Source of the DNA: a virus
Lineage: Duplodnaviria; Caudoviricetes
Reading direction: 5' to 3' (one strand)
Length of the DNA stretch: 64,000 nt
IMG/VR virus record: IMGVR_UViG_3300023178_000006
Translations under genes and position numbers: made by a program
Notes under the pieces: model-generated
The model's database searches: none
What the model was told of the DNA's origin: nothing
Seen by the model: only the letters and a program-made list of their open reading frames with translations
Shown: positions 1 to 64,000 of the stretch, one piece after another
How the letters are laid out: each line of letters begins with the position of its first letter
Position numbering within the stretch: position 1 is the stretch's first letter

Positions 1-41
1 TGCGACATTAAGCGTCGATGCACTATTTTAAGGAATAAAGA

Positions 42-230
42 ATGGATATACCAACACCAAAACACGACGTAATACAACAAGGCGGAGTGGTTATAAGGCA
101 ATTCTATACAAAGAATGCTAATAACGAGATTATTGAAGTATTCAAAACAATGCCTTATCATGCAAATAACGAACTAGATACTGCAGAGTGTCAGAATTTT
201 ATTACAAATGTATTAAGAGGAAGTGAATAA
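42..230 (+). CDS. hypothetical protein
   Basis: 62-aa ORF with AGGA upstream; TAATG-coupled to next gene. Confidence 0.6.
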   Translation: MDIPTPKHDVIQQGGVVIRQFYTKNANNEIIEVFKTMPYHANNELDTAECQNFITNVLRGSE

Positions 231-1066
231 TGGCTGTTAAGATTTCTAACACAACAGTAATTGCTGATGACTTTCAGTTATTAAACGTTGCCGATACCAT
301 TGGTAAATATACTGATTTGCATGCAGTTGCAACTGATACTACGAACAACATCAACTTCACTACGACTATGATGACGTGTACTATGACTCAAAATGAAACA
401 TTCACCGAGTCGAATGGTGCACCTGGTTTAACTGCGACTTTACTTTTAGATACAACAAATTCTTCACATACTCCAACATTTTCAAGCAATGTAAATTGGG
501 AAAATAATACTACACCAACTTGGAGTGACTTTCAACACTGGCACATTACATTCTTTTACGCAGATAGTAATGATATACGTGCAGCTGCAGTAGGTTACAC
601 TGATATAACTCCTTCAGAATCGGTAACTCTTCATGGAACTTCTAGTAGTCCACAAAGTACGTTTATGACTACTATGCCAGCAAGTGCAGATTGCATTTAC
701 GGATATCAGTTTACTAGTGATGGTAACATAAAAAGATATACAAATGGTTCTGTTTATGGTAATACTGGTTTATGGACTTGGAGTACATCTAAGTGGAATA
801 ATATTACACCATCACAAACATATTACATAAGATTCAGTAACCACGATACTTCACAAGGTGTGGGATTAGATACGAGTGCGAGTGCTCCATTAAATACTTG
901 GAATGCATTAACTTCATCTAGATATGCTAGATACGATGTTGCTGGACCACGAAATTCGGTAGGTACGCTTATTTCAGTTTTTAAAGTTGAAATTGCTTCT
1001 GATTCAAATGGTTCGAACATAGTTGCTACTGGGTACTATGAATGTGAAATTAACGGAACAGCATAG
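230..1066 (+). CDS. putative virion structural / tail-fibre-associated protein
   Basis: T/S/N/G-rich; N-terminus MAVKISNTTVIADD resembles phage fibre N-termini; upstream of neck genes. Confidence 0.55.
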   Translation: MAVKISNTTVIADDFQLLNVADTIGKYTDLHAVATDTTNNINFTTTMMTCTMTQNETFTESNGAPGLTATLLLDTTNSSHTPTFSSNVNWENNTTPTWSDFQHWHITFFYADSNDIRAAAVGYTDITPSESVTLHGTSSSPQSTFMTTMPASADCIYGYQFTSDGNIKRYTNGSVYGNTGLWTWSTSKWNNITPSQTYYIRFSNHDTSQGVGLDTSASAPLNTWNALTSSRYARYDVAGPRNSVGTLISVFKVEIASDSNGSNIVATGYYECEINGTA

Positions 1067-1074
1067 AGGATAAT

Positions 1075-1842
1075 ATGGGATTACCACATACACAAAATTT
1101 AATTATCGGAAGTAAGAATACTGCCGGCAGTGGAGGTGTTGGAGGAAATGATTATCCAACATCTGGTGAATCAATTTTAGATAGAGAATCACCTTCAAAA
1201 ACTGTTATAACAGACTTCTTTGGGTTTAGACAAGACCAACCAGCGAGTGCAGATTCAGATGTTATTTTAGACTTTTTCTATGATACAATTCTTGGTGGAT
1301 TGAGTGTTAGAACAACTAACAACGGAAGTGGTGCAACTGGTTCCAATACCACTACAACTTTCCAATATTATACGACTGCAAACGTAGCGGGTAATATTGC
1401 AACTAATAGTTCTCGTATTCATTATTCAAATGATTCTGCAGTATCAGGTGAAACTTATCCAGGTCCCGCTGACCAAATTAAAGTTGTTCATAGTTCTTCT
1501 ACATTAGCAGATATAGGTGTCACCACGCGCACTTTCACCATGAATACATACCATTATGCTGGTACAGGAGCTCCTGCAACAATTGCTTCTTACACGAATG
1601 ATACTTGGACTACTTTACATAACATTGGTGGTCAGTCAGGAATCGATGTACCAACAGATAGTGTTGGAATAAGAGTAAGAATGAACAACACCTGTAATGC
1701 TCAACCAGGTGGAACTGAAACTTCAAGATTAAACACAAGAGAAACAATTGAGTGTTGGGTTAAAGCGATTGGTGGTTACGATGATACATTATTGTTCAAG
1801 TATGACGTTGAAAACAAAGCAAGGGCGGAAGCAACTTATTAA
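1075..1842 (+). CDS. putative virion structural protein
   Basis: T/G/S-rich beta-type composition; same operon as gp13. Confidence 0.5.
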   Translation: MGLPHTQNLIIGSKNTAGSGGVGGNDYPTSGESILDRESPSKTVITDFFGFRQDQPASADSDVILDFFYDTILGGLSVRTTNNGSGATGSNTTTTFQYYTTANVAGNIATNSSRIHYSNDSAVSGETYPGPADQIKVVHSSSTLADIGVTTRTFTMNTYHYAGTGAPATIASYTNDTWTTLHNIGGQSGIDVPTDSVGIRVRMNNTCNAQPGGTETSRLNTRETIECWVKAIGGYDDTLLFKYDVENKARAEATY

Positions 1843-1857
1843 AGGATAAATATTAAT

Positions 1858-2601
1858 ATGTCAATACCAAATACAAGAGAGCTTTTTAAAGATTATATCC
1901 TCCGAAAAATTGGTGCGCCTGTTATCGAAGTAAATGTGTCGGACGAACAAGTTGAAGACCGTGTTGATGAAGCAGTTTCTTTCTGGAGAGATTATCACTA
2001 CAATGGAAGTCAGCTCGTTTACTTAAAGCATCAGATTACACAAGAAGATAAAGATAATGGATATATTTCTTTACCACAAGGTCTATTAGGTATTTCAGGC
2101 ATTTTCCCACTTACAACAAACCTTTCTACTGGTTCTGGTATTTTTAATGTTCAGTATCAGTTTGTATTAAACAATATACAAGACATTACAGGATATAATG
2201 TTCAGAACTATTATATGGCAATGTCACATCTTCAATTCTTACAAGAAATCCTTGTAGGAAAACCGATGATTCGATATAACAAACACGTTAATAGATTACA
2301 TATCGATGTTGATAACGAATTTATGACAGTAGGTGAATATGTTATTATTGAAGCATACGATGTTATTGACCCAGCTACTTACTCAGATGTTTGGGGAGAC
2401 AGATGGTTGCAAAACTATGCGACTGTTTTAGTGAGGGAGCAATGGGGACTCAACTTAACTAAATTTACCAACATGCAATTAGTTGGTGGTGTATCATTTA
2501 ACGGAGAACAGATTTTATCAGAAGCACGAGAAGAAAGACGAAATATGGAAGAAGAAGCGATAAGAGCTTATCAGCCTCTCACCTATAACTTTATTGGGTA
2601 A
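1858..2601 (+). CDS. gp13: neck protein gp13
   Basis: LKDYILRKIGAPVIEVNV and WGQNL-like WGLNLTKF/QLVGGVSFNG motifs; T4 synteny. Confidence 0.9.
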   Translation: MSIPNTRELFKDYILRKIGAPVIEVNVSDEQVEDRVDEAVSFWRDYHYNGSQLVYLKHQITQEDKDNGYISLPQGLLGISGIFPLTTNLSTGSGIFNVQYQFVLNNIQDITGYNVQNYYMAMSHLQFLQEILVGKPMIRYNKHVNRLHIDVDNEFMTVGEYVIIEAYDVIDPATYSDVWGDRWLQNYATVLVREQWGLNLTKFTNMQLVGGVSFNGEQILSEAREERRNMEEEAIRAYQPLTYNFIG

Positions 2602-2608
2602 TGTTTAA

Positions 2609-3298
2609 ATGGCAACAAATGTATTCTTCAGAAATTACGATAACTTCAACGAGCAACAATTAATTGATGACCTCGTAATTGAAAGTATCAAAATGTATGG
2701 TGTCGATGTTATATACATCGCTAGAGACTTTGGTGCTATTGATAGAGTTTTCAATGAAGATGATTTACCATTATATAATAAAGTCTTTCAATTCGAAGCT
2801 TATGTTAAGAGTGTTGATGGATTTGAAGGTGAAGGTGATTTCCTTTCTAAATTCGGTTTACAAATCAGAGACCAAGTTACATTCTCAGTAGCAAATCGTA
2901 CGTTCGAACGTTTCGTCACCCGCGAGACAGAAGATATTATTCGACCGCGTGAAGGTGATTTAATTTATTTCCCTCTCAACGAAAAGATGTTTGAAATCAA
3001 ATTTACAGAACACGAAAGCGTATTCTATCAAAACGGTTCTTTACAAGTATTTGATATGAGATGTGAATTAATCGAATACTCTGGTCAAAGAATGGAAACC
3101 GGATATGAGAACATTGATGATTACTTCGATAAGATTGACACTACAGGTACTACAACATTACAAGCACTCGCAAATACAGAAGCTGATGGTAGTGATGCAT
3201 TAGCGAGGAACTACACTTTTGAAACGGAAGGAGATAATATTCTTGATTTCTCAGAGAGTGACCCATTCACTGAAAACATTAATATTAGCGACACATAA
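2609..3298 (+). CDS. gp14: neck protein gp14
   Basis: EQQLIDDLVIESIKMYG, GFEGEGDFLSKFGLQIRD, PREGDLIYFP; synteny. Confidence 0.9.
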   Translation: MATNVFFRNYDNFNEQQLIDDLVIESIKMYGVDVIYIARDFGAIDRVFNEDDLPLYNKVFQFEAYVKSVDGFEGEGDFLSKFGLQIRDQVTFSVANRTFERFVTRETEDIIRPREGDLIYFPLNEKMFEIKFTEHESVFYQNGSLQVFDMRCELIEYSGQRMETGYENIDDYFDKIDTTGTTTLQALANTEADGSDALARNYTFETEGDNILDFSESDPFTENINISDT

Positions 3299-4113
3299 TG
3301 GCAATTGCAAATTATTTTTATAACGCAACTTTAAGAAAATACGTAGCACTATTTGGTACGTACTTTAATCAACTTGAAGTGAAGCGTGTAGACAATGGTG
3401 GAGTAACACAACAATCAATGATTGTTCCTATCTCTTATGCACCATTCCAAAAGATACTTGCAAGGTTAGAACAGAATCCAGATTTTAAAGCAAAGTCTGC
3501 GATTACTCTTCCTCGTATGTCGTTTGAAATGACAGGAATGAGTTATGATGCAGAACGTAAAATATCTCCTATTACTAAGATAAGAAAAAATGTAGTATCT
3601 GATGATATAAGTGGAAGAAAGTTTCACTATGCTGGTGTTCCATATAACATGGAATTTCAGCTTTATATTATGACAAAATACCAAGAAGATGCGGTAAAAA
3701 TAATGGAACAGATTTTACCTTTCTTTAATCCAGATTACACCAGAACTGCTCGAATTATTACCGGATTAGAACCAATAGACATTCCTTTAATATTAAACGG
3801 AGTGACTACAGAGGACATCTATGAGGGTTCTTTTGAAGAGAGACGTTCTATATTATATACTTTAAGCTTTACAATGAAAGGTTGGTTCTTTGGACCAGAA
3901 AAAGAGAAAGGAATTATCAAGTTTATCGATACTCGTTATCATACTGATGTTACTTCAAATACAACTCCTGAGGAGTTCCAAACAATTCAACCTGGAATGA
4001 CTGCTAATAACGAACCAACAACAGACCCTGAATTGACTGTTGATTATAGTTTAATTGATTTTGATGACGACTGGGATTATATCAAACAAATATCCGATAC
4101 TGAACCCAGCTAA
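3298..4113 (+). CDS. gp15: tail sheath stabiliser/terminator gp15
   Basis: YFYN..RKYVALFGTYFN, VPISYAP, LPRMSFE, QILPFFNP motifs. Confidence 0.9.
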   Translation: MAIANYFYNATLRKYVALFGTYFNQLEVKRVDNGGVTQQSMIVPISYAPFQKILARLEQNPDFKAKSAITLPRMSFEMTGMSYDAERKISPITKIRKNVVSDDISGRKFHYAGVPYNMEFQLYIMTKYQEDAVKIMEQILPFFNPDYTRTARIITGLEPIDIPLILNGVTTEDIYEGSFEERRSILYTLSFTMKGWFFGPEKEKGIIKFIDTRYHTDVTSNTTPEEFQTIQPGMTANNEPTTDPELTVDYSLIDFDDDWDYIKQISDTEPS

Positions 4114-4132
4114 ATTTTAGGAATACAATATT

Positions 4133-4579
4133 ATGAAAATTGGATTTACATGTAGTACATTTGACCTGCTTCATGCTGGCCATGTACAAATGTTAAGAGA
4201 TGCAAAATCTCAGTGTGATTATTTAATGGTAGGATTACAGATTGACCCATCAATAGACAGACCAAAAGAAAAGAACCCACCTATACAATCAGTAGTTGAA
4301 AGATATACTCAACTCAAAGCTGTAAGATATGTTGATGAAATTATTCCTTATAAAACAGAACAAGACTTGATAGATATATTAGAGCTATATACAATTCACG
4401 TTCGTATTTTAGGTGAAGAGTATAGAGATAAAGAATTTACAGGAAAGGATATTTGTCGTAAAAGAGATATAGAATTGTTCTTTAATAAACGTGACCACAG
4501 GTTCAGTACATCTGGTTTACGAAAAGCTTGTGCTTGGGTAAATAATGACGGTGATTGGAAAATGACTAAGGAAGGATAA
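4133..4579 (+). CDS. TagD-like (glycerol-3-phosphate) cytidylyltransferase
   Basis: TCSTFDLLHAGH (HxGH), VRYVDEII, RDHRFSTS. Confidence 0.88.
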   Translation: MKIGFTCSTFDLLHAGHVQMLRDAKSQCDYLMVGLQIDPSIDRPKEKNPPIQSVVERYTQLKAVRYVDEIIPYKTEQDLIDILELYTIHVRILGEEYRDKEFTGKDICRKRDIELFFNKRDHRFSTSGLRKACAWVNNDGDWKMTKEG

Positions 4580-5037
4580 TGGCGAAGAAAGATAAAATAG
4601 CAGAAACACTTGATATAAGACCTATTGAAGAGGCACAAGAGGAGTTGCCTGCAAATTCTTTTTCAACTAATGATGATGTAGAGAGCTTACCAGTTGTAAG
4701 ACAAGAAAATCTACCCGCAGTTGCTGAACAACAAGCTGAAGAGAATTTAAAAGACATAGAATTAGCGAAAGCAAATATTGAGAATATTATTAATCTCGGT
4801 GATGATGCAGTAAAAGAAATGGTTGAGATTGCAAAACAATCAGAATCACCAAGAGCATTTGAAGTTGTTTCGACTTTAATGAAAACACTATTAGATGCTA
4901 ACAAAGATTATGTTGATATGTCAACTAAAAAGAGATATGCGAAAGAAGAACAAACAACGCAAACTCAAGTGACTAATAATAATCTTATCGTATCAACTGC
5001 AGACTTATTGAAAATGATTAAAGACGGAAACGAATAA
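4579..5037 (+). CDS. gp16: terminase small subunit gp16
   Basis: SESPRAFEV motif, NNNLIVSTADLLKM tail; directly before gp17. Confidence 0.85.
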   Translation: MAKKDKIAETLDIRPIEEAQEELPANSFSTNDDVESLPVVRQENLPAVAEQQAEENLKDIELAKANIENIINLGDDAVKEMVEIAKQSESPRAFEVVSTLMKTLLDANKDYVDMSTKKRYAKEEQTTQTQVTNNNLIVSTADLLKMIKDGNE

Positions 5038-6644
5038 TGCCAGTTGGGTACTTAGGTAACACTTACCTCAAGAGAGCGAATGAGGTACACGAGTTTACAC
5101 CTGAACAAATTAAGGAGTATATGAAGTGTGCAGAAGACCCAATATATTTCGCAGAAAATTATATTAAAATCGTACATGTTGACAAGGGGTTTGTTCCCTT
5201 TGAAATGTATGATTATCAAAAAGACATTACACAAAAGATTACAAACAATAGACGTGTTGCAGTTTTAACCGCTCGTCAAAGTGGTAAGACAACAACTGCA
5301 ACCGCAGTTATATTACATTATATTCTATTTAATGAATTTAAGACTGTTGCGATATTAGCGAACAAGGGTGATGCTGCTCGAGAAGTTCTTTCAAGAGTTC
5401 AACTTGCTTATGAAGCATTACCTAAATGGATGCAACAAGGTATCGAAGAATGGAATAAAGGTAATATTACACTAGAGAATGGTTGTAAAATATATGCAGG
5501 TACAACGACATCTTCGGCAATTAGGGGTAAATCAATATCATTCCTATATCTCGATGAGGTTGCGTTTATTGAAGGATTCGATGAGTTCTTCGCTTCTGTA
5601 TATCCTACAATCTCTGCTGGTGAAACTACAAAGTTATTAATGACTTCAACACCAAATGGATTAAACCATTTTTGGAAAACATGTAAAGGTGCTAGAGAAG
5701 GTACTAATGGTTATGAATTCGTTGAAGTTATGTGGAATGATGTTCCAGGGCGTGATGAAAAGTGGAAAAACGAAACACTTGAAGCTTTGGATTTTGACGA
5801 AGAAAAGTTTAGACAAGAATACTGTTGTCAATTCTTAGGAAGTTCTGGTACTCTTGTTGATGGTTCCAAACTTAAAGAATTAGCATACAGTCGTCCTATT
5901 GCAGAAAACCAAGGGTTAACTCAATATGAAGCTGTTCAAGAAGGTCACGCTTATGTGATGACTGTTGACGTTTCAAGAGGAAAAGGACTAGATTATAGTA
6001 CTTTTAATGTAATCGACGTAACACAAATGCCTTATAAACAGGTTTGTGTCTATCGAGATAACATGGTTGCTCCTGTCGATTTTGCATCTATTATATATAG
6101 AATAGGACTAATGTACAATGAGAGTTCTGTCCTAATCGAAATCAATGATATTGGTGAACAGGTTTCGGACGTACTCTTAATGGACTATGGTTATGAAAAT
6201 CTTCTTTATACAGAAAATGCGGGACGTTCCGGAAAAAGGATTTCAGCAGGTTTTGGAAAAAGAGTAGATAATGGAATACGTACAACTAAGAGTGTAAAAT
6301 CAATTGGTTGTACAATATTAAAAATGTTGATTGAACAGAATCAACTTATAGTACAAGACTATAATACAATACAAGAGTTATCACGTTTTAGTAAAAAGGG
6401 TTCTTCTTATGAAGCAGAATCTGGTTCCCACGATGATTTGGTTATGAACCTGGTCATATTTTCGTGGTTATCAGACCAAACTTTCTTTAAAGACCTCACT
6501 GACATAAATACGTTATTAAAGCTTCGACAAAAAACTGAAGAACAAATTGAAGAAGAATTATTACCGTTTGGATTTATAGATGATGGAAGTGAACTGCCAG
6601 ATTCAGACGGATTCGAAGCTGTACGAAACGCATGGGAGATATAA
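5037..6644 (+). CDS. gp17: terminase large subunit gp17
   Basis: Walker A ARQSGKTT, LYLDEVAF, TSTPNG, nuclease VDVSRG and HDDLVM. Confidence 0.97.
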   Translation: MPVGYLGNTYLKRANEVHEFTPEQIKEYMKCAEDPIYFAENYIKIVHVDKGFVPFEMYDYQKDITQKITNNRRVAVLTARQSGKTTTATAVILHYILFNEFKTVAILANKGDAAREVLSRVQLAYEALPKWMQQGIEEWNKGNITLENGCKIYAGTTTSSAIRGKSISFLYLDEVAFIEGFDEFFASVYPTISAGETTKLLMTSTPNGLNHFWKTCKGAREGTNGYEFVEVMWNDVPGRDEKWKNETLEALDFDEEKFRQEYCCQFLGSSGTLVDGSKLKELAYSRPIAENQGLTQYEAVQEGHAYVMTVDVSRGKGLDYSTFNVIDVTQMPYKQVCVYRDNMVAPVDFASIIYRIGLMYNESSVLIEINDIGEQVSDVLLMDYGYENLLYTENAGRSGKRISAGFGKRVDNGIRTTKSVKSIGCTILKMLIEQNQLIVQDYNTIQELSRFSKKGSSYEAESGSHDDLVMNLVIFSWLSDQTFFKDLTDINTLLKLRQKTEEQIEEELLPFGFIDDGSELPDSDGFEAVRNAWEI

Positions 6645-6656
6645 ACCTATGCTTTT

Positions 6657-6664
6657 TATAAATA
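6657..6664 (+). promoter_or_regulatory. T4-type late promoter
   Basis: TATAAATA upstream of gp18. Confidence 0.8.
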
Positions 6665-6725
6665 AAACAGTGATAACTATAATTAAGACTAGGTTTTTAA
6701 ATAGATAATATTAAAGGAGAATAAT

Positions 6726-8648
6726 ATGGCTTTTTCCGTAAGTCCTTCCGTAATAGTTCGCGAAGTGGACGCAAGTGCAGCGGTACCAGCCATCGCAACA
6801 CCACCTGCCGCTATCGCAGGTGTTTTTAGATGGGGTCCTGTAGGCGAGGCAGTTCTAGTTTCTTCTGAGAATGATTTAGTAAATAGATTTGGTACACCAA
6901 CCAATAATAATTACGAAACATTCTTTGTAGCAGCAGACTATCTTTCTTATGCAAATGCTCTTTACGTGGCTAGAGTAGATAACGGTGCAGTTAAAGCATC
7001 TGCATCAGATACATCAAGTGCAAATACACAACTACATACTTTCGGTGCGTTCGACGCTTTATATCCTGGAGAGTTAGGAAACTCTATTGACGTTGCTTAC
7101 GTTAAGGGTTCAAGCTTCTCAAACGATGTACTAAGTGTTGGTGATATTACTGCTTCTCAATTAACTGGTAACACTCAAATTCAACAAACACTAAACTTTA
7201 ATGATAGTGATGTTGATTTCGAAGTAGCACCTGCTAATAGAATCACATCAGGATTAATTGATGCTGGTGATATTCTTGTAATCGGAAACGATTCAGTAGG
7301 ATACCAAGAGTTAGAAGTAAGTTCAATCACAGAAACAGCGAGAGACACATTAGGAGATGAAACTGCAAATACTTCATTAATCGTAGCATACGATTATAAT
7401 ATTGTATTCGGTTCATCTTGGAGATTAGCAGAATCTGACTTGAACAAACTTTCTATTGTAAGAAAGTGGAAATACTCAAGCTGGTTTGGTAAAGCACCTC
7501 AAACTGCTAACTATCACATCGCAGTAATCGACAATGATGGTACTATTTCTGGTGAAGCTGGAACAGCACTGGAACTTTATACCGATGTTTCAACTACGTC
7601 AACCGCTAAACTATCAGACGGAACAACAAATTACTACGTAGATGTAATCGACAATGGCTCTTCATGGGTTGCAGTCGCAAATACATCGCATTTCGAATCA
7701 GGCGCACAAGACAGTTCTTATGAAACTCTTGCAAATGGTACCGATGGTACATCAGAAACTGCAACAGCATTAGGACCTATCGCGGGTGGTTACGATTTAT
7801 TCAAGAATGCAAACGAGATTGACGTCTCATTTGTTCTACAAGGTAAGGGTGACCAAGCCGGAACAGTTGCTAACTACATCATTTCTAACATCACAGATTA
7901 CAGAAAAGATGCAGTCGCATTCTTATCACCTTCTAAGGCTGATGTCGTAGACGAAAACAAAACAAACGCAAAACTTAACAACGTCATTGCATATCGTAAT
8001 AAGTTACAAAACTCTTCATACTGGTTTATGGATAGTGGATACAAATACAGATATGACAAGTACAATGATACCTACCGTTATGTTCCACTAAATGGTGACA
8101 CTGCAGGTCTAGCTTCAAGAGTTGAACCTTTCGAATCACCAGCTGGTTTCCGTAAGGGTGTAATTAAGAATGTTGTAAAACTTGCTTTCAACCCTAACAA
8201 AACACAAAGAGACCAATTATACTCTTCAGATGTTAACCCTGTAATGAGTCAAGTAGGACAAGGAATTGTACTATTCGGTGATAAGACAGGTCTTGGTTTA
8301 CCAAGTGCATTTGACAGAATCAATGTAAGAAGACTCTTTATTGCGGTTGAGAAAGCAATTGCTAATGCAGCACAATCTTTCTTATTCGAACTTAACGATG
8401 AATTCTCACAGACTCAGTTCAAAAATATCGTTGAACCTTTCTTAAGAGAAATTCAAGGTAGACGTGGTATTATCGACTTTAGAGTAATTTCTGATACAAC
8501 AGTAAATACTCCTGAAATCGTTGATGCTGGTAAGTTTAGAGCAAATATCTTTATTAAACCTGCTAGAAGCATTAATGTTATTGAATTAACATTTGTTGCA
8601 ACAAGAAGTGGTGTTGAATTTGAAGAAATTGTTGGCTCAATTGGTTAA
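6726..8648 (+). CDS. gp18: tail sheath protein gp18
   Basis: SPSVIVREVD, FRWGP, SPAGFRKG, AFDRINVRRLF, FIKPARSIN. Confidence 0.97.
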   Translation: MAFSVSPSVIVREVDASAAVPAIATPPAAIAGVFRWGPVGEAVLVSSENDLVNRFGTPTNNNYETFFVAADYLSYANALYVARVDNGAVKASASDTSSANTQLHTFGAFDALYPGELGNSIDVAYVKGSSFSNDVLSVGDITASQLTGNTQIQQTLNFNDSDVDFEVAPANRITSGLIDAGDILVIGNDSVGYQELEVSSITETARDTLGDETANTSLIVAYDYNIVFGSSWRLAESDLNKLSIVRKWKYSSWFGKAPQTANYHIAVIDNDGTISGEAGTALELYTDVSTTSTAKLSDGTTNYYVDVIDNGSSWVAVANTSHFESGAQDSSYETLANGTDGTSETATALGPIAGGYDLFKNANEIDVSFVLQGKGDQAGTVANYIISNITDYRKDAVAFLSPSKADVVDENKTNAKLNNVIAYRNKLQNSSYWFMDSGYKYRYDKYNDTYRYVPLNGDTAGLASRVEPFESPAGFRKGVIKNVVKLAFNPNKTQRDQLYSSDVNPVMSQVGQGIVLFGDKTGLGLPSAFDRINVRRLFIAVEKAIANAAQSFLFELNDEFSQTQFKNIVEPFLREIQGRRGIIDFRVISDTTVNTPEIVDAGKFRANIFIKPARSINVIELTFVATRSGVEFEEIVGSIG

Positions 8649-8679
8649 TAAATAATTAGTAAAATAGGAGAACTAACAA

Positions 8680-9213
8680 ATGGCATTTAATATTAATGAG
8701 TTCAAATCCCAGCTAGTTGGTGGTGGTGCTCGACCTACGTTATTCCAATGTCAAATCTTAAACCCTGTTGCTCCTGAAGCCGACTTTAAAGTTCCTTTCA
8801 TGGTAAGAGCTGCGGGTATACCCGGCTCTTCCTTAGGTTCTTTCACAGCACCATACTTTGGTCGTCAGGTCAAGTATGCAGGTGATAGGGTATTTGAAGA
8901 TTGGACAGTGACTGTTATTAACGATGAAGATTTCATTGTTAGAAACGGTTTGGAAGCATGGTCAAATGCTATCAATACACATGATGGTAATTTACGCTCA
9001 CTTCCATCTGATTACAAATCAAATGGTTTAATTACACAATATAGTAAAGACGGAGACGCAATTAGAACTTATGTGTTCGAAGGTATGTACCCAGTGACTA
9101 TTGACCAAATCCAAATGGATTGGGGTACAACCGATACAATTGAAGAATTCTCAGTGACCTTCCAATATGACTTCTGGAGAGTCGAAGGTTCAACTGGAAT
9201 TCCAACTACATAA
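8680..9213 (+). CDS. gp19: tail tube protein gp19
   Basis: GGARPTLF, YFGRQVKYAGDRVFEDWTVTVIND, EEFSVTFQY. Confidence 0.96.
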   Translation: MAFNINEFKSQLVGGGARPTLFQCQILNPVAPEADFKVPFMVRAAGIPGSSLGSFTAPYFGRQVKYAGDRVFEDWTVTVINDEDFIVRNGLEAWSNAINTHDGNLRSLPSDYKSNGLITQYSKDGDAIRTYVFEGMYPVTIDQIQMDWGTTDTIEEFSVTFQYDFWRVEGSTGIPTT

Positions 9214-9230
9214 TAATAGGAATTTAAATA

Positions 9231-10760
9231 ATGAAGATTTTTGGCTTCGAAATTAAGAGGCCTGAAGATGAGATAAAGAATGCTCCTATCTCATTTACAG
9301 AACCTCAAAATGATGATGGTGCGATTACCGTATCAGGTAACTCGCTAGGGGGCTTTTATAGTACTCTATTAGATATGGAAGGTTCAGCTAAGTCTGAATC
9401 CGAACTTATCACAAAGTATAGGAACATGGCCCTTCAGCCTGAGATTGCTCAGGCAGTTGATGATATAGTGAATGAAGCTATCTCGATTGAAATGGACGAA
9501 AGTGTCGTTAGCATAAGTTTAGGTGAAACTGATTTACCTGATAAAGTTAAAGACAAGATTGTAGAAGAATTTGATAACGTCGTATCTATGTTTGATATGT
9601 CAAACCAAGGATACGATATGTTCTATAAGTTTTATATCGACGGTCGATTGAATTATCATATTATAATCGACCCCGATAACCTTAAAAGAGGTATTATAGA
9701 ACTACGTTATTGTGACCCTCGAAAACTAAAACTAATTCGAGAGTTGGACAAGAAAAGTAAAGACAAGCACTCAGGTGCTCCAGTCAAAAAGATTAAGAAT
9801 GAATACTATATGTATTCTGAAAATGGATTTGGAGCTACTAGTGCAAGCGGTTCAACTGTTGGTTTTAAAATTGCGAAGGACTCTATTGCTAGAGTAACTT
9901 CAGGATTGATGAATGAGAATAATAGTTTAGTATTATCTCACTTACATCCAGCAATTAAACCTTTAAATCAGTTGAGAATGCTAGAGGATGCTACAGTCAT
10001 TTATACATTGACTAGAGCTCCTGAAAGAAGAATTTTTTATATTGATGTAGGTAATTTACCTAAGAATAAGGCGGAACAATATCTTAGAGATATGATGACT
10101 CGCCATAAGAATAAACTTCAATATAATTCGTCAACAGGTGAGATTACAGATTCTCGTAAAATGTTGACAATGACTGAGGACTTTTGGTTCCCACGTCGTG
10201 GCGGTGAGCGTACCACAGAGGTTGATACATTAGCAGGTGGTAGTGCTCAAGGTTTAAGCAACGACGAAAACATGACGTATTTTCAACGTAAATTATATAA
10301 ATCGTTGAAAGTACCTTTAACGCGTTTAGAGCCTGAAACAATGGCGAACTTTGGTAGAGTTTCAGAAATTACCAGAGACGAGTTAAAGTTTGGAAAGTTT
10401 ATTAAACGTATTAGGTCACGTTTTTCTTGGATATTTAATATCGTATTAGAAAAACAACTAGTATTAAAGGGTATTCTTACTCCTGAAGAGTTTCAACAAA
10501 TTCGAAACGATATTCGATATGAATTTGCAAAAGACAACTATTATGATGAGTTAAAACATGCAGAGATTCTTAAGGAAAGATTAGGAACCTTAAGAGATAT
10601 TGAAGATTCGATTGGAAAATATTACTCGAAAGAATGGGTAATTAGAAACGTTCTTCAGATGAGTGAAGAGGAATTTAATGAAATGAATGACCAAATGGTC
10701 GCTGAAAAAGAAGCAGAACCTTCTGAAGACGGTGACGATATGGATTCAAATCCTTTTTAA
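9231..10760 (+). CDS. gp20: portal protein gp20
   Basis: RAPERRIFYIDVGNLPK, EDFWFPRRGG, LYKSLKVP. Confidence 0.97.
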   Translation: MKIFGFEIKRPEDEIKNAPISFTEPQNDDGAITVSGNSLGGFYSTLLDMEGSAKSESELITKYRNMALQPEIAQAVDDIVNEAISIEMDESVVSISLGETDLPDKVKDKIVEEFDNVVSMFDMSNQGYDMFYKFYIDGRLNYHIIIDPDNLKRGIIELRYCDPRKLKLIRELDKKSKDKHSGAPVKKIKNEYYMYSENGFGATSASGSTVGFKIAKDSIARVTSGLMNENNSLVLSHLHPAIKPLNQLRMLEDATVIYTLTRAPERRIFYIDVGNLPKNKAEQYLRDMMTRHKNKLQYNSSTGEITDSRKMLTMTEDFWFPRRGGERTTEVDTLAGGSAQGLSNDENMTYFQRKLYKSLKVPLTRLEPETMANFGRVSEITRDELKFGKFIKRIRSRFSWIFNIVLEKQLVLKGILTPEEFQQIRNDIRYEFAKDNYYDELKHAEILKERLGTLRDIEDSIGKYYSKEWVIRNVLQMSEEEFNEMNDQMVAEKEAEPSEDGDDMDSNPF

Positions 10761-10768
10761 TATAAATA
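10761..10768 (+). promoter_or_regulatory. T4-type late promoter
   Basis: TATAAATA right after gp20 stop. Confidence 0.8.
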
Positions 10769-10802
10769 AAATTAATATAGCAAAATAAATAGGGACTTAA
10801 CA

Positions 10803-11714
10803 ATGAAAAACTTTAAAGATGTTCTCTCAGAAATCGCCCAACCAAAAAGTGGCGATGAGAAAAAGTTTAAAGACTTACATAAAATAGAATTAATCAAGCA
10901 CCCAGTAGCACCTGATAATCAGTTTACTGGAGAGATTGATGGTGTGGAAAGGAAGGCAAGACCTGCTGACCAAGATGGCGATAAGAATTACGACCCACAT
11001 CTCGATAAGAAAGATAAGCCATTTAAATTACCAAGAGATACAGGTGGTGGTGCATTAAGAAAAGAGAATACTGAAGTTTCTTTTAAAGATTTAATGAACA
11101 AAATCACATCAGAGGAAGACCTTCTTGAAAGTCCCCAAGAAGAAATTCCAATGATGATGAAACAGCTTCATTATATTTGCTATGCTTGTGAAGACTTAAT
11201 GGAATTCTTAGCAACTGACGAAATTGACCCAGAAGAATGGTGGCAAAATAAGTTGGCTCAAGTATTTGGTAACGTTAAATCATTACACGCTTATGCAAAA
11301 GGTAGTGAAAAAGCAGCTGAAGCAGAAAAAGACATTGACCTAGGTAGTGATGATGTTGAAGAACAATATGAAAGTATTGATGAAGAAATAGCAGAACTTC
11401 TTCATGAAGAAAAATGTTCATGTTGTGGAAACGAAATTACTAAAGACGGATGTGGATGCGATGAAGATTGCCCACACTGTGGTGGAAAGGGAAAAGTAGA
11501 TGAAGCAGTCCAAGTTAAACCAATCAGGGCTGGGCAGTTGGTATTAGGTAACAGAAAAAGAGTTTCTGTAAAACCTCAAGATGCAAAGTTATTAGACAAG
11601 ATGTTTAAGACTTTAAGAGATAAAAAGAACAAGGAAGAAATGTACGAACTTTTAATGAGTAATGAAAGAGGGTACAACGAAATATTAGACTTTGCTAAAA
11701 AAGCAGGTATATAA
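10803..11714 (+). CDS. putative prohead core / internal head protein
   Basis: Between portal and protease (gp67/68 position); acidic; MKNFKDVLSE N-terminus and repeated L/I/V-x-E sites. Confidence 0.6.
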   Translation: MKNFKDVLSEIAQPKSGDEKKFKDLHKIELIKHPVAPDNQFTGEIDGVERKARPADQDGDKNYDPHLDKKDKPFKLPRDTGGGALRKENTEVSFKDLMNKITSEEDLLESPQEEIPMMMKQLHYICYACEDLMEFLATDEIDPEEWWQNKLAQVFGNVKSLHAYAKGSEKAAEAEKDIDLGSDDVEEQYESIDEEIAELLHEEKCSCCGNEITKDGCGCDEDCPHCGGKGKVDEAVQVKPIRAGQLVLGNRKRVSVKPQDAKLLDKMFKTLRDKKNKEEMYELLMSNERGYNEILDFAKKAGI

Positions 11715-11953
11715 TGGCATGGGTTTCAGTACCAGGTTCTAATGGAATTTGGGAATATGATAACGCAGCCACAGCATCAGATACTTATTCAGATGCTAAT
11801 GGCACTACAACCGCAGGGGTAAGAACATATACTCCTCCGGGTGGAAATGCTCAATATATCTATGTAAAAGTTAGAAAAGTTGGGGAAACCGCAGAGCGGG
11901 GCGAATTATCAAAGAATTTCTACGATAATCGAAACGCAAACGGTATACCTTAA
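11714..11953 (+). CDS. hypothetical protein (head module)
   Basis: 79-aa ORF, TAATG-coupled. Confidence 0.65.
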   Translation: MAWVSVPGSNGIWEYDNAATASDTYSDANGTTTAGVRTYTPPGGNAQYIYVKVRKVGETAERGELSKNFYDNRNANGIP

Positions 11954-11958
11954 ATGAA

Positions 11959-11966
11959 TATAAATA
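11959..11966 (+). promoter_or_regulatory. T4-type late promoter
   Basis: TATAAATA upstream of gp21. Confidence 0.8.
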
Positions 11967-11992
11967 TTTAAAAGAATTATTAGGGTAGAAAC

Positions 11993-12676
11993 ATGAAATT
12001 AATTACTGAAGTTAACGAAACTTGCGAAGTATTAACCGAAGCTAAAGAGGACGGAAAAAAGTCTTACTTTATCGAAGGTATCTTCATGCAAGGCGACATT
12101 AAAAATCGCAACGGAAGAATTTATCCATGCGACACTTTAGAGAATGAAATGAATCGTTATAACGAGCAATTCATTGAATCTAAAAGAGCGCTTGGTGAAC
12201 TAGGACATCCTGACGGTCCTACGATTAACGGAGACCGTGTTTCTCATTTGATAACTAATATGAAACGCGAAGGTAATGATTTTTACGGTAAAGCAAAAAT
12301 CTTATCAACTCCAATGGGTGAGATTGTCAAAACTTTCATAGACGAGGGAGTTAAAATTGGCGTTTCAACAAGAGGTTTAGGCTCGGTAAAACAATTGAAG
12401 GATGGCGTTATGGAAGTTCAAAAAGATTTCCATTTAGCGACAGTGGACATTGTAACTGACCCTTCAGCTCCTAATGCTTTTGTAAATGGTATTATGGAGA
12501 ATAGAGAGTATTACTACGACATCGCTTCTGCGTCTTGGAGAGCTCAGGAAGTAACTGAGGTAATCGAAGAGATTGTTGAAGAAGTTGAGAAAAAAATCAA
12601 CCGAGTGGTACGTAAAATTGATGAAGAAACGGCAGCAAGAATGTTTAGTACATTCGTTCGTTCTTTGAGAAAATAA
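11993..12676 (+). CDS. gp21: prohead protease gp21
   Basis: IEGIFMQGDIKNRNGRIYP, ALGELGHP, GVSTRGLGS, DIVTDPSAP. Confidence 0.96.
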   Translation: MKLITEVNETCEVLTEAKEDGKKSYFIEGIFMQGDIKNRNGRIYPCDTLENEMNRYNEQFIESKRALGELGHPDGPTINGDRVSHLITNMKREGNDFYGKAKILSTPMGEIVKTFIDEGVKIGVSTRGLGSVKQLKDGVMEVQKDFHLATVDIVTDPSAPNAFVNGIMENREYYYDIASASWRAQEVTEVIEEIVEEVEKKINRVVRKIDEETAARMFSTFVRSLRK

Positions 12677-12743
12677 CTTTTTAATAAATAATTTGCAGTC
12701 AGATTTAATTTGTACTTAAACAATATTTAAAGGAGAAAACATT

Positions 12744-13736
12744 ATGGCAGACGACAAAAATACATTCGTTGCTGACGACGGTATTTCAACTGTCCCACAA
12801 CCGGCGAAGCCTGAGGGTGGTGAAGGTAATAGAAAGCCTAAAAAAGAAGATAAGCCTAAAGAGGTAGGTGTAAAAACTCCTGGTCAAGAAAAAGCCGGTG
12901 AGAAAGTACCTACAGCTGAAGATGTCGAAGTAGAAGGAACTGAAACAATTGAAGAAACAGAAGAAACTGTGGAAGAAGTTGTAGTAGAATCTTCAATCGC
13001 TTCTATCATCGAAGGTGAAGAACTTTCTGAAGAATTCAAAAACAAAATTGAAGTTGTTTTTGAAGCAGCAGTTAACGAACAGGTCACAGCTCAAGTAGCA
13101 GCTATTAAAGAAGAGCTTGAAACTAAGCTCGAAAGCGAATTAGATGAATCAATCGAAACTCGCATGAAAGACATCGTTGAAAACGTAGACAAGTATCTTG
13201 ACTATGTAGTTGGCGAGTGGATGGAAGAGAACAAGATTGCAGTAGAAGCTGGCATTAAAGTAGAAATGGCAGAATCTCTCATGAATGGTCTTAAAGATTT
13301 ATTCACTGAGCACAATGTATCTATCGACGAAGAAACTTTCGACGTAGTTGCAGAACTTGAAACACAAGTTTCTGATTTAGAAGAAAAATCAAATGCTTTA
13401 GTTAATGAGAATATCGAATTAGCTAAAACTATTTCTTCTATCAAAGCAGAAAAAGTTTTCGAAGAAATGACTGAAGGTCTTTCTGACAATCAGAAAGAAA
13501 GATTTAAAGTCCTTTCAGAAAAACTAGATGTTGAAGATTTAGAGTCTTATACTGAAAATCTTCAAGTAATCAAGGAATCTTTCTTTAGTGAAGGCAAAGT
13601 TGCCACACCTAAAGTAGAAGAAGTCGAAGAAGACGAAATTATTCTAGAAGAACAGGAAGTTAAAAAACCAGCTTCTGATTACGCTTCTGTAAATGCTCTT
13701 GTTGAAGCACTCGATGCGAGAAAAAAGAATAATTAA
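12744..13736 (+). CDS. gp22: prohead core scaffold gp22
   Basis: Acidic coiled coil, DKYLDYVVGEWMEEN; between gp21 and gp23. Confidence 0.9.
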   Translation: MADDKNTFVADDGISTVPQPAKPEGGEGNRKPKKEDKPKEVGVKTPGQEKAGEKVPTAEDVEVEGTETIEETEETVEEVVVESSIASIIEGEELSEEFKNKIEVVFEAAVNEQVTAQVAAIKEELETKLESELDESIETRMKDIVENVDKYLDYVVGEWMEENKIAVEAGIKVEMAESLMNGLKDLFTEHNVSIDEETFDVVAELETQVSDLEEKSNALVNENIELAKTISSIKAEKVFEEMTEGLSDNQKERFKVLSEKLDVEDLESYTENLQVIKESFFSEGKVATPKVEEVEEDEIILEEQEVKKPASDYASVNALVEALDARKKNN

Positions 13737-13753
13737 TTAAAAATTGGTTTTAT

Positions 13754-13761
13754 TATAAATA
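13754..13761 (+). promoter_or_regulatory. T4-type late promoter
   Basis: TATAAATA upstream of gp23. Confidence 0.8.
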
Positions 13762-13794
13762 AAATTTACGTTAATTAAAAATAGGAGAGACATT

Positions 13795-15123
13795 ATGTCA
13801 AACTATCAACAACTCGTGGAAAAGTGGGAGCCAATTTTAGAGCACGACTCTTTTTCACCAATTAGCGATCAACATAGGAAAGCAGTAACAGCTACTATCC
13901 TAGAGAACACAGAAAGAGCACTTTCTGAAACAGGTGACTTGTCTGCAAACATGACAAGCCTTCTTTCAGAAGCACCTACCAACGATGCTGGTACAGGTGG
14001 TTTCTCTGCAAGTGTATCTCCAGGAAATGCAGCAGCTGGTCCAACAGCTGGTTATGACCCTATCTTGATTTCATTAGTACGTAGAGCTATTCCTAACCTA
14101 ATCGCTTACGATATCTGTGGTGTTCAGCCAATGACTGGCCCAACAGGTTTAATCTTCGCGATGAGAGCACGTTACGGTTCTCAAGGTGGTGCGGAAGCTT
14201 TATATGCTGAAGCCGATACCGACTTTGGTGGTACTGGTACACACGCAAATACTTTGCCAAACGCTAATACAACGCTTATTACAACTGGTACAGGTATGGA
14301 CACAGCAGCGGCTGAAGCTTTAGGCGACGGTCAAGGTACAAACTTCGCAGAAATGGCATTCTCTATTGAGAAAGTTACTGTTGCTGCTAAGACACGTGCT
14401 TTAAAAGCTGAATACACAACTGAACTTGCTCAAGACTTAAGAGCAGTCCACGGCCTAGACGCTGAAACAGAATTGGCTAACATTCTTCAATCTGAAATCT
14501 TAACAGAAATCAACCGTGAAGTTGTTAGAACAATCTACAAAACAGCTGAAGTAGGTGGTGACAATACTGCTGCTTCTGGAGTATTCGACTTAGACGTTGA
14601 TGCAAACGGAAGATGGTCAGTTGAGAAGTTCAAAGGCTTAATGTTCCAAATCGAACAAGAAGCTAACGCTATCGCAAAAGGAACTCGTAGAGGGAAAGGT
14701 AACATCGTTATTTGTTCTTCAGACGTAGCTTCTGCATTGCAAATGGCTGGTGTATTGGATTACGCTCCTGCCTTAAACTCTAACTCTTTAGAAGTTGATG
14801 ACACAGGTAATACTTTTGCTGGTGTTCTTAACGGAAGATTCAGAGTATACGTTGACCCATTCGCAGGCGGCAACTACTTAGTAGTTGGTTATAAGGGTTC
14901 ATCTGCATTTGATGCAGGTTTATTCTACTGCCCATACGTTCCTTTACAAATGGTTCGTGCGGTTGGTGAGAACAGCTTCCAACCAAAAATTGGATTCAAG
15001 ACTCGTTACGGAATGGTTGCAAACCCATTCGCTGAAGGTGACGTTTCTAACCAAGGTTTGGGTGCTCTTACTCAAGACGTCAACAAGTACTACAGAAAAA
15101 TTAGAGTCACAAACTTATTCTAA
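13795..15123 (+). CDS. gp23: major capsid protein gp23
   Basis: GVQPMTGPTGLIFAMR, ELAQDLRAVHGLDAE, FQPKIGFKTRYG. Confidence 0.98.
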   Translation: MSNYQQLVEKWEPILEHDSFSPISDQHRKAVTATILENTERALSETGDLSANMTSLLSEAPTNDAGTGGFSASVSPGNAAAGPTAGYDPILISLVRRAIPNLIAYDICGVQPMTGPTGLIFAMRARYGSQGGAEALYAEADTDFGGTGTHANTLPNANTTLITTGTGMDTAAAEALGDGQGTNFAEMAFSIEKVTVAAKTRALKAEYTTELAQDLRAVHGLDAETELANILQSEILTEINREVVRTIYKTAEVGGDNTAASGVFDLDVDANGRWSVEKFKGLMFQIEQEANAIAKGTRRGKGNIVICSSDVASALQMAGVLDYAPALNSNSLEVDDTGNTFAGVLNGRFRVYVDPFAGGNYLVVGYKGSSAFDAGLFYCPYVPLQMVRAVGENSFQPKIGFKTRYGMVANPFAEGDVSNQGLGALTQDVNKYYRKIRVTNLF

Positions 15124-15171
15124 TTTTAAGTACTCCATAAAAATAAGAGTAGCATTCAGCTACCGAATTTT

Positions 15172-15201
15172 AAAGGGTCTCTTTCAGGGACCCTTTTTTT
15201 T
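15172..15201. terminator. intrinsic terminator, probably bidirectional, between gp23 and convergent - strand genes
   Basis: AAAGGGTCTC-TTTCA-GGGACCCTTT followed by T-run. Confidence 0.85.
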
Positions 15202-15433
15202 ACTTTGTTTTATGCTTATCGAAATACGAACGAATCAGGAAGATTCGTGTATAAGCTACGACTGTCATTACACAAGTCACTAGCGTTCCCAGCGTGAGTG
15301 GGTCTGTGATTCCAAACTTATCAATAAAGATATACAATAAAGACAAGTTCAATGGATAGTTGATAAGAAGACCGGTTGCAACTTGAGTGCCGGTTTCTTT
15401 ATGAATTCGTTTTGTTCTTGTAGATAATTTCAT
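15200..15433 (-). CDS. small membrane protein
   Basis: Start moved to ATG at 15433 (MKLSTRTKR) because the longer ORF overlaps the tRNA; two hydrophobic segments. Confidence 0.6.
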   Translation of the reverse strand: MKLSTRTKRIHKETGTQVATGLLINYPLNLSLLYIFIDKFGITDPLTLGTLVTCVMTVVAYTRIFLIRSYFDKHKTK

Positions 15434-15440
15434 AATAAAT

Positions 15441-15515
15441 TGGTAGCCCGTAGGAGAATCGAACTCCTGTTGCATGGATGAAAACCATGTGTCCTAACCA
15501 CTAGACGAACGGGCC
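15441..15515 (-). tRNA. tRNA-Glu (UUC)
   Basis: GGCCCGT acceptor/ACGGGCT, D-arm GTCT-AGTGGTTA-GGAC, CATGG-TTTTCAT-CCATG anticodon arm, AGGAG-TTCGATT-CTCCT T-arm, encoded CCA. Confidence 0.96.
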
Positions 15516-15519
15516 GGAT

Positions 15520-15573
15520 AAAAAAACGGCAATCCTTCCATATACGCCTATCAAAGGTATGTCAAGGATTGCC
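15520..15573 (-). terminator. terminator-like hairpin at the 3' end of the large RNA
   Basis: GGCAATCCTT...AAGGATTGCC 10-bp stem followed by G and a T7 run on the - strand. Confidence 0.7.
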
Positions 15574-16290
15574 TAGGTATTGAATTTCAGTGTCACAATC
15601 GTCATTTGGTCTTACTGCCGGACTACCGGGCCCGTCGACTAAACGGGGATTTCAAACTACCTTAAAATCAAAATTTGGGGGGATGGATTTGTGTTAACGT
15701 AATTCGTTAAATAGTGTAGAATTGTTAATCGTAAATCCTGTCCCTACCCCGAGCTCGAAGCCCCTATTATTGAAACTGGTATAAAATCGCAGGTACGTCT
15801 CTCAGACTAACATGGTACTCGTTAATCCCAGTCTCGGTTGGTACCTAAGTACCATCTCTGCCTAAAGGGAATAAAGCCTGGACCGCCGTCCTGTGTCCCT
15901 CGGTTTCCTTGCGGGGAATTTGAGGTTCTTCCTTTTCCATTGCGGACCTTCCGAGGGTCTAGTACTTCATCTTGTGTTTCCGCACCTCTTTGGTCTCTAC
16001 AGTATCGAGCGTTTCTTCATACATGGAGACGCTTTCCCACCTGCTCTAATGATTTTGTTGTCACCCGTATAATTACGTACTTTCCAGTACTGGCCTTCTC
16101 ATTACTCTAACCTATCCTAGCTTGCAATCTTTGGACTCGGTTAGTTTCAGCTGCCAGTCGGGCGACTTTACTTCCTACACTTAAGACCTTCACGTTTGGT
16201 AAGAACGTCCATCAATCTAATTCTCTTCGCCGAATGTGACCACTATTTCAGACACTTTCCCTTTCCGGCGGGGAGTATTCCGTCATTATG
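15520..16290 (-). ncRNA. candidate large structured ncRNA (~770 nt; GOLLD/ROOL-like class, family unassigned)
   Basis: No credible ORF; GC-richer than flanks; own TTGACA-17-TATAAT promoter and terminator; many hairpins plus a 5'-3' long-range helix; adjacent to tRNA. Confidence 0.75.
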
Positions 16291-16296
16291 TTAGAT

Positions 16297-16325
16297 ATTA
16301 TACCACAGCTTTTTGAAATTGTCAA
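16297..16325 (-). promoter_or_regulatory. sigma70-type early promoter driving the large RNA
   Basis: TTGACA-17nt-TATAAT. Confidence 0.9.
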
Positions 16326-16355
16326 CTGTTTTTTGCAAAAAAGTTGCACTTTTTT
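16320..16355. repeat. 36-bp promoter-upstream repeat, copy 1 of 3
   Basis: TGTCAACTGTTTTTTGCAAAAAAGTTGCACTTTTTT identical at 16320, 34965, 35416. Confidence 0.9.
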
Positions 16356-16363
16356 TCAAGAGC

Positions 16364-16579
16364 TTATTTTGAGTTTACGAACTCATTCAGTTCAGAAGCT
16401 ACAGAAATGATATCCTGTGCTGAAACTGAGGTTGTAGGTAATGATTTCTTATCATCAGGGTGATTGTCGTTATGATTATACGTAGCGTCAATCTTCCTTT
16501 GTAAGTTATCGTATAGTATGGATTGAGCCATACTGAGTAGGTCGGCACGTATCTCGTACCCAGATTTTCCGTTTGACAT
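16364..16579 (-). CDS. hypothetical protein
   Basis: 71-aa ORF with GAGGA SD. Confidence 0.7.
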   Translation of the reverse strand: MSNGKSGYEIRADLLSMAQSILYDNLQRKIDATYNHNDNHPDDKKSLPTTSVSAQDIISVASELNEFVNSK

Positions 16580-16616
16580 AATTTCCTCCTTGTGTGTATG
16601 TGTGTTTATGTCTTTA

Positions 16617-16925
16617 TTAAACTGTTAGGTATTCGTTAATTCTCCTAACAGTGTCTATTTCAGTTTGTGGATTATTCCACATCCTGTTTCTTGGACTTGG
16701 ATGCGGTATCTTTAAATGAGACACCTCATTCTTATCCAACCAAGTAGAAGCGATATTTCCTAAAGCAATAACTTTATCATATCGTTTTACTAAGTTAATG
16801 TCATCGTATGAGCGGTTAGTCCAATCAAATTGCCTACCTACCCACTTGATAACTCTGTTCTTTGTTGGTGATTTTTCTGGTGTTGTTTTACCAGGCGCTT
16901 CACCTACTATAATCAAAGATTCCAT
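16617..16925 (-). CDS. small uracil-DNA-glycosylase-like fold protein
   Basis: IIVGEAPG, VIALG and PHPS motifs of the UDG superfamily; short. Confidence 0.6.
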   Translation of the reverse strand: MESLIIVGEAPGKTTPEKSPTKNRVIKWVGRQFDWTNRSYDDINLVKRYDKVIALGNIASTWLDKNEVSHLKIPHPSPRNRMWNNPQTEIDTVRRINEYLTV

Positions 16926-17089
16926 TATATACTTATACGTTCCATTGCAGTTCTATAACCATTTTTACGAACTCCACTTTCAAACATAATTGCTTCTTTC
17001 ATGAATGTGAATACGTATTCCGCTTTGAGTACGTCATCAGCATCTTTAACGATTACTTTAAATGCATTTTCTTTCTTATTCTTCTTCAT
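16925..17089 (-). CDS. hypothetical protein
   Basis: Start moved to ATG at 17089 (MKKNKKENAF) with GAGGA upstream. Confidence 0.55.
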   Translation of the reverse strand: MKKNKKENAFKVIVKDADDVLKAEYVFTFMKEAIMFESGVRKNGYRTAMERISI

Positions 17090-17819
17090 TATCTTTCCTC
17101 GTGATGTATAACAACCAATAAGAATGACTTGGTCTAGCATTCTTGAGTAGATGGTCTTGCCACATGAACAATCCATCAACCTCTCCAAACTGACTTCGTG
17201 TACGTACCTCGTGACGAGGTGAATCAACGAAGTGATTCAAAAAGTTATCTCTAAAATGAAAGAAGTCCTTTAAACCACCAGGTGTTGCTTGAGTATGAAC
17301 TTCAACCACCATGTGCTTAACATTGTTGAGCATATAATCAAGGTTCTCTTCTGTAAATACATCGTATTCAGCACCTTCAATATCTGCTTTAAGGTAGTCA
17401 ATATAATCTATATCATACCTTTCAACGAGTTGTTTAAAAGAAATCTTATCGATATCTTCATTAGTTGTTTCATCATGAATAGTTTTGTATACACCATCAG
17501 CAGAACCAATAATTGCATTAATAGGAAATACAATAGGGTCTGGTTCGTTCATCATAAACTCAGATACATTATCAATAGCGCATTTGAGTAGGTGTCTGTT
17601 ACCTTCAACCATGTAAACTTTAGATGCACCACCATCACATGCTAGTGCTGAGAACATACCAACACAAGCACCAAGGTCAACTACTACATCACCAGGTTGT
17701 ACTTTATACCACCATTCATATTCTTTTTCTTGAAAGAATTCAGTATAAAAAACTGATATCATCTCAGATACCAGTCCGCCCATATTCATAACTTGATTGA
17801 GCGCCTTTTTTCTAATCAT
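17076..17819 (-). CDS. FkbM-family methyltransferase
   Basis: VVVDLGACVG SAM motif, LKADIEGAE, VVEVH. Confidence 0.85.
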   Translation of the reverse strand: MIRKKALNQVMNMGGLVSEMISVFYTEFFQEKEYEWWYKVQPGDVVVDLGACVGMFSALACDGGASKVYMVEGNRHLLKCAIDNVSEFMMNEPDPIVFPINAIIGSADGVYKTIHDETTNEDIDKISFKQLVERYDIDYIDYLKADIEGAEYDVFTEENLDYMLNNVKHMVVEVHTQATPGGLKDFFHFRDNFLNHFVDSPRHEVRTRSQFGEVDGLFMWQDHLLKNARPSHSYWLLYITRKDNEEE

Positions 17820-17822
17820 AAC

Positions 17823-18005
17823 CTAAAGCTCGTTATATTTTACGATTTCCTGGTCGTCACCAAACCCTTTAGTTTTTAGATAACCATCAGCAATAAGCGA
17901 ATCAATCACTAATGTGACCATACGCTTTCGGTTTGCTTGTAAACCCCAAATATATCCAATAACAGTAAATACAATCGCTGTAAACCAGAATTGTTCCATT
18001 GACAT
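17823..18005 (-). CDS. small membrane protein
   Basis: N-terminal hydrophobic helix. Confidence 0.6.
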   Translation of the reverse strand: MSMEQFWFTAIVFTVIGYIWGLQANRKRMVTLVIDSLIADGYLKTKGFGDDQEIVKYNEL

Positions 18006-18008
18006 ACT

Positions 18009-18248
18009 TTAATCTCCGTGTCGTTGCAAAACTTTTTCGATAATGCGTTGAGTAGCATCGAGTTTTTCGAATTCTTTATCTTCTTTATCTTCATTAACAG
18101 CAATGAATCCTTCTTGAATTGCCATTTCATAAAGCGCATCTCTATTCTCTACAAACAAAGTTTCAACAACTTTACGTAAGAATAAATCCTTACTTATTTT
18201 GCCTTCGTTTACTTCGGACAATAATTCTTCGACCAAATTATCGAGCAT
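18009..18248 (-). CDS. hypothetical protein
   Basis: AAGGAG SD, 79 aa. Confidence 0.7.
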   Translation of the reverse strand: MLDNLVEELLSEVNEGKISKDLFLRKVVETLFVENRDALYEMAIQEGFIAVNEDKEDKEFEKLDATQRIIEKVLQRHGD

Positions 18249-18287
18249 AGGTTTCTCCTTGATTTAGTTATAGTATAATTATAAAAG

Positions 18288-18854
18288 TTACGCACTCGCA
18301 CCTTGATAACCTTGCCACCAATCAGGAGCTGGTCTACGCCATTCCCATTTAGCAAAAGGTTTGGATGCATGATAGTAATTCCTATAAGCTTCCACAGCAT
18401 TTCCCTCAACTTTACATTCAGGAAAATGATTCATCGCCTGAGCGAATTCTGTTAGTCCTATGTCTGGTATATTCTTTGGTGGTTTAGATAATAGTACACC
18501 AAGTTTTAACCAGGTTGCGTGAGCTTTCCCACGTCGATATTCAAATTCGTTGGCCAACCCACGAAAATGTTCGTAGTGCCATTCATAGTTTGTCTTACTT
18601 TCTTTTGTCCAAGTTGTGCATGGGTGAAATTTATGTACAGCCAAATAGTACATGTCATCACGCTCATCACCGAATGAATAATATTGTTGTATTGTTTTAC
18701 CAGACTTAGAAGGTCGTCTTTCAGGTGTACCATCAAGGAGTCGGTGAACCGTTGACAACATTTGAGCAGACTCAATAATCATTTTAGGAACGTGTCTGTC
18801 ACAACACATTTGAGCTGCTGTTATAGGATTCTCATCTAGTACAAATATATTCAT
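18288..18854 (-). CDS. pyrimidine-dimer DNA glycosylase family (DenV-like)
   Basis: MNIFVLD..CDRHVPKMIIESAQML..HPCT..AYRNYY pattern. Confidence 0.7.
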   Translation of the reverse strand: MNIFVLDENPITAAQMCCDRHVPKMIIESAQMLSTVHRLLDGTPERRPSKSGKTIQQYYSFGDERDDMYYLAVHKFHPCTTWTKESKTNYEWHYEHFRGLANEFEYRRGKAHATWLKLGVLLSKPPKNIPDIGLTEFAQAMNHFPECKVEGNAVEAYRNYYHASKPFAKWEWRRPAPDWWQGYQGASA

Positions 18855-19069
18855 TCTTCAATATTGGCTAAGTGTTCATGCAATTCGTTAAGTTCAATAG
18901 AGAGCTTACGAATCTTTTCTTTATCTTGGTAGTATGCTTGTCCATCAGCATACGGTAAAAACTCATTTAGAGTTTCAATTTTATTTTGTCGCCAAGCAAT
19001 TGCTTCTTCGATAGATTTTTTCGATACAATTTCATCGGCATCTACAACTGGTGCTAAAACGCGGTGCAT
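18851..19069 (-). CDS. hypothetical protein
   Basis: GGAG SD, ATGA-coupled to next gene. Confidence 0.6.
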   Translation of the reverse strand: MHRVLAPVVDADEIVSKKSIEEAIAWRQNKIETLNEFLPYADGQAYYQDKEKIRKLSIELNELHEHLANIEE

Positions 19070-19080
19070 TTGATTTCTCC

Positions 19081-19575
19081 TTATGCAGCTTCACAAAAAT
19101 ATTGTTTCAATTCGTCAGAAGATAGAATAAGTCCATCTTTCATAGTGAAAGAAGAAGAATAGAACTTCCTCTCGTTGTTTGGTAGCATAGTCCAAGTTTC
19201 AAATTTAGACTTAATCTCAGACCTCATATAACCAAACTCTTCGTTTGGAGTTTTCTTAGTGGCAATAAGACCATACTCAGCTGGAGTTATCATGATGGGA
19301 GTTTCCCAACCCTCGAAGTGGTCTTCCATTTTGAAGTCACACTCATCGAACAACTCCATAGAAAGGATATACTCCTTCGAAGCATCGTTAGAATAACACA
19401 CGTGGTCTTCCAGCATTTGCCAGAAATCTTTTGATTGCGCCTGTTCTAGGTTACAATCAACCACATACCCAGTACCACCCTTGTACTTCCAGTAGGCATC
19501 ATCACCTGTACCAAGGTTGCCCTCAGCATCCCAAGCGTAGTTTTCCATGTATTGTGTTTGAATAACGATTTTCAT
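19081..19575 (-). CDS. hypothetical early protein
   Basis: ATG at 19575 with GGAAAAGGA leader, downstream of early promoter. Confidence 0.7.
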   Translation of the reverse strand: MKIVIQTQYMENYAWDAEGNLGTGDDAYWKYKGGTGYVVDCNLEQAQSKDFWQMLEDHVCYSNDASKEYILSMELFDECDFKMEDHFEGWETPIMITPAEYGLIATKKTPNEEFGYMRSEIKSKFETWTMLPNNERKFYSSSFTMKDGLILSSDELKQYFCEAA

Positions 19576-19604
19576 AATATTTCCTTTTCCCATTTACGTT
19601 GACC

Positions 19605-19633
19605 ATTATACCACAGGTAATTGTAATTGTCAA
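19605..19633 (-). promoter_or_regulatory. sigma70-type early promoter
   Basis: TTGACA-17-TATAAT. Confidence 0.9.
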
Positions 19634-19662
19634 CTATTTTTTTAAACTTTTTTGTTATAAGG

Positions 19663-19980
19663 TTATTCCCAAACAAAGTTTTCCCAAGGTTCATAACAAC
19701 CAGCAACTCCAATTGCTGAATTATCACAACCTCTGTTATCATCAAAAATCTCTAACTTGATTTTGTCAAACATATCTTTTGTCAGTTTGACCATGTTGAC
19801 ATTTTCCATAAAGATACATGATTCATAATCAATAGACATAGGCTTTACGTCGATATGATTTTCGCCAAACTCTTTAATCATTCCAACATATCTCTTACCA
19901 TTCAGTAAAAACTGACACTGTTCGAAAGTATCACCAAATGTTTCTTCACCAAGTTTGGTCCATTTTTCAAATAATTTCAT
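19663..19980 (-). CDS. hypothetical protein
   Basis: 105-aa ORF, coupled. Confidence 0.65.
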   Translation of the reverse strand: MKLFEKWTKLGEETFGDTFEQCQFLLNGKRYVGMIKEFGENHIDVKPMSIDYESCIFMENVNMVKLTKDMFDKIKLEIFDDNRGCDNSAIGVAGCYEPWENFVWE

Positions 19981-20279
19981 TAAGCAACCTCTCTATAACC
20001 AGCAGCTTTACCATAAAAGCCAAGTTTTTCTAATTTTAAAACAATTTCGTTAAAAGCCGCACCTTCAGAATCTTGCGGATAGATACCCACTGTCATTGGG
20101 TCATCAATGAATAATTGACATTGTTCCCAAGTTGGGTTTTGATTGATATAATCGTTGATGATTTTCTTTCCTTTTTCAAAAAGATTCTCATCTCTAGTTC
20201 TGACCTCAAAGTCAGTGATTTCATAACCGTCCATAGTCAAAGATGGTTCCGGTTGGTTTCCTAATATTCTTATTTCCAT
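19980..20279 (-). CDS. hypothetical early protein
   Basis: AAGGAG SD after early promoter. Confidence 0.7.
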   Translation of the reverse strand: MEIRILGNQPEPSLTMDGYEITDFEVRTRDENLFEKGKKIINDYINQNPTWEQCQLFIDDPMTVGIYPQDSEGAAFNEIVLKLEKLGFYGKAAGYREVA

Positions 20280-20309
20280 TTTTACTCCTTTTCCTTAATT
20301 TATATGTAT

Positions 20310-20338
20310 ATTATACCAAATCAAAGTGAATTTGTCAA
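20310..20338 (-). promoter_or_regulatory. sigma70-type early promoter
   Basis: TTGACA-17-TATAAT, identical to the copy at 32446. Confidence 0.9.
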
Positions 20339-20496
20339 CTGTTTTTGTGAAAAAAGTGCAACTTTTTTTCAATTCCTTCATAGAAGCCTTTTAAAAAATG
20401 GAAGGTATTCTATATGGCTTGAGAATTATGTTCTATCTTGATGGTCTGAGGGCTTCGTATGATGCTATTATATTATCACTATGGTTCTTTAGTTAT

Positions 20497-20504
20497 TATA
20501 AATA
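20497..20504 (+). promoter_or_regulatory. T4-type late promoter heading the curli/cyclase island
   Basis: TATAAATA 46 nt before the first + strand ORF. Confidence 0.75.
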
Positions 20505-20549
20505 GAACATGTATAACCCAGTAGGGCTAATACAAATAACAGGGATTAT

Positions 20550-20846
20550 ATGGAATCAGTACTACAATTAATATCCGAGCTAGGTTTACCTATTGCTGGT
20601 GCATTAATTATGGGATTCTTCATCTTCATTATTATTAAACAAATTTTTGAAGGAATCATTGATAGCATTAATACTTTAAATATGTTCTGTGAAAGCCTAG
20701 AGAATAGAGCGAGAACTATGTCTAATGAGGTAGTTAAAATCGATTTGCTCGTGTCTAGCGCACTTGGATTAAATCCCGACATCGAGCGTATAGCTCGGGC
20801 AGAAAATTTTATTGAAGACGGAAAACTCGACGTAAGGAGAGACTAA
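20550..20846 (+). CDS. membrane protein with C-terminal coiled coil (paralogue of 21048)
   Basis: LISELGLPIAGALIMGFFIFIII hydrophobic N-terminus. Confidence 0.7.
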   Translation: MESVLQLISELGLPIAGALIMGFFIFIIIKQIFEGIIDSINTLNMFCESLENRARTMSNEVVKIDLLVSSALGLNPDIERIARAENFIEDGKLDVRRD

Positions 20847-21061
20847 TGCTATTTTGTGGTTATCACTTCAGTTTAAGTGCTGGAGGGGATTTACTGATTT
20901 TTGACGAAGGTGACGGAGAGTTAACCTTAGAAAAGTTTGAGTGGAAACCTGGTGATGAATTCATCGCTTCTCAAACTGAAAATGGTGCTGTAACACTTAG
21001 AAGAAAAGCAGACAGAATATATAATCCAAAACAACTGGATTTATTCGATGGAAGAATTTGA
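20846..21061 (+). CDS. hypothetical protein
   Basis: WKPGDEF motif; coupled at both ends. Confidence 0.6.
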   Translation: MLFCGYHFSLSAGGDLLIFDEGDGELTLEKFEWKPGDEFIASQTENGAVTLRRKADRIYNPKQLDLFDGRI

Positions 21062-21332
21062 TATTATAACACTCGTTAGTGAGTACGGGTTTCCTACAAT
21101 TATGGTGATTGGGTTAGGATATTTCGTGTACTTTGTTTATAACTTTATACAAGAGAATATTTTACCAACAATCGATAAAATGCATTTTCAATTAATCAAA
21201 GTGATTGATAGAATGAGAATGCTAGACCAGGATTTAATTAGACTGCAAGAGAAGGTAGACGTAGTTTTAAAATATAAAGAAAATGAGAAACTGAGAGAGG
21301 CAGGTGAAAAACATGATAAAAAAGATAATTGA
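21048..21332 (+). CDS. membrane protein with C-terminal coiled coil (paralogue of 20550)
   Basis: LVSEYGFPTIMVIGLGYFVYFVY N-terminus. Confidence 0.7.
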   Translation: MEEFDIITLVSEYGFPTIMVIGLGYFVYFVYNFIQENILPTIDKMHFQLIKVIDRMRMLDQDLIRLQEKVDVVLKYKENEKLREAGEKHDKKDN

Positions 21333-21819
21333 TGTAATTTTATTATCCGTTCTAACAATTGGTATTGCAAATGCTGAGCCTATTGTTCACAAATTCAAAA
21401 ATCCTAGTTTCAGTGGTGTTGGAACAGGTGCTCATTATCTCACTATTGAGAATCAAGAACATTCACGTAAGAAAGCAATCAAAGATGCATTAGATGCAGC
21501 CGAGAGAGCAGCACAACGAGAAATTGATAATTCAACATTATCAAAATTTATACGAAATTTAGAGAGTAGGATTTACGCTCAGTTAGCAAAACAATTAGTA
21601 GACAATATGTTTTCTAACGACGACCCTGTAAGATTTGGGTCCTTTGTTTTAGAAGGGTCAACAGTTACATATGAAGTTATTACAAACGCTGACGGAACAG
21701 AATTTATTAAAATGACAATTGTAGATGAAGATGGTACTACAACTGTTATTGAAATACCAATTGGTTCAGGTAACTTTGGAAGTGATGGAGATACTGGTGG
21801 GGATGGTGACGGTGGCTAA
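21313..21819 (+). CDS. csgF: curli assembly protein CsgF
   Basis: Signal peptide ending ANA, then IVHKFKNPSFSG (CsgF NPSFGG motif); C-terminal G-x-F...D..GTTTVIEIP; start moved to ATG 21313 (AGGTGA SD). Confidence 0.8.
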   Translation: MIKKIIDVILLSVLTIGIANAEPIVHKFKNPSFSGVGTGAHYLTIENQEHSRKKAIKDALDAAERAAQREIDNSTLSKFIRNLESRIYAQLAKQLVDNMFSNDDPVRFGSFVLEGSTVTYEVITNADGTEFIKMTIVDEDGTTTVIEIPIGSGNFGSDGDTGGDGDGG

Positions 21820-22780
21820 ACTTTTATCCGCTGTATTTTTATCACTATTATTAGCAAGTTGTGCACAGATGCCACAATGGTCTGAAGGACCAGCATATTG
21901 TGAGTATGGTGAAGGAAGATATGCACAAGGATTTAATACCGATTTTGATAATGATGGTATTATAAATGATGATGCTTTAAGTGTTGGAAAACAACTATAT
22001 ACTGGTACTCGTAAGTATATTGAAACAAAACAAATATGTGTTGAGGCACCACAAGTTGTAAGGTTACCATCATATATTGATTTGCTTAATTTACCACCTG
22101 CTAAAAATAAGCCTGTGGTTGCTGTATATCAATTCCAAGATAAAACAGGACAACGTAAAGATTCAGTTACAGGGCAAAGTTTCTCCACTGCGGTAACACA
22201 AGGTGGAACAGAATTATTAATTGACGCACTCAAAACCGCAGGTGATGGTACATGGTTTAGAGTAGTAGAAAGACAAGGTATTGATGCTTTAGTAAGAGAA
22301 CGACAAATTATTCGTTCGGGCAGAGATGAAGCTGCAAAAGCATTAGATGTTGAACCACAAAAATTAGGACCACTTTTATTTGCAGGTATGATAATCGAAG
22401 GTGGTATTATTGGATATGATAGTAATATACAAACTGGTGGACGAGGAGCAAGAACTCTTGGGATTGGATTTAGTAAATCATACAGACAAGACCAAGTCAC
22501 TGTTTCTTTAAGAGCAGTATCTGTTCTCACTGGTGAAGTACTATTAAATGTTCAAACTAAAAAGACAATTTTAAGTTATGGTTCCGGAGGAGATGTATTT
22601 AGATTCATAGAGCAAGGAACGCAATTGATAGAATATGAAGACGGTGTAGGAAATAATGAAAGTGTGACATACGCAGTACGAACAGCAATTGAAGCTGCCG
22701 TATTGGAAATGGTTTATCAAGGTAATCGTCGTGGATACTGGGAGATAGACTGGAATAAAAATGAAGAGGAAAAAGAATGA
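21812..22780 (+). CDS. csgG: curli secretion channel lipoprotein CsgG
   Basis: GTG start at 21812, lipobox LLASC; VAVYQFQDKTGQRK, FSTAVTQG, WFRVVERQGIDALVRERQIIR, IEGGIIGYD. Confidence 0.92.
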   Translation: MAKLLSAVFLSLLLASCAQMPQWSEGPAYCEYGEGRYAQGFNTDFDNDGIINDDALSVGKQLYTGTRKYIETKQICVEAPQVVRLPSYIDLLNLPPAKNKPVVAVYQFQDKTGQRKDSVTGQSFSTAVTQGGTELLIDALKTAGDGTWFRVVERQGIDALVRERQIIRSGRDEAAKALDVEPQKLGPLLFAGMIIEGGIIGYDSNIQTGGRGARTLGIGFSKSYRQDQVTVSLRAVSVLTGEVLLNVQTKKTILSYGSGGDVFRFIEQGTQLIEYEDGVGNNESVTYAVRTAIEAAVLEMVYQGNRRGYWEIDWNKNEEEKE

Positions 22781-23511
22781 ATAAAAAACTTTTAGGCCTA
22801 AGTTTAGCTTTTATTATGATTCCATTTTTAACATTTGCTCAAGCAACTGATGATAACGAAATCAACATCGAACAGGATGGTGATACTCTTACTTTGTATA
22901 TCGACCAATACGGTTACGGTAACAAAATTGGAGCTGATGATTTTAGTTCATCTTCAAGTGCTATGGTTATAACTGGTTCATCTGTAAATATGAACATTGA
23001 CCAAATTGGTAACTCAAACTTATTATTTGGTCCATTAATTGCAGATAGCTATGTTCTGAATCTATTATTTACTGGTGACAGTAACTCTTGGGATTGGGAT
23101 ATCGGTTATGTTGGTTCTTCAGATAGTTCTACAATGGATGTAGATATTACTGGTGATTCTAACACTATGGATTTTGACCAAGGATACAATGCAAGTGCGG
23201 AAAGATTGGATTTTGATTTAACAGTTATTGGAGACAGTAACATTTTTGATGTTGACATTGACGTTGACGACGCAGTTTGGAATTTCGATATTACTGGTGG
23301 AAGCAACAATATCAATACATTACAAAAGGACGGAGCGGAGCATGAGATTAACTTGACTCACGTAGGTTCTTCTGCTGATATTGATATTAACCAAATCAGT
23401 GGTACATGTCCTACAGGTGTTTCTACTTGTAATGGCATAATTACGTTGGATGTCGATAGTGAAAATGCAACAATTCAGATTAATCAAAAAGATTCATCTA
23501 ACGATTCTTAG
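22777..23511 (+). CDS. secreted curlin-like beta-solenoid repeat protein 1
   Basis: Signal peptide (AQA); about 16 strands with x-I-x-Q-x-G and G-D-S-N turns; C-terminal Cys pair. Confidence 0.65.
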   Translation: MNKKLLGLSLAFIMIPFLTFAQATDDNEINIEQDGDTLTLYIDQYGYGNKIGADDFSSSSSAMVITGSSVNMNIDQIGNSNLLFGPLIADSYVLNLLFTGDSNSWDWDIGYVGSSDSSTMDVDITGDSNTMDFDQGYNASAERLDFDLTVIGDSNIFDVDIDVDDAVWNFDITGGSNNINTLQKDGAEHEINLTHVGSSADIDINQISGTCPTGVSTCNGIITLDVDSENATIQINQKDSSNDS

Positions 23512-24619
23512 CGCATTTCTTTTATTACTACCATTGGGTCTGTCTGCAGCAGACTCAATCGGTAGTATAATTGAACACAAGGGAAGTGCTTCACTTACTC
23601 GTGAACAGGGTGAAGAGCTTGTCGTGAGTGGTTCATTTATACCAGAAGTTGAAATGAACGACACGGCCGAAACAGAAAACGGTCGAATGCTTATCGAATT
23701 CTTAGATAAAGCAGAACTCAGTCTTACAGAAAACACAAAAGTATACATTGATAGAGTATACTACGACCCAGACCCAAGCAAATCAAAAATGGCAATGAGA
23801 ATGGCAATGGGAACTGCAAGGTTCGCATCAGGTCGTTTGGGTATGGTCAACAAAAATAATATAGACATACAAACACCCACAGCTACCATATCAGTTCGTG
23901 GAACAGATTTTACAACAACCATAGATGAATTAGGAAGGTCACTGGTGATACTTTTACCAGACCAATATGGTAATCCATCTGGCACAATAGAAGTTTCAAA
24001 TTTAGGTGGTACGATTGTCTTAGAAGAGGCTTACGCGGCCACTATGGTATCTACATTAGATAGTCCACCGACTCCTAAAGTACAAATAACTAATATAACA
24101 CCAGCGATGATTGATAACATGTTTATCGTTTCTCCTCCACCTGAAGTGAAAGAAGCAATTGACGAAGAAATGCAAGATGACGCAAATGAAGACCAAGGAT
24201 TACTTGACATCGACTTTTTAGAATTCAATGAATTAGAAAAAGATTATCTTGAAGATGACGCATTAGAATTTACTGAACTAGACATTGATTTTCTTGATGT
24301 TGATTTCTTAACAGACGTTTTAGATGTCGTTGAAGAATTAATTAAAACAACTGCAGCACTTGATGATAGAGCTATCTCAGGTACATCTTTAGGAGCTCAA
24401 CTTAAAGGTGCAGCATTTGGACTTAATGCTGATTCTCAATATAATATTTACGAAGACAGTGGTAAGATTATATTTTATAGAAACGTAGAAGGTACGATAC
24501 AACTCGCATTTGCGGTAGATGCTTCAGTTAAAATCGATACTGAAGTGGACGGATATTCTGGTATCATTGACTTGAACCAAGGTCAAGATTCTGTAATAGT
24601 AATTAAACAAGGTGGATAA
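23450..24619 (+). CDS. periplasmic FecR-domain protein with acidic C-terminal region
   Basis: Signal peptide; IGSIIEHKGSA..NDTAET..IEFLD..LSLTENT..G..RFASG..TPTATISVRGTDF; start uncertain (23450 or 23465). Confidence 0.8.
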   Translation: MSIVKMQQFRLIKKIHLTILSAFLLLLPLGLSAADSIGSIIEHKGSASLTREQGEELVVSGSFIPEVEMNDTAETENGRMLIEFLDKAELSLTENTKVYIDRVYYDPDPSKSKMAMRMAMGTARFASGRLGMVNKNNIDIQTPTATISVRGTDFTTTIDELGRSLVILLPDQYGNPSGTIEVSNLGGTIVLEEAYAATMVSTLDSPPTPKVQITNITPAMIDNMFIVSPPPEVKEAIDEEMQDDANEDQGLLDIDFLEFNELEKDYLEDDALEFTELDIDFLDVDFLTDVLDVVEELIKTTAALDDRAISGTSLGAQLKGAAFGLNADSQYNIYEDSGKIIFYRNVEGTIQLAFAVDASVKIDTEVDGYSGIIDLNQGQDSVIVIKQGG

Positions 24620-24627
24620 ATAATAAA

Positions 24628-24852
24628 ATGGAAAAAGAAATACTTAAAATAATTGCAAATCGATGTGATTGCTCTTTAGAAGAAGTCACAAACGAAAAAC
24701 ATATCGTAGATGATTTAAACGCGGATTCATTAAGTGTAGTAGAAATCATTATGGACTTAGAAGCCGAATTTAATATTCAAATTACTGATGAAGAAGCCGA
24801 AGAATTATTAACAGTAAAACAGATTAAAGAATATGTCGAGGTGAATACCTAA
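24628..24852 (+). CDS. acpP: acyl carrier protein
   Basis: DDLNADSLSVVEIIMDLEAEFNIQITDEEAE with DSL phosphopantetheine site. Confidence 0.93.
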   Translation: MEKEILKIIANRCDCSLEEVTNEKHIVDDLNADSLSVVEIIMDLEAEFNIQITDEEAEELLTVKQIKEYVEVNT

Positions 24853-25226
24853 TGGCAAGTATACATTATCTCAAAAGAACAGCTGGTGAAGCGGTCGTAA
24901 AGATTTACGAAACAAGTAGCAGCGGCGATACAATAGAATTAGATATTGCTAATTTAATTTCAGATGGTCAAACATTTGATGCTAATTCAGCTAACGTCAC
25001 AATTAAAGAAATCTTTTGGGGTGTAAAACATAACCACTATATTGACGTATCTCGTAAAGAACGAGGTGGTTCTAATGTTCATGGTCATTATTATTTAGTC
25101 AATGCAGGTTCATATGATTACGATGGATTTGTAGATGATGTATATTCAGAAAGAAACATACAAGTATTACTTGATGGACCTGGTCATGTCATACTTAAAT
25201 TAAATAAAACAGCTGGTTATAGTTGA
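24852..25226 (+). CDS. hypothetical protein (possibly virion-associated)
   Basis: 124 aa, beta-rich, no signal peptide, coupled at both ends. Confidence 0.6.
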   Translation: MASIHYLKRTAGEAVVKIYETSSSGDTIELDIANLISDGQTFDANSANVTIKEIFWGVKHNHYIDVSRKERGGSNVHGHYYLVNAGSYDYDGFVDDVYSERNIQVLLDGPGHVILKLNKTAGYS

Positions 25227-25963
25227 TGGACGAATTTGATAGAAAATTAGATAAATGGTTATTAGGTTTCAGTTGGTGCCTATTGGGAATGTATTTTCTT
25301 TTGGCAACTGGTAAAGCTTATGCAGATAATGTTATAACCATTGAACAAACTGGTGATAATTTAAATTTAGAGATTCAGCAATATGGTGCTGATAACGAAA
25401 TTAAAATGTTAGACCAATATTCGTATATTAACGCGTCATCGTTAGATTTATTAGTTGTTCAATATAATACTGCAGGTAATGATAACACAATAGTATTTGA
25501 TGAAATCAGTGGAACAGGTAACGAATTTAAATTGGGTCAAGGTGTTGCTTTTGATAACACCACACAAGGTTGGAACTATGATGGTGCCGAAGGCGGTGGT
25601 CATTATATGGAAATAGATTTATATGGTAATGATAACTTTGTTGAATGGCATCAAACAAATCAAAGTGATGCAACTGACGGACATGATTTTAACTTACATG
25701 TTGCTGGGTCTGATAATTGGATAGATGGAAGACAACAATCTTCAGGCGCAAAAGAAGCAAACATTACACTTTATAATTCAGACAACGTTTTAACATTTAG
25801 ACAGAAAGGAGCTAACGCAACTCACTCAGCAAATATTACCTTAGATGGTATTTACGGAACGACAGCAACTATTAGACAAAATAGCACAACCAATCAAACA
25901 TACAATTTATCAGTGGATTGTTATACAGTTGGTGGTTGCTCAGTGAATGTGCTACAAGAATAA
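25223..25963 (+). CDS. secreted curlin-like beta-solenoid repeat protein 2
   Basis: Signal peptide (AYA); repeats DNVITIEQTG, NLEIQQYG, NDNFVEWHQ, SDNWIDGRQ, SDNVLTFRQ; C-terminal Cys pair. Confidence 0.7.
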   Translation: MMDEFDRKLDKWLLGFSWCLLGMYFLLATGKAYADNVITIEQTGDNLNLEIQQYGADNEIKMLDQYSYINASSLDLLVVQYNTAGNDNTIVFDEISGTGNEFKLGQGVAFDNTTQGWNYDGAEGGGHYMEIDLYGNDNFVEWHQTNQSDATDGHDFNLHVAGSDNWIDGRQQSSGAKEANITLYNSDNVLTFRQKGANATHSANITLDGIYGTTATIRQNSTTNQTYNLSVDCYTVGGCSVNVLQE

Positions 25964-26277
25964 TGCAAGAGTTAGATGATTTTGGAAATCCAGTAGGAAC
26001 ATTATATCCGGGTGATGAAGGTTGCCCTCAAGATATGATTTGTTTAACCGAAGAAGGATTTAACCAAATGCTTTCTGAAGCTGATATGTATTATAATACA
26101 GAAACATTCCAAGTTGAGCCGATGGGCGATGCTGAAGCAATTATAGATTTCACAACGGATTTATTGTTCTTGGATATTTGGACTATTTTAAATATGGCAG
26201 TACCATTAACAATTTTCGCAGTATATGGTTTAACATTATATGCAGCAGTAAAGTATATCCAAAAGAAGTTTAGTTAA
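25963..26277 (+). CDS. membrane protein
   Basis: Start moved to TAATG-coupled ATG 25963; acidic N-terminus, C-terminal hydrophobic helix. Confidence 0.6.
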   Translation: MQELDDFGNPVGTLYPGDEGCPQDMICLTEEGFNQMLSEADMYYNTETFQVEPMGDAEAIIDFTTDLLFLDIWTILNMAVPLTIFAVYGLTLYAAVKYIQKKFS

Positions 26278-26278
26278 A

Positions 26279-28321
26279 ATGAAATGGTTAACAAAGTGGT
26301 GGACGGTATTATTCACCATTGCTGGTTTTTCAGCGTTACAAATATCAAACCCAAATTTTATTCAAAGTATAGAGTATTCTTATTATGACTATCTCCATTC
26401 AAAAAAGGAAAAAATTGCGTCGGAGGATATCGTCCTCGTCAACATTGACGAAAGAGCTATCAGAGCACAAGGCCAATATCCTTGGCCTAGGGGGAACATT
26501 GCTGATTTCATTAATGCTGGTCCTGCTGATTCTCTTTATGTCTTAAACATAATATATTCTGAAGAAGATAGATTTGGTGAAGATAACGAACTTGCAGAAG
26601 CACTGGCCAATAGAGCTGTTGTATTATCATCAGCACCCACACAACAAACATCTGGTGGAATAGGAACCTTTGTAGGTGTTGCCACTTTTGGAGAACAAGA
26701 TGAAAATTGGTTGTATGAATTTCCAGGCCTTTTGTACCCTATTGAATCTCTTTCTAATTGGGTTTTTGGTGTTGGGGCCACCGTTGCTATTCCTGATGAA
26801 CCAACAGGTGTCGTGCGAAGAGCACCCCTCGTTGTTAAAGCAGCCGGGAATCCTTATCCATCTCTCGCCCTTGACACACTACGAGTGTACACCGGAGAAC
26901 CAAGCTATCAAATGAAAGTAGGCACCAATGGTGTCGAATGGATTCGCATGGGTCGACAAGACCCAATCACTACAAACTCCTTCGCAGAAGTCCCTATAGC
27001 TTTCTGGAATGAATTCGAACAAGTCAGTATATTAGACCCATTACCCGAAGGTAAAGTTTTAATCTTTGGTATTACAGCTGAAGGATATGCTAATCCAGTT
27101 GCAACCCCATTGGGTGCAGTGTATCCCCACGAAGTTCAAGGTCATTTAATTCAGACCGTTCTTTCAGGAGTCGAAATACAGATTCCCGACTGGAAGCCAA
27201 TAGCCGAGCTCGGTCTTCTGGTGTTATTGAGTCTAGGTATCCTTGGAGCGGTCTATATCTTGCCCATAACTCTTGGGGTGATAAAGAGTCTAATTCTGAT
27301 TTGCGGTTCTTATGGAGTATCATTGTATCTCTGGAATGATGCTTTAATCTTTGTTGACGCGACCTTAAGTTCATTTGCTTCCTTAGTAGTTTTTGCCCAA
27401 TCAAGTTTTAACAAGTATTTTATCACATTTTTAGAGAAACGTCAACTAGCAAAACAGTTCGCTGGTTATGCTTCTCCTACAGTCGTTCGTTTACTCCAAG
27501 AGAATCCTTCTCTCGTTAAAGAGGGAATGAAAAAAGAAATTAGTATTTGTTTTTCTGATTTAAGAGGATTTACACCACTGGGTGAAAGCTTCGGAGATGA
27601 CGTACAAGGATTAACGAAGTTAATGAATGGGTATATGGATTCAATCACTGAGCCTGTCCTTAACGCTGATGGAATGATTATAAAGTATATAGGCGATGCT
27701 TCGATGCACATACACAATGCGCCTATTGACGACCCTGAACATCCTAAAACTGCAGTACAAACTGGAATCAATATGCTAAGGAGTGTAGAAAAATTCAATG
27801 AAAAGATTACAGCAGAAGGTCGACCACCAATTGGCATGGGGGCTGGGATTAACACTGGTCTTGGTTATCTTGGTGAGATGGGTTCTACAGAACGACACAG
27901 TTATGATGTACTTGGTGACAGCGTTTCAACTGCTGCACGAATTGAGTCAAAATGTAAAGAATATGGTTGCTTATTATTAGTTGGCGAAGAAACAGTTAAA
28001 CGATGTTCTCCTAATGATTTCTTTTTCCTTAAAGTAGACGACCTTGCAGTAAAAGGAAAAACAGTAGGAATTGGAATATACACAGTATTAGACCTTGATA
28101 AGAATAAATATATTAAACCGGCCGAGATGCATGAAGCAATGCATCAGAATTACCGTAAACAAAACTTCGATAAAGCTATTAAAATATGTAACGACCTTAT
28201 GGAATGTTTTGAAGGTCAGATGGAAGGTTACTACAAGATGTGGATTGAGCGTTGCGAATATATGAAAACGCAAGATTTACCGAAGGATTGGAACGGTGTC
28301 TTTATTGCTACGACTAAATAA
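26279..28321 (+). CDS. CHASE2-domain class III adenylate/guanylate cyclase
   Basis: TM + CHASE2 (IVLVNIDE..YPWPRG, GVVRRAPL, YPHEVQG) + 3 TM + FSDLRGFT, KYIGDA, GINTG, YDVLGDSVSTAARIES. Confidence 0.92.
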   Translation: MKWLTKWWTVLFTIAGFSALQISNPNFIQSIEYSYYDYLHSKKEKIASEDIVLVNIDERAIRAQGQYPWPRGNIADFINAGPADSLYVLNIIYSEEDRFGEDNELAEALANRAVVLSSAPTQQTSGGIGTFVGVATFGEQDENWLYEFPGLLYPIESLSNWVFGVGATVAIPDEPTGVVRRAPLVVKAAGNPYPSLALDTLRVYTGEPSYQMKVGTNGVEWIRMGRQDPITTNSFAEVPIAFWNEFEQVSILDPLPEGKVLIFGITAEGYANPVATPLGAVYPHEVQGHLIQTVLSGVEIQIPDWKPIAELGLLVLLSLGILGAVYILPITLGVIKSLILICGSYGVSLYLWNDALIFVDATLSSFASLVVFAQSSFNKYFITFLEKRQLAKQFAGYASPTVVRLLQENPSLVKEGMKKEISICFSDLRGFTPLGESFGDDVQGLTKLMNGYMDSITEPVLNADGMIIKYIGDASMHIHNAPIDDPEHPKTAVQTGINMLRSVEKFNEKITAEGRPPIGMGAGINTGLGYLGEMGSTERHSYDVLGDSVSTAARIESKCKEYGCLLLVGEETVKRCSPNDFFFLKVDDLAVKGKTVGIGIYTVLDLDKNKYIKPAEMHEAMHQNYRKQNFDKAIKICNDLMECFEGQMEGYYKMWIERCEYMKTQDLPKDWNGVFIATTK

Positions 28322-28967
28322 GTTATTAATTGGAGTTCTTTTATTAGCACTTCCAGCTGAAGCTTACATACCAAAACAAAAATTTTATCCAACTTACGTT
28401 GACCCTGCAATGATTGCAAAATTCAAAGCAGGTCATACCGCACCTTATGATGACGCATATGTTCGTCGAGTTGTTGTAGGTAAAGCTCGAATAATGGAAA
28501 ACGGTGCTATTATTACTTTACCACACGGACCAGAACTTGTTCCTCCTCTAAAAGATTTAATGCATCACCCAAAGTTTAAGGAAAAGAAACCAACCCCACA
28601 ATTCTCAGAAAATAGTATAAATTTAAATCTTGACATGTCCTCTCCAGAATTTTATTGGAATGAAAGAGAAAAAAGATGGATTGATTTATTCTTTTGGACC
28701 ACACAGATACTCGATGTATATTCAACTTATAAAGGTATGAAGTATTCTTGTTTAACTGAAGCGAATCCTTTATTACCTGAAGTTCCAGAAGTACATGAAA
28801 TGGTCGGTTTAAAGTTAGGTGTTATTGGTGGAATAAAATTTGTTTTAGATGGTGATGATACCTTTTGGTATGATTGGAAATTAGGTGCAGGCGTTTCAAC
28901 TGGACTTGTTGTAGCAAATAATTTTAGATTAATTAATAAAGCCGAGAGACAGTGCGAAAAAAGATAA
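28296..28967 (+). CDS. secreted/membrane hypothetical protein
   Basis: Signal-like N-terminus; C-terminal hydrophobic region with DVYSTY..EANPL; start uncertain. Confidence 0.55.
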   Translation: MSLLLRLNKLLIGVLLLALPAEAYIPKQKFYPTYVDPAMIAKFKAGHTAPYDDAYVRRVVVGKARIMENGAIITLPHGPELVPPLKDLMHHPKFKEKKPTPQFSENSINLNLDMSSPEFYWNEREKRWIDLFFWTTQILDVYSTYKGMKYSCLTEANPLLPEVPEVHEMVGLKLGVIGGIKFVLDGDDTFWYDWKLGAGVSTGLVVANNFRLINKAERQCEKR

Positions 28968-28987
28968 GGGAGCCTTTCGACTCCCTT
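28957..28987 (-). terminator. intrinsic terminator at the strand switch
   Basis: - strand AAGGGAGTC-GAAA-GGCTCCCTT-ATC-T6. Confidence 0.8.
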
Positions 28988-29011
28988 GTGTTCTGTGATT
29001 GCAGATAAAGT

Positions 29012-29128
29012 TTAGACAATGGTACTTATGCTATAAACCATCATTCCTAAAAAGATTGTGGTTAATAAGCACTCAACACAAAGCTCCCCATTTACACGCA
29101 ACCACACTTTTTGTGCCATTGCTTTCAT
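29012..29128 (-). CDS. 38-aa membrane microprotein
   Basis: MKAMAQKVW..., AAGGGA SD, hydrophobic C-half. Confidence 0.55.
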   Translation of the reverse strand: MKAMAQKVWLRVNGELCVECLLTTIFLGMMVYSISTIV

Positions 29129-29138
29129 AACAGTTCCC

Positions 29139-29267
29139 TTATTTGTTGTGTTTTTGTTTTTGAACTTCAGAGAGGTAGTTAGCAACTCTGATATCCCACA
29201 TTGGAGCATACTTTAAAAAAAGGTATGATATAAACAGACCGAAAGGTATAATAAAAAATAGTTCCAT
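29139..29267 (-). CDS. 42-aa membrane microprotein (not in ORF track)
   Basis: MELFFIIPFGLFISYLFLKYAPMWDIRVANYLSEVQKQKHNK. Confidence 0.5.
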   Translation of the reverse strand: MELFFIIPFGLFISYLFLKYAPMWDIRVANYLSEVQKQKHNK

Positions 29268-29348
29268 TATCTACCCGGATGCCATGGTTGTACCCAATAT
29301 TTAAAGAACGTTCTAGTCCAACCACGGGTGAAGAACCTTTTTAACGCT

Positions 29349-29438
29349 TTAAACATTGGGATTTACTCCCATTAATGAAATGCAAAAAATACCAACGAGA
29401 ACAAACAGTTCAACTCGTTCTTGCATCTTTTCTTTCAT
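29349..29438 (-). CDS. 29-aa membrane microprotein (not in ORF track)
   Basis: MKEKMQERVELFVLVGIFCISLMGVNPNV, TAATG-coupled. Confidence 0.5.
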   Translation of the reverse strand: MKEKMQERVELFVLVGIFCISLMGVNPNV

Positions 29439-29692
29439 TATTCTCCTTTAGGACAATTACTTCTAAAGATATACTGAGATGCTATTCTAGCTTCCTTTTT
29501 ATCTAAATAAGAATCCTTGTTCTTATCGGCTGCTTTAAATAATCCATTCTTAACGGTACATCCCGCAGCTTTGAGTTCGGCTTTGCTGATTAGTTTGTCA
29601 CCATCCAAATCGAATCGTTCCATCCTCCAGTCAGCATACGCTGGAGCAGCAATAAAGCATGCTGCTATCGCTATCATAATTTTCTTATTCAT
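29438..29692 (-). CDS. secreted EF-hand protein
   Basis: Signal peptide (AYA); DLDGDKLISKAE and DKNKDSYLDKKE loops. Confidence 0.8.
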   Translation of the reverse strand: MNKKIMIAIAACFIAAPAYADWRMERFDLDGDKLISKAELKAAGCTVKNGLFKAADKNKDSYLDKKEARIASQYIFRSNCPKGE

Positions 29693-29713
29693 TATATTCC
29701 AAGGTTGTGGATG

Positions 29714-29896
29714 TTATACTATGAAGTATTGAATCAGCGCCATACTACCTAGCATAAAACCAAGTACTAATACTTGGATAATCGATGCATAAGCAACTTG
29801 TTTCATTGGGTGGATTTCAACTAATTTTTCTACGACACTCTCACCAGGTGAAAGATTCGCGATTTTTAGTGCTGTTTCTTTTTTCAATTCGAACAT
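29714..29896 (-). CDS. small membrane protein
   Basis: C-terminal hydrophobic helix. Confidence 0.55.
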   Translation of the reverse strand: MFELKKETALKIANLSPGESVVEKLVEIHPMKQVAYASIIQVLVLGFMLGSMALIQYFIV

Positions 29897-30008
29897 CCGT
29901 TGTTTCTAGTACAACTTCCCCATCGTTGTACGATACTATATATACATAGAATTTATAATATATTATAAAAATTTAAAATAATTGCAATTATTTACAGAAT
30001 TGTTACAA

Positions 30009-30290
30009 TTACTCGAACAAATCAGTTTGCAATGGCTCTGGAAACTGAGTTGAATTTCGATATTCCTCATTTTCCATTTGCACTTCATAATATTTTTTCA
30101 ATTCATCATATGCATTTCTGATTTGAACTGGCATTACGCCACCGCTTTGAATTACCCACTCAATTTCGTTTGCTAACTTTCTTGAGAGTTGTAGTTCAAC
30201 AGCAGTTCCTCTACTATGAGATTCTGTTGAATCAGAATCATAAAGCACTTCATCTTCTCCGCCAAACGGGTTTGGTGCTACTTTTTTCAT
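30009..30290 (-). CDS. hypothetical protein
   Basis: 93 aa, directly after guaC. Confidence 0.65.
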   Translation of the reverse strand: MKKVAPNPFGGEDEVLYDSDSTESHSRGTAVELQLSRKLANEIEWVIQSGGVMPVQIRNAYDELKKYYEVQMENEEYRNSTQFPEPLQTDLFE

Positions 30291-30291
30291 A

Positions 30292-31449
30292 CTATACTCC
30301 TATTGTAGATGATTCATAAACTGAGTTATGTGTTTGAGTACAACGAACAAACGTTGCACACTTATTTAAATGTTTAAGCTTTGCGGCCCCTGCATATGTA
30401 CATGCACTACGTAAGCCACCTAAAATATCATTAATAGTATTTTGTACAGCACCTCTATAAGGAACTCTTACTGTACGACCTTCACTCGCTCTATACTCTT
30501 TTAATCCACCAAAGTGTTTATCATTAGCAGATTTAGAACTCATACCATAAAACTCTACAAATTGTTTCTCAATACGTTTACCAATCCCCGCGGACGTAGC
30601 GGGCGCCTGCACGTTTGAAATAATAGATTCAGTAATTACATTACCACCACCTTCATCATGTCCTGCGAGCATTCCACCCAACATTACAAAATCTGCTCCT
30701 GCGGCAAATGCTTTACATACATCACCAGGATTAGTACACCCACCGTCAGCAATGATATGTCCTCCAAGACCATGCGCCGCGTCAGCACACTCGATGACCG
30801 CAGAGAGTTGAGGGTAACCCACCCCAGTCTGAATACGAGTAGTACATACACTCCCAGGACCAATGCCGACTTTAACGATATCTGCTCCACTTAAAATTAA
30901 CTCCTCTGTCATTTCTTTTGTTACTACGTTACCAGCAATAATGACGATGTTTGGTGCCTTTTCTCTGAGGGTTGCGATGAAATCTCTAAATCTACTACTA
31001 TATCCATTTGCAACATCTACACAGACATACTTAATCGACTCTCTATTGTATGTGTAAACCTTAATGAATTTAGTTAAATCTTCATCACTAATGCCCATGC
31101 TATATGCTACAAATTCAGTACGAAGAATTTGGTCGTCATTATAGAATGCAATCAATTCATCTTCACTATATGTTTTCACTAGAGTGGTAAACAATCCTTG
31201 TTTCGAAAGAGTGTCAGCCATTTCCATCGTTCCTACTCCGTCCATATTGGCAGCCATAATAGGAATACCATAATAGTGCGGAGTTTCTCCAGACGCGCGG
31301 ATAGATTCTATCGACATTTCTGGTGGTTCATAATTACGAAAAGTAAATCCACGATATAAATCTACTTCTTTACGACTTCCAAGTGTTGACCGTTTTGGTT
31401 GAATTAAAACATCCTTATAGTCAAGCTTTATTTCGTTATCAATTCTCAA
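30292..31449 (-). CDS. guaC: GMP reductase
   Basis: [46 protein letters not shown]. Confidence 0.93.
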
Positions 31450-31460
31450 CGAGACTCTCC

Positions 31461-31613
31461 TTAATCTCTCATAAATTCTTCAAGCAGTTCATCACCGTAG
31501 TTTTGAACAAACTCAGTTCCTTTGGCAATATACTTAATAGCATAATACCAAACTGTCCACAATACAACAGGCACAATTACTAGTGCCACCTTTCCCCAGT
31601 ACTTATAGTTCAT
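31461..31613 (-). CDS. 50-aa membrane microprotein (not in ORF track)
   Basis: [27 protein letters not shown]..., in-operon spacing. Confidence 0.55.
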
Positions 31614-31820
31614 TTATGTGTTGTCTCCATCAGTGTATTTAACTTCACTCTTATCAAAAACTTTATGAAAAGTTTTATTTAAGAATCCGCCTTCTTCCCA
31701 TGCGAGAGGAAGGTATTTTTTCTGTCTTTTTTCTTCGACAACATGATTAGACATGTATGCGAAAATGAACATGAAAAACATTATTCCAATCACAAAGAGG
31801 GTTTCAAGAACTTCATACAT
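31614..31820 (-). CDS. small membrane protein
   Basis: N-terminal hydrophobic helix. Confidence 0.6.
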   Translation of the reverse strand: MYEVLETLFVIGIMFFMFIFAYMSNHVVEEKRQKKYLPLAWEEGGFLNKTFHKVFDKSEVKYTDGDNT

Positions 31821-32124
31821 TTTCAGCCTCCTTTAGATGTTTGCAAGTACCTCTGAACGTGAATCCAGGGCATGTACACTTGCCATTATTAATACTATAA
31901 TAGTTTCCTTTTGAACCTTTCACTAAGATTGCAGTTGGTGCGACTGTCTCTGGTCTTTCACCAATCTTTTTAAACTTACGTCTTGTTTTTGAAAAGCCTT
32001 TAAGTGGATTTTTAAAGACTGTGTCGTTGTGCTGAACGAGTTGTCCAGCACTATTAACATGGTATATTCCATTGGCAACTGGGGCATCACCCCAGTCAGT
32101 AATCTCCTGTAGAATCTCAATCAT
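31813..32124 (-). CDS. SWIM-type Zn-finger protein
   Basis: CTCPGFTFRGTCKH. Confidence 0.7.
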   Translation of the reverse strand: MIEILQEITDWGDAPVANGIYHVNSAGQLVQHNDTVFKNPLKGFSKTRRKFKKIGERPETVAPTAILVKGSKGNYYSINNGKCTCPGFTFRGTCKHLKEAENV

Positions 32125-32133
32125 GAGAACCTC

Positions 32134-32415
32134 CTAGTCGATTAGAGTAAGAAGAGATGGAGATACTTTCCAACTACCTTTAGTTGTTTCAACAGCGATT
32201 GACTTCCTGTTGACTTTCGATACTGTACCAGTAATCACTTCGCCAGTCCTAGAGGTGAATTGAACAAGATTGCCCTTTTGAAACTGAGCAGCTTGATTTG
32301 CTGACTTCATGTTTTGAGCGTTCTTCCAGATTTGGATAAGAATTTTAGAATCTTCAGTATCCATTTTGTTTACGATGTTAGTGAACTTCGTAATTTCAGC
32401 TTTTGTTAATGTCAT
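32134..32415 (-). CDS. hypothetical early protein (SH3-like C-terminus)
   Basis: AAGGAG SD; GTVSKVNRKSIAVET..WKVSPSLL. Confidence 0.7.
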   Translation of the reverse strand: MTLTKAEITKFTNIVNKMDTEDSKILIQIWKNAQNMKSANQAAQFQKGNLVQFTSRTGEVITGTVSKVNRKSIAVETTKGSWKVSPSLLTLID

Positions 32416-32445
32416 AATTTACTCCTTTTCCCAATTAACTGTACC

Positions 32446-32474
32446 ATTATACCAAATCAAAGTGAATTTGTCAA
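32446..32474 (-). promoter_or_regulatory. sigma70-type early promoter
   Basis: TTGACA-17-TATAAT. Confidence 0.9.
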
Positions 32475-32495
32475 CTGTTTTTTTCACTTTTTTTA

Positions 32496-32603
32496 CTATT
32501 CGTCTTCTTCTTTTTGACGAATAGCTTCTACGAGGTCCATAAGAGACTGAACTTCTTCAGCATCTCTTACGGTATCAAGTTCGATTTCTATTTTAATTTT
32601 CAT
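32496..32603 (-). CDS. 35-aa hypothetical protein
   Basis: Start moved to ATG 32603 (MKIKIEIELDT). Confidence 0.5.
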   Translation of the reverse strand: MKIKIEIELDTVRDAEEVQSLMDLVEAIRQKEEDE

Positions 32604-32934
32604 AGTAATAATTCCAATTCCTATGGATGTATAAATCCACTGCCCTAGCATTAGCAATTCCACCAATGACGTCACCGCCCCAAGTGTAACCATTCAATCT
32701 GCCAGTTCTCCTATTGAGTACTTTATTGATTGGTTGTCTTGCTTTTAAATCAACTCTGTATCTAAGAGGTCTGCCTCTTTTACAAGTAGCGCCTGAAGCT
32801 TTCAAGTCTTTATTAAAGTTTTTTACTAGAGTTCTAATACTCTCAACTTCCATCATATCACCAGCGCATTCAGTTGAGAATGTACCAACATAAGCTTCAG
32901 TTCTAGTTTTTCCTTTGTTATCAAATTTAATCAT
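32593..32934 (-). CDS. hypothetical protein
   Basis: Start moved to ATG 32934 with GGAAAAGGA leader. Confidence 0.65.
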   Translation of the reverse strand: MIKFDNKGKTRTEAYVGTFSTECAGDMMEVESIRTLVKNFNKDLKASGATCKRGRPLRYRVDLKARQPINKVLNRRTGRLNGYTWGGDVIGGIANARAVDLYIHRNWNYYYEN

Positions 32935-32971
32935 AATATTCCTTTTCCAAAAATAAAAAAATGGAAGCTGC

Positions 32972-33928
32972 TTACGCAGCCTCCGCCATTTCAACCGCAA
33001 GGTCAAGTGCATCGAGTTTTCTCTTTGCGTTAACACCATACCATGCTGAAGTAGCCCTTGCATCAGCAGTTCTACCTAATTCATGGTCAGTCATGTAAGT
33101 GACTGCGTTATAAGCATTCCACCATGAACCTGGCTTGAAGTGAGCACCTGGTTGAGTGTCTACAATTTCAAAAGCCCTTTCAGCTGTTCTACTTAAAACT
33201 TTATTGTCTTGCGAGGAAGTACCAAAAACTTTTCCAAGGAAAGTTTGGAAAGCTTCGTCTCCATATCTTTTTGAACCAAGGAACTCAGCAGCTTCTTTGA
33301 ACTGTTGTACCCTTGTATGTGAAATACCAAGAAGTTCTTTAACCTTTTCAGCATCAAATTCGTTTCTGTGAGAAACTCTGATAGCAGGTTGACCTTTTTC
33401 AGTAAGTGCCATACTCAAAGTGTTGTTACATACAACCCTTGTCATAATGAACTTAACGTCAATAGACCTTCCATAAACGTGAGGATTTGAGAAGAGAAGA
33501 TAACCTTTCACTTCGTCACCGTTAAAGAGAGTGAATCCATCTTTAACATCAGCAGCGGCAAAGACGATTTGACCATCTTTTAAAGAGCCCGCAGTATCCA
33601 TTACCATATCACCAGCATTTACGAACTCATTAAAGAATTCAAATGCTTGAGAGTTTTGGCAAGGATTCCACTTACCACCTACGTTTGTAAGAATTTTATT
33701 ATCAGTCTTTCTTACAAGTGACTGTTGTCCAGTAGGGACGTTCTCACCATCAATATTGACGAAAGAATCTTTCAACTCAACTTCCCAATCAAGGTTAGCT
33801 GCTTTCATCATTTCGATGGGTGTCATATCATCATCAACTGGAACACCAAGGCCGTGCCAAGGTACACCTTTTGAGATTCTATAGGCCATTGAGGCTTGGC
33901 CGTTTACCATTTCTAATTCATGTGCCAT
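32972..33928 (-). CDS. DUF932-family protein
   Basis: MAHELE..PWHGLG..QN.QAFEFF..TAGSL..RVVCNNTL. Confidence 0.85.
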   Translation of the reverse strand: MAHELEMVNGQASMAYRISKGVPWHGLGVPVDDDMTPIEMMKAANLDWEVELKDSFVNIDGENVPTGQQSLVRKTDNKILTNVGGKWNPCQNSQAFEFFNEFVNAGDMVMDTAGSLKDGQIVFAAADVKDGFTLFNGDEVKGYLLFSNPHVYGRSIDVKFIMTRVVCNNTLSMALTEKGQPAIRVSHRNEFDAEKVKELLGISHTRVQQFKEAAEFLGSKRYGDEAFQTFLGKVFGTSSQDNKVLSRTAERAFEIVDTQPGAHFKPGSWWNAYNAVTYMTDHELGRTADARATSAWYGVNAKRKLDALDLAVEMAEAA

Positions 33929-33971
33929 AATTTACTCCTTTCAATATGAATTAATTTAATTTATGGGTACT

Positions 33972-34000
33972 ATTATACACCATTTCAAAGCGTTTGTCAA
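33972..34000 (-). promoter_or_regulatory. sigma70-type early promoter
   Basis: TTGACA-17-TATAAT; -35 overlaps the upstream TGA stop. Confidence 0.9.
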
Positions 34001-34206
34001 CTGTTTTGTGCAATTAATTTCAATTTATTTTGATACTGAATCTCATAGAGGTCAACCTTGAGTTCAGAAAGCATTGCAAAAACTTCCTTACCGATTGACT
34101 CATTTCCTAGATGAGAATTAATTGCAGAACATGCTGCTTGCGCTGTTCCAATAGAAGCGATTTTCGCTTCGATGTTTTTTACTTCAACGATTTCTTCGTT
34201 ATACAT
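33997..34206 (-). CDS. hypothetical protein
   Basis: 69 aa, coupled. Confidence 0.6.
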   Translation of the reverse strand: MYNEEIVEVKNIEAKIASIGTAQAACSAINSHLGNESIGKEVFAMLSELKVDLYEIQYQNKLKLIAQNS

Positions 34207-34360
34207 TTTTGAACTTCTCCGTCCATGCTGTGAAAATTTCGAAAGCTTCTGCTTTCGTTAAACCAAACTCTTGTTGTAAAACTGAAGGTGCACCAAACAT
34301 ATTAATCGAGCCACCTTCGCGAAGAGCATCTAAAAAATCAAAATATTCTTGTAACTTCAT
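34199..34360 (-). CDS. hypothetical protein
   Basis: TAATG-coupled start at 34360; LDALREGGSINMFGA. Confidence 0.65.
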   Translation of the reverse strand: MKLQEYFDFLDALREGGSINMFGAPSVLQQEFGLTKAEAFEIFTAWTEKFKNV

Positions 34361-34560
34361 TACTGTACCCATACGTGATTGTATTTTGAAGGATAGTTTT
34401 CGCAAGTATAATCAAAACGCTCATCGTAATTAATTACCTTTACGCACTCTCCTGTCGTGTTTGAAATATGTACATCGGGCATATTTACTAAGCTAAGTGT
34501 ACCCATGTAGAATCCAAAACCAAGTAGTGATGTAAAAAGAATTCCTGGAAGATATTTCAT
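34360..34560 (-). CDS. exported/membrane small protein
   Basis: N-terminal TM, Cys pair. Confidence 0.6.
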   Translation of the reverse strand: MKYLPGILFTSLLGFGFYMGTLSLVNMPDVHISNTTGECVKVINYDERFDYTCENYPSKYNHVWVQ

Positions 34561-34913
34561 TATGCTACCTTATCAAATCCAAAGTCTGCACAGATGAAAG
34601 TCTCACCAGTGTCGTTATCGACAACTAAGTCACCAACTGATGTGCTGTGACCTACGTTTAAAGTATGAACTAAATCTGGTTCGTCCCAGAGATTAGTGAT
34701 TCTGAAAACATGTTCTAAGTCTTGAGCTTGAACTTCAAAGACTGGAGTGAAGTGCTCCAACATGTTTGATTCGAAAAGATTAGAATCCATTTGAAGGTCT
34801 AGTTTAACCTTCCACTTTGGGCATTTTTCCATAGCACCATTCCAACCTAGTTCGTTTGGAAGCTCACTTTCTGATTCAGTGAACTTGATTTGTTTAACTG
34901 TAAAATTCTTCAT
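34560..34913 (-). CDS. hypothetical early protein
   Basis: AAGGAG SD; HSTSVGDLV motif. Confidence 0.7.
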   Translation of the reverse strand: MKNFTVKQIKFTESESELPNELGWNGAMEKCPKWKVKLDLQMDSNLFESNMLEHFTPVFEVQAQDLEHVFRITNLWDEPDLVHTLNVGHSTSVGDLVVDNDTGETFICADFGFDKVA

Positions 34914-34941
34914 TTTGACTCCTTTTCCTATTTACTGTACC

Positions 34942-34970
34942 ATTATACCAAATCAAAGCGAATTTGTCAA
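34942..34970 (-). promoter_or_regulatory. sigma70-type early promoter
   Basis: TTGACA-17-TATAAT, one mismatch to the 20310/32446 copies. Confidence 0.9.
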
Positions 34971-35000
34971 CTGTTTTTTGCAAAAAAGTTGCACTTTTTT
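34965..35000. repeat. 36-bp promoter-upstream repeat, copy 2 of 3
   Basis: Identical to 16320-16355. Confidence 0.9.
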
Positions 35001-35005
35001 CACTT

Positions 35006-35359
35006 TTAAAGTAAATCCATAGACTTAGCAGCTCGTTGGACATGCTTATCCATAAGAGCGTCAGCTTTAGAAGAGATAGTATCCCAATCAGGATTATTGA
35101 AATTACGTCCACGAAGATGTTGCATTACACCTGGGAAGAATTTTGAAACTTTACGAGTATCGTTATTACCTCCACCATTGTTGAAGATGTCGTAGTATGC
35201 GTTGACAACTTGACGAAATGTGTCAAGAGGCTTATTGATTCCTGAAGTATCATCATCAGGTATGTTGTAACAAGGACCAGATACTGGAACCATGTTTTGC
35301 ATTTTATCGGCGAGGTCTTGAAACTTTCCTGTTCCACCCCAGTAAGAATAATCAGCCAT
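35006..35359 (-). CDS. hypothetical early protein
   Basis: AAGGAG SD; YYDIFNNGGGN motif. Confidence 0.7.
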   Translation of the reverse strand: MADYSYWGGTGKFQDLADKMQNMVPVSGPCYNIPDDDTSGINKPLDTFRQVVNAYYDIFNNGGGNNDTRKVSKFFPGVMQHLRGRNFNNPDWDTISSKADALMDKHVQRAAKSMDLL

Positions 35360-35392
35360 AATTTAACTCCTTTTCCAATTGATTATGATACC

Positions 35393-35421
35393 ATTCTATA
35401 CCATTTCAAAGCAAATGTCAA
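35393..35421 (-). promoter_or_regulatory. sigma70-type early promoter
   Basis: TTGACA-17-TAGAAT. Confidence 0.85.
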
Positions 35422-35451
35422 CTGTTTTTTGCAAAAAAGTTGCACTTTTTT
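35416..35451. repeat. 36-bp promoter-upstream repeat, copy 3 of 3
   Basis: Identical to 16320-16355. Confidence 0.9.
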
Positions 35452-35494
35452 TATATCAATTTGTTATAAGGAACCAAAAATATGGCTAATTATG

Positions 35495-36028
35495 TTATTT
35501 AGAAGGCTCCCAAGCATCTGAGAGGATGGTTTGAGCTCTATCTAATAGTATTGGGTCAGCCTTAGTCAATACTTTCAAGAGATACTGTTTCTCATGCTTG
35601 TAAGCTTTATGAAAGAATTTTTGGTCGTGAGGAATGATAGTTTCACTATTGTGTATCAAATCCGCAACCTTAATCGTTTGAGTCTCAGCTGGACCTAGCG
35701 CAAAATGGTCCGCATCCATTTTCTTACGAAATGCACGGTTTCCATCTTCCTTTTCTGAGACGTTCGTACAGTAGTGTACGTATTCAGCAACTGTTGAGCC
35801 GAACTTTTCTTTTACATCTTGGAAAGTTACAGGTGTATCTTCTACTACATCATGTAATAGAGCTGCAACTATCATTTCATCAGTGTGCTCAACTGAGTCT
35901 TCAAGGATTTTCGCGACACCAACTGGGTGAACGATGTAAGGTTCACCTGTGTATTTTCTTCGTTGGTCTCCATGCGCTTTTACCGCAAACATAAGAGCTT
36001 CACTAATTAATTTTTTGTCTTTTGCCAT
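35495..36028 (-). CDS. RelA/SpoT-type HD hydrolase (small alarmone hydrolase-like)
   Basis: AVKAHGDQRRKYTGEPYIVHP, AALLHDVVEDT, IKVADLIHN. Confidence 0.85.
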   Translation of the reverse strand: MAKDKKLISEALMFAVKAHGDQRRKYTGEPYIVHPVGVAKILEDSVEHTDEMIVAALLHDVVEDTPVTFQDVKEKFGSTVAEYVHYCTNVSEKEDGNRAFRKKMDADHFALGPAETQTIKVADLIHNSETIIPHDQKFFHKAYKHEKQYLLKVLTKADPILLDRAQTILSDAWEPSK

Positions 36029-36030
36029 CT

Positions 36031-36753
36031 TTATTTCTTTGTAAAATATATCATAAACTCAGCGGGTAAATCTTCAGTATAGATTTTTTCATCTATCATC
36101 TTGTCGTTCCAAATAAACTCTCCATATTGGGGATGTTGGTAACGAACTTGTCCGCCTCGTTCTAGATATGGTTTTAAAAAATCATCTCTAAACTTTTTAA
36201 AATCCTTTGCACCACTTGGTCCATGTCGTCTATGAACTTCGAGTGCTATATGATTTACATTATCGCAAATCCATTCAAAATTTTCTTTTGTGAGAATATC
36301 ATATTCTCCACCTTCACAATCAATCTTTAAAAAATCTATATTATCTATTTTATAAAAATCAATAAATTGGTCGAAACTAAATTTCAACCAACTACCAGAA
36401 GTATCTTCATTATAAATGTGTTGTACATGGTTATCATCTGAAAGAATCGCTGCATGTACTGGTACAACCTTTGATTCTGTCTCATTAATAACATAATCAG
36501 CAGTGTTTTTAATAGCAGTCATTAAAAGGTCTTTATTTGGTTCAATCATATAAACCTTATCAGCACCTTTGTCTAATGCCATACATGAGAACATACCAAC
36601 GCAAGCTCCCACATCAACAACTACATCACCAGTTTTAGGAGGGTTCCACCATTCATAATCATTATGAACAAAGAACTCTTTATGCATGTTTGCAACGTGG
36701 TCCATATCCAAGTTGCCCATATCCATATTCTTATTCAAAGCTTCATGATTCAT
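36031..36753 (-). CDS. FkbM-family methyltransferase
   Basis: VVVDVGACVG, LKIDCEGGE, ALEVH. Confidence 0.85.
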   Translation of the reverse strand: MNHEALNKNMDMGNLDMDHVANMHKEFFVHNDYEWWNPPKTGDVVVDVGACVGMFSCMALDKGADKVYMIEPNKDLLMTAIKNTADYVINETESKVVPVHAAILSDDNHVQHIYNEDTSGSWLKFSFDQFIDFYKIDNIDFLKIDCEGGEYDILTKENFEWICDNVNHIALEVHRRHGPSGAKDFKKFRDDFLKPYLERGGQVRYQHPQYGEFIWNDKMIDEKIYTEDLPAEFMIYFTKK

Positions 36754-36780
36754 TTGTTAATTCACCTTCTTCAAAATCGT

Positions 36781-36809
36781 ATTATACCACAGCTTTTTGA
36801 AAATGTCAA
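36781..36809 (-). promoter_or_regulatory. sigma70-type early promoter
   Basis: TTGACA-17-TATAAT, one mismatch to the 16297 copy. Confidence 0.9.
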
Positions 36810-36812
36810 CTG

Positions 36813-37172
36813 TTAATGAACAGTTTGATTTCCAGTTTCAAACATAACGTCAAGCATATCGTGACAGTGTTCTGTATAACCTGCCTTAATTATATCTACT
36901 ACATGAGGAAATTCAGTATCTGTATCCACTTCAGCTACGAGTAAATCTCGTTTCTTTCCCGCGTGGAACATATCTTTTATATAGAAGTTTGCTGCCTTAT
37001 CAGATTTGAAAGAACATGCGGTTGTCAATCCGAAAGGATTGTTAGCAGCAAAACACGCATAAATTCTATTATCATCTTCTCTTCCTAGTTCACGCCCATC
37101 GTAAGTGCCTAGGAATACACCCATGTCTTTATCAATTATTATGTACCTTTTCTTTTTCATAGAGGTTGGCAT
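36813..37172 (-). CDS. hypothetical protein
   Basis: 119 aa. Confidence 0.65.
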   Translation of the reverse strand: MPTSMKKKRYIIIDKDMGVFLGTYDGRELGREDDNRIYACFAANNPFGLTTACSFKSDKAANFYIKDMFHAGKKRDLLVAEVDTDTEFPHVVDIIKAGYTEHCHDMLDVMFETGNQTVH

Positions 37173-37821
37173 ATGTCTCCCTAACCGCTTTGAAGTGTTC
37201 TATATAATCGTCTGGGTTGATAAAGAATTCTTGTGGTTCAGCGTCATCTACCCCGATTAAAACTACTCCTTGTTCTACTTTTTGTCCTGTTCTTTCTTCA
37301 AATGCTTTCGCATAAAAAGACACTTGCATAAAATAGTTTTGTATTTGGTCAACTGATTTTAATCTTCGAGAAGTTTTAAAATCAATAACCGAAAGTTTAC
37401 CATCATATTCAGCGATACAATCTACTTGGCCCGCAGTTTGCAATTCGTCAGAATATAGAAAAGCTTCCTGGAACCATATATTATTTATCTTATTGTCAAG
37501 TAGTGGTTTCATAGTGTTAAACATAAAAAGATTAGCAGGTTGTACACCTTCTTTATAATCTTCTTTATTGTCTAAGTAGTTTTCACAGAGTTTATGAACT
37601 GCAGTACCTCGTCTAGCAGCTTGAGAAGAAATACGATTCGCTTCTTCTTCACCTACACGTTTCCGCCAGGCCATTAATGAAGCTTTTCCTAGAATACCTA
37701 ACACAGTTGTGACTGATGGGTATGCTTCACCTGTTGGTGTGAAGTATCTTCTTCCTTGTTCTGTTGTTTTTCTTGTTATGGGAGGTAAATCAATCCCGTG
37801 GTTGTGGTGTTCAAATAACAT
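37132..37821 (-). CDS. PD-(D/E)XK exonuclease
   Basis: YPSVTTVLG, RGTAVH, AGQVDCIAEY..VIDFKTS, Q...Y. Confidence 0.85.
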   Translation of the reverse strand: MLFEHHNHGIDLPPITRKTTEQGRRYFTPTGEAYPSVTTVLGILGKASLMAWRKRVGEEEANRISSQAARRGTAVHKLCENYLDNKEDYKEGVQPANLFMFNTMKPLLDNKINNIWFQEAFLYSDELQTAGQVDCIAEYDGKLSVIDFKTSRRLKSVDQIQNYFMQVSFYAKAFEERTGQKVEQGVVLIGVDDAEPQEFFINPDDYIEHFKAVRETYANLYEKEKVHNN

Positions 37822-37839
37822 AATATAATATCCTTGAGC

Positions 37840-38142
37840 TTATGTGATGTCTACAGTTCTAGAATCTCCTATTTTCCATTGAGCTCTAAATTGTTCTGCA
37901 ATATGAGGACTTTCAAAAAAGAAAGTATATTGTTGGTCTTCTGGGTTGAATGAGTGAGACCAGACTTTTTCATCAAGTACTGATGTACACCATGCTAGGC
38001 ATTCAGCACCTGAATCTTTAAGATTTTTTGGTAACTTAACTCGGTATGAGTTTTTAGTTAACCATTGTAATTTGTAATTGTCTACTGTTTCCTGTATCAT
38101 AATTCTATTCTCTAAAAAGAATGGCGAGGTTGCCCTCGCCAC
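37840..38142 (-). CDS. hypothetical protein
   Basis: ORF after phoH; start uncertain. Confidence 0.55.
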   Translation of the reverse strand: MARATSPFFLENRIMIQETVDNYKLQWLTKNSYRVKLPKNLKDSGAECLAWCTSVLDEKVWSHSFNPEDQQYTFFFESPHIAEQFRAQWKIGDSRTVDIT

Positions 38143-38153
38143 CTCGTCAAAAT

Positions 38154-38921
38154 TTAAGCCACCGCAAATTGGGGCGAAAACTTAGTGTTAATTGTCTCCT
38201 TTGCTATTATATATTCTTTAACTAAACCGCTTCTTACGATGTCATTTACATTGAACTCAATTGTTCTGAAAGATTTATGCATCTTATTAATAACACTCAT
38301 AAAGCCGTCTAATCCCGATACGTCGTTTCGATTTCTCGAATTCAACAAGTCATCTTGTTTAGTATCTCCACAGAATATGATTCGTGAAGATTCACCTACT
38401 CTTGTGATGATACTATCAAGTTCATGATATGTCATTGATTGACATTCATCTACTACAATAATAGAATTATCAAACGTCAATCCTCGTACAAAAGAAGAAG
38501 TCATAAATTTGACCTGGCGTTTTTGTTTGAGAATTTCCCAAGCATCGCCTCTCCCAAATAAATCACATGTGATGTCTGCATAAGGTGTAGAATAAACAGC
38601 TTCTTTTTGTGCCTGAGTACCTGGCATGAATCCTTGTTCCCGTGTTTGTACAGCCGACCTTACGATAATTAATTGTTCGTATTGGTCTGATTCGAGAATG
38701 GATTTTAATCCTAAGTACATGGCGCACATAGTTTTTCCAGTCCCTGCTGTACCGATTGCTGCTATATTATATCCCGCACGATATGAGTCAAACATATCTT
38801 CCTGTGTGATTGTAATGGGTTTTATCGGTCTCATACTGAATTTGGAATTTAGCGTTCCGGTCTTCAATTCACGTTCTAATCTTCGTCTCTCCTTTTGAGA
38901 AATACGACGTTGTTTCGACAT
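38154..38921 (-). CDS. phoH: PhoH-family ATPase
   Basis: GTAGTGKT, GFMPG, FVRGLTF, VDECQ, GDTKQDD. Confidence 0.93.
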   Translation of the reverse strand: MSKQRRISQKERRRLERELKTGTLNSKFSMRPIKPITITQEDMFDSYRAGYNIAAIGTAGTGKTMCAMYLGLKSILESDQYEQLIIVRSAVQTREQGFMPGTQAQKEAVYSTPYADITCDLFGRGDAWEILKQKRQVKFMTSSFVRGLTFDNSIIVVDECQSMTYHELDSIITRVGESSRIIFCGDTKQDDLLNSRNRNDVSGLDGFMSVINKMHKSFRTIEFNVNDIVRSGLVKEYIIAKETINTKFSPQFAVA

Positions 38922-38965
38922 ATATAACCTCCTTATGGCAAATCAACATCATAATGTAAAGGTTA

Positions 38966-39208
38966 TTATTTCCAATCGTTGATTTTGTTTCCTGTGTAAC
39001 TTTTATTGTTTTTCATCGACGAAAGCAAATCACGAAATCCTTGGTCGGGTTTCATTCGACCAAGACGCGCAGACTCAATCACGGTTTGTCCGCTAATAAT
39101 TTGTTTAAGGTTGGGATTATCTTTGAGGAAGGCTTCCCTTTCCGAGATTTTGAGAATTTTCTCGAAGGTTTCACCTGTTTCTTTATCTTGAAATTCGTAT
39201 GTTGGCAT
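38966..39208 (-). CDS. FmdB-like small protein
   Basis: MPTYEFQDKETGETFE pattern, upstream of phoH as in many T4-like phages. Confidence 0.6.
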   Translation of the reverse strand: MPTYEFQDKETGETFEKILKISEREAFLKDNPNLKQIISGQTVIESARLGRMKPDQGFRDLLSSMKNNKSYTGNKINDWK

Positions 39209-39236
39209 TAAATAGTAATCCAGACTTTCATAAATT

Positions 39237-39244
39237 TATTTATA
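39237..39244 (-). promoter_or_regulatory. T4-type late promoter
   Basis: TATAAATA on the - strand upstream of the FmdB-like/phoH genes. Confidence 0.65.
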
Positions 39245-39866
39245 CGATATGTTCGTACAGTTCTTTCCAATTTTTAACTTTTGGAAAATTATCTGATTGG
39301 TAGTCTTTATTATGAGTGTGTTCAATCAGGAAGGGTCTCAGACCTAATTCATGCCCTAGTTCTGCATTGACAGGTTTATCCTCCACCCAAATACATCCTG
39401 TGTTTCTGTATGGTTCCAGTGCATCGTCTTTATCAGCGCCACAAGGTAGGCAAACTACTTCTTCAAATATATTTTTACCAAATAGCTTTTCGAGGTTTCT
39501 TACTCTCAGTTTTTTAGCATAAGGGTCTGTGCTTAGAGAAGTAATACAATGGAATACGTATCCATGTTCTTCATGTAATTTTCTTACATACTTAACTGCA
39601 TCTCTAAGAGAATGAAGGAAACCAATCTGTGCACTTTCATTAAATTGAATGATTAATGATTTACCTTCAGCGTATGGTATACCAAAGCTTTCATTAATCT
39701 TATAATGACCAGGTTCTTTTACTTCATACCCTCTATTAATCATAAACTGATAGAAGCTATATTCCCAATCAAGAAGAACACCATCACAATCGACAAGAAT
39801 CACCTTGTCGCTTATATCCATTTCTCTAAACACGTTAGTGTTACTACCGTAAATTTTCATAATCAA
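39240..39866 (-). CDS. HAD-family 5'(3')-nucleotidase-like phosphatase
   Basis: VDCDGVLLDW, CITS, WVEDK. Confidence 0.8.
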   Translation of the reverse strand: MIMKIYGSNTNVFREMDISDKVILVDCDGVLLDWEYSFYQFMINRGYEVKEPGHYKINESFGIPYAEGKSLIIQFNESAQIGFLHSLRDAVKYVRKLHEEHGYVFHCITSLSTDPYAKKLRVRNLEKLFGKNIFEEVVCLPCGADKDDALEPYRNTGCIWVEDKPVNAELGHELGLRPFLIEHTHNKDYQSDNFPKVKNWKELYEHIV

Positions 39867-39871
39867 GTTGT

Positions 39872-39900
39872 ATTATAACACAGTTTTTTGCATTTGTCAA
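39872..39900 (-). promoter_or_regulatory. sigma70-type early promoter
   Basis: TTGACA-17-TATAAT. Confidence 0.88.
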
Positions 39901-40070
39901 CTGTTGTCTGACCAATCTTTAAAATTTTTGAATTTTTCTGACCTGCGTTGACGTCGAGTGTCACGTCTTTGTTTCTTCTTACGTTCAGACTTTCTATCTT
40001 CTCGTCTGTTATATTCGTTCCACTCTTCTTTATTTTTATCACGAAAGCTTCTAAAGCCTTTCCGAGACAT
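39897..40070 (-). CDS. 57-aa highly basic protein (not in ORF track)
   Basis: MSRKGFRSFRDKNKEEW...RRQRRSEKF; better SD spacing than the overlapping 39863-40078 frame; stop overlaps the -35. Confidence 0.55.
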   Translation of the reverse strand: MSRKGFRSFRDKNKEEWNEYNRREDRKSERKKKQRRDTRRQRRSEKFKNFKDWSDNS

Positions 40071-40108
40071 CGAATCATTATCCTTAGGTCATATAGACCA
40101 AATCTAAT

Positions 40109-40546
40109 TTAGACTCTAATAGGGTCTGTGAAAATTGTTGGGAAAGCAGTTTCAACTGTTTTCTTAGTAAGTCCTTTCACTGCAGTGTGACTAATCATAT
40201 TTTTTGCCAATAAGTCAGCGTCACCATTTTCAATATCTTCTAATAAAGAAATGAATAGTGATTCTCTTTTGACTTGTGGTAAATCGTCATAGCCTCCTCC
40301 TTTAAAGAAAATACGCAGTCTACGAGCTTCTCTATAAAGTAGAGTTGTCGCATCTGGAAAATTATTTTTCTTCCAAGGTGGTGGAGTGTCTGGTACTAAG
40401 AATTCGATATCTTCATCATAGATAAGTCTTAGTACAGTTCTTACTGGAACAGCATCATTTTGTTGAAGCCATTCTGCTTTTTCTTTTACTGATTTAAACT
40501 CTTTGCACTTATTCAGTACTTCAGAGATTGATAGTTTGATAGCCAT
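40109..40546 (-). CDS. conserved T4-like hypothetical protein
   Basis: LYREARRLRIF..RESLFISLLE pattern, downstream of rnh. Confidence 0.7.
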   Translation of the reverse strand: MAIKLSISEVLNKCKEFKSVKEKAEWLQQNDAVPVRTVLRLIYDEDIEFLVPDTPPPWKKNNFPDATTLLYREARRLRIFFKGGGYDDLPQVKRESLFISLLEDIENGDADLLAKNMISHTAVKGLTKKTVETAFPTIFTDPIRV

Positions 40547-40549
40547 AAT

Positions 40550-41410
40550 TTAAAAATCCTGTATATCTGTTATTAAGTTTTTTAATTTTTTCTTAACAAA
40601 GAAATTAAAGAGATGTTCTCTACCCACATTCTTTTCAGTGTGGTATGCTTCGAGAATTGTATCTTTATATTCTTGTGGAATTTCAGATAAGTCAATCATC
40701 TTCTTATTTCGATTGTATCGAAGTTTTGTTTCTTCGTCCATACATTCTGGTTCAGTTGTAAACGCAGTAATCTTTTTCTTAGTCATTGGTCTTTGACGTT
40801 CACCAATGGCGAGACAATTATCAGCACTAAGAATATTAGGAATACCGTCGCCTACATCACCTTTCAATATGTGTTCTGAAAGGTATTTATTTGGATTGTC
40901 ATTCCTTACCCAACGCTTAAGAGTTGGATTGTACTGGTCTACATTCGCATACTTATGTAATTGAATAAAGTCCTTATCACCAGAAAGAATTAAAAACCTT
41001 TCGCCACCAGTATTCAGTTCAGTACCTTCTTCGTGAATAATGGTTGCAATAATATCGTCAGCTTCACACCTTTCGATATAGAGTACCTTATAAGGAAAGT
41101 ACTCAGTAATTTCTTCTCTTATTTGATGAATAGCTTCGAAGAGCTTGTTCCAATCCATGTCGGATTCATCTCTACTCTTTTTCCTATTCGCTTTATAATA
41201 AGGGAAGTAGTCACGCCTCCATACGTCTTTATTATCGACACATAGGATAATTTCACCATAATCTTCGTGAAACTTTTTCCTATTGAAGCGTAACGAGTTT
41301 AAGAACATATGCCTTAATAAGTTTTCATCAAGGTCAATGTCCGTATGATTACCAATCTGTGCAAACAAAGATGAGAGCATCATTTGGTTATAATCTACTA
41401 AAATAGCCAT
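40550..41410 (-). CDS. rnh: T4-type RNase H (5'-3' exonuclease)
   Basis: ILVDYNQ, WRRDYFPYYKANR, EADDII, SGDKDF, GDVGDGIPN. Confidence 0.93.
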   Translation of the reverse strand: MAILVDYNQMMLSSLFAQIGNHTDIDLDENLLRHMFLNSLRFNRKKFHEDYGEIILCVDNKDVWRRDYFPYYKANRKKSRDESDMDWNKLFEAIHQIREEITEYFPYKVLYIERCEADDIIATIIHEEGTELNTGGERFLILSGDKDFIQLHKYANVDQYNPTLKRWVRNDNPNKYLSEHILKGDVGDGIPNILSADNCLAIGERQRPMTKKKITAFTTEPECMDEETKLRYNRNKKMIDLSEIPQEYKDTILEAYHTEKNVGREHLFNFFVKKKLKNLITDIQDF

Positions 41411-41443
41411 AATATAATTCCAATTTAATTTAATTCAGTGTAT

Positions 41444-41472
41444 ATTTTAATCTATTTCTTCATCATTGTCAA
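41444..41472 (-). promoter_or_regulatory. sigma70-type early promoter inside the 3' end of the upstream ORF
   Basis: CAGTTGACA-17-TAAAAT. Confidence 0.75.
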
Positions 41473-41842
41473 CTGTTTTTTGCAAATCTTTTTTCAGACC
41501 GCCTACAGTTTGAGCTTCACCACTCTCCATTATAACTACATTTTCCTCTGCAAACCTTTGAAGAGGGTGGTCTAAGCCCATAGTTAATGAATGTAATGAT
41601 TTGATGGATTCAAAAATTAAAATCATACTTGGAAAGTATTTGTCAATCTGTGAATCAAAATCACACCCTGCTCTGGTCATTTCACCCAGAACGTTTTCCC
41701 ATAATATTTCTGCTAATTCTGTAGAATAGCTTTCTTTATATCTTAATAATCTGTCACTAACATCACTCGCACTAAGTGGAGGGTTGTCTATGTGTATGTT
41801 TGGAAATTGAACAACATTATCCGGCTTCTTGTTCTTTGCCAT
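41447..41842 (-). CDS. hypothetical protein
   Basis: NVVQFP motif, 131 aa. Confidence 0.7.
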   Translation of the reverse strand: MAKNKKPDNVVQFPNIHIDNPPLSASDVSDRLLRYKESYSTELAEILWENVLGEMTRAGCDFDSQIDKYFPSMILIFESIKSLHSLTMGLDHPLQRFAEENVVIMESGEAQTVGGLKKDLQKTVDNDEEID

Positions 41843-42788
41843 GTATAATATTCCTTAGAAGCGTTTCCCACATAACTTTAAATGAAGCGATATTATTTCG
41901 AGCTAAGTTGAAACGGTCCGAATAAGTGAAACCGTGGAAATAGTTAGAGTCTTGTTTCATACTCTGTAATACTTGTTTTGTCACTGCATAACAATAGTTT
42001 GCATGTGCCTGATTCACTTCATTAAAATCATACATGATTGTAGCGTTTGAAGCAGTCTCTGGTAATGCACCGTAATTTGGGTGAATACAAATCATCTGAC
42101 TCTTAATTGCTTCAATCAACGCAATACAAGAAGTTTCTTTCCACACGTTGGGATACATGAAAATATGCGATTTGTCTAATGCTTCTAGTACTTCTTCATT
42201 CGAAACATTTCCATGGTAAGTCATATTGTCATGCGACTCTATAGTTTTAAACAATCCTTGGTAAGGCTCATCTCTTTGTGGCCAACCGTAAATATCGAAT
42301 GAACTATAAACATCCAAATGTATATTATCGAAATCATTACACAAAGCATCAAAGATTGGAACGACAAGTTCTAATCCACGATGAGGTGTTGTATGATAAA
42401 CGAAACGGATTGTTTCCATATCTTTTTCTTTTGGTGAGTATTCTTTCTCAACAGCATTATGAATAACTGAACACTTAGAATATGGAATACCAAATCTTAA
42501 GACATATTGGTCTCTTTGCCATGCTGATACAAAAACGAAATGGTCAAATTTTTTCCAACCATCGTCTAATAAGATTTTATTCTCTGGGTCTTCAGCTAAA
42601 TCATGGCACCATAAAACATTAGGTACATCTTCATACATCTCTCTTGGTCTTGATAAATGTACTGCAACTTTCTCTAAAATACTTTTATCAACGTTATCAA
42701 CGAAACGTTGACGCATCATTTCAGTTCCACCCTTTGAATTTTTGGATAGTTCTGAATCGATTACTTGACCTTTATATACTACACTCAC
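41817..42788 (-). CDS. GT-B glycosyltransferase
   Basis: GGTE, YHTTPHRGL, YPNVWKETSCIALIEA. Confidence 0.85.
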   Translation of the reverse strand: MSVVYKGQVIDSELSKNSKGGTEMMRQRFVDNVDKSILEKVAVHLSRPREMYEDVPNVLWCHDLAEDPENKILLDDGWKKFDHFVFVSAWQRDQYVLRFGIPYSKCSVIHNAVEKEYSPKEKDMETIRFVYHTTPHRGLELVVPIFDALCNDFDNIHLDVYSSFDIYGWPQRDEPYQGLFKTIESHDNMTYHGNVSNEEVLEALDKSHIFMYPNVWKETSCIALIEAIKSQMICIHPNYGALPETASNATIMYDFNEVNQAHANYCYAVTKQVLQSMKQDSNYFHGFTYSDRFNLARNNIASFKVMWETLLRNIIHGKEQEAG

Positions 42789-42970
42789 TTTACATACTCC
42801 TGAACATTAACAGTTTCATTATCGATTTCTTTTTCTAGTTGTTCTGCTCTATTTTCCAATACACTAATTGTAGTATAGAAATGACCTTTTGCTTGACCAC
42901 CTAGTTCACGTTTAAATTCTTCTACTAATTCCCAAATTGCTTTGAGTTTATTTACTTTACTTAATCTCAT
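42785..42970 (-). CDS. hypothetical protein
   Basis: 61 aa, ATGA-coupled. Confidence 0.55.
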   Translation of the reverse strand: MRLSKVNKLKAIWELVEEFKRELGGQAKGHFYTTISVLENRAEQLEKEIDNETVNVQEYVK

Positions 42971-43743
42971 AATTTTGCATCTCCAAATATGTCATCTAAT
43001 GATTTTTGACTTCCTTTCTTGTCCCACCAATCTGTTAAGTATTCATAAGAATAAATCGCTGACGGCGTTTGTTCGTTATAACAATATATATTCTTCGAAC
43101 GGAAGTCAGTGACGTTATGATTAAACAATGGGAATGTAATCACATCTCCAAATCCGCATAATACATTATTTTCAAATGCGTTAGCGGAACCGAGTGGCAT
43201 TCTAAAATGAAGTTTGCCTGGGAAAGCACCAAAATAATAGTCGAGTAATACTTCAGCATACTTTCTTTTCAGTACATAAACTTGTAATCCGTGGTCCCAT
43301 TCCGTACGCCTACGCGGGAACATGGGAGGATATTCATGCCAAACATCATAAGGATACTCAAATACTAATCCTAGTTGTAGAGCACCCCAATCATAATCAT
43401 TACACCTTTCAATGTATTCACTTAACGTAAAATTCCAATGTTCTAAAGGTGTGAAGTCAACATCATCTTCTAAGAAAATACCATACTCTTCGTCAGTATT
43501 TTCGTACCACCACTTAATAGTTAAAAGGTGAGATGATGTAACACCTTTGGTACATTTGCTAATTAAATCAGGGTCACCTTCAAAAGGAATACTGACTCCT
43601 TCTTCATATCTATCATAAACGTGTATCTTATAGTTGTCAACACCTAAGCGTTTGAATTCGCTTTCTGTTAACTCTTTTCTATCAGTACACTCTTTTAAGT
43701 TTATGACGTTAAGCGTCGGTAGGTTCTTCAGTCGATAAGTCAT
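42967..43743 (-). CDS. GT25-like glycosyltransferase
   Basis: VINLKECTDRK, SSHL, FLEDD. Confidence 0.75.
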   Translation of the reverse strand: MTYRLKNLPTLNVINLKECTDRKELTESEFKRLGVDNYKIHVYDRYEEGVSIPFEGDPDLISKCTKGVTSSHLLTIKWWYENTDEEYGIFLEDDVDFTPLEHWNFTLSEYIERCNDYDWGALQLGLVFEYPYDVWHEYPPMFPRRRTEWDHGLQVYVLKRKYAEVLLDYYFGAFPGKLHFRMPLGSANAFENNVLCGFGDVITFPLFNHNVTDFRSKNIYCYNEQTPSAIYSYEYLTDWWDKKGSQKSLDDIFGDAKL

Positions 43744-44362
43744 ATTGTAATTTTAACTCACTATGTATGTCCATTAATGTATTGTGGAAATTTCTTAAAG
43801 AACCATTGTTATGAATTCGATATGTTTTAATATCGAACTTTTCATCTAAAACAAAAGACTTTTCAATCGGTGTTTCATGACCAATTGTATATTCTTTAAA
43901 AAGTTTTCCGTCGAAGTATCTACGTGAATCAGTTGAGAAATCATGTCCCTCTCTTGTGATTTGAACAAGGACAATGTTTTCTTCACCTAATTTTTCGATT
44001 ATTGGTTCTAACTCTTCGATGAATCCACCATCTGCAATAGCATAGCTTTTTCCATCTTCAATCTCTTCAGCAACCATGCGTCCAAAATAATCTTTTCCAT
44101 TTTTTGGTTTGACTATATCTTCAGATACATGAATCATTGCTTCTCTACGAGACATTTCTTTAAGAGCGAACTCTTTCTTTTCTTTTACTTCTCTATCGTC
44201 ATAACCTTCCATAAACCAGTCTTTATCGACTTCGAAGTGATTAATTGTTTCTTTGAACAATTGGTATTTAAAACTCAGGTTACCGAAACCAAATACTTCT
44301 TTAAATAAAGAAGCAGCTTCGTCTTTACCTGAACCGGGCGGGCCATTGAAAATTACTATCAT
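43709..44362 (-). CDS. deoxynucleoside monophosphate kinase
   Basis: NGPPGSGKD P-loop, IADGGF..E. Confidence 0.75.
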   Translation of the reverse strand: MIVIFNGPPGSGKDEAASLFKEVFGFGNLSFKYQLFKETINHFEVDKDWFMEGYDDREVKEKKEFALKEMSRREAMIHVSEDIVKPKNGKDYFGRMVAEEIEDGKSYAIADGGFIEELEPIIEKLGEENIVLVQITREGHDFSTDSRRYFDGKLFKEYTIGHETPIEKSFVLDEKFDIKTYRIHNNGSLRNFHNTLMDIHSELKLQYDLSTEEPTDA

Positions 44363-44925
44363 ACGTCTTTTTCCAAATTAAAAATCTGATGGAATCCAAA
44401 TTTTGCCATATAGTATGAGTCGGCTATATCACTTATAGGATTCCACTGTTTGTTTATTATACCACATTTCTCGCGAATGTCAACCCCTGTTTCAGATTCA
44501 AAAGCTTCTATCATCATTTCTTTATTGCAATTCCCTTTGTCAGTGGCAAATTTCTTTATCATTGTTGGTGCATAAATATCTACACCAATATGTTGTTCCC
44601 ATAATTTATATTTTAGTAAGCCAGCATTCTCAGCAATTTGAAATACTCTTCCAACTGCACCAAATGCATAACCTTCTAGTGAAACTATATCTACACCTCG
44701 ATTTAAACAAGTACTTATAGACCATTCTGCAAGTCTGTCAAATCTCTCCATATCTTCTCTATATTGAGGATATAGAGTTGGTAAGTATTGAGAGTCCTCT
44801 GTATTCAAAAACTTTTCTTTACTTACTAAATAGTAAAAAGTGCAATTCTTATAATCCCACTCTTTACCTTCGTGAACACAAATAGCAGGGCTACTTAAAC
44901 TGTAATCTATTCCTGCAATAACCAT
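44359..44925 (-). CDS. RuvC-like Holliday junction resolvase/endonuclease
   Basis: AGIDYS, LEGYAFG, KKFAT.KGN, DIADSY. Confidence 0.75.
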   Translation of the reverse strand: MVIAGIDYSLSSPAICVHEGKEWDYKNCTFYYLVSKEKFLNTEDSQYLPTLYPQYREDMERFDRLAEWSISTCLNRGVDIVSLEGYAFGAVGRVFQIAENAGLLKYKLWEQHIGVDIYAPTMIKKFATDKGNCNKEMMIEAFESETGVDIREKCGIINKQWNPISDIADSYYMAKFGFHQIFNLEKDV

Positions 44926-44963
44926 AACATATCTCTTGTTTCACTGTACATAGAGATATTTAT

Positions 44964-45521
44964 TCATTCTTGACGGTAAAATATATGAGTTCCTATCGTT
45001 CCTACTTGTTGTAATGTAGGAGCCCAATAAGGACTTACCCATGTCGTGTGATAATGTGTTGCACCTTCTGTTAATCCACGGTACTTATTATTTTTAATAA
45101 CATGATAAGCGATGTTAAGTGATTCATTCCAAGAGTCAGTATCAAGTGGGTCATCACTCTTACCATCACAATACCAACTAAACTGACATGCATTCCTTAT
45201 TGGTACGAGCCTCTCTGGGTCTTTCCAAGAAGGTTTGTGCTTCCCTTGGTATATTACACCACATATATCATTAGGGTACCTGTCGTCTCTTACTCTATTT
45301 AAAACAACATCAGCAACTGCATATTTACCTGCTAAGTTTTCTGAACGTGATTCGTGATAAATGTTTAATGCTAGACAATGTTCTTCTTTTGATACTACCC
45401 AATCGTAATCAATACCAGGCTCAGCTTTCACTTCACTTGACCATAATATAAAAATCATGAATATAAGGGTCACGTATAGAGGACTCATATTTAAATGAAA
45501 GTTTTTATCGAATTTGCTCAT
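44964..45521 (-). CDS. SleB-like cell wall hydrolase
   Basis: CLALNIYHESRSE, VVLNRV, CQFSWYCDGK, GATHYH. Confidence 0.9.
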   Translation of the reverse strand: MSKFDKNFHLNMSPLYVTLIFMIFILWSSEVKAEPGIDYDWVVSKEEHCLALNIYHESRSENLAGKYAVADVVLNRVRDDRYPNDICGVIYQGKHKPSWKDPERLVPIRNACQFSWYCDGKSDDPLDTDSWNESLNIAYHVIKNNKYRGLTEGATHYHTTWVSPYWAPTLQQVGTIGTHIFYRQE

Positions 45522-45817
45522 GCTAATAATGCTTGAGTTTGAGAAGGCGTTACCTTTCTTTGGTAATCGTCAATAAGTGCATCACCATCAAGCTTCTCAC
45601 CAAATGTATGAATCACCTTTCCGTTTTTCTCTCTCACGATTAAACCACTATTATACGTAGTATCAGTTACATACTGATTGTCTGCCGTATCTTCTGGTCT
45701 ATCATCATACCACATACTATTTAAAGAATGTACGTGTATACCTTCTACTCCTTTTGCCCATTTCTCAGCGGCAATGAGTAGTCTTTGTCTTTCGACTTTA
45801 TCGTTATATTGCGTCAT
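45518..45817 (-). CDS. hypothetical protein
   Basis: 99 aa, coupled. Confidence 0.65.
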   Translation of the reverse strand: MTQYNDKVERQRLLIAAEKWAKGVEGIHVHSLNSMWYDDRPEDTADNQYVTDTTYNSGLIVREKNGKVIHTFGEKLDGDALIDDYQRKVTPSQTQALLA

Positions 45818-45820
45818 ATA

Positions 45821-46024
45821 TTACTCCCAGCGTATTTGCTCTTCGATTGCATGTTGTACACCTTGTAAAAAGTCTCTATCCTCTTCACTAAGCACACTCC
45901 AAAATTTTGTAATGTCTGTTGTAAAATCCATTGCTGCTTCCGCATGACCAATGTGTTTATTTTCTTTCATTAACTTTTCAAGCTTATCCAATCTTTCTTG
46001 AATACGTGTTTCTAAATCACTCAT
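45821..46024 (-). CDS. hypothetical protein
   Basis: 67 aa, coupled. Confidence 0.65.
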   Translation of the reverse strand: MSDLETRIQERLDKLEKLMKENKHIGHAEAAMDFTTDITKFWSVLSEEDRDFLQGVQHAIEEQIRWE

Positions 46025-46188
46025 CTCTCAGGTCCTCTGTGTACGGCATGACCTTTCAAACTACATTCAGGTCCGCAATACACTTGAGAATGATAACCAT
46101 TCTTTTCTACTTTATAATATACTAGGTTTGTAAACGCTTTCCCACATATGTCGCAGGAAAATTTATGAATAGGATAGTCAATTTTCAT
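46021..46188 (-). CDS. 55-aa Cys4 Zn-finger (TRASH-like) protein (not in ORF track)
   Basis: CDIC-x22-CGPEC; ATGA overlaps at both ends. Confidence 0.7.
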   Translation of the reverse strand: MKIDYPIHKFSCDICGKAFTNLVYYKVEKNGYHSQVYCGPECSLKGHAVHRGPER

Positions 46189-46604
46189 CGTGCCATCCTG
46201 CTGATATCTTCAGCTTCTTTTTGATTAATAACTGGAACTGCATTGGATTTATGCATTGTTGCAATACCCTTTACAAGAGTCCCAGTATATTTAGGTGAAT
46301 CTTTAGCAGTACCACGTCCATCAGACTCAGTTAAAGGTGCTGATGGATAGAGTTCACGATGATTGTCAACTCGCCATGTTGTAGTTGGTGTGTAAGGTTT
46401 GAATTCTGTTTGGATTTTTGTACGACCATAACAATAATCGATGTATTGTTGAAGTGTGTCATATCTTAAATCGTGCATACCTTTACGTTTCATATCACGA
46501 TTATGTTGTCTCCACTGAAGTTCAAGTTCAGCGTATTTTGCTTTTGTGATTTTTAGTTTACGCTTACGAGTGTTAAGCGTAGACAATCCTCTAGCTAATC
46601 CCAT
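46185..46604 (-). CDS. conserved phage hypothetical protein
   Basis: C-terminal GIATMHKSNAVPV motif. Confidence 0.7.
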   Translation of the reverse strand: MGLARGLSTLNTRKRKLKITKAKYAELELQWRQHNRDMKRKGMHDLRYDTLQQYIDYCYGRTKIQTEFKPYTPTTTWRVDNHRELYPSAPLTESDGRGTAKDSPKYTGTLVKGIATMHKSNAVPVINQKEAEDISRMAR

Positions 46605-46622
46605 AATATAAATCTCAATTAA

Positions 46623-46919
46623 TTAATATCTTCTAAAGCCTCTTGGCAAATTACTCATTGCCATCTCTTTGGCACGAGCTTTTTGATGCCTTTTAATACC
46701 TTCAGCTTTTTTTCTATTTCTTTTAATTGAAGGTTTTTCATAGAACTCTCTTTTCTTGAGTTCTTTAAGAATCCCAGCCTTTTCAACCGCTTTCTTAAAC
46801 TTTCTCATCGCTACATCAAATGGCATAGCTTGAGGTGGTCTTTTATCTCTAGGATGTCTTTTTCGTGGTGCCAAAATAACGGTAGTACCACTTACCGCAT
46901 TATCAAATCTTTTTCTCAT
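46623..46919 (-). CDS. rpsU: ribosomal protein bS21 with N-terminal extension
   Basis: [34 protein letters not shown]; start moved to ATG 46919 because the track start lies in the -35 box. Confidence 0.88.
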
Positions 46920-46926
46920 ACTGTAT

Positions 46927-46955
46927 AATATACCACAGTTTGACGGAATTGTCAA
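46927..46955 (-). promoter_or_regulatory. sigma70-type early promoter for bS21
   Basis: CAGTTGACA-17-TATATT. Confidence 0.8.
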
Positions 46956-46999
46956 CTGTTTTTTTCATTTTTTTCGCAAATATTTCCATTTACTTGACT

Positions 47000-47028
47000 A
47001 TTATAACAGGTTTTATTGCATTTGTCAA
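47000..47028 (-). promoter_or_regulatory. second, tandem sigma70-type early promoter
   Basis: CAGTTGACA-17-TATAAT. Confidence 0.88.
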
Positions 47029-47031
47029 CTG

Positions 47032-47838
47032 TTATTTGAAATAACTTTCGATATCCCAGGTGTCTACCTGTTCGTTGATGACGTCCATATCGAGTTCAGA
47101 TTCCCAAGTAATCTCTCTATTATATGGTTTATATTTTTCTTTTTGAAAATAATCTTCATAGCAAACGAGTTCACCAGGAAATTCTTTCCACATTCTACCC
47201 ATTACTTTATAATTGTAGACGAGTTGCCAAACCATACGAGTAAGATTTAAATCGTGACCTTGACCGTGGTTGACTCCTTTCGAGGGATTGATGGATGCTT
47301 TATAAGGTTCTTCTTTATCTCCAAATACACCTCTATGAATACCGTGCATTCTCTTGACGTATATTTCTTCAACGTGCATCCAAGACTCGCGCCAAGATTT
47401 TCCGTCAGTATTTTCTGGGTATGCTTTAAACCCAGTTTCTGCCCAAGAACCAGTAAGACGTGCTGCAACCCAACTTTCGATTTGTTTCATAAAATCTCTT
47501 CGATAGAGATAGTAGACTTTATCGGCTTGACCAATAACTGTACGAAGTTGAAGGTGTTCTTTATCATCACCGAAATGATTCGGCATAATTTTATAACAAG
47601 CAGGGTGACCATTACGCAATTGTTGGAAAAAGTTCCAACGACTTAAAGCTTGTCTCCCTACTTTAGGATTAGAAAAAATGAATGCATCTCTCTTAATACT
47701 TTCAAGTTCACCTAAACCAAAAGGTATTTCGTGAGAAAACAATTCACCTTTATAAGGTAACTGATGTTCTTCAGATTTTTCTAGTGTGAATGATGTACTT
47801 CCGGTACGAAAGTTTGTTAAGACACAAACATTTTCCAT
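47032..47838 (-). CDS. sulfotransferase-like protein
   Basis: FRTGSTS PAPS-binding loop, GELF, YLYRRD..QIES. Confidence 0.6.
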   Translation of the reverse strand: MENVCVLTNFRTGSTSFTLEKSEEHQLPYKGELFSHEIPFGLGELESIKRDAFIFSNPKVGRQALSRWNFFQQLRNGHPACYKIMPNHFGDDKEHLQLRTVIGQADKVYYLYRRDFMKQIESWVAARLTGSWAETGFKAYPENTDGKSWRESWMHVEEIYVKRMHGIHRGVFGDKEEPYKASINPSKGVNHGQGHDLNLTRMVWQLVYNYKVMGRMWKEFPGELVCYEDYFQKEKYKPYNREITWESELDMDVINEQVDTWDIESYFK

Positions 47839-47854
47839 AATATAAAAAGGACCT

Positions 47855-48325
47855 TTAGTTATTAATTAATTTTTCGTATTTTGCTCTATCAACAACACCT
47901 TCTTTTAATAACTTATCTCTATTCTTTAAGTGTTGTTCTTCGACATCATCTTTACTTCCACCAGTGTAAGGTACACCATGTCCTTCGTGGAACATAATTT
48001 CTGTAACTAAACACCAACGGTCTTGTTCTGGATAATAGACATTAAAGTCACCAAGGATTCTACCAAATTTACCTTTAGCATCTTCTCCACCACGACCTTT
48101 AAATGTTTTTAGAATGATATCCTTTGTTAATAATTCTTTTAATCTTTTCTTTGCAGCGAGGCCAAATAATTTTTCAATCTTATTCCTAGTTCTGGACTCT
48201 GGTGTATCAATTCCCATAATACGAACACGCTCATTACGCATCCAAATACCAAACCCCAAATCAATATCGACATCTACGGTATCTCCGTCTACTACTTTAA
48301 TTAATTTTGCTTTATACTCATACAT
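47855..48325 (-). CDS. thermonuclease (SNase-like)
   Basis: VVDGDTV, RIMGIDTPES, GKFGRIL; start moved to ATG 48325. Confidence 0.9.
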   Translation of the reverse strand: MYEYKAKLIKVVDGDTVDVDIDLGFGIWMRNERVRIMGIDTPESRTRNKIEKLFGLAAKKRLKELLTKDIILKTFKGRGGEDAKGKFGRILGDFNVYYPEQDRWCLVTEIMFHEGHGVPYTGGSKDDVEEQHLKNRDKLLKEGVVDRAKYEKLINN

Positions 48326-48327
48326 CT

Positions 48328-48774
48328 TTAATCTTCCTTTATGGTCATCTTTTCTAACCATGTTTCATTGCGACCTGCTTTCTTTTCTTCCCAATCTTGG
48401 ATAGCACGTTTGATTGAATCTTCGGCCAACACTGAACAATGAATTTTGATTGGAGGTAATTCTAAAGCATCCGCAATTTCTTTATCTTTAATATTCTTCG
48501 CTTCTTCAATGGTTTTACCAATTAACATTTCAACGAACATACTGCTTGAAGCGATAGCAGAACCACATCCATAAGTTTTAAATTTAACATCTTCGATGAC
48601 CTCAGTTTCTGGATTTAATTTTAAATCCAATTTCATAACATCACCACATGCAGGTGCACCCGTAAGTCCCGTTGCAACGTTTGGGTCATTAGGGTCAAAC
48701 CTTCCGACACCATGTGCAGCAGGGTTATTGGTCACTGCTTCGAATCTTTCTATAACTTTCTTTGAGTATGGCAT
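48328..48774 (-). CDS. iscU: Fe-S cluster scaffold IscU
   Basis: GAPACGDVMKL, FKTYGCGSAIASSS, LPPIKIHCSVLAED. Confidence 0.95.
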   Translation of the reverse strand: MPYSKKVIERFEAVTNNPAAHGVGRFDPNDPNVATGLTGAPACGDVMKLDLKLNPETEVIEDVKFKTYGCGSAIASSSMFVEMLIGKTIEEAKNIKDKEIADALELPPIKIHCSVLAEDSIKRAIQDWEEKKAGRNETWLEKMTIKED

Positions 48775-48783
48775 GGATAGTAT

Positions 48784-48873
48784 TTATCTTCGTTTACACC
48801 ATACACGTACCCACCATTTAAAATATCTTCTTCCTTCACCATAAGCTGCTGAAGCTAATCGATTATAAATCAT
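48784..48873 (-). CDS. 29-aa basic/aromatic peptide (not in ORF track)
   Basis: MIYNRLASAAYGEGRRYFKWWVRVWCKRR fills the gap in the operon. Confidence 0.4.
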   Translation of the reverse strand: MIYNRLASAAYGEGRRYFKWWVRVWCKRR

Positions 48874-49456
48874 AAAATTTTATTTTACTCTTATAGAATT
48901 GCTTAATATCATTTCTTTCTTTTACCCAGATTTCTCTTGGTGTAGAATTTTCATATCCCTCAGTTTGTTGATAAACATTCTGAGCTCCTATACCATCGAA
49001 TCCAAGTAAATGGATTTCATTAAATCCTAATTCACATGCTAATAATAATGCTCTTGAACCAGAGCTGATTGGAATTTCAAGTAATTTTTGTACTGAATCT
49101 TCTTCTTCAGTCCAAGTTACATACGTGAAATTTTCTGTACCGTTAACAACACAACTCATTCTATTATCTCTATCATTTGAAATAACAGGTTTACCTAATT
49201 GTTTTGCTAAGTTATAACCTTCATCACCGGGAAGAGTTTCCCATTCAGAAAAGTAACAAAGGTTGTCTTTGCAATATCCGGTTTTATAAATCAGATGTTG
49301 CATATAAACATCTGTACATATTAAAAAATCTGGAGATTCTCTATACGCTCCATTACAACCGAACACAGTCGCATTTGGAAACTTTTCTCTGTAGTTGTAT
49401 CCTAAACGAGATTCTCCGTTTCCTAATATGATTGCTTGTTTATTTTCCTTGACCAC
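48863..49456 (-). CDS. Rossmann-type glycosyltransferase-like (DUF115/MptE-like) protein
   Basis: IILGNGESR, VFGCN, SSG..A..LA..LGFNEIHLLGFD. Confidence 0.6.
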   Translation of the reverse strand: MVKENKQAIILGNGESRLGYNYREKFPNATVFGCNGAYRESPDFLICTDVYMQHLIYKTGYCKDNLCYFSEWETLPGDEGYNLAKQLGKPVISNDRDNRMSCVVNGTENFTYVTWTEEEDSVQKLLEIPISSGSRALLLACELGFNEIHLLGFDGIGAQNVYQQTEGYENSTPREIWVKERNDIKQFYKSKIKFYDL

Positions 49457-49583
49457 GATATTTTTTAAATGACCGTTTTTTAGACTTGTTCATTGTAGCA
49501 CGACTCTTTGGATTCTTTCCAATAGATGTGCCTTTTTTAATACCATTGTGGGTACTCGCGTAAGCTTTACTTTTCGTCGCCAT
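49440..49583 (-). CDS. 47-aa highly basic peptide (not in ORF track)
   Basis: GGAG SD; ...KGTSIG...MNKSKKRSFKKYRGQGK. Confidence 0.7.
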   Translation of the reverse strand: MATKSKAYASTHNGIKKGTSIGKNPKSRATMNKSKKRSFKKYRGQGK

Positions 49584-49773
49584 CTTTCTCCTCTATATCA
49601 CTTTCATAAATTGGAAGACCGTGATAGGTGTATCCAATTATTTTTTTATCATCTTCAAACAACGAATATACAGCTGAACCAATTAACACTGTCCACAATA
49701 TAACACCACTCCAAAGAAGAAGTATAGTTGCTTTATACGCTAACTTATCTAAATACGACTCTTGCTTTTCCAA
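49567..49773 (-). CDS. small membrane protein
   Basis: Single TM. Confidence 0.55.
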   Translation of the reverse strand: MEKQESYLDKLAYKATILLLWSGVILWTVLIGSAVYSLFEDDKKIIGYTYHGLPIYESDIEEKDGDEK

Positions 49774-49960
49774 CTTTATTTCGTCTCACTAATTCGTTTT
49801 TAATTTTTTGTTTTTTCTTAGGGATTGTTCCTGAAGCATTGTACATATCAATCAATTCACCGTTTGATTTTGTTTTTATATATTCATGTGTATATTCGAA
49901 ACTTGGTCTACTCGCTCCTCTTACAACTTTCCTTACTGATTTTCCTATCTTTACTGGCAT
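49745..49960 (-). CDS. basic hypothetical protein
   Basis: GAGG SD, 71 aa. Confidence 0.65.
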   Translation of the reverse strand: MPVKIGKSVRKVVRGASRPSFEYTHEYIKTKSNGELIDMYNASGTIPKKKQKIKNELVRRNKVGKARVVFR

Positions 49961-50247
49961 TATAACCTCTTTACCATTTCTACAATCCTGTCCACATCAG
50001 GGTCGTTTAGATAACCATAAATGCCTTCATCGGCTTTATGATAGTCATCTAATATATTTTCCATTCTATCCGCAGGTGGGTCTACGAATGTTTTTAAATC
50101 TTTATCTATAATAGCAAGTTCCCACTTATTTTCTTTATATCCATAAGAACCCGTAAATTTTACAGCCGAAATGATGTATCCATTATCCAAGTTCCATTCT
50201 ATTCTCTCACCATCGTGCCATGGTGTTCTTTTAGGCCATTTTGCCAT
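49960..50247 (-). CDS. hypothetical protein
   Basis: Start moved to TAATG-coupled ATG 50247 (MAKWPKR); GSYG...WELAI motif. Confidence 0.65.
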   Translation of the reverse strand: MAKWPKRTPWHDGERIEWNLDNGYIISAVKFTGSYGYKENKWELAIIDKDLKTFVDPPADRMENILDDYHKADEGIYGYLNDPDVDRIVEMVKRL

Positions 50248-50387
50248 TATGTCATTCTCCCAATAATAAATCCTAACCAAAATACAAAGATGTCTATAAC
50301 GAAATGTAATGCAAAACTCAAAGCAAAGATTTCTTTCCAATGAATCTTACAAATATTAAACCATTCTATTATCTTGTCTTTTAGCAT
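50247..50387 (-). CDS. 46-aa membrane microprotein (not in ORF track)
   Basis: MLKDKIIEWFNICKIHWKEIFALSFALHFVIDIFVFWLGFIIGRMT, just downstream of the internal promoter. Confidence 0.6.
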   Translation of the reverse strand: MLKDKIIEWFNICKIHWKEIFALSFALHFVIDIFVFWLGFIIGRMT

Positions 50388-50610
50388 TTTGTTCCCAAAT
50401 ATATTCTTTCAGACTATTATAACATCCTATGTAGTGTTTGTCAACTGTTATGTGTGGTATTTTTGTCATATCAACACCGAGTTGTTCGCATTCTATATAA
50501 TGCTGTCTGAAACTTACGTCTTTATACCTGAATGTAAGGTTATTTTTTCGACATAAATTAATTGCATTAATGCAAGCACCGCAAGATGCGGTTCCATAAA
50601 TTGTTATCAT
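50356..50610 (-). CDS. glutaredoxin-like protein
   Basis: TIYGTASCGAC, IPHITVDKHYIG. Confidence 0.75.
   Translation of the reverse strand: MITIYGTASCGACINAINLCRKNNLTFRYKDVSFRQHYIECEQLGVDMTKIPHITVDKHYIGCYNSLKEYIWEQNAKRQDNRMV
50416..50444 (-). promoter_or_regulatory. sigma70-type early promoter embedded in the glutaredoxin CDS
   Basis: CAGTTGACA-17-TATAAT. Confidence 0.8.
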
Positions 50611-50858
50611 TCTTTAATTATTTTCTTTAAATGAGGATATCTTGTGTAAGCTGGGTGAGCATACTTACTCATAACGTCTGCTGCATCATCAACAGCTGAA
50701 GGTGGTGAAGGTTCAAAAGGTCTTTCTAAAGGATTGTCAGATTCGTAATTCAAATCTTTTTTCTCTTTATTAAAAATCCTGTCCCATTCAGAATCAAATT
50801 TTTTCATGTCTTTTATAGGACGAGGTTTACTACCTTTTCCACCATGCCACTTACTCAT
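50607..50858 (-). CDS. hypothetical protein
   Basis: Start moved to ATG 50858 (MSKWHGGKGSKPRP). Confidence 0.65.
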   Translation of the reverse strand: MSKWHGGKGSKPRPIKDMKKFDSEWDRIFNKEKKDLNYESDNPLERPFEPSPPSAVDDAADVMSKYAHPAYTRYPHLKKIIKE

Positions 50859-51198
50859 CTGCTTTCTTCTTCCCTTTAGCAATTGGGTCTTCCCAGTCAT
50901 TAATCCAATCAACGACTTGAGCGTCACTCATTTCTTTTGAATAATCTGGGTTTTGTTTTCGAAACTGTTTGATTGCTTGTTCAGTATTGATTATACTTTT
51001 ATCAAATACATTTTCACCAATCCATTGTTGTGCGAGTTCTTTTATTTCCTCACACATAACACTTTCTTCTGCCCACTGTAATGCGAGCTCATCAGTCAAC
51101 TGAACTTTCGTATTCATTTCCTGTAATGCTTCATACGGAATTACGTATGTTTGTCTAAACGACGATATCAATTCCACTTTCACGAACTTATCTGCCAT
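50851..51198 (-). CDS. hypothetical protein
   Basis: GGAG SD, 115 aa. Confidence 0.7.
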   Translation of the reverse strand: MADKFVKVELISSFRQTYVIPYEALQEMNTKVQLTDELALQWAEESVMCEEIKELAQQWIGENVFDKSIINTEQAIKQFRKQNPDYSKEMSDAQVVDWINDWEDPIAKGKKKADE

Positions 51199-51213
51199 AA
51201 TAAATCACTCCAC

Positions 51214-51321
51214 TTATATAAAAATCAAAATACCTAAAACTAATCCTATATTAAATCCTATCGAACATACAAATACAAAATCTCTTGCAAAGCTTTTTCT
51301 TTGATATTCTATTACTCTCAA
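51214..51321 (-). CDS. 35-aa membrane microprotein (TTG start, not in ORF track)
   Basis: RVIEYQRKSFARDFVFVCSIGFNIGLVLGILIFI. Confidence 0.4.
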   Translation of the reverse strand: MRVIEYQRKSFARDFVFVCSIGFNIGLVLGILIFI

Positions 51322-51324
51322 GTA

Positions 51325-51513
51325 TTAATCTTGTTCCATGCTCCAAGTTTTGCTCTGGTTACGAGCCGACTCGAATTCGTTAGAACTCTCCTTTTCAACT
51401 CCATTGTTGTATGGTCTTTTAGTTTCAACTAAAACTCTCTCAGTATATGGCGCACCAAATGGTCTTCTATATACTGTTTTTCCTCTATCAGGACTCTCAA
51501 AAATGTCTGTCAT
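51325..51513 (-). CDS. hypothetical protein
   Basis: IFESPDRGKTVYRRPFG motif. Confidence 0.65.
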   Translation of the reverse strand: MTDIFESPDRGKTVYRRPFGAPYTERVLVETKRPYNNGVEKESSNEFESARNQSKTWSMEQD

Positions 51514-51718
51514 TATATAATCTCCTTAAGATTTTTTGTATGATATAGTCTGCTTCTGGATATTCTCCTTCCATCATATCGACTATTGCATCAATCTGGT
51601 CTAAAGTTTCCAATTCATCAGCAATTTTATGTGCATAATGCATTCTATGTAATGCTTGATAAAACTGGTGCGGTGTCATCTTAGGAAGCTTATCTGGTTC
51701 TCTAAAATTTTCCGACAT
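51497..51718 (-). CDS. hypothetical protein
   Basis: AAGGAG SD. Confidence 0.65.
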   Translation of the reverse strand: MSENFREPDKLPKMTPHQFYQALHRMHYAHKIADELETLDQIDAIVDMMEGEYPEADYIIQKILRRLYNDRHF

Positions 51719-51728
51719 ACTATTCTCC

Positions 51729-52145
51729 TTACTTGAATAGACCTATTTTCTTTCCTTCTTTCACACGTTGGTCGTACTCTTCTGGACTAGAAGGATATTG
51801 CCAACCCCACCATGCACCGAGTGCCATAAAGGTACCAGAATACATAACTGCTTTCCAATTACCTGTTGTGACAATCATTAAGATTAAAGCAATTGCCATA
51901 AATCCTAACATTCCATATTTTGCTTTTAATGGAAATACTTTCTTTGTTTCCCAGTTTGTTAAAAATGGTCCAAAGATTTTATGGTTGTATAACCACTTGT
52001 GCATTCTATCTGAACTTCTTGCAAAGCAATAAGCAGCAAATACTGCGGGGATTGAGAAAGGAATACCTGGCATAACTACCCCTATGTATGCGATTCCTAG
52101 TAATATTAGTCCTGCGACGAACCATAGACTTCTTTTTATATTCAT
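51729..52145 (-). CDS. ybaN: YbaN/DUF454-family inner membrane protein
   Basis: LGIAYIGVVMPGIP..PAVFAAYCFARSS.RMHKWL..HKIFGPFL.NW. Confidence 0.85.
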   Translation of the reverse strand: MNIKRSLWFVAGLILLGIAYIGVVMPGIPFSIPAVFAAYCFARSSDRMHKWLYNHKIFGPFLTNWETKKVFPLKAKYGMLGFMAIALILMIVTTGNWKAVMYSGTFMALGAWWGWQYPSSPEEYDQRVKEGKKIGLFK

Positions 52146-52146
52146 A

Positions 52147-53025
52147 TTATATTGGTCTTCTATTTAATGTTGTACTTAATCCACCTGAGTCTTGAGACTT
52201 AGATGGTGTTTTCTTTGGAGCACGGTCCCAGTCAATTTCATCTGACTGTTTCTTTTTATCCATTCTATGAATTTGTTCTTCATCTACGAGTGGATTCATT
52301 TGCTCTCTATCTCTCTTGAACGCTGCGGTTGATACAATCAACAACATAATTGCAAGAGGGTCAAATACAAATATGATTGTGAGTATTACCCAACGGACTG
52401 CATTGTCGTAGAACGACTCCGCATCTTCTCCGTAAATCATATCTGCAATATATTTTACTGGACCTAATTCAGCTTCTTGTTCAAGTTGAAGTTTTTGAAT
52501 AGGCATTTTTTGTTCATTCAATTCTACGATGTCGGCGACTAAGTTATCAATATCTAAATTGATTTCATTACGTTCTTCTGTTTGTACTCTGTTAACGTAA
52601 TTTCTATCTTCTGGTCTACTTGTTTGTAGTACATAATCCAAGTTTTCTAAACGACCAGTTAAGTTGTCTAGTTGAAGTTGTTTACCTTCTAATCTTTTAT
52701 CCACTATGCTTGCTTCAAGTGAATAACTGTCTGATGTAATTGAACTATCAATATGAGCCTTGGAAAGGAATCCAAAAATACCCATTGAAGTTATTAACAT
52801 CAATACCACGACTGCTGTCGTGAAATATGCACGTACTAAATTATTAATACGTTCCCATTCGTAGTGTAGCCAAGCAGCACTCACAATTTTTCCAAATTCT
52901 AATACTGAAGCCATAACTAAAATGCTCAACGCTGCACCACTGAAAATAGTCATCAATCCTATGATGCTAAAATACGCTGCAGTTGATGCTAGCGTTAGTG
53001 ATGTAAATAGTGTTAACCATTTCAT
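52147..53025 (-). CDS. multi-TM membrane protein with central coiled coil
   Basis: [31 protein letters not shown]. Confidence 0.75.
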
Positions 53026-54221
53026 AATTCTTTAAACGTCTCCTTCAATGCAGATACGAGGTCTTCCATCATACCATTGGTGTGTAATGGTGTTGGTGTA
53101 ATTCTAAGTCGTTCAGTACCAACATCGACTGTTGGATAATTAATTGGTTGAATATAAATTCCATACTCGTTTAATAACCTATCTGACATTGCTTTAGTTC
53201 TTTTTGCATCTCTTACCATCACTGGAAGAATATGCGTTGTAGATGCTTCATGCACCTCTATATTATTATCTATAAAAAGTTCACGTAGCGTTTGAGCTCG
53301 TTCTTGATGTTGTTCTCTAAGTTCGTTGTGTTCTTTTAACCATCTTATTGAAGCAATAGCACCTGCACACATAACAGGACTTAACGATGTGGTGAATATA
53401 AATCCACTGGCGACACTTCTAATGGCATCTAAGACAATATCTTCTCCAACAATATAACCACCATGGCCACCAAAAGCCTTGCCTAGAGTGCCATTTATGA
53501 TATCGACTCTATCAGATAGACCTAATTTTTCACAATATCCAGCACCTGTATTACCATATAAACCAACTGCATGTACTTCGTCAATATATGTAATTGCATT
53601 ATACTTATCTGCTAAATCGCATATTTCTTTAATCGGCGCAACATCACCGTCCATACTATACACTGATTCAAAAACAATACAAGGAACTTGATTGCTCATT
53701 TGAGCTGTCTGTAATGCCAACTCTAATTCGTCCATGTTATTATGTTCCCAGATAATTTTTTCAGCACGACTATGTTTAATACCCATAATCAATGATGCGT
53801 GATTTTTATTATCTGATACGAAACAAATATTTGGAATGATTCGTGATAGTGCAATCATCGTCCATTCATTAGCAACATAAGCTGATGTGAACAATAATCC
53901 TTTTTCTTTTTTATGGAGTTTTGCTAGTGTTCTTTCGAGAGTAACGTGATAGTGAGATGTTCCACCAATATTTCTTGTACCACCACTTCCCGAACCTGTC
54001 TTGTCGAGCGCGGTTTGCATAGCATCAATAACATATTTGTTTTGACCCATGCACAAGTAATCGTTGGAACACCAGTTAACTATTGTTTTTGGAGAATATT
54101 TAGAATACCAGGTTGCCTTAGGAAAGTTGCCTCTTTCACGCACTATGTCGTTAAAGACTCTATATTTTCCTTCGTCTTTTAATGTATCAATAACATTCTG
54201 AAAATATGCTTTTTCAATCAT
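53022..54221 (-). CDS. hemA: 5-aminolevulinate synthase (C4/Shemin pathway)
   Basis: [58 protein letters not shown]. Confidence 0.93.
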
Positions 54222-54232
54222 CGCTCACCTTT

Positions 54233-55438
54233 TTAGGCGTAAGCTTCGTCCCAGTTCCCTTGTAATCCAGCAACTTCATATTCAGTTACACGATTTTCAA
54301 AGAAGTTTGTATGGTCAGCACCATTCAATACCCATTCTAACCAAGGAAGAGGATTATCCTTTACCTTAAAGTTAGTCTTCATACCAAGTTGAAGCAGCCT
54401 TCTGTCTGTAATATATCTTATATATTCTTTTACTTCAGATTTCTGGAGACCATCGATTTCTCCCATTTCATAAGCTAAATCAATAAACTTATCTTCAAGG
54501 TCAACGATATCTTTTGACATCTCATAGATTTCTTTCTTAAACGAATCATCAACTACACGACTGTGTTCTTTACAAAATGTTTTGAATAGTTTTGAGTTAC
54601 CTTCAACATGAATACTTTCATCACGAATACTCCACTCTACAACTTTACCCATACCTTTCATCTTTCCAAATCTTTGGAAATTCAACAGCATTACGAAAGA
54701 TGCGAATAGAGCAACTCCCTCGTTGAATACAGATTTAGCAAGAGATAAACCAAGACCTCTTAATGTATTAACATCTGCTTTTCTCATGTACTCAATTTTG
54801 TCAGCCATTTCAGAATACTCTAGGAATGCGTGATATTCACTGTCTGGTAAACCTAGTGTTTCATTTAATAAAGCATAAGCACGTTGGTGAATACCTTCAC
54901 GAGCTGCAAAGGAACCTAACATATTACGTACTTCGTTATTCTTAAACTTAGGAATAAATTGGTCATAATAGTTTTGACCAACTGCAACATCAGATTGAGT
55001 AAACAATCTTAAGATGTTTGTAATATATTCTTTTTCAGTAGGTGTAATCTTACCACCTTTCCAATCAGATACATCTTCAGACAAGTCAAGTTCATCTTCA
55101 ATCCAATGTGCTTTTTCGTGTCTTGTTGTAATTTGGACTGCCCAAGGATAATGGAATGGCTTATATGTTTCAGAGAATTCTAATAATCCACCTTGCTTCT
55201 TAATCAGTGTATCACTTACTTCCATAAGGTCGTTGTAAGTTCCAATATGTTTATCATCAATAAAAATTTGTGGTACTGAGTTTACAGTTTTACCATTTGA
55301 GAATTTTTGATAAAAAGCTAATCTTTGTTCTTCATCATCTAAGATGATTTGAGTATAGCTCATACCATGTTGAGTAAACCAAGCTTTTGCCTTTTCGCAA
55401 AAAGGGCAGTTTGATTTAGTATAAATTGTTATATCCAT
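54233..55438 (-). CDS. nrdB: class Ia RNR beta subunit with N-terminal glutaredoxin (CPFC)
   Basis: YTKSNCPFC, VPQIFID; REGIHQRAY, RDESIH, TNFFE; start moved to ATG 55438. Confidence 0.93.
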   Translation of the reverse strand: MDITIYTKSNCPFCEKAKAWFTQHGMSYTQIILDDEEQRLAFYQKFSNGKTVNSVPQIFIDDKHIGTYNDLMEVSDTLIKKQGGLLEFSETYKPFHYPWAVQITTRHEKAHWIEDELDLSEDVSDWKGGKITPTEKEYITNILRLFTQSDVAVGQNYYDQFIPKFKNNEVRNMLGSFAAREGIHQRAYALLNETLGLPDSEYHAFLEYSEMADKIEYMRKADVNTLRGLGLSLAKSVFNEGVALFASFVMLLNFQRFGKMKGMGKVVEWSIRDESIHVEGNSKLFKTFCKEHSRVVDDSFKKEIYEMSKDIVDLEDKFIDLAYEMGEIDGLQKSEVKEYIRYITDRRLLQLGMKTNFKVKDNPLPWLEWVLNGADHTNFFENRVTEYEVAGLQGNWDEAYA

Positions 55439-55442
55439 TTTT

Positions 55443-57233
55443 CTATCCTTGACAAGCAACGCACTCATCTTGACTCTCCTCTGAACCGTTGTTGAATTTT
55501 ACTGCGTCTGGGTTAATAATATCATCTAACTTTTCTCTTTCAATTTTCTGTGCTACATTCTCTGCTCTGTTAGATGTTTCTGTTCTTAAATAATATAATC
55601 CTTTACATCCTTGTTTCCACGCTTGATAGTGGACTTGATGTAAAGTTTTCTTATCACACCCTGCAGGGAAGAAGATGTTTAGTGATTGACCTTGACATAG
55701 GTACTTTTGTCTTTCACCTGCTAATCTGATAAGTGCTAATTGATTTAATTCAATTGCTGTTAAAAATACTTCTTTCACGTGGTCATGTAAAAAATCAAGA
55801 TGTTGTACACTACCACCGTTTGTAATAATTGAAGACCAAACCTCTTCGTTATTCTTTCCAATCTTTTCAAGCTCGGCTTCGAGGTATGGATTTTTATTTA
55901 GGTGAGAACCTACTCTTGTACGAGAAGTAAATGCATTTGCTTTCCAAGGTTCAATACTTGGAGATGTATTTACAATCATAGAAGAGTTTGCATTTGGAGC
56001 AATAGCTAACATATGTGCATTACGTCTTCCAGTACCTTTCATATCTGGAGCCTCACCTCGACGTTTACCCATTTCTAATGTTGCTGCTAATGCTTCATCT
56101 TTAATGTGTTTAAATATTCTTTCATTCAATCCTGATGCGTACTCGCAATCAAATGGTACTGAATGTTTTTGTAGATACGAATGGAAACCCATCGCACCTA
56201 AACCTAATGACCTTTCTTGTTGAGCGGAATATCTTGCTTTACTAATTTCATCACCAGCATTGTCAATAAAGAATTGAAGAACATTATCTAAAAATACAGT
56301 TAAGTCTTTTACCATAGGTGTACTTACCCATTCATCAAACTTTTCAAGATTAACTGATGATAAACAACAAACTGCTGTGCGTTCTTCGTTGGTCACAAGG
56401 TGAATCTCATTACACAGATTAGACCCCTTAATTTTTAAACCCATTGCTTTCTGTGCGTCAGGTAAAGCACGGTTTGCAGTATCAATAAAGTTTAAGTAAG
56501 GTTCACCTGTTCTATATCTTGTTTCTAAAATATGTTCCCAAAGTTTACGTGCTGGCATAGTATCACGTACTGATTTATCATTAGGGTCTAATAATTCCCA
56601 TTCAGCACCTGCTTCAACTGCTTCCATAAACTTGTCTGTAATATTAACTGCATGGTGTAAGTTTAAATTCTTTCGATTCACATCACCAGTTGGAATACGC
56701 ATATTAATAAACTCAACGATATCTGGGTGGTCAACATCCATGTATGCCGCGTACGAACCCTTACGTGTACGTCCCTGTCTATATGCAACCATGTCAGCAT
56801 CAACTGTATGAAGGAAAGGCATAGGACCTGGTGCTTTCTTTGAAACAGCACGAATGTCGTTCCAATGTCCACCAACACCTCCACCTTTTACAGACAACCA
56901 ACGAAGTTCTGCTGTGTGGTCTATAAGACCATCTAATGTATCTGGTACATAAGTAAGGAAACAACTAATAGGTAATGCTTTAACCTCTTCTCCCTTGATT
57001 GGTGCATTCGAAAGAACAGGACTTGCATACATAAACCAACCTTTAGAAACGTAATCATATATTCTCTGTGCGAGTTTTAGATTACCACCACAAAAAGCGA
57101 CAGCTGCTCGTGCATATGCCATCTGAGGAGATTTCTCGTCCTCCCTACAATAATAGTCTTTTAGTAATTTAAAAGACTGTTCAGAGAGAATCTTATCTCT
57201 TTTACTGTCGATTTCTATGCCCAAATGTTGCAT
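55443..57233 (-). CDS. nrdA: class Ia RNR alpha subunit, no ATP cone
   Basis: SNLCNEI, VCCLSS, IAPNANSS, LYYLRT, C-terminal CVAC. Confidence 0.96.
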   Translation of the reverse strand: MQHLGIEIDSKRDKILSEQSFKLLKDYYCREDEKSPQMAYARAAVAFCGGNLKLAQRIYDYVSKGWFMYASPVLSNAPIKGEEVKALPISCFLTYVPDTLDGLIDHTAELRWLSVKGGGVGGHWNDIRAVSKKAPGPMPFLHTVDADMVAYRQGRTRKGSYAAYMDVDHPDIVEFINMRIPTGDVNRKNLNLHHAVNITDKFMEAVEAGAEWELLDPNDKSVRDTMPARKLWEHILETRYRTGEPYLNFIDTANRALPDAQKAMGLKIKGSNLCNEIHLVTNEERTAVCCLSSVNLEKFDEWVSTPMVKDLTVFLDNVLQFFIDNAGDEISKARYSAQQERSLGLGAMGFHSYLQKHSVPFDCEYASGLNERIFKHIKDEALAATLEMGKRRGEAPDMKGTGRRNAHMLAIAPNANSSMIVNTSPSIEPWKANAFTSRTRVGSHLNKNPYLEAELEKIGKNNEEVWSSIITNGGSVQHLDFLHDHVKEVFLTAIELNQLALIRLAGERQKYLCQGQSLNIFFPAGCDKKTLHQVHYQAWKQGCKGLYYLRTETSNRAENVAQKIEREKLDDIINPDAVKFNNGSEESQDECVACQG

Positions 57234-57245
57234 TTGTTTCTCCTG

Positions 57246-57926
57246 TTAGTGTACGTAATTAGCGGCCATAGGAAAGATTCTTGTAATTACACAAGCGATT
57301 TCCCTTGCCAATTCGATATGTTCTTTTTGAGTTCCATTCCCACTTCGTAATTCGATGAAATGTATCCAAGAACGTAATGTTCCGTTTACATATAATCTCG
57401 AAACTGTGAGACCTTCTGGTAGTACTGCACGTGCTTGTTCTTTTGCAATACCTTGTTCAATTGCCCAATTATATAATTCTTTTGATTGTCGGATAAAAGC
57501 CTTTTGTTTCATTCGAAAATTCTCATTGATTCGTCTGTGTGTTTCATCATTCGAATCTATATCTATACTATTTTGTCTGTTGGTTTTATCCTGTAGTCTT
57601 GCATCCCTCGTTACGAATTCTAAATCTTCTGTAGGGTCTGCATATCTTTGACTAAATTCTTGAAACGAAAAAGACCTATGACGTAATAATTGACGTGCGA
57701 TGTCTCTTGTTGTTTCGACTTCGATACAAGCACTAGTCATCTCGAAAGGTGACCAATGTTTGTGTTTAGCTAAGTAGTTAAGAAGCTTTTCACTTGTTTC
57801 AGTGTTAAGCTGATTTGAGGGATTTGATACTCTAGCACAAAACGCGATTAAGTCTTGTACATTATGTAATCCTTCTTTGAGGACCTCTTCCGAGGGTTGC
57901 GAATAACTAACCAATTTAGCATGCAT
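57246..57926 (-). CDS. thyX: flavin-dependent thymidylate synthase
   Basis: HWSPFE, QLLRHRSFSFQEFSQRY, AKEQARAVLP; TAATG-coupled start. Confidence 0.96.
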   Translation of the reverse strand: MHAKLVSYSQPSEEVLKEGLHNVQDLIAFCARVSNPSNQLNTETSEKLLNYLAKHKHWSPFEMTSACIEVETTRDIARQLLRHRSFSFQEFSQRYADPTEDLEFVTRDARLQDKTNRQNSIDIDSNDETHRRINENFRMKQKAFIRQSKELYNWAIEQGIAKEQARAVLPEGLTVSRLYVNGTLRSWIHFIELRSGNGTQKEHIELAREIACVITRIFPMAANYVH

Positions 57927-58939
57927 TAAAGTTTTCTCCATTCAGTGAATTTCAGTTTAGCTTCTAAGCCTTTATAGATGTTGTCGATAATAAAATCTTC
58001 AACATTTGTAAGACCATTAAGAAACATTTCATTGATGTCCTTACCAGGAACATCGTTGGGCCATATACAAATCTTATAGCCCTGTTCTATAATTTTTTCC
58101 ATGCGTTTATGAATCTCTTTATTTCGAGGTTCCGCATCGAAAACGAATATCGCATTCTCTTTTGCATGTTTGAGCGCAGATGTATTTCCTTCCGCTCCTG
58201 CCATCGCAACAGAATTTCTGAGGAACATGCTGTCTAAAGCACCTTCCGTGACCATGTATGGTCGTTTAAAGTCAACCTTATCTAATCCGAAGATTTTAGG
58301 TCTATCTTCAAACATAATTGTGATGTACCTGATACCATCGGGGTCAAACCCTCTGGCTGATACACCAAATATTTTTTTGTGTTCATCTAAAAAAGGAATC
58401 ACTAATCGAGGTTCGTCTTTATCTATATTCGAGAACTTATCTGGTATAATACCATTAATCCATGCCTTAAATTTCGGCGCATAATAAAGACGATAATGAT
58501 GATTCGAAGGAATCTTCCTCTTATCTATATAGGTTTTTACTGGGTGATTATGAGATAATTGTGATACTTTTTTAATCTTTTTTAGTGTTGAGTTGCTAGC
58601 AAAAGTGGGTTGTTCAAACTTCATTCCCTCTAATACAGGCATCTCCTTCTTTTTGTGTTTATTAATAAATTTTTCAGATGTGTAATCTTTGAACGCAAGA
58701 GGGTCGACTGTCTTGAGAAAGTAGGAAAAGGATTGACTTGCTCCGCAATTATGACAATAGTAGAACAAGTTATTGTCTTTCTCAAGGAGCCAACCCCTTG
58801 CTTTTGTTTTTGATTTTTGTGAGTCACCACAAAGTGGACATCTGAAATTAATCTTATATGGATTAGTGGACCTAATACGAAACCTGTCTAGGCGGCCACC
58901 TAATGTCTGTGCATATTGTATATCAACAAAATCAATCAT
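57926..58939 (-). CDS. gp61: DNA primase gp61
   Basis: NFRCPLCGDS..YCHNCG Zn finger, VTEGALDSMF, DAEPRN, KDINEM. Confidence 0.95.
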   Translation of the reverse strand: MIDFVDIQYAQTLGGRLDRFRIRSTNPYKINFRCPLCGDSQKSKTKARGWLLEKDNNLFYYCHNCGASQSFSYFLKTVDPLAFKDYTSEKFINKHKKKEMPVLEGMKFEQPTFASNSTLKKIKKVSQLSHNHPVKTYIDKRKIPSNHHYRLYYAPKFKAWINGIIPDKFSNIDKDEPRLVIPFLDEHKKIFGVSARGFDPDGIRYITIMFEDRPKIFGLDKVDFKRPYMVTEGALDSMFLRNSVAMAGAEGNTSALKHAKENAIFVFDAEPRNKEIHKRMEKIIEQGYKICIWPNDVPGKDINEMFLNGLTNVEDFIIDNIYKGLEAKLKFTEWRKL

Positions 58940-58972
58940 ATTATAAATCTATCTGTGGAATGAGTTGGGTAT

Positions 58973-59001
58973 ATTATACCACAAGGATACTGAAATGTCA
59001 A
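58973..59001 (-). promoter_or_regulatory. sigma70-type early promoter
   Basis: CGGTTGACA-17-TATAAT. Confidence 0.85.
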
Positions 59002-59004
59002 CCG

Positions 59005-59631
59005 TTATTTTACGGTTTTGACTCTACCCGTTTTAGGGTCTACTAGATATGCGAAATATTCGACTTCAGGAAATTCTTTCTTAAGGCTTAGAAGAGCTTT
59101 TAAGTTATCTAAATGGTCATCAAACAGACGTATTCTTCCATACTCTCCTGTCTTTAGATACTTTCGAAACACCACTTTCTTATTTTCAGCAGCGTTTCTT
59201 CCACCAAGATTACCAGCACGCTCAACATATACACCTTCTCTACGATTTCCTAAAGGTATTCCGTGAGCTTCAAACGTTTTCATAAAGAGATTCTTATCGT
59301 CCATGTCAGCACGTGCTGTAACAATAATAACTCTACTACCAGTTTTCGTGGCATTCTTTATGATAGCTTTTGCTTTTTGGATTATTTTTCCGATAGGTGT
59401 TGCGGTTTGATAGAATATTTTTGACGATTTAAATTCACCGTAGTCCCATTCCTCACCAGACTTTAATTTATAATCGTTATATTCTTTAGGAGTAAGAGAT
59501 TTAACCTGTTTGGTTTTCTTATTAAGAACACGTACACGAGCTTTAGATACAAACATCGTATCATCGACGTCAAAGATTGTCAATCCTTTCGAACCTCTTT
59601 TCTCTATCAAATATTCTTCGAATCTTTTCAT
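59005..59631 (-). CDS. HAD-superfamily phosphatase with a capsid-targeting-like N-terminus
   Basis: IFDVDDT, IVTAR, LFDD; N-terminus MKRFEEYLIE. Confidence 0.7.
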   Translation of the reverse strand: MKRFEEYLIEKRGSKGLTIFDVDDTMFVSKARVRVLNKKTKQVKSLTPKEYNDYKLKSGEEWDYGEFKSSKIFYQTATPIGKIIQKAKAIIKNATKTGSRVIIVTARADMDDKNLFMKTFEAHGIPLGNRREGVYVERAGNLGGRNAAENKKVVFRKYLKTGEYGRIRLFDDHLDNLKALLSLKKEFPEVEYFAYLVDPKTGRVKTVK

Positions 59632-59641
59632 ATCATGTACT

Positions 59642-59670
59642 ATTATATACTAGTTTTATTGAATTGTCAA
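59642..59670 (-). promoter_or_regulatory. sigma70-type early promoter
   Basis: CAGTTGACA-17-TATAAT; -35 overlaps the upstream TGA. Confidence 0.88.
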
Positions 59671-60206
59671 CTGTTTAGATGAAACATTGATACGTCTAAG
59701 AATTGCACTATGAAAGTGATAACTGCTATAGCACCTATCAACCACCATTTTAAGTTCTCAATATTTCTTATTCTTTCTTCTTGTCCGTCAACTTTTTCGT
59801 TTAAATCTTTTGCAATATTTTCGATGAGTCGTATTGTTTCTCTATGTCTATCTTCATGCCATTCACGACTACGTTCATTTACTTCTGCGTGTTTATTTCT
59901 TGCGTCTTCCATTGCTCTTACCATATCTGTTTTAAAATTCTGTTTATGGTCATCTAGTTCTTCTTTCAGCGCAAATCGAGCTTCAACGTTAATACGAGCT
60001 TGAGTATCTATCTTTTCTTCTAGGTAATCGAGTTTCTGGTCAAATCTTTCTATGATTTGTTGTTGCACAGCCATGCCTTTCGACAAGTCTGAAATCTCGT
60101 CTATAACTCCATCAACTTTATCAAAAAATCTTTCGATTTGTTTGAGGTCATTTTTTATGAGGGCTATATCTGTTTTGATGTGGTTTACAGTATCGTCTGA
60201 CACCAT
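59667..60206 (-). CDS. coiled-coil protein with C-terminal TM (holin/XhlA-like candidate)
   Basis: Long heptad region, WWLIGAIAVITFIVQFL; next to spanins; GGAGG SD. Confidence 0.5.
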   Translation of the reverse strand: MVSDDTVNHIKTDIALIKNDLKQIERFFDKVDGVIDEISDLSKGMAVQQQIIERFDQKLDYLEEKIDTQARINVEARFALKEELDDHKQNFKTDMVRAMEDARNKHAEVNERSREWHEDRHRETIRLIENIAKDLNEKVDGQEERIRNIENLKWWLIGAIAVITFIVQFLDVSMFHLNS

Positions 60207-60303
60207 GCCTCCAAGTTTTATAAGTTAATTAAACAACTAGCGCATGATTTACAATAGTATTTATCCACAGGATTTCCTACTGTCAACATTGGAGAGAAAT
60301 TAA

Positions 60304-60840
60304 TTAATCTTTTTTCTGAAACTCAGCGCCGACTGCTTGTTCATCATTTATGGTTACATTGCGGTAGTACACGACCACCTCTCCGAGTTCACGTATGTAC
60401 CTACGAAGCTCTTGCATGTTTCCACTCATTAGTTCATAATCCTTTATAGTCGTTGCAACGAAGAGGGTGTCTCCTCCATTTGCCGCTTTGATGTCATCTA
60501 TGAATTTATCAAAATAAGTGTAACCGACTGGCCAATCTGGGTTTTCTCTATCTTCTAAAGAACATTCTTTGGGACGTTTTAATGTCTCTACACCTTCATC
60601 ATTAAATCGAGGTGGGTCGAAAGGAATCGACCTCTTACATGGATTAACAATTACCGCCTCAGAAACTACGTACCATTTAGGCTCTTCGAGTTCTATAGGT
60701 CTTGGTAATGTTGGTTGAATGATTTGAATTTGAACTGGTTTACTAACTATCTCGACTTCTTTAGTAAAGAAACCGCCTAATGTAGAACAACCACTAATTA
60801 GAAGGAGTGCCAGAGAGCTCGCTAATAGCTTTACTGTCAT
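60304..60840 (-). CDS. outer-membrane spanin (Rz1-like lipoprotein)
   Basis: Lipobox LISGC, Pro-rich, start overlaps the i-spanin 3' end. Confidence 0.7.
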   Translation of the reverse strand: MTVKLLASSLALLLISGCSTLGGFFTKEVEIVSKPVQIQIIQPTLPRPIELEEPKWYVVSEAVIVNPCKRSIPFDPPRFNDEGVETLKRPKECSLEDRENPDWPVGYTYFDKFIDDIKAANGGDTLFVATTIKDYELMSGNMQELRRYIRELGEVVVYYRNVTINDEQAVGAEFQKKD

Positions 60841-61177
60841 TTTCAATCTCCTCAAATACTGCTTTGGTTTCGTTATTCACTCGAGTCTCAATCAAGCCCG
60901 GCTTCATCAGCGCGAGCTTGTCGAGATTATGTCTTCTGAAAATATCGAGATAACGGTCTTTTTCTGCCTCTATTTCGGCAGTCCTACGAGATAGGTCATT
61001 AAGAGCTTGACCTTGTTTCTCATAAGATTCTTTCATTGCGTTGAATGCAGCAGCTTGCTCTTCAATCGCACTTTCAAGTTTGACATTATTTTCTTTTAAT
61101 GTCTGGTTCTCATTAAAAAGCCAATAACTCGTACCACCAAGTACGAGTATCAATGTTAAAAATATCTGGTTAAACAC
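60794..61177 (-). CDS. inner-membrane spanin (Rz-like)
   Basis: N-terminal TM then coiled coil. Confidence 0.7.
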   Translation of the reverse strand: MFNQIFLTLILVLGGTSYWLFNENQTLKENNVKLESAIEEQAAAFNAMKESYEKQGQALNDLSRRTAEIEAEKDRYLDIFRRHNLDKLALMKPGLIETRVNNETKAVFEEIENDSKAISELSGTPSN

Positions 61178-61180
61178 AGA

Positions 61181-61708
61181 TTATTCTTCGTCCTTGACTT
61201 CGTATCCTGCAGCCTTTGCTAACTTAGGATGTATATCAGCTGCTTCTTCTTCATCATTATGATAATGATTTACAGCAAACTTCCATAAGTCTTTTGCATC
61301 ACCAGATACATCGGCAGTGTCGTCACCGGTCTTCTTAATTTTAATTCTATATTTCTTTTCGGCGTCAGCTTTATGTTTGTCATCACCAATATAGTCGATA
61401 TCGATTACTTCTTCACTTAACACGTGAGACCAATCAATCGTTATTGTGTGCTCGCTAACTTTTTTTTTAGCTTTAGACTCTTCTTCGTCAGACTCGTCTT
61501 CGTCCTCATCTTCCTCTTCGTCAGATTCGTCCTCGTCCTCGTCTTCCTCATCTTCGTCTTCGTCTTCTTTGACTTTGCCTTCAGTCATTTCTTTGTACTT
61601 TTCTTCTAAAGAAGCGCGAATTCTAGAATTCATTTCCTCTTCAAAAGCCTCTTTCATTTTAAGAGGATTGTTATCAATTGCTTCCGCAATTATTTTTTCA
61701 ATAGACAT
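61181..61708 (-). CDS. putative internal head protein (gp67-like N-terminus), paralogue B
   Basis: AIDNNPLKMKEAFEEEM; D/E tract. Confidence 0.55.
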   Translation of the reverse strand: MSIEKIIAEAIDNNPLKMKEAFEEEMNSRIRASLEEKYKEMTEGKVKEDEDEDEEDEDEDESDEEEDEDEDESDEEESKAKKKVSEHTITIDWSHVLSEEVIDIDYIGDDKHKADAEKKYRIKIKKTGDDTADVSGDAKDLWKFAVNHYHNDEEEAADIHPKLAKAAGYEVKDEE

Positions 61709-61722
61709 TACTATTCTCCTAT

Positions 61723-62586
61723 TTAAATTAACTTAGCTCTGTATGTAAAACCCGAACCACCTGGTTGAATTATATCTTCTAATAAAGCGTTATAGTATAA
61801 CACATCGTAACCAATGTTTTTATCATCGTCATCATCTGGACTCCAGTTGGTAACGTTTCCACCAGTCTTTATATGTGCACTTATACGTTTCGAAGTATAA
61901 TCTGATAATTTAGTTCGGTAATCACATCTTTGTTGAATTTCTCTTAATCCGTCTTCATTTTCGAATGAACTAGGATATACAACTGTATCACCACCCTTAT
62001 ATTCTGGGTCTTCATCACCAGGGTCAAATCCTAGCATTTCATCTAAAGGTACTTCACCTTCTTCATTCATAGCTTCCACTATCTTCTTAAGGTTTACTGC
62101 ACCTGCAACTTGGATTGCAACTTGTTTCATGTCCTCTGGGTCTGGACCATCGTAATCATCAGAATCATCAGAACCAGAGTCATCAGCTGGTGATGCTTTG
62201 TCAGAATCAGGTGTTTCACCTTCATCATCATCTTTAGAATCAACATCAGAGAAAACCCTTGGGTGTTTCTTTTTTGCTTCTTCTTCATCACCATAATGTT
62301 TTGCTAAAAAGTCAGCAACCTTTTTATGGTCACCAGTTACAGCGGACTTTCCATCTTTGTTCGGGGCGCCAATCTTGATTCCATATTTTTCTGAATCAGA
62401 TTCACGCTGCTTGTCACTACCTTTATATTCGATTTCCACTTTATCAGTGTCGACTGCTTCATTAATCCCGTTGTATGCTTCTTCTAAAGCAACACGAAGA
62501 CGTGAAGTCATTTCGTCTTCAAAGGCTTCTTTCATCTTCAACGGATTGTTGTCAATCGCGTGTTGAATAATTTTATGTAATGACAT
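61723..62586 (-). CDS. putative internal head protein (gp67-like N-terminus), paralogue A
   Basis: AIDNNPLKMKEAFEDEM; shares a central domain with 61181. Confidence 0.55.
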   Translation of the reverse strand: MSLHKIIQHAIDNNPLKMKEAFEDEMTSRLRVALEEAYNGINEAVDTDKVEIEYKGSDKQRESDSEKYGIKIGAPNKDGKSAVTGDHKKVADFLAKHYGDEEEAKKKHPRVFSDVDSKDDDEGETPDSDKASPADDSGSDDSDDYDGPDPEDMKQVAIQVAGAVNLKKIVEAMNEEGEVPLDEMLGFDPGDEDPEYKGGDTVVYPSSFENEDGLREIQQRCDYRTKLSDYTSKRISAHIKTGGNVTNWSPDDDDDKNIGYDVLYYNALLEDIIQPGGSGFTYRAKLI

Positions 62587-62620
62587 TTTTATTCCTATAA
62601 ATGCTTGTTTTGTTTATTTA

Positions 62621-63076
62621 TTAAACTTCTTCCATCCGTGACATGAGGCGCTCTGCTCTGTTTGTCACTTGACGATACCATTTGGAATCTCTACCTTCAA
62701 CTGCGGCAGTTTTCCAATCACCTTCTAATAATGCAGCATTAAATTTTTTGAATCCACTCAAACGAGTACGACCCATGTTAAACATCATGTTAACCAAGAT
62801 TTGCTGGACTTCGCCGGGAAAGTCTCCAAAGTTCCCTTCTCCGTATAGAGCGTGACATTCTCCGAGGGCAATGTCAAAATCTCTGTCGAAACACGTCCTA
62901 ACTCTTTCCTCACTAACTTCTGTACCAACTGGTTTTCCAAATTCCTCGTCACTGTCGAGGATAAGATGACCGACTCCAAAAGTGGGATACCCGAGGTGGT
63001 CGTTATAGATGGCATAGACAACTCCTTCGTCGATTTTTAGTTGTTCGAATACTGCTTCTTTATCTTCAATTTTCAT
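62621..63076 (-). CDS. T4-type lysozyme (endolysin)
   Basis: LKIDEG..YNDHLGYPTFGVGHL, NMMFNMG, DSKWYRQV..RA; start moved to ATG 63076. Confidence 0.9.
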   Translation of the reverse strand: MKIEDKEAVFEQLKIDEGVVYAIYNDHLGYPTFGVGHLILDSDEEFGKPVGTEVSEERVRTCFDRDFDIALGECHALYGEGNFGDFPGEVQQILVNMMFNMGRTRLSGFKKFNAALLEGDWKTAAVEGRDSKWYRQVTNRAERLMSRMEEV

Positions 63077-63758
63077 TTTCTGACATCCTTGACATAAAGT
63101 CAATAAAATTTTTCTTTTTATATTTACCTTGAGCTTTCTTAGACACGCCAGGTTCACCTGACGCACCTACACCCAAACCTGCAATAGCACCGCCACCGAC
63201 TCCGGTGACTTCTTCAACATCGTCCATATATCCTTTTTCATTAAGCCATTTCTCAACTGCTTGTCTTATATCATAAGAAGATGAGTTTGCTGTTTTTAAA
63301 TCGAGTAATAATTTACGAAGTTCTCCTTTATCATCTTTAGAAACTTTTTTCTTAGCTTCATCTAATTTGATTTCTTGTTCTTCGATAATGTCTGCATATT
63401 CCTCGACGAATCGATTCATAGCATTCTCAATATACTCTTCATCTATTTCAGCACTTTCAAAAAGAGTACCAGTTTTATTTTGGTATTCTTCAGATTCTTT
63501 AATTAACCAAAGTGCTGCAGCATAACTCGCTAACCTTGTTTGGCCGCCTGGTAATTTAGCTAGTAGTTTTTTAAGATTTAAAATAAGTTGGTCAAATATA
63601 CCAAATGCTTTCCTTTGAGATGCTTTCGTAAAGTCACGTCGACGCACAAGTATATTACCTTTTGCATCGATAATTCCTTCTTTAAAAGCAGCCCATTTAT
63701 TAAAAGGCGTAACTAGCCTCTTAATAAAACTAAAAACTAAAAATAAATCAACTACCAT
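63066..63758 (-). CDS. conserved T4-like hypothetical protein
   Basis: FIKRLVTPF..W.AF..GIID..G..L, NLKKLL..PGG...LASYAAALWLIKE. Confidence 0.7.
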   Translation of the reverse strand: MVVDLFLVFSFIKRLVTPFNKWAAFKEGIIDAKGNILVRRRDFTKASQRKAFGIFDQLILNLKKLLAKLPGGQTRLASYAAALWLIKESEEYQNKTGTLFESAEIDEEYIENAMNRFVEEYADIIEEQEIKLDEAKKKVSKDDKGELRKLLLDLKTANSSSYDIRQAVEKWLNEKGYMDDVEEVTGVGGGAIAGLGVGASGEPGVSKKAQGKYKKKNFIDFMSRMSENEN

Positions 63759-64000
63759 TTAAATTCCTTTTAACCTCTCCATAATAAGCTCATCACTTAT
63801 TATACTGTCAGCGTTGATACTAATATCATCGTATCCTATGACTGGTGGCATAAAGTTTAAGTATTCAACAAAAGGTTTTAAATACTCGTGATACTCATGC
63901 AACCTCATAAACAACATATTAGTAGCAATTGGTCCAAACACATTGAATATTACAATGAGATGGTTTAAAATCAACCTTTCTTTCAGTTCACCTTCTGCTC
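63759..64000 (-). CDS. conserved T4-like hypothetical protein (5' end outside window)
   Basis: Frame open to the window edge; LKERLILNHLIVIFNVFG. Confidence 0.7.
   Translation of the reverse strand, partial: AEGELKERLILNHLIVIFNVFGPIATNMLFMRLHEYHEYLKPFVEYLNFMPPVIGYDDISINADSIISDELIMERLKGI

Follow-up and report, generated by a model that had tools for sequence, protein, structure and literature searches.

A large structured RNA gene of a marine T4-like phage and the likely new RNA family to which it belongs

The window analyzed here, a 64,000-nt stretch of a Caudoviricetes virus record (IMGVR_UViG_3300023178_000006), contains an RNA gene of about 770 nt that runs from promoter to terminator at 16290-15520 on the minus strand. 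It is a stand-alone gene bounded by its own transcription signals, and its product is almost certainly a real structured RNA of a family not described before. In kind, this RNA resembles GOLLD and ROOL, but by covariance models it belongs to neither. Our best explanation as a whole, to which we give a probability of about 0.7, is a stand-alone early RNA gene of a new modular family whose product would be a trans-acting particle. Very few large RNAs with intricate folds are known from bacteria or phages, and the biological role of GOLLD, ROOL and OLE is still open.

The limits of the gene are set by two conserved signals. A sigma-70 promoter lies at 16297-16325 on the minus strand, where the initial annotation had claimed a perfect TTGACA-17-TATAAT; 12 of 12 consensus positions match, and a TG stands upstream. 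TTGAC(A/T)-17-TATAAT ends 6 nt ahead of the first aligned base in 56 of the 57 relatives with enough upstream sequence, and this constant distance indicates that the 5' end of the RNA coincides with helix P1. At the other end of the unit is a hairpin plus U7 terminator, so that the promoter-to-terminator layout proposed earlier is borne out, as is a GC content above that of the flanks (0.43-0.49 within the region versus 0.35-0.39 on either side).

The region had also been called free of ORFs, and we agree: ORFs on the minus strand reach at most 31 aa, and all frames are closed in some relative. The longest plus-strand ORF, of 90 aa at 15838-16110, could be taken to mean that the region encodes a protein, is a pseudogene or is spacer DNA without function. 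This ORF, however, has no PHROG match, and around the most conserved motif each of the frames, on both strands, shrinks to 25 codons or fewer in some relative. Those two results rule out a coding gene. The relatives differ by hairpin-sized insertions and deletions and by compensatory pair changes, comparative data that refute this group of readings, and we give them virtually no chance.

The family core consists of two domains of ~410-510 nt with 103 modeled base pairs. The minimal form (~405-430 nt) comprises promoter, two-domain core and strong terminator; the window core is 508 nt long (16289-15782), contains two insertions and is followed by three 3' modules, E1, E2 and E3. Helices were derived from compensatory changes together with RNAalifold, and two covariance models, R1 and R2, were then built. 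Folded as a single sequence, the window RNA is not significantly stable (z -1.18), and the structural evidence therefore comes from the relatives.

Domain 1 (16047-16289, minus strand; model R1, 59.4 bits, E 3e-15) is closed by P1 (16288-16283/16052-16047). Its other helices are P3 (16275-16272/16175-16171), P4 (16271-16264/16233-16227), P5 (16255-16250/16241-16236), P6 (16219-16215/16187-16183), P7 (16208-16205/16195-16192), whose loop is conserved as YUUAYCAA, P2' (16162-16159/16067-16064), P8 (16156-16153/16094-16091), which carries an inserted hairpin, and P9 (16090-16086/16081-16077), which is capped by a GGAA loop.

Domain 2 (15788-16046, minus strand; model R2, 104.5 bits, E 9e-23) has a closing stack, P11-P13, around P14, P15 and P21, and P21 is in turn arranged around a P20/P16/P17 junction and a P18/P19 arm. 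The closing helix is GCAGGU/ACCUGC (16044-16039/15794-15789), followed by P12-13 (16032-16024/15804-15795), P14 with the invariant UGAAGAAACGCU, and P15 (15995-15992/15948-15945) with a 43-nt insertion. The remaining helices are P21 (15940-15937/15815-15812), P20 (15931-15928/15876-15873), P16 (15925-15922/15901-15898), P17 (15891-15888/15883-15880), P18 (15870-15867/15829-15826) and P19 (15853-15849/15844-15840). Invariant nucleotides cluster at the multi-helix junctions of the core, where UGAAGAAACGCU, GACACAAG, UUAACGAGUA and GGCAGCU are highly conserved. The 5' arm of P19, AUGGUACU, could instead pair with AGUACCAU, which spans junction and P21 3' strand, within 15812-15857; by eye, this alternative is impossible in relatives such as L113, and P21 itself covaries.

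Support for these helices was measured as the number of pairs that change on both sides, with slid partners as the control. Over the whole core, ~91% of cells are paired and 85 of the 103 pairs have changed on both sides, compared to 10-17 per domain in the slid controls. In plain MAFFT alignments, 88.9% of cells are paired in domain 1 and 90.1% in domain 2, with 25 of 44 pairs (versus 6-9 slid) and 34 of 59 pairs (versus 6-14 slid) changing on both sides. The model-fitted alignments, A4 and A6, lean towards the model, and with that bias give 91.8% and 36 of 44 (10-17 slid) for domain 1, from 58 distinct rows, and 91.0% and 49 of 59 (10-16 slid) for domain 2; the plain alignments agree with them. 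All 19 of the strongest Watson-Crick-compatible mutual-information pairs in the concatenated core are in the model, and mutual information over the same core reveals no run of consecutive long-range pairs of the sort expected of extra pseudoknots or tertiary pairing. The RNA has the attributes of a large, ornate phage RNA: it exceeds 400 nt, lacks an ORF, is flanked by transcription signals of its own and has numerous covarying helices around multi-way junctions.

Several hairpins that the initial annotation had picked out by eye prove to be part of this structure. ACGUU/AACGU (16208-16192) is P7, in the form ACGU/ACGU; GUACU-GGAA-AGUAC (16090-16077) is P9; GGUAC-UUAG-GUACC (15853-15840) is P19; and CCCGU/ACGGG (15647-15631) and CCGG/CCGG (15629-15618) are hairpins A and B of module E2, each with compensatory changes. 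GGAUUU/AAAUCC is the stem of E1, maintained across variants in the same way, but the UUAACG/CGUUAA helix nested in it (15694-15710) is not confirmed: it never varies and is therefore evidence neither way, and UUAAC-AAUUC/GAAUU-GUUAA, with one compensatory pair, competes for its bases. Two proposals fell. For the GACC/GGUC hairpin (15959-15945), relatives have the upstream partner only, the GGUC arm pairing with GACC at 15995-15992. The long-range helix supposed to close the whole molecule (16244-16231/15601-15589) is strong in the window alone (-18.9 kcal/mol, z -2.5); among 12 relatives that share this 3' segment, the duplex does not outdo shuffled sequence, and it overlaps the covarying P4/P5 and the stem of hairpin C. 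From sequence comparison, the molecule is predicted to consist of two domains, each closed by its own helix, and then three 3' modules, without the long-range closing helix proposed earlier.

The 3' modules are optional, with members carrying zero to three after the core; the window has all three, which brings it to ~770 nt in total. E1 (15677-15764, minus strand) comprises a hairpin, GCU-UCG-AGC, and then a long stem, GGGGUAGGGACAGGAUUU/AAAUCCAUCCCCCC, around a conserved AU-rich element. The enclosing stem is preserved in 19 distinct variants, several with quite different sequences. E2 (15576-15661, minus strand) is closed by GGUA..UUGAA/UUCAA-UACC and holds hairpin A (15647-15631), hairpin B (15629-15618) and hairpin C (15617-15588), the last with a near-invariant loop segment, AAAUGACGAUUGUGA (15607-15593); compensatory changes occur in 4 of 4 stems. 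E3 (15520-15573, minus strand) is the intrinsic terminator of the window, a conserved long hairpin (15573-15528) with a 10-bp stem, GGCAAUCCUU/AAGGAUUGCC, a 26-nt conserved loop and U7 after it. This hairpin (helix 7) covaries, with both sides changing in 8 of 14 pairs, and in L101, L188 and L221 a separate terminator lies downstream of E3. Aligned by MAFFT, E2-E3 from 13 sequences is 97.6% paired, and 23 of 48 pairs change on both sides versus 2-6 when slid.

The relatives on which these counts depend were gathered from contigs with related capsid genes, with three conserved DNA patterns in IMG/VR and with one pattern in marine metagenomes, and the loci were then profile-searched to recover full-length cores. 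As the initial annotation had proposed, homologues were thus collected and tested for covariation, and ~60 relatives with strong compensatory change in alignments and covariance models were the outcome. They comprise 58 further distinct full-length cores plus fragments, forming 36 clusters below 96% identity, and every relative found is an IMG/VR or marine metagenome contig. When three different members were compared by blastn with 50,697 GenBank phage records, the tRNA part alone matched. A pattern scan of one genome per prokaryote species (GTDB) gave 38 matches and 0 true members, and model R2 has no match in the complete genomes of HTVC008M and Melnitz or in a 178-kb IMG/VR phage. Among 80 contigs with related capsid genes, many of which stop shortly past the capsid gene, R2 matches 3. 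The family is so far confined to uncultured marine T4-like (pelagimyophage-like) phages. One IMG/VR locus, L133:2006-2394, has a shortened form in which the match to domain 1 (158 nt) is followed by the 3' modules and most of domain 2 is absent; either a deletion that arose in nature or an assembly artifact may account for it.

The phage of the window is itself a marine T4-like myophage, with scaffold and major capsid protein genes at 13795-15123. Its capsid gene, which is convergent with the RNA gene, shares 76-78% DNA identity with the capsid genes of Pelagibacter phage HTVC008M and Methylophilales phage Melnitz. A capsid gene is found within 4.5 kb of the RNA in 44 of 90 family loci, mostly downstream and convergent, which makes the position of the RNA syntenic. 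Other recurrent neighbors are small early ORFs, a denV-like gene, an SNase-domain gene and the porphobilinogen deaminase gene (hemC). Upstream of the RNA gene, a staphylococcal-nuclease-domain protein is encoded in 15 loci, and a weak pyrimidine-dimer glycosylase match of 22.2 bits, just below the Pfam 23-bit cut-off, is found in 29 (for this upstream pair, see L097:5874-6362 and L184:9197-9769). Beyond capsid synteny, no protein gene is constantly linked to the RNA in the family loci, and no RNA-related protein is constant. A link to a transposase, reverse transcriptase or nuclease was considered and rejected after the survey of neighbors.

A tRNA-Glu(UUC) gene at 15441-15515 on the minus strand, found by both Rfam 15 and ARAGORN, starts 5 nt past the U-tract. 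The tRNA adjacency pointed out in the initial annotation is therefore correct for the window, but it does not extend to the family: a tRNA adjoins the RNA in 11 of 30 loci examined, and all 11 belong to the window's subclade. The gap between U7 and tRNA-Glu is too short to hold a separate promoter. The tRNA is probably made by read-through from the promoter of the RNA and then processed at its 5' end, a step that would trim the large RNA as well. Contigs from RNA libraries include the tRNA stretch (15392-15532). The loop of the E3 terminator hairpin (15528-15573) contains TTGACA, 15 nt and TATATG, a weak promoter-like site facing the tRNA; the same element is kept in L101, where only a terminator lies downstream, so a role at the RNA level is more likely.

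The same small gap bears on whether the RNA is a cis-acting leader or precursor, that is, the 5' part of a tRNA-Glu transcript or of downstream mRNAs, or their regulator. In some relatives the core or E1 leads straight into an ORF, as with hemC, which begins ~100 nt past the RNA in 22 family loci (e.g., L238:1213-2052, L083, L084 and L008), and such arrangements are what a leader would produce. Against this, what lies downstream varies (tRNA, hemC, small ORFs or a terminator alone) while RNA and promoter are constant, and the minimal forms are followed by strong terminators. Because the downstream genes differ among relatives, the RNA is not the leader of a fixed downstream gene, and we consider a cis-acting role very improbable.

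A stand-alone gene should have a transcript, and the window RNA is expressed, as judged from contigs of RNA libraries. Eighteen metatranscriptome runs from salt marsh and seawater contain 38-68% of its sampled words, and all runs with such words taken together come from 19 studies. In four runs analyzed over 13700-17900, contigs start at 15764, 15798 or 15854 and end at 16260, 16348 or 16768, and the depths of the RNA are 32, 168, 70 and 5.5; these values, like those that follow, were read from assembled contigs, which define neither transcript ends, strand nor discrete species. The RNA equals or exceeds contigs of the exact-strain capsid gene, which have depths of 3-12, 60-130 and 10-27 in three salt-marsh runs, and the flanks reach 0-20 (15110-15390) and 0-4 (16800-17900). 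Such uneven cover between the RNA and its flanks favors transcription over DNA carry-over. One contig extends into the upstream ORF. The 3' modules appear in a single run, X1, at a depth of 3.5, which suggests that the abundant species may be the core without them. A relative of the minimal form is present in six RNA-labeled marine runs, two of which are just 5-6 million letters in size.

The identity of this transcript was sought in Rfam 15, which includes GOLLD, ROOL, OLE, RNase P, tmRNA and group I/II introns. This cmscan comparison, also proposed in the initial annotation, assigned neither the RNA of the window nor ten relatives to any family: at the gathering score, the whole window yielded only tRNA, and a laxly filtered search of 15300-16500 and the ten relatives at E<=10 yielded only tRNA and chance matches. 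Strong covariation in ~60 relatives together with this null result upholds the earlier suggestion of a GOLLD/ROOL-like RNA that fits no described family and may be a new class. ARAGORN found no tmRNA. RNase P, tmRNA and group I or II introns were rejected as candidates, given the lack of an Rfam or ARAGORN match and of a pseudoknot signal. AAGUCCG and GAUAUAAGUCC bear what we take to be a resemblance to motifs of RNase P conserved region I and the group I intron S element; the topology differs, however, with the segment pairing with an upstream strand in the covarying P13, and the models give no match.

A ribozyme of another design, for example one that processes the neighboring tRNA precursor, would be in keeping with the gathering of invariant nucleotides in multi-helix junctions, which recalls catalytic cores, with the GNRA-type loops GGAA and GCAA, and with the tRNA that begins 5 nt beyond the terminator of the window. 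Yet Rfam has no RNase P, group I/II intron or small ribozyme match, mutual information shows no pseudoknotted core, and most relatives have no adjoining tRNA. Catalysis is accordingly improbable in our view.

Other RNAs invite comparison by their setting. The stable RNAs species 1 and 2 of phage T4, non-tRNA molecules of ~120-140 nt encoded in a tRNA gene cluster, are likewise located beside tRNA genes of a T4-type phage but are far shorter; blastn of the present region against the GenBank phages matches the tRNA only. Their function, as far as we are aware, is still unknown. IMES-1 to -4 and unnamed 'psRNA' groups are abundant in ocean metatranscriptomes and known from environmental sequence only. 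The IMES families are presumably in Rfam, and Rfam 15 gives no match to the present RNA. Full-text searching found no description of such an RNA in the papers covered, and neither a pelagimyophage genome survey nor a marine viral metatranscriptome study mentions a non-coding RNA.

The closest likeness is to GOLLD, which is also phage-encoded, 400-800+ nt in size, folded into many helices, often near tRNA genes and in some members marine (PMC12286853). In GOLLD, the 3' region is universally conserved and the 5' region less so (PMC12286853), whereas every full member of the present family has the 5' core and any of the 3' modules may be missing, and its members come from marine T4-like phage contigs only. 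ROOL is similarly large and ornate, is found close to tRNA islands in phages and prophages and has no protein partner that is known (PMC12286853), but it is described with several pseudoknots, in contrast to the absence of any detected here by mutual information. OLE, another large structured RNA, differs in that it is encoded on the chromosomes of Bacillota, has protein partners dedicated to it and is linked to oap genes; the present RNA has no match to its model and no linked protein gene. A GOLLD or ROOL so divergent that sequence-structure models cannot reach it would have the phage host, the similar size, the tRNA adjacency (in one subclade) and the marine origin known from some GOLLD RNAs (PMC12286853). 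The covariance models of both, however, find nothing up to E=10 in the window and ten relatives, which leaves this reading a very slim chance.

The P5 loop provides a further parallel. In standard P5 loops, 15 of 15 distinct variants have a central palindrome, UGCA, CGCG or ACGU, in some cases extended to UCGCGA; the control loops of P7, P9, P16 and P17 almost never have one. Because neighboring bases in a 5-8-nt loop are unable to pair together, retained self-complementarity points to pairing between two molecules. Kretsch et al. (PMC12286853) took palindrome-switching loops as evolutionary support for the intermolecular kissing loops that cryo-EM reveals in OLE and GOLLD: in GOLLD such a loop is a kissing contact, and in OLE symmetric switching among palindromic tetranucleotides supports a homodimer (PMC12286853). 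GOLLD itself oligomerizes; for the present family, self-association is a prediction from sequence, and with just three palindrome types there are few independent switches. In the window subtype (the window, L027 and L260) the P5 loop is non-palindromic, and the L001 subtype lacks P5, so the argument does not apply directly to the window molecule. The terminal loop of the P8 insertion in the window contains a palindrome, UUGCAA (16127-16122), whose core is the UGCA of the standard P5 loop; in the L001 type the equivalent loop has GUAC, whereas that of the L082 type is not palindromic.

By analogy, we tentatively suggest that the family self-associates through symmetric loop-loop contacts like those of OLE, GOLLD and ROOL, with lower confidence for the window molecule, and that the particle may provide a scaffold or decoy for some macromolecule of the host; we put the odds of this below even. 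The RNA could also act as a monomer and, as a scaffold or decoy, bind the ribosome or a protein of host or phage, with the palindromic loop being a protein site or due to chance. Such a binder would suit the highly conserved junction sequences (UGAAGAAACGCU, GACACAAG, UUAACGAGUA and GGCAGCU), the core that the window subtype keeps without a palindromic loop, and an abundance in RNA libraries that fits stoichiometric binding. It is at odds with the lack of a constantly linked protein gene, and switching among three palindromes with self-complementarity kept would be hard for a protein site to explain. We regard the monomer as unlikely.

Taken together, these observations favor the stand-alone RNA gene of a new modular family, for which a sequence of events can be proposed. 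Host sigma-70 RNA polymerase would transcribe the gene from its near-consensus promoter, presumably early in infection. The product would be a multi-domain structured non-coding RNA made of the core plus zero to three 3' modules, which most likely acts in trans as a folded particle and probably is not an antisense RNA, a leader or an mRNA. A bolder and more doubtful extension would add the family to the naturally self-assembling RNAs as their fourth class, dimeric or larger and produced massively as infection begins, so that some component of the host is captured or enclosed.

The family adds a new, independent class of large ornate RNA with an unusually well supported secondary structure, in which most of the more than 150 modeled pairs show compensatory changes. 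Its minimal form of ~410 nt is compact and suited to cryo-EM, natural modular variants exist, and the palindrome-switching loop yields a directly testable prediction of self-association. The RNA is present in ocean, estuary and salt-marsh metatranscriptomes, and a role in host takeover, if true, would matter ecologically. If self-assembly is true as well, the abundant T4-like phages that infect marine heterotrophic bacteria would have provided their first self-assembling RNA class.

Follow-up and report, generated by a model that had tools for sequence, protein, structure and literature searches.

Curli-type (type VIII) secretion regions have been described in pelagiphages and methylophages. 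The available sections of three papers on the viral T8SS (Zaragoza-Solas et al. 2020, PMC7029224; Buchholz et al. 2022, PMC9004378; Wittmers et al. 2022, PMC9599517) give the gene order 'HK'-CsgF-CsgG-CsgA/B-FecR-(CsgA/B)-adenylate cyclase, and they take FecR as an iron regulator and the small upstream proteins as histidine kinases. For pelagiphages, the cluster reads CsgF-CsgG-CsgA/B-FecR-CsgA/B-cyclase in the available part of Wittmers et al., where the whole block is reported to have moved as one unit between myo- and podoviruses, and where FecR and the cyclase are sometimes missing from phage curli regions. Bacterial neighborhoods of FecR and CHASE2 genes are also known. The clr-cyaD1-smc02177-smc02178 locus of S. 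meliloti is described along with the CHASE2 receptor adenylate cyclases CyaD1, CyaD2, and CyaK (PMC5498481). As in the phage cluster, a CHASE2 class III cyclase adjoins an exported FecR-domain protein; the S. meliloti locus differs in including the Crp-like receptor Clr and in being without curli genes. CyaD1 becomes constitutive once CHASE2 is deleted, and CHASE2 is therefore an inhibitory sensor in this organism, since its deletion yields constitutive cAMP. The FecR-domain gene smc02177 is dispensable for plant-signal perception by the CHASE2 cyclases and is instead a cAMP-Clr target (PMC5498481). In Burkholderia and P. aeruginosa, the 'BiofilmReg' operon combines a LysM-FecR gene (COG4254) with a CHASE2 histidine kinase (PMC5192318). 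It shares with the phage an exported FecR-domain gene directly 5' of a TM-CHASE2-3TM sensor gene, but its output is a histidine kinase and response regulator, its FecR protein carries LysM, and it has no curli genes.

How does the phage locus studied here compare with these systems? The window that we analyzed, 64,000 nucleotides in full, encodes terminase, sheath, portal, scaffold, major head protein, and RNR and is a T4-like phage. The source of the cluster is an uncultured T4-like myophage, marine or coastal, with its nearest major head proteins in Sinorhizobium phages (65%) and then in Melnitz (62.5%). Almost certainly, the cluster is a new member of the curli (type VIII secretion) module already described in phages, FecR and adenylate cyclase included. 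Pelagibacter phage HTVC008M and Methylophilales phage Melnitz, both lytic, cultured, and T4-like as well, carry these genes in this order behind the two small paralogues, and the GenBank record of Melnitz annotates the cluster. The window clade differs in having acyl carrier protein (ACP), 124-aa, 119-aa, and 71-aa open reading frames (ORFs) inside the cluster and a 223-aa gene 3' of the cyclase. An earlier note on this DNA knew of no described phage system with this combination; the cluster itself is already known, having been published in 2022 in the part of Wittmers et al. cited above (PMC9599517). In the available parts of PMC7029224, PMC9004378, and PMC9599517, CHASE2 is not mentioned, and we encountered neither the Asp/Ser active-site pair nor a sensor/output swap. 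Added here are the bacterial background of the FecR-CHASE2 pair, a FecR protein without iron-relay parts, Asp543/Ser550, the swap of the cyclase output half, and a late-promoter motif. The same note linked FecR and the cyclase to the csg genes, and this linkage recurs in relatives: CsgF, CsgG, curlin, and FecR lie beside the cyclase in 36/36 IMG/VR loci with full upstream flank (8 kb), as well as in Melnitz and HTVC008M.

The operon occupies positions 20550 to 28967 on the + strand, as do all of the genes described below. A T4-type late-promoter motif, TATAAATA (20497 to 20504, + strand), lies 46 nt 5' of its first gene. The motif has six matches in the window, five of them on the + strand, and all five lie just 5' of late genes (sheath, the 10803 gene, the 11993 gene, and the major head protein) or of this operon. 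Since the total count of six is no higher than chance, the late-promoter argument is one of placement only. Two small membrane paralogues (both phrog_18771) come early in the operon: a 98-aa protein with an N-terminal hydrophobic helix and no Pfam match (20550 to 20846) and a 94-aa protein (21048 to 21332), whose nearest named Atlas cluster is YvrJ (0.88; a lead only). Our data give no support to the published histidine kinase label for these proteins. Between them lies the 71-aa ORF (20846 to 21061), which has a weak AbrB/MazE-like match (E 1e-4, below the Pfam cutoff) and is limited to the closest relatives (5 loci).

The placement of FecR between CsgG and the second curlin-like gene, as described in the earlier note, stands; three genes that it did not list lie between FecR and the cyclase. 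These encode ACP (24628 to 24852; PF00550, E 1.6e-10; DSL motif present), the 124-aa protein (24852 to 25226), and the 119-aa protein (25918 to 26277), which has a C-terminal membrane anchor and occurs in close relatives only. The ACP gene is a local insertion found in a single one of 76 phage loci (L003). The 124-aa ORF, likewise a local insertion, belongs to a viral hypothetical-protein family (its Atlas clusters are 95 to 100% viral) and was present in none of the loci fetched. Nor does the cyclase close the operon, as had been thought. Its stop is overlapped by the gene for the 223-aa exported/membrane protein (28296 to 28967), the final operon gene in this clade, and a terminator-like GC-rich hairpin follows (28966 to 28987; 9-bp stem, scored on the - strand, nearly palindromic). 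Metatranscriptome contigs from four libraries, which cannot prove transcription, map to parts of the operon, with the best coverage over the first curlin-repeat gene and thin coverage over FecR and the cyclase.

The fibre-export genes comprise a CsgF-like protein with a signal peptide (21304 to 21819; PF10614, E 1.5e-16) and the CsgG outer-membrane lipoprotein pore (21803 to 22780; PF03783, E 4.5e-56). The CsgG ORF opens at 21725, and 21803 is the likely start, yielding the lipobox LLASC. Two curlin-like proteins, each with a signal peptide and a C-terminal Cys pair, are encoded at 22777 to 23511 and at 25223 to 25963. The first has a weak curlin-repeat match (Curlin_rpt, E 1.5e-3) and is homologous to bacterial curlin-operon proteins, and its HMM matches curlin genes beside csgG. 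Most phage loci retain the second, placed after FecR, and the HMM of this protein cross-matches bacterial curlin-operon proteins. The phage set shares with canonical enterobacterial curli (csgBAC-csgDEFG) the CsgG lipoprotein pore, an N-terminal NPxFxG-type motif in CsgF, and secreted curlin-repeat proteins. It differs in that its curlin-like proteins are very divergent and terminate in a Cys pair, in an additional ∼75-aa N-terminal segment of CsgG, and in that the ORFs of the operon yielded no match to CsgE, CsgC, or CsgD.

The exported FecR-domain protein (23450 to 24619; PF04773, E 2.8e-9; phrog_37870, E 2.8e-68) consists of an N-terminal signal-peptide-like segment, a FecR beta fold (∼185 aa), an acidic linker with DxDFL-like repeats, and a small C-terminal beta domain. 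Its structure model has a pLDDT of >80 over residues 1 to 185 of the mature protein. The fold matches PupR CCSSD (6ovk), BDI_1681 (4m0h), and residues 112 to 237 of E. coli FecR, and this periplasmic beta fold is what it shares with the FecR/PupR anti-sigma regulators (Foldseek E 2.8e-5; TM 0.55 by target). The analogy with a relay of the E. coli FecA-FecR-FecI type is not supported. The phage protein has no cytoplasmic anti-sigma domain, and neither an ECF sigma factor (FecI) nor an STN-domain TonB-dependent transducer (FecA) was found to accompany it; the protein therefore stands outside the FecR/PupR signaling family. It does not qualify as a classical iron relay, and our data do not support the published reading of FecR as an iron regulator.

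The receptor cyclase (26279 to 28321; CHASE2 E 1.4e-28, Guanylate_cyc E 2.6e-16) has an N-terminal TM segment, a periplasmic CHASE2 domain (residues ∼24 to 310), three TM segments (312 to 373), a class III domain (416 to 605), and a conserved 75-aa C-terminal extension. Pfam thus confirmed the earlier domain calls (CsgF, CsgG, FecR, CHASE2, and Guanylate_cyc), and the TM-CHASE2-3TM topology was also borne out. The cyclase is 52% identical to that of Melnitz and 33% identical to that of HTVC008M.

In bacteria, a FecR-domain ORF (E < 1e-10) was found within 10 kb in 26/80 CHASE2-cyclase loci and, in 9 of those 26, directly upstream on the same strand. CsgG, CsgF, and curlin were found in 0/80 of these loci, and FecR or a close cyclase homologue was found in 0/14 true bacterial csgG loci. 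A FecR-centered scan recovered the full module solely on contigs bearing the phage-specific small paralogues, most of which carry further phage genes of the window too. The FecR-domain protein and CHASE2 cyclase thus form a gene pair of bacteria, chiefly alphaproteobacteria, and this pair is never beside csg genes in the cells surveyed; the full cluster was found on phage-like contigs alone. The closest cellular homologues of the phage pair are alphaproteobacterial, the class to which S. meliloti belongs. The module unites two gene sets that lie apart in bacteria, a csgF-csgG-curlin fibre-export set and a FecR-CHASE2 cyclase pair.

On the basis of these results, we propose that the operon would be transcribed late, from the T4-type late promoter, and that the infected cell would acquire an outer-membrane CsgG/CsgF pore through which the two curlin-like proteins may be exported. 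The periplasmic FecR-like protein would be a partner or ligand-presenting subunit of CHASE2, such that envelope or fibre-export status could set the output of the cyclase, cytoplasmic cAMP or a related cyclic nucleotide. The targets of this output would lie in the host, because five related phage records yielded no cNMP-binding protein. We give this reading as a whole, module identity included, a probability of about 0.55. That FecR and CHASE2 function as a pair has about an even chance. The recurrence of the two as bacterial neighbors makes a partnership plausible, and the divergence of CHASE2 follows that of FecR best (r 0.85; partial r 0.67 given CsgG), a correlation that physical linkage and shared descent can explain. 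A complex prediction for CHASE2 with the FecR domain scored 0.01, which decides neither way. That either the curli pore or the fibre is coupled to this pair is doubtful, as the pair is never found with curli genes in bacteria and its ancestry does not imply such coupling. The direction from pore or fibre through FecR to CHASE2 is one that we only infer, and outputs on lysis timing and cAMP-CRP are speculation.

One potential alternative is that the FecR/CHASE2 cyclase pair has no functional tie to the curli genes, both being late accessory genes for the envelope that simply share a locus. In that case, the cyclase would be a host-takeover enzyme raising cAMP on a periplasmic cue unrelated to the fibre, and curli alone would serve aggregation or superinfection defense. 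The absence of linkage in the bacteria surveyed and the dispensability of the S. meliloti FecR-domain gene for signal perception (PMC5498481) are consistent with this, as are the inversion of the csg-FecR block relative to the cyclase in three phage loci (L020, L022, and L023), the exchange of the cyclase output half separately from the remainder, and the phage curli regions that lack FecR and cyclase in the available part of PMC9599517. However, FecR is kept between both curlin genes across phages at only ∼35% protein identity, all parts are retained in every full-flank locus, and the same part of PMC9599517 reports transfer of the block as a unit. We regard independence as possible but rather doubtful.

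The proposed cyclase output would also fail if the enzyme were catalytically impaired and served as a scaffold or sensor producing no cAMP. Asp543 and Ser550 are present in 72/76 phage cyclases, in contrast to Ser/Thr and the catalytic Asn at these positions in 80/80 bacterial homologues, and alignment to solved cyclases confirmed that Ser550 replaces this transition-state Asn. In mammalian cyclases, kcat falls strongly when this Asn is replaced. Ser at this position could therefore mean low or altered cyclase activity. However, the other canonical residues (D427, D473, K469, and R554) are in place, and the two metal Asp residues show no variation, nor do the Lys, the Arg, or the KGK motif. 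The catalytic half is also under much stronger constraint than the sensor half (∼83% versus ∼36% identity between phages), and it has been swapped in some phage lineages independently of the remainder. This is the pattern of a working rather than a decaying active site, and impairment is unlikely.

A further alternative, that CsgG/CsgF are a repurposed lysis-timing pore (pinholin- or secretin-like) tuned by the cyclase and FecR, follows a proposal made for Melnitz in the available part of PMC9004378. A late-promoter motif precedes the operon, and the module never occurs without its two conserved small single-pass membrane paralogues; the 98-aa protein adjoins it in every phage locus, either 5' of csgF or inverted 3' of the cyclase. 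Yet the basis of this proposal is synteny only, no lysis gene was identified among the operon genes, and two conserved curlin-like secreted proteins with signal peptides argue for genuine cargo export. A lysis pore is therefore distinctly improbable, and export through the CsgG/CsgF pore is the reading that we prefer.

Finally, homologous clusters turn up in MAGs assigned to many different phyla, but host DNA fused to phage DNA through misassembly or binning has almost no chance of explaining the cluster and is ruled out because HTVC008M and Melnitz, lytic phages in culture with complete genome sequences, both contain it. All such MAG contigs bear the phage-specific small paralogues, and most of those with enough flank bear other phage genes of the window. 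The phage context of the earlier note is therefore upheld, with phage genes bordering the cluster at both ends and base composition even over the region.

The window encodes a large terminase subunit, tail sheath, portal, scaffold, major head protein, primase and ribonucleotide reductase, and is part of a T4-like myophage genome; the GC content of the window is even, at ~0.36. The operon runs from 20550 to 28967 on the + strand between two leftward blocks, one ending at 20279 and the other starting near 29000. Gene identities were assigned with Pfam and PHROG, and the locations of the products were assigned from hydropathy and N-terminal sequences. Two small membrane proteins of family phrog_18771, each with one N-terminal membrane helix, are encoded by gene 1 (98 aa; 20550-20846) and gene 3 (94 aa; 21048-21332), on either side of a 71-aa ORF that matches AbrB/MazE weakly. 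CsgF (gene 4), CsgG (gene 5), the first curlin-repeat protein (gene 6) and the FecR-domain protein (gene 7) follow. CsgF, the curlin-repeat protein and the FecR-domain protein carry signal peptides, and CsgG has a lipobox if its start is taken as 21803. An acyl carrier protein gene and a 124-aa ORF (genes 8 and 9; 24628-25226) are inserted between the FecR gene and that of the second curlin-like protein (gene 10; signal peptide). After a 119-aa ORF (gene 11) comes the gene for the CHASE2 and class III cyclase protein (gene 12; 26279-28321), and the last gene encodes a 223-aa protein with a signal peptide. Nearly all module products were thus placed in the envelope. Pfam searches with the 98-, 94-, 124-, 119- and 223-aa ORFs returned sub-threshold matches only.

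The csgF, csgG, curlin, FecR and cyclase calls that an earlier note had made from the sequence alone were borne out by Pfam, and hydropathy agrees with its TM-CHASE2-3TM-cyclase layout. The FecR and cyclase genes are interleaved with the curli genes, as it had described, but three further genes separate FecR from the cyclase. The cyclase gene, which it had taken to close the operon, does not do so; the 223-aa gene and a hairpin at the operon end (28966-28987) come after it. Canonical enterobacterial curli has the CsgE gate, the CsgC chaperone and the CsgD regulator, whereas none of these Pfam families was found among the operon ORFs; Wittmers et al. 2022 (PMC9599517) likewise found them missing.

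The acyl carrier protein has an intact DSL motif and, among 76 phage loci, has a counterpart only in locus L003; no operon gene accounts for its presence. The 124-aa viral hypothetical gene has a counterpart in none of these loci. The region is flanked by an FkbM-type methyltransferase gene (17076-17819, - strand) and an IMPDH/GMP-reductase family gene (30292-31449, - strand). The major head protein (13795-15123) is nearest to those of Sinorhizobium phages phiN3, phiM7, phiM12 and phiM19 (65%), next to that of Stenotrophomonas phage DLP_6 (64%), with the cultured Methylophilales phage Melnitz slightly behind (62.5%). The protein cluster of the window cyclase also occurs on a 200-kb contig, so the phage may exceed the 140-147 kb of pelagimyophages.

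Is this combination of genes maintained in related phages? A scan of IMG/VR with the cyclase as the query yielded 74 loci. Of these, 36 include the complete 8-kb upstream flank, and in every one the cyclase adjoins CsgF, CsgG, the first curlin gene and FecR; in 3 of the 36 the csg-FecR block is inverted relative to the cyclase. In the window and the phage loci, csgF and csgG are adjacent and are followed by a curlin-repeat gene; in the window, the FecR-domain gene comes after this first curlin gene, together with the second curlin gene and the adenylate cyclase. The module has the same gene order as the window in two cultured lytic phages, Melnitz and the Pelagibacter phage HTVC008M, and GenBank annotates the Melnitz genes in this way. 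These relatives were found by protein-level searches only; at the nucleotide level, the 8.5-kb region had no megablast match among cultured phages. The co-occurrence of FecR and cyclase with csg genes described in the earlier note extends to relatives of the phage, and the reading of the locus as a host chimera is rejected by the same cluster in 36 of 36 full-flank loci and in both cultured phages. Cyclase homologues number thousands in marine metagenomes, where these phage clusters of type VIII secretion (T8SS), FecR and cyclase genes are abundant.

To locate the parts in bacteria, three surveys, each with one genome per prokaryote species, were centred on the cyclase, CsgG and FecR, respectively. 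The best 80 bacterial cyclase loci were mostly from Alphaproteobacteria, and their cyclases were 27-33% identical to the query over the full length, including the C-terminal extension. CsgG, CsgF and curlin were found within 10 kb at 0 of these 80 loci. A FecR-domain ORF at E <1e-10 lay within 10 kb at 26 of them, and in 9 of the 26 it was directly upstream of the cyclase on the same strand. The CsgG-centred survey gave 14 true bacterial loci with csgF-csgG-curlin, none of which had FecR or a close cyclase homologue; 7 further matches labelled as metagenome-assembled genomes (MAGs) were phage-type modules with the small paralogues. Every close match in the FecR-centred survey bore the whole phage module, and most matches with enough flank also had other window genes, under MAG labels that span many phyla. 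The MAG hits of the FecR survey are thus phage contigs that ended up in MAG bins. The labels on the module contigs L157-L163 and L178-L190 (Flavobacteriales, Synechococcus, Rhodobacteraceae, Sphingobacteriales, Planctomycetaceae, Saprospirales, Pelagibacter, Luteolibacter, Pirellulales and Legionellales) should not be taken as hosts or bacterial carriers. In cells, then, the curli set is one unit and the pair of FecR and CHASE2 cyclase genes another. Within these surveys they are united only in phages, in agreement with Wittmers et al., who place FecR and the cyclase outside bacterial curli operons (PMC9599517). These data show that the conserved phage module was assembled from two bacterial units.

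The module itself is already published. The earlier note knew of no described phage system with this combination; this statement was wrong, because Wittmers et al. 2022 (PMC9599517) explicitly described the cluster. In the phage-curli literature, csgF/csgG and associated genes are reported in pelagimyophages by Zaragoza-Solas et al. 2020 (PMC7029224), and Buchholz et al. 2022 (PMC9004378) report the Melnitz csg genes and propose a role in lysis timing. Wittmers et al. describe CsgF, CsgG and CsgA/B, then FecR, often a second CsgA/B, and an adenylate cyclase in podo- and myo-pelagiphages, with trees that point to Alphaproteobacteria, and report metatranscriptome matches and the presence of viral curli proteins at each of the 65 GOV2.0 stations (PMC9599517). 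Superinfection defence, sibling capture and import are given there as possible roles. The window locus is another member of this published T8SS-FecR-cyclase module. It appears that these papers do not identify the cyclase as a CHASE2 protein, do not separate the FecR protein from the Fec type, and mention neither the Asp/Ser active site specific to phages nor the exchange between sensor and output. According to the papers, the cultured hosts are without such a secretion system and second-messenger enzyme; infected cells of very abundant marine bacteria gain both from the cluster.

The FecR-domain protein was modeled in its mature form (23549-24616) on 34 phage sequences. The model had a pLDDT >80 for the first ~185 residues, whereas the acidic linker and the C-terminal domain were modeled poorly. 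Fold matches to the confident part are the C-terminal cell-surface signalling domain of PupR (6ovk), the putative anti-sigma factor BDI_1681 (4m0h) and, in E. coli FecR, residues 112-237, so that model and fold search together place a periplasmic FecR-type fold in the protein. The fold search was needed, as the alignment profile found nothing significant in the PDB. A signal-peptide-like segment lies at residues ~11-33, the FecR domain starts at about residue 72, and no N-terminal cytoplasmic anti-sigma domain precedes the membrane segment. The operon encodes no ECF sigma factor and no TonB-dependent transducer with STN. Among five related phage records (three incomplete), STN (PF07660) had no match, and sigma region 2 (PF04542) gave weak matches only, far from the cluster, in two cultured phage genomes. 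The phage protein shares the periplasmic fold of the FecR/PupR anti-sigma regulators but lacks their anti-sigma domain, ECF sigma factor and STN transducer; we therefore reject a classical Fec iron-signalling reading, and nothing ties the protein to iron. It is better read as a putative partner of the CHASE2 sensor than as an iron regulator. Separately, the first ~70 residues of the mature protein match the surface-anchoring domain of a Marinomonas ice-binding adhesin (5ix9), with a TM of 0.76 by target, 22% identity and a profile E of 0.15.

The gene for an exported FecR-domain protein lies close to that of a CHASE2 membrane sensor in the window, at the 26 of 80 bacterial loci and in published cases. 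Burkholderia and P. aeruginosa pair a LysM-FecR protein with a histidine kinase that has CHASE2 (PMC5192318). In the S. meliloti clr-cyaD1-smc02177 system, deletion of CHASE2 makes CyaD1 constitutive, and the FecR-domain gene is a cAMP-Clr target that is not required for signal perception (PMC5498481). Many of the bacterial FecR partners are about 1000-2100 residues long; their FecR domain is close to the N terminus, and cadherin-like, Big_9 or RTX repeats come after it, so that they look like large secreted surface proteins. Examples occur in Bradyrhizobium and other Alphaproteobacteria (bacterial loci L083:4835-9913, L078:2796-6746, L120:3479-9796, L111:6257-9937, L095 and L132).

In the cyclase protein (26279-28321), CHASE2 (PF05226; E 1.4e-28) spans residues 21-319. 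Within the Guanylate_cyc domain, the metal-binding residues D427 and D473 are invariant and K469, R554 and the KGK motif are conserved; K469 and D543 occupy the ATP-specifying positions. The second base-specifying position is Asp in 72 of 76 phage copies and Ser or Thr in all 80 bacterial homologues. In those same 72 copies the position of the transition-state Asn is Ser550, while Asn stands there in 80/80 bacterial homologues, and HMMER alignment to solved cyclases (CyaB 3r5g, 6fht) upheld this register. As judged from these alignments, the active site is shown to be intact but variant.

HTVC008M and two further phage loci, L015 and L075, have the bacterial-type Ser/Asn pair and end without the 75-residue C-terminal extension. 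The catalytic half of HTVC008M shares 64% identity with those of L015/L075, and identity to the bacterial ones is about 52-55%. In CHASE2, by contrast, these copies cluster with different phages of the Asp/Ser type. Between L075 (8001-9815) and the window protein, CHASE2 is 73% identical and the cyclase domain 39%. We conclude that the output half has been exchanged between lineages. Among Asp/Ser-type phages, identity is about 83% in the cyclase domain, about 36% in CHASE2 and about 19% in the membrane segments, compared with 59% for the cyclase domain and 43% for CHASE2 in bacterial homologues. This is the pattern of a constrained, presumably working catalytic domain on a fast-evolving sensor.

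Do the sensor and the FecR protein evolve together? Over 30 loci, CHASE2 distances correlated with those of FecR at r 0.85 and with those of CsgG, CsgF and the curlin gene at 0.70-0.76. The CHASE2-FecR partial correlation given CsgG was 0.67, the highest among the pairs tried, and cyclase domain distances correlated with no partner. These values fit co-divergence of CHASE2 and FecR and lend it weak support, because such correlations can also arise from physical linkage and shared descent. The predicted complex of the CHASE2 periplasmic domain and the FecR domain scored 0.01, which is no verdict either way.

A copy of the T4 late-promoter motif, TATAAATA, is found 46 nt ahead of the first operon gene. 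Each of the other four + strand copies immediately precedes a structural gene: the sheath gene, the major head gene or one of two others. Since TATAAATA is not enriched overall, the argument is one of placement only. In four metatranscriptome libraries, from seawater and salt marsh, contigs, which cannot show strand, ends or true transcription, cover parts of the operon, most consistently the first curlin gene and thinly FecR and the cyclase. In all four, some of the highest-depth contigs matching this region fall on the segment after the operon (28826-29812), which has short ORFs only.

We propose that the operon would be expressed late, that the two curlin-like proteins would be exported through CsgG/CsgF, and that cyclic-nucleotide output would be set jointly by the periplasmic FecR-like protein and the CHASE2 domain. 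The signal would be received by host proteins; we place the receivers there because no cNMP-binding protein (PF00027) was found in five related phage records, three of them incomplete. Of the circuit in the earlier note, from an outer membrane pore or fibre through FecR and CHASE2 to cAMP, the underlying observation and linkage were correct, and parts of the interpretation are plausible. Its weakest step leads from the pore or fibre to FecR; this step is conceivable because bacterial partners fuse the FecR domain to what look like large surface proteins. The findings in S. meliloti speak against FecR as a simple input. It is doubtful, at a probability of roughly 0.15, that the Asp543/Ser550 site changes product or kinetics and that the cyclase and FecR report curli export or surface contact to a late decision, such as lysis timing or superinfection exclusion.

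No phage locus has the module without the small paralogues, which are found ahead of csgF or, in inverted orientation, behind the cyclase. In the window, the two 94-98-aa proteins stand before csgF, where Wittmers et al. 2022 place one or two small "HK" genes. They may be the "histidine kinases" of that paper. A kinase domain is absent from them by Pfam and hydropathy, and 94-98 aa is too short for one. Their nearest Atlas lead is YvrJ (0.88), a match too weak for use.
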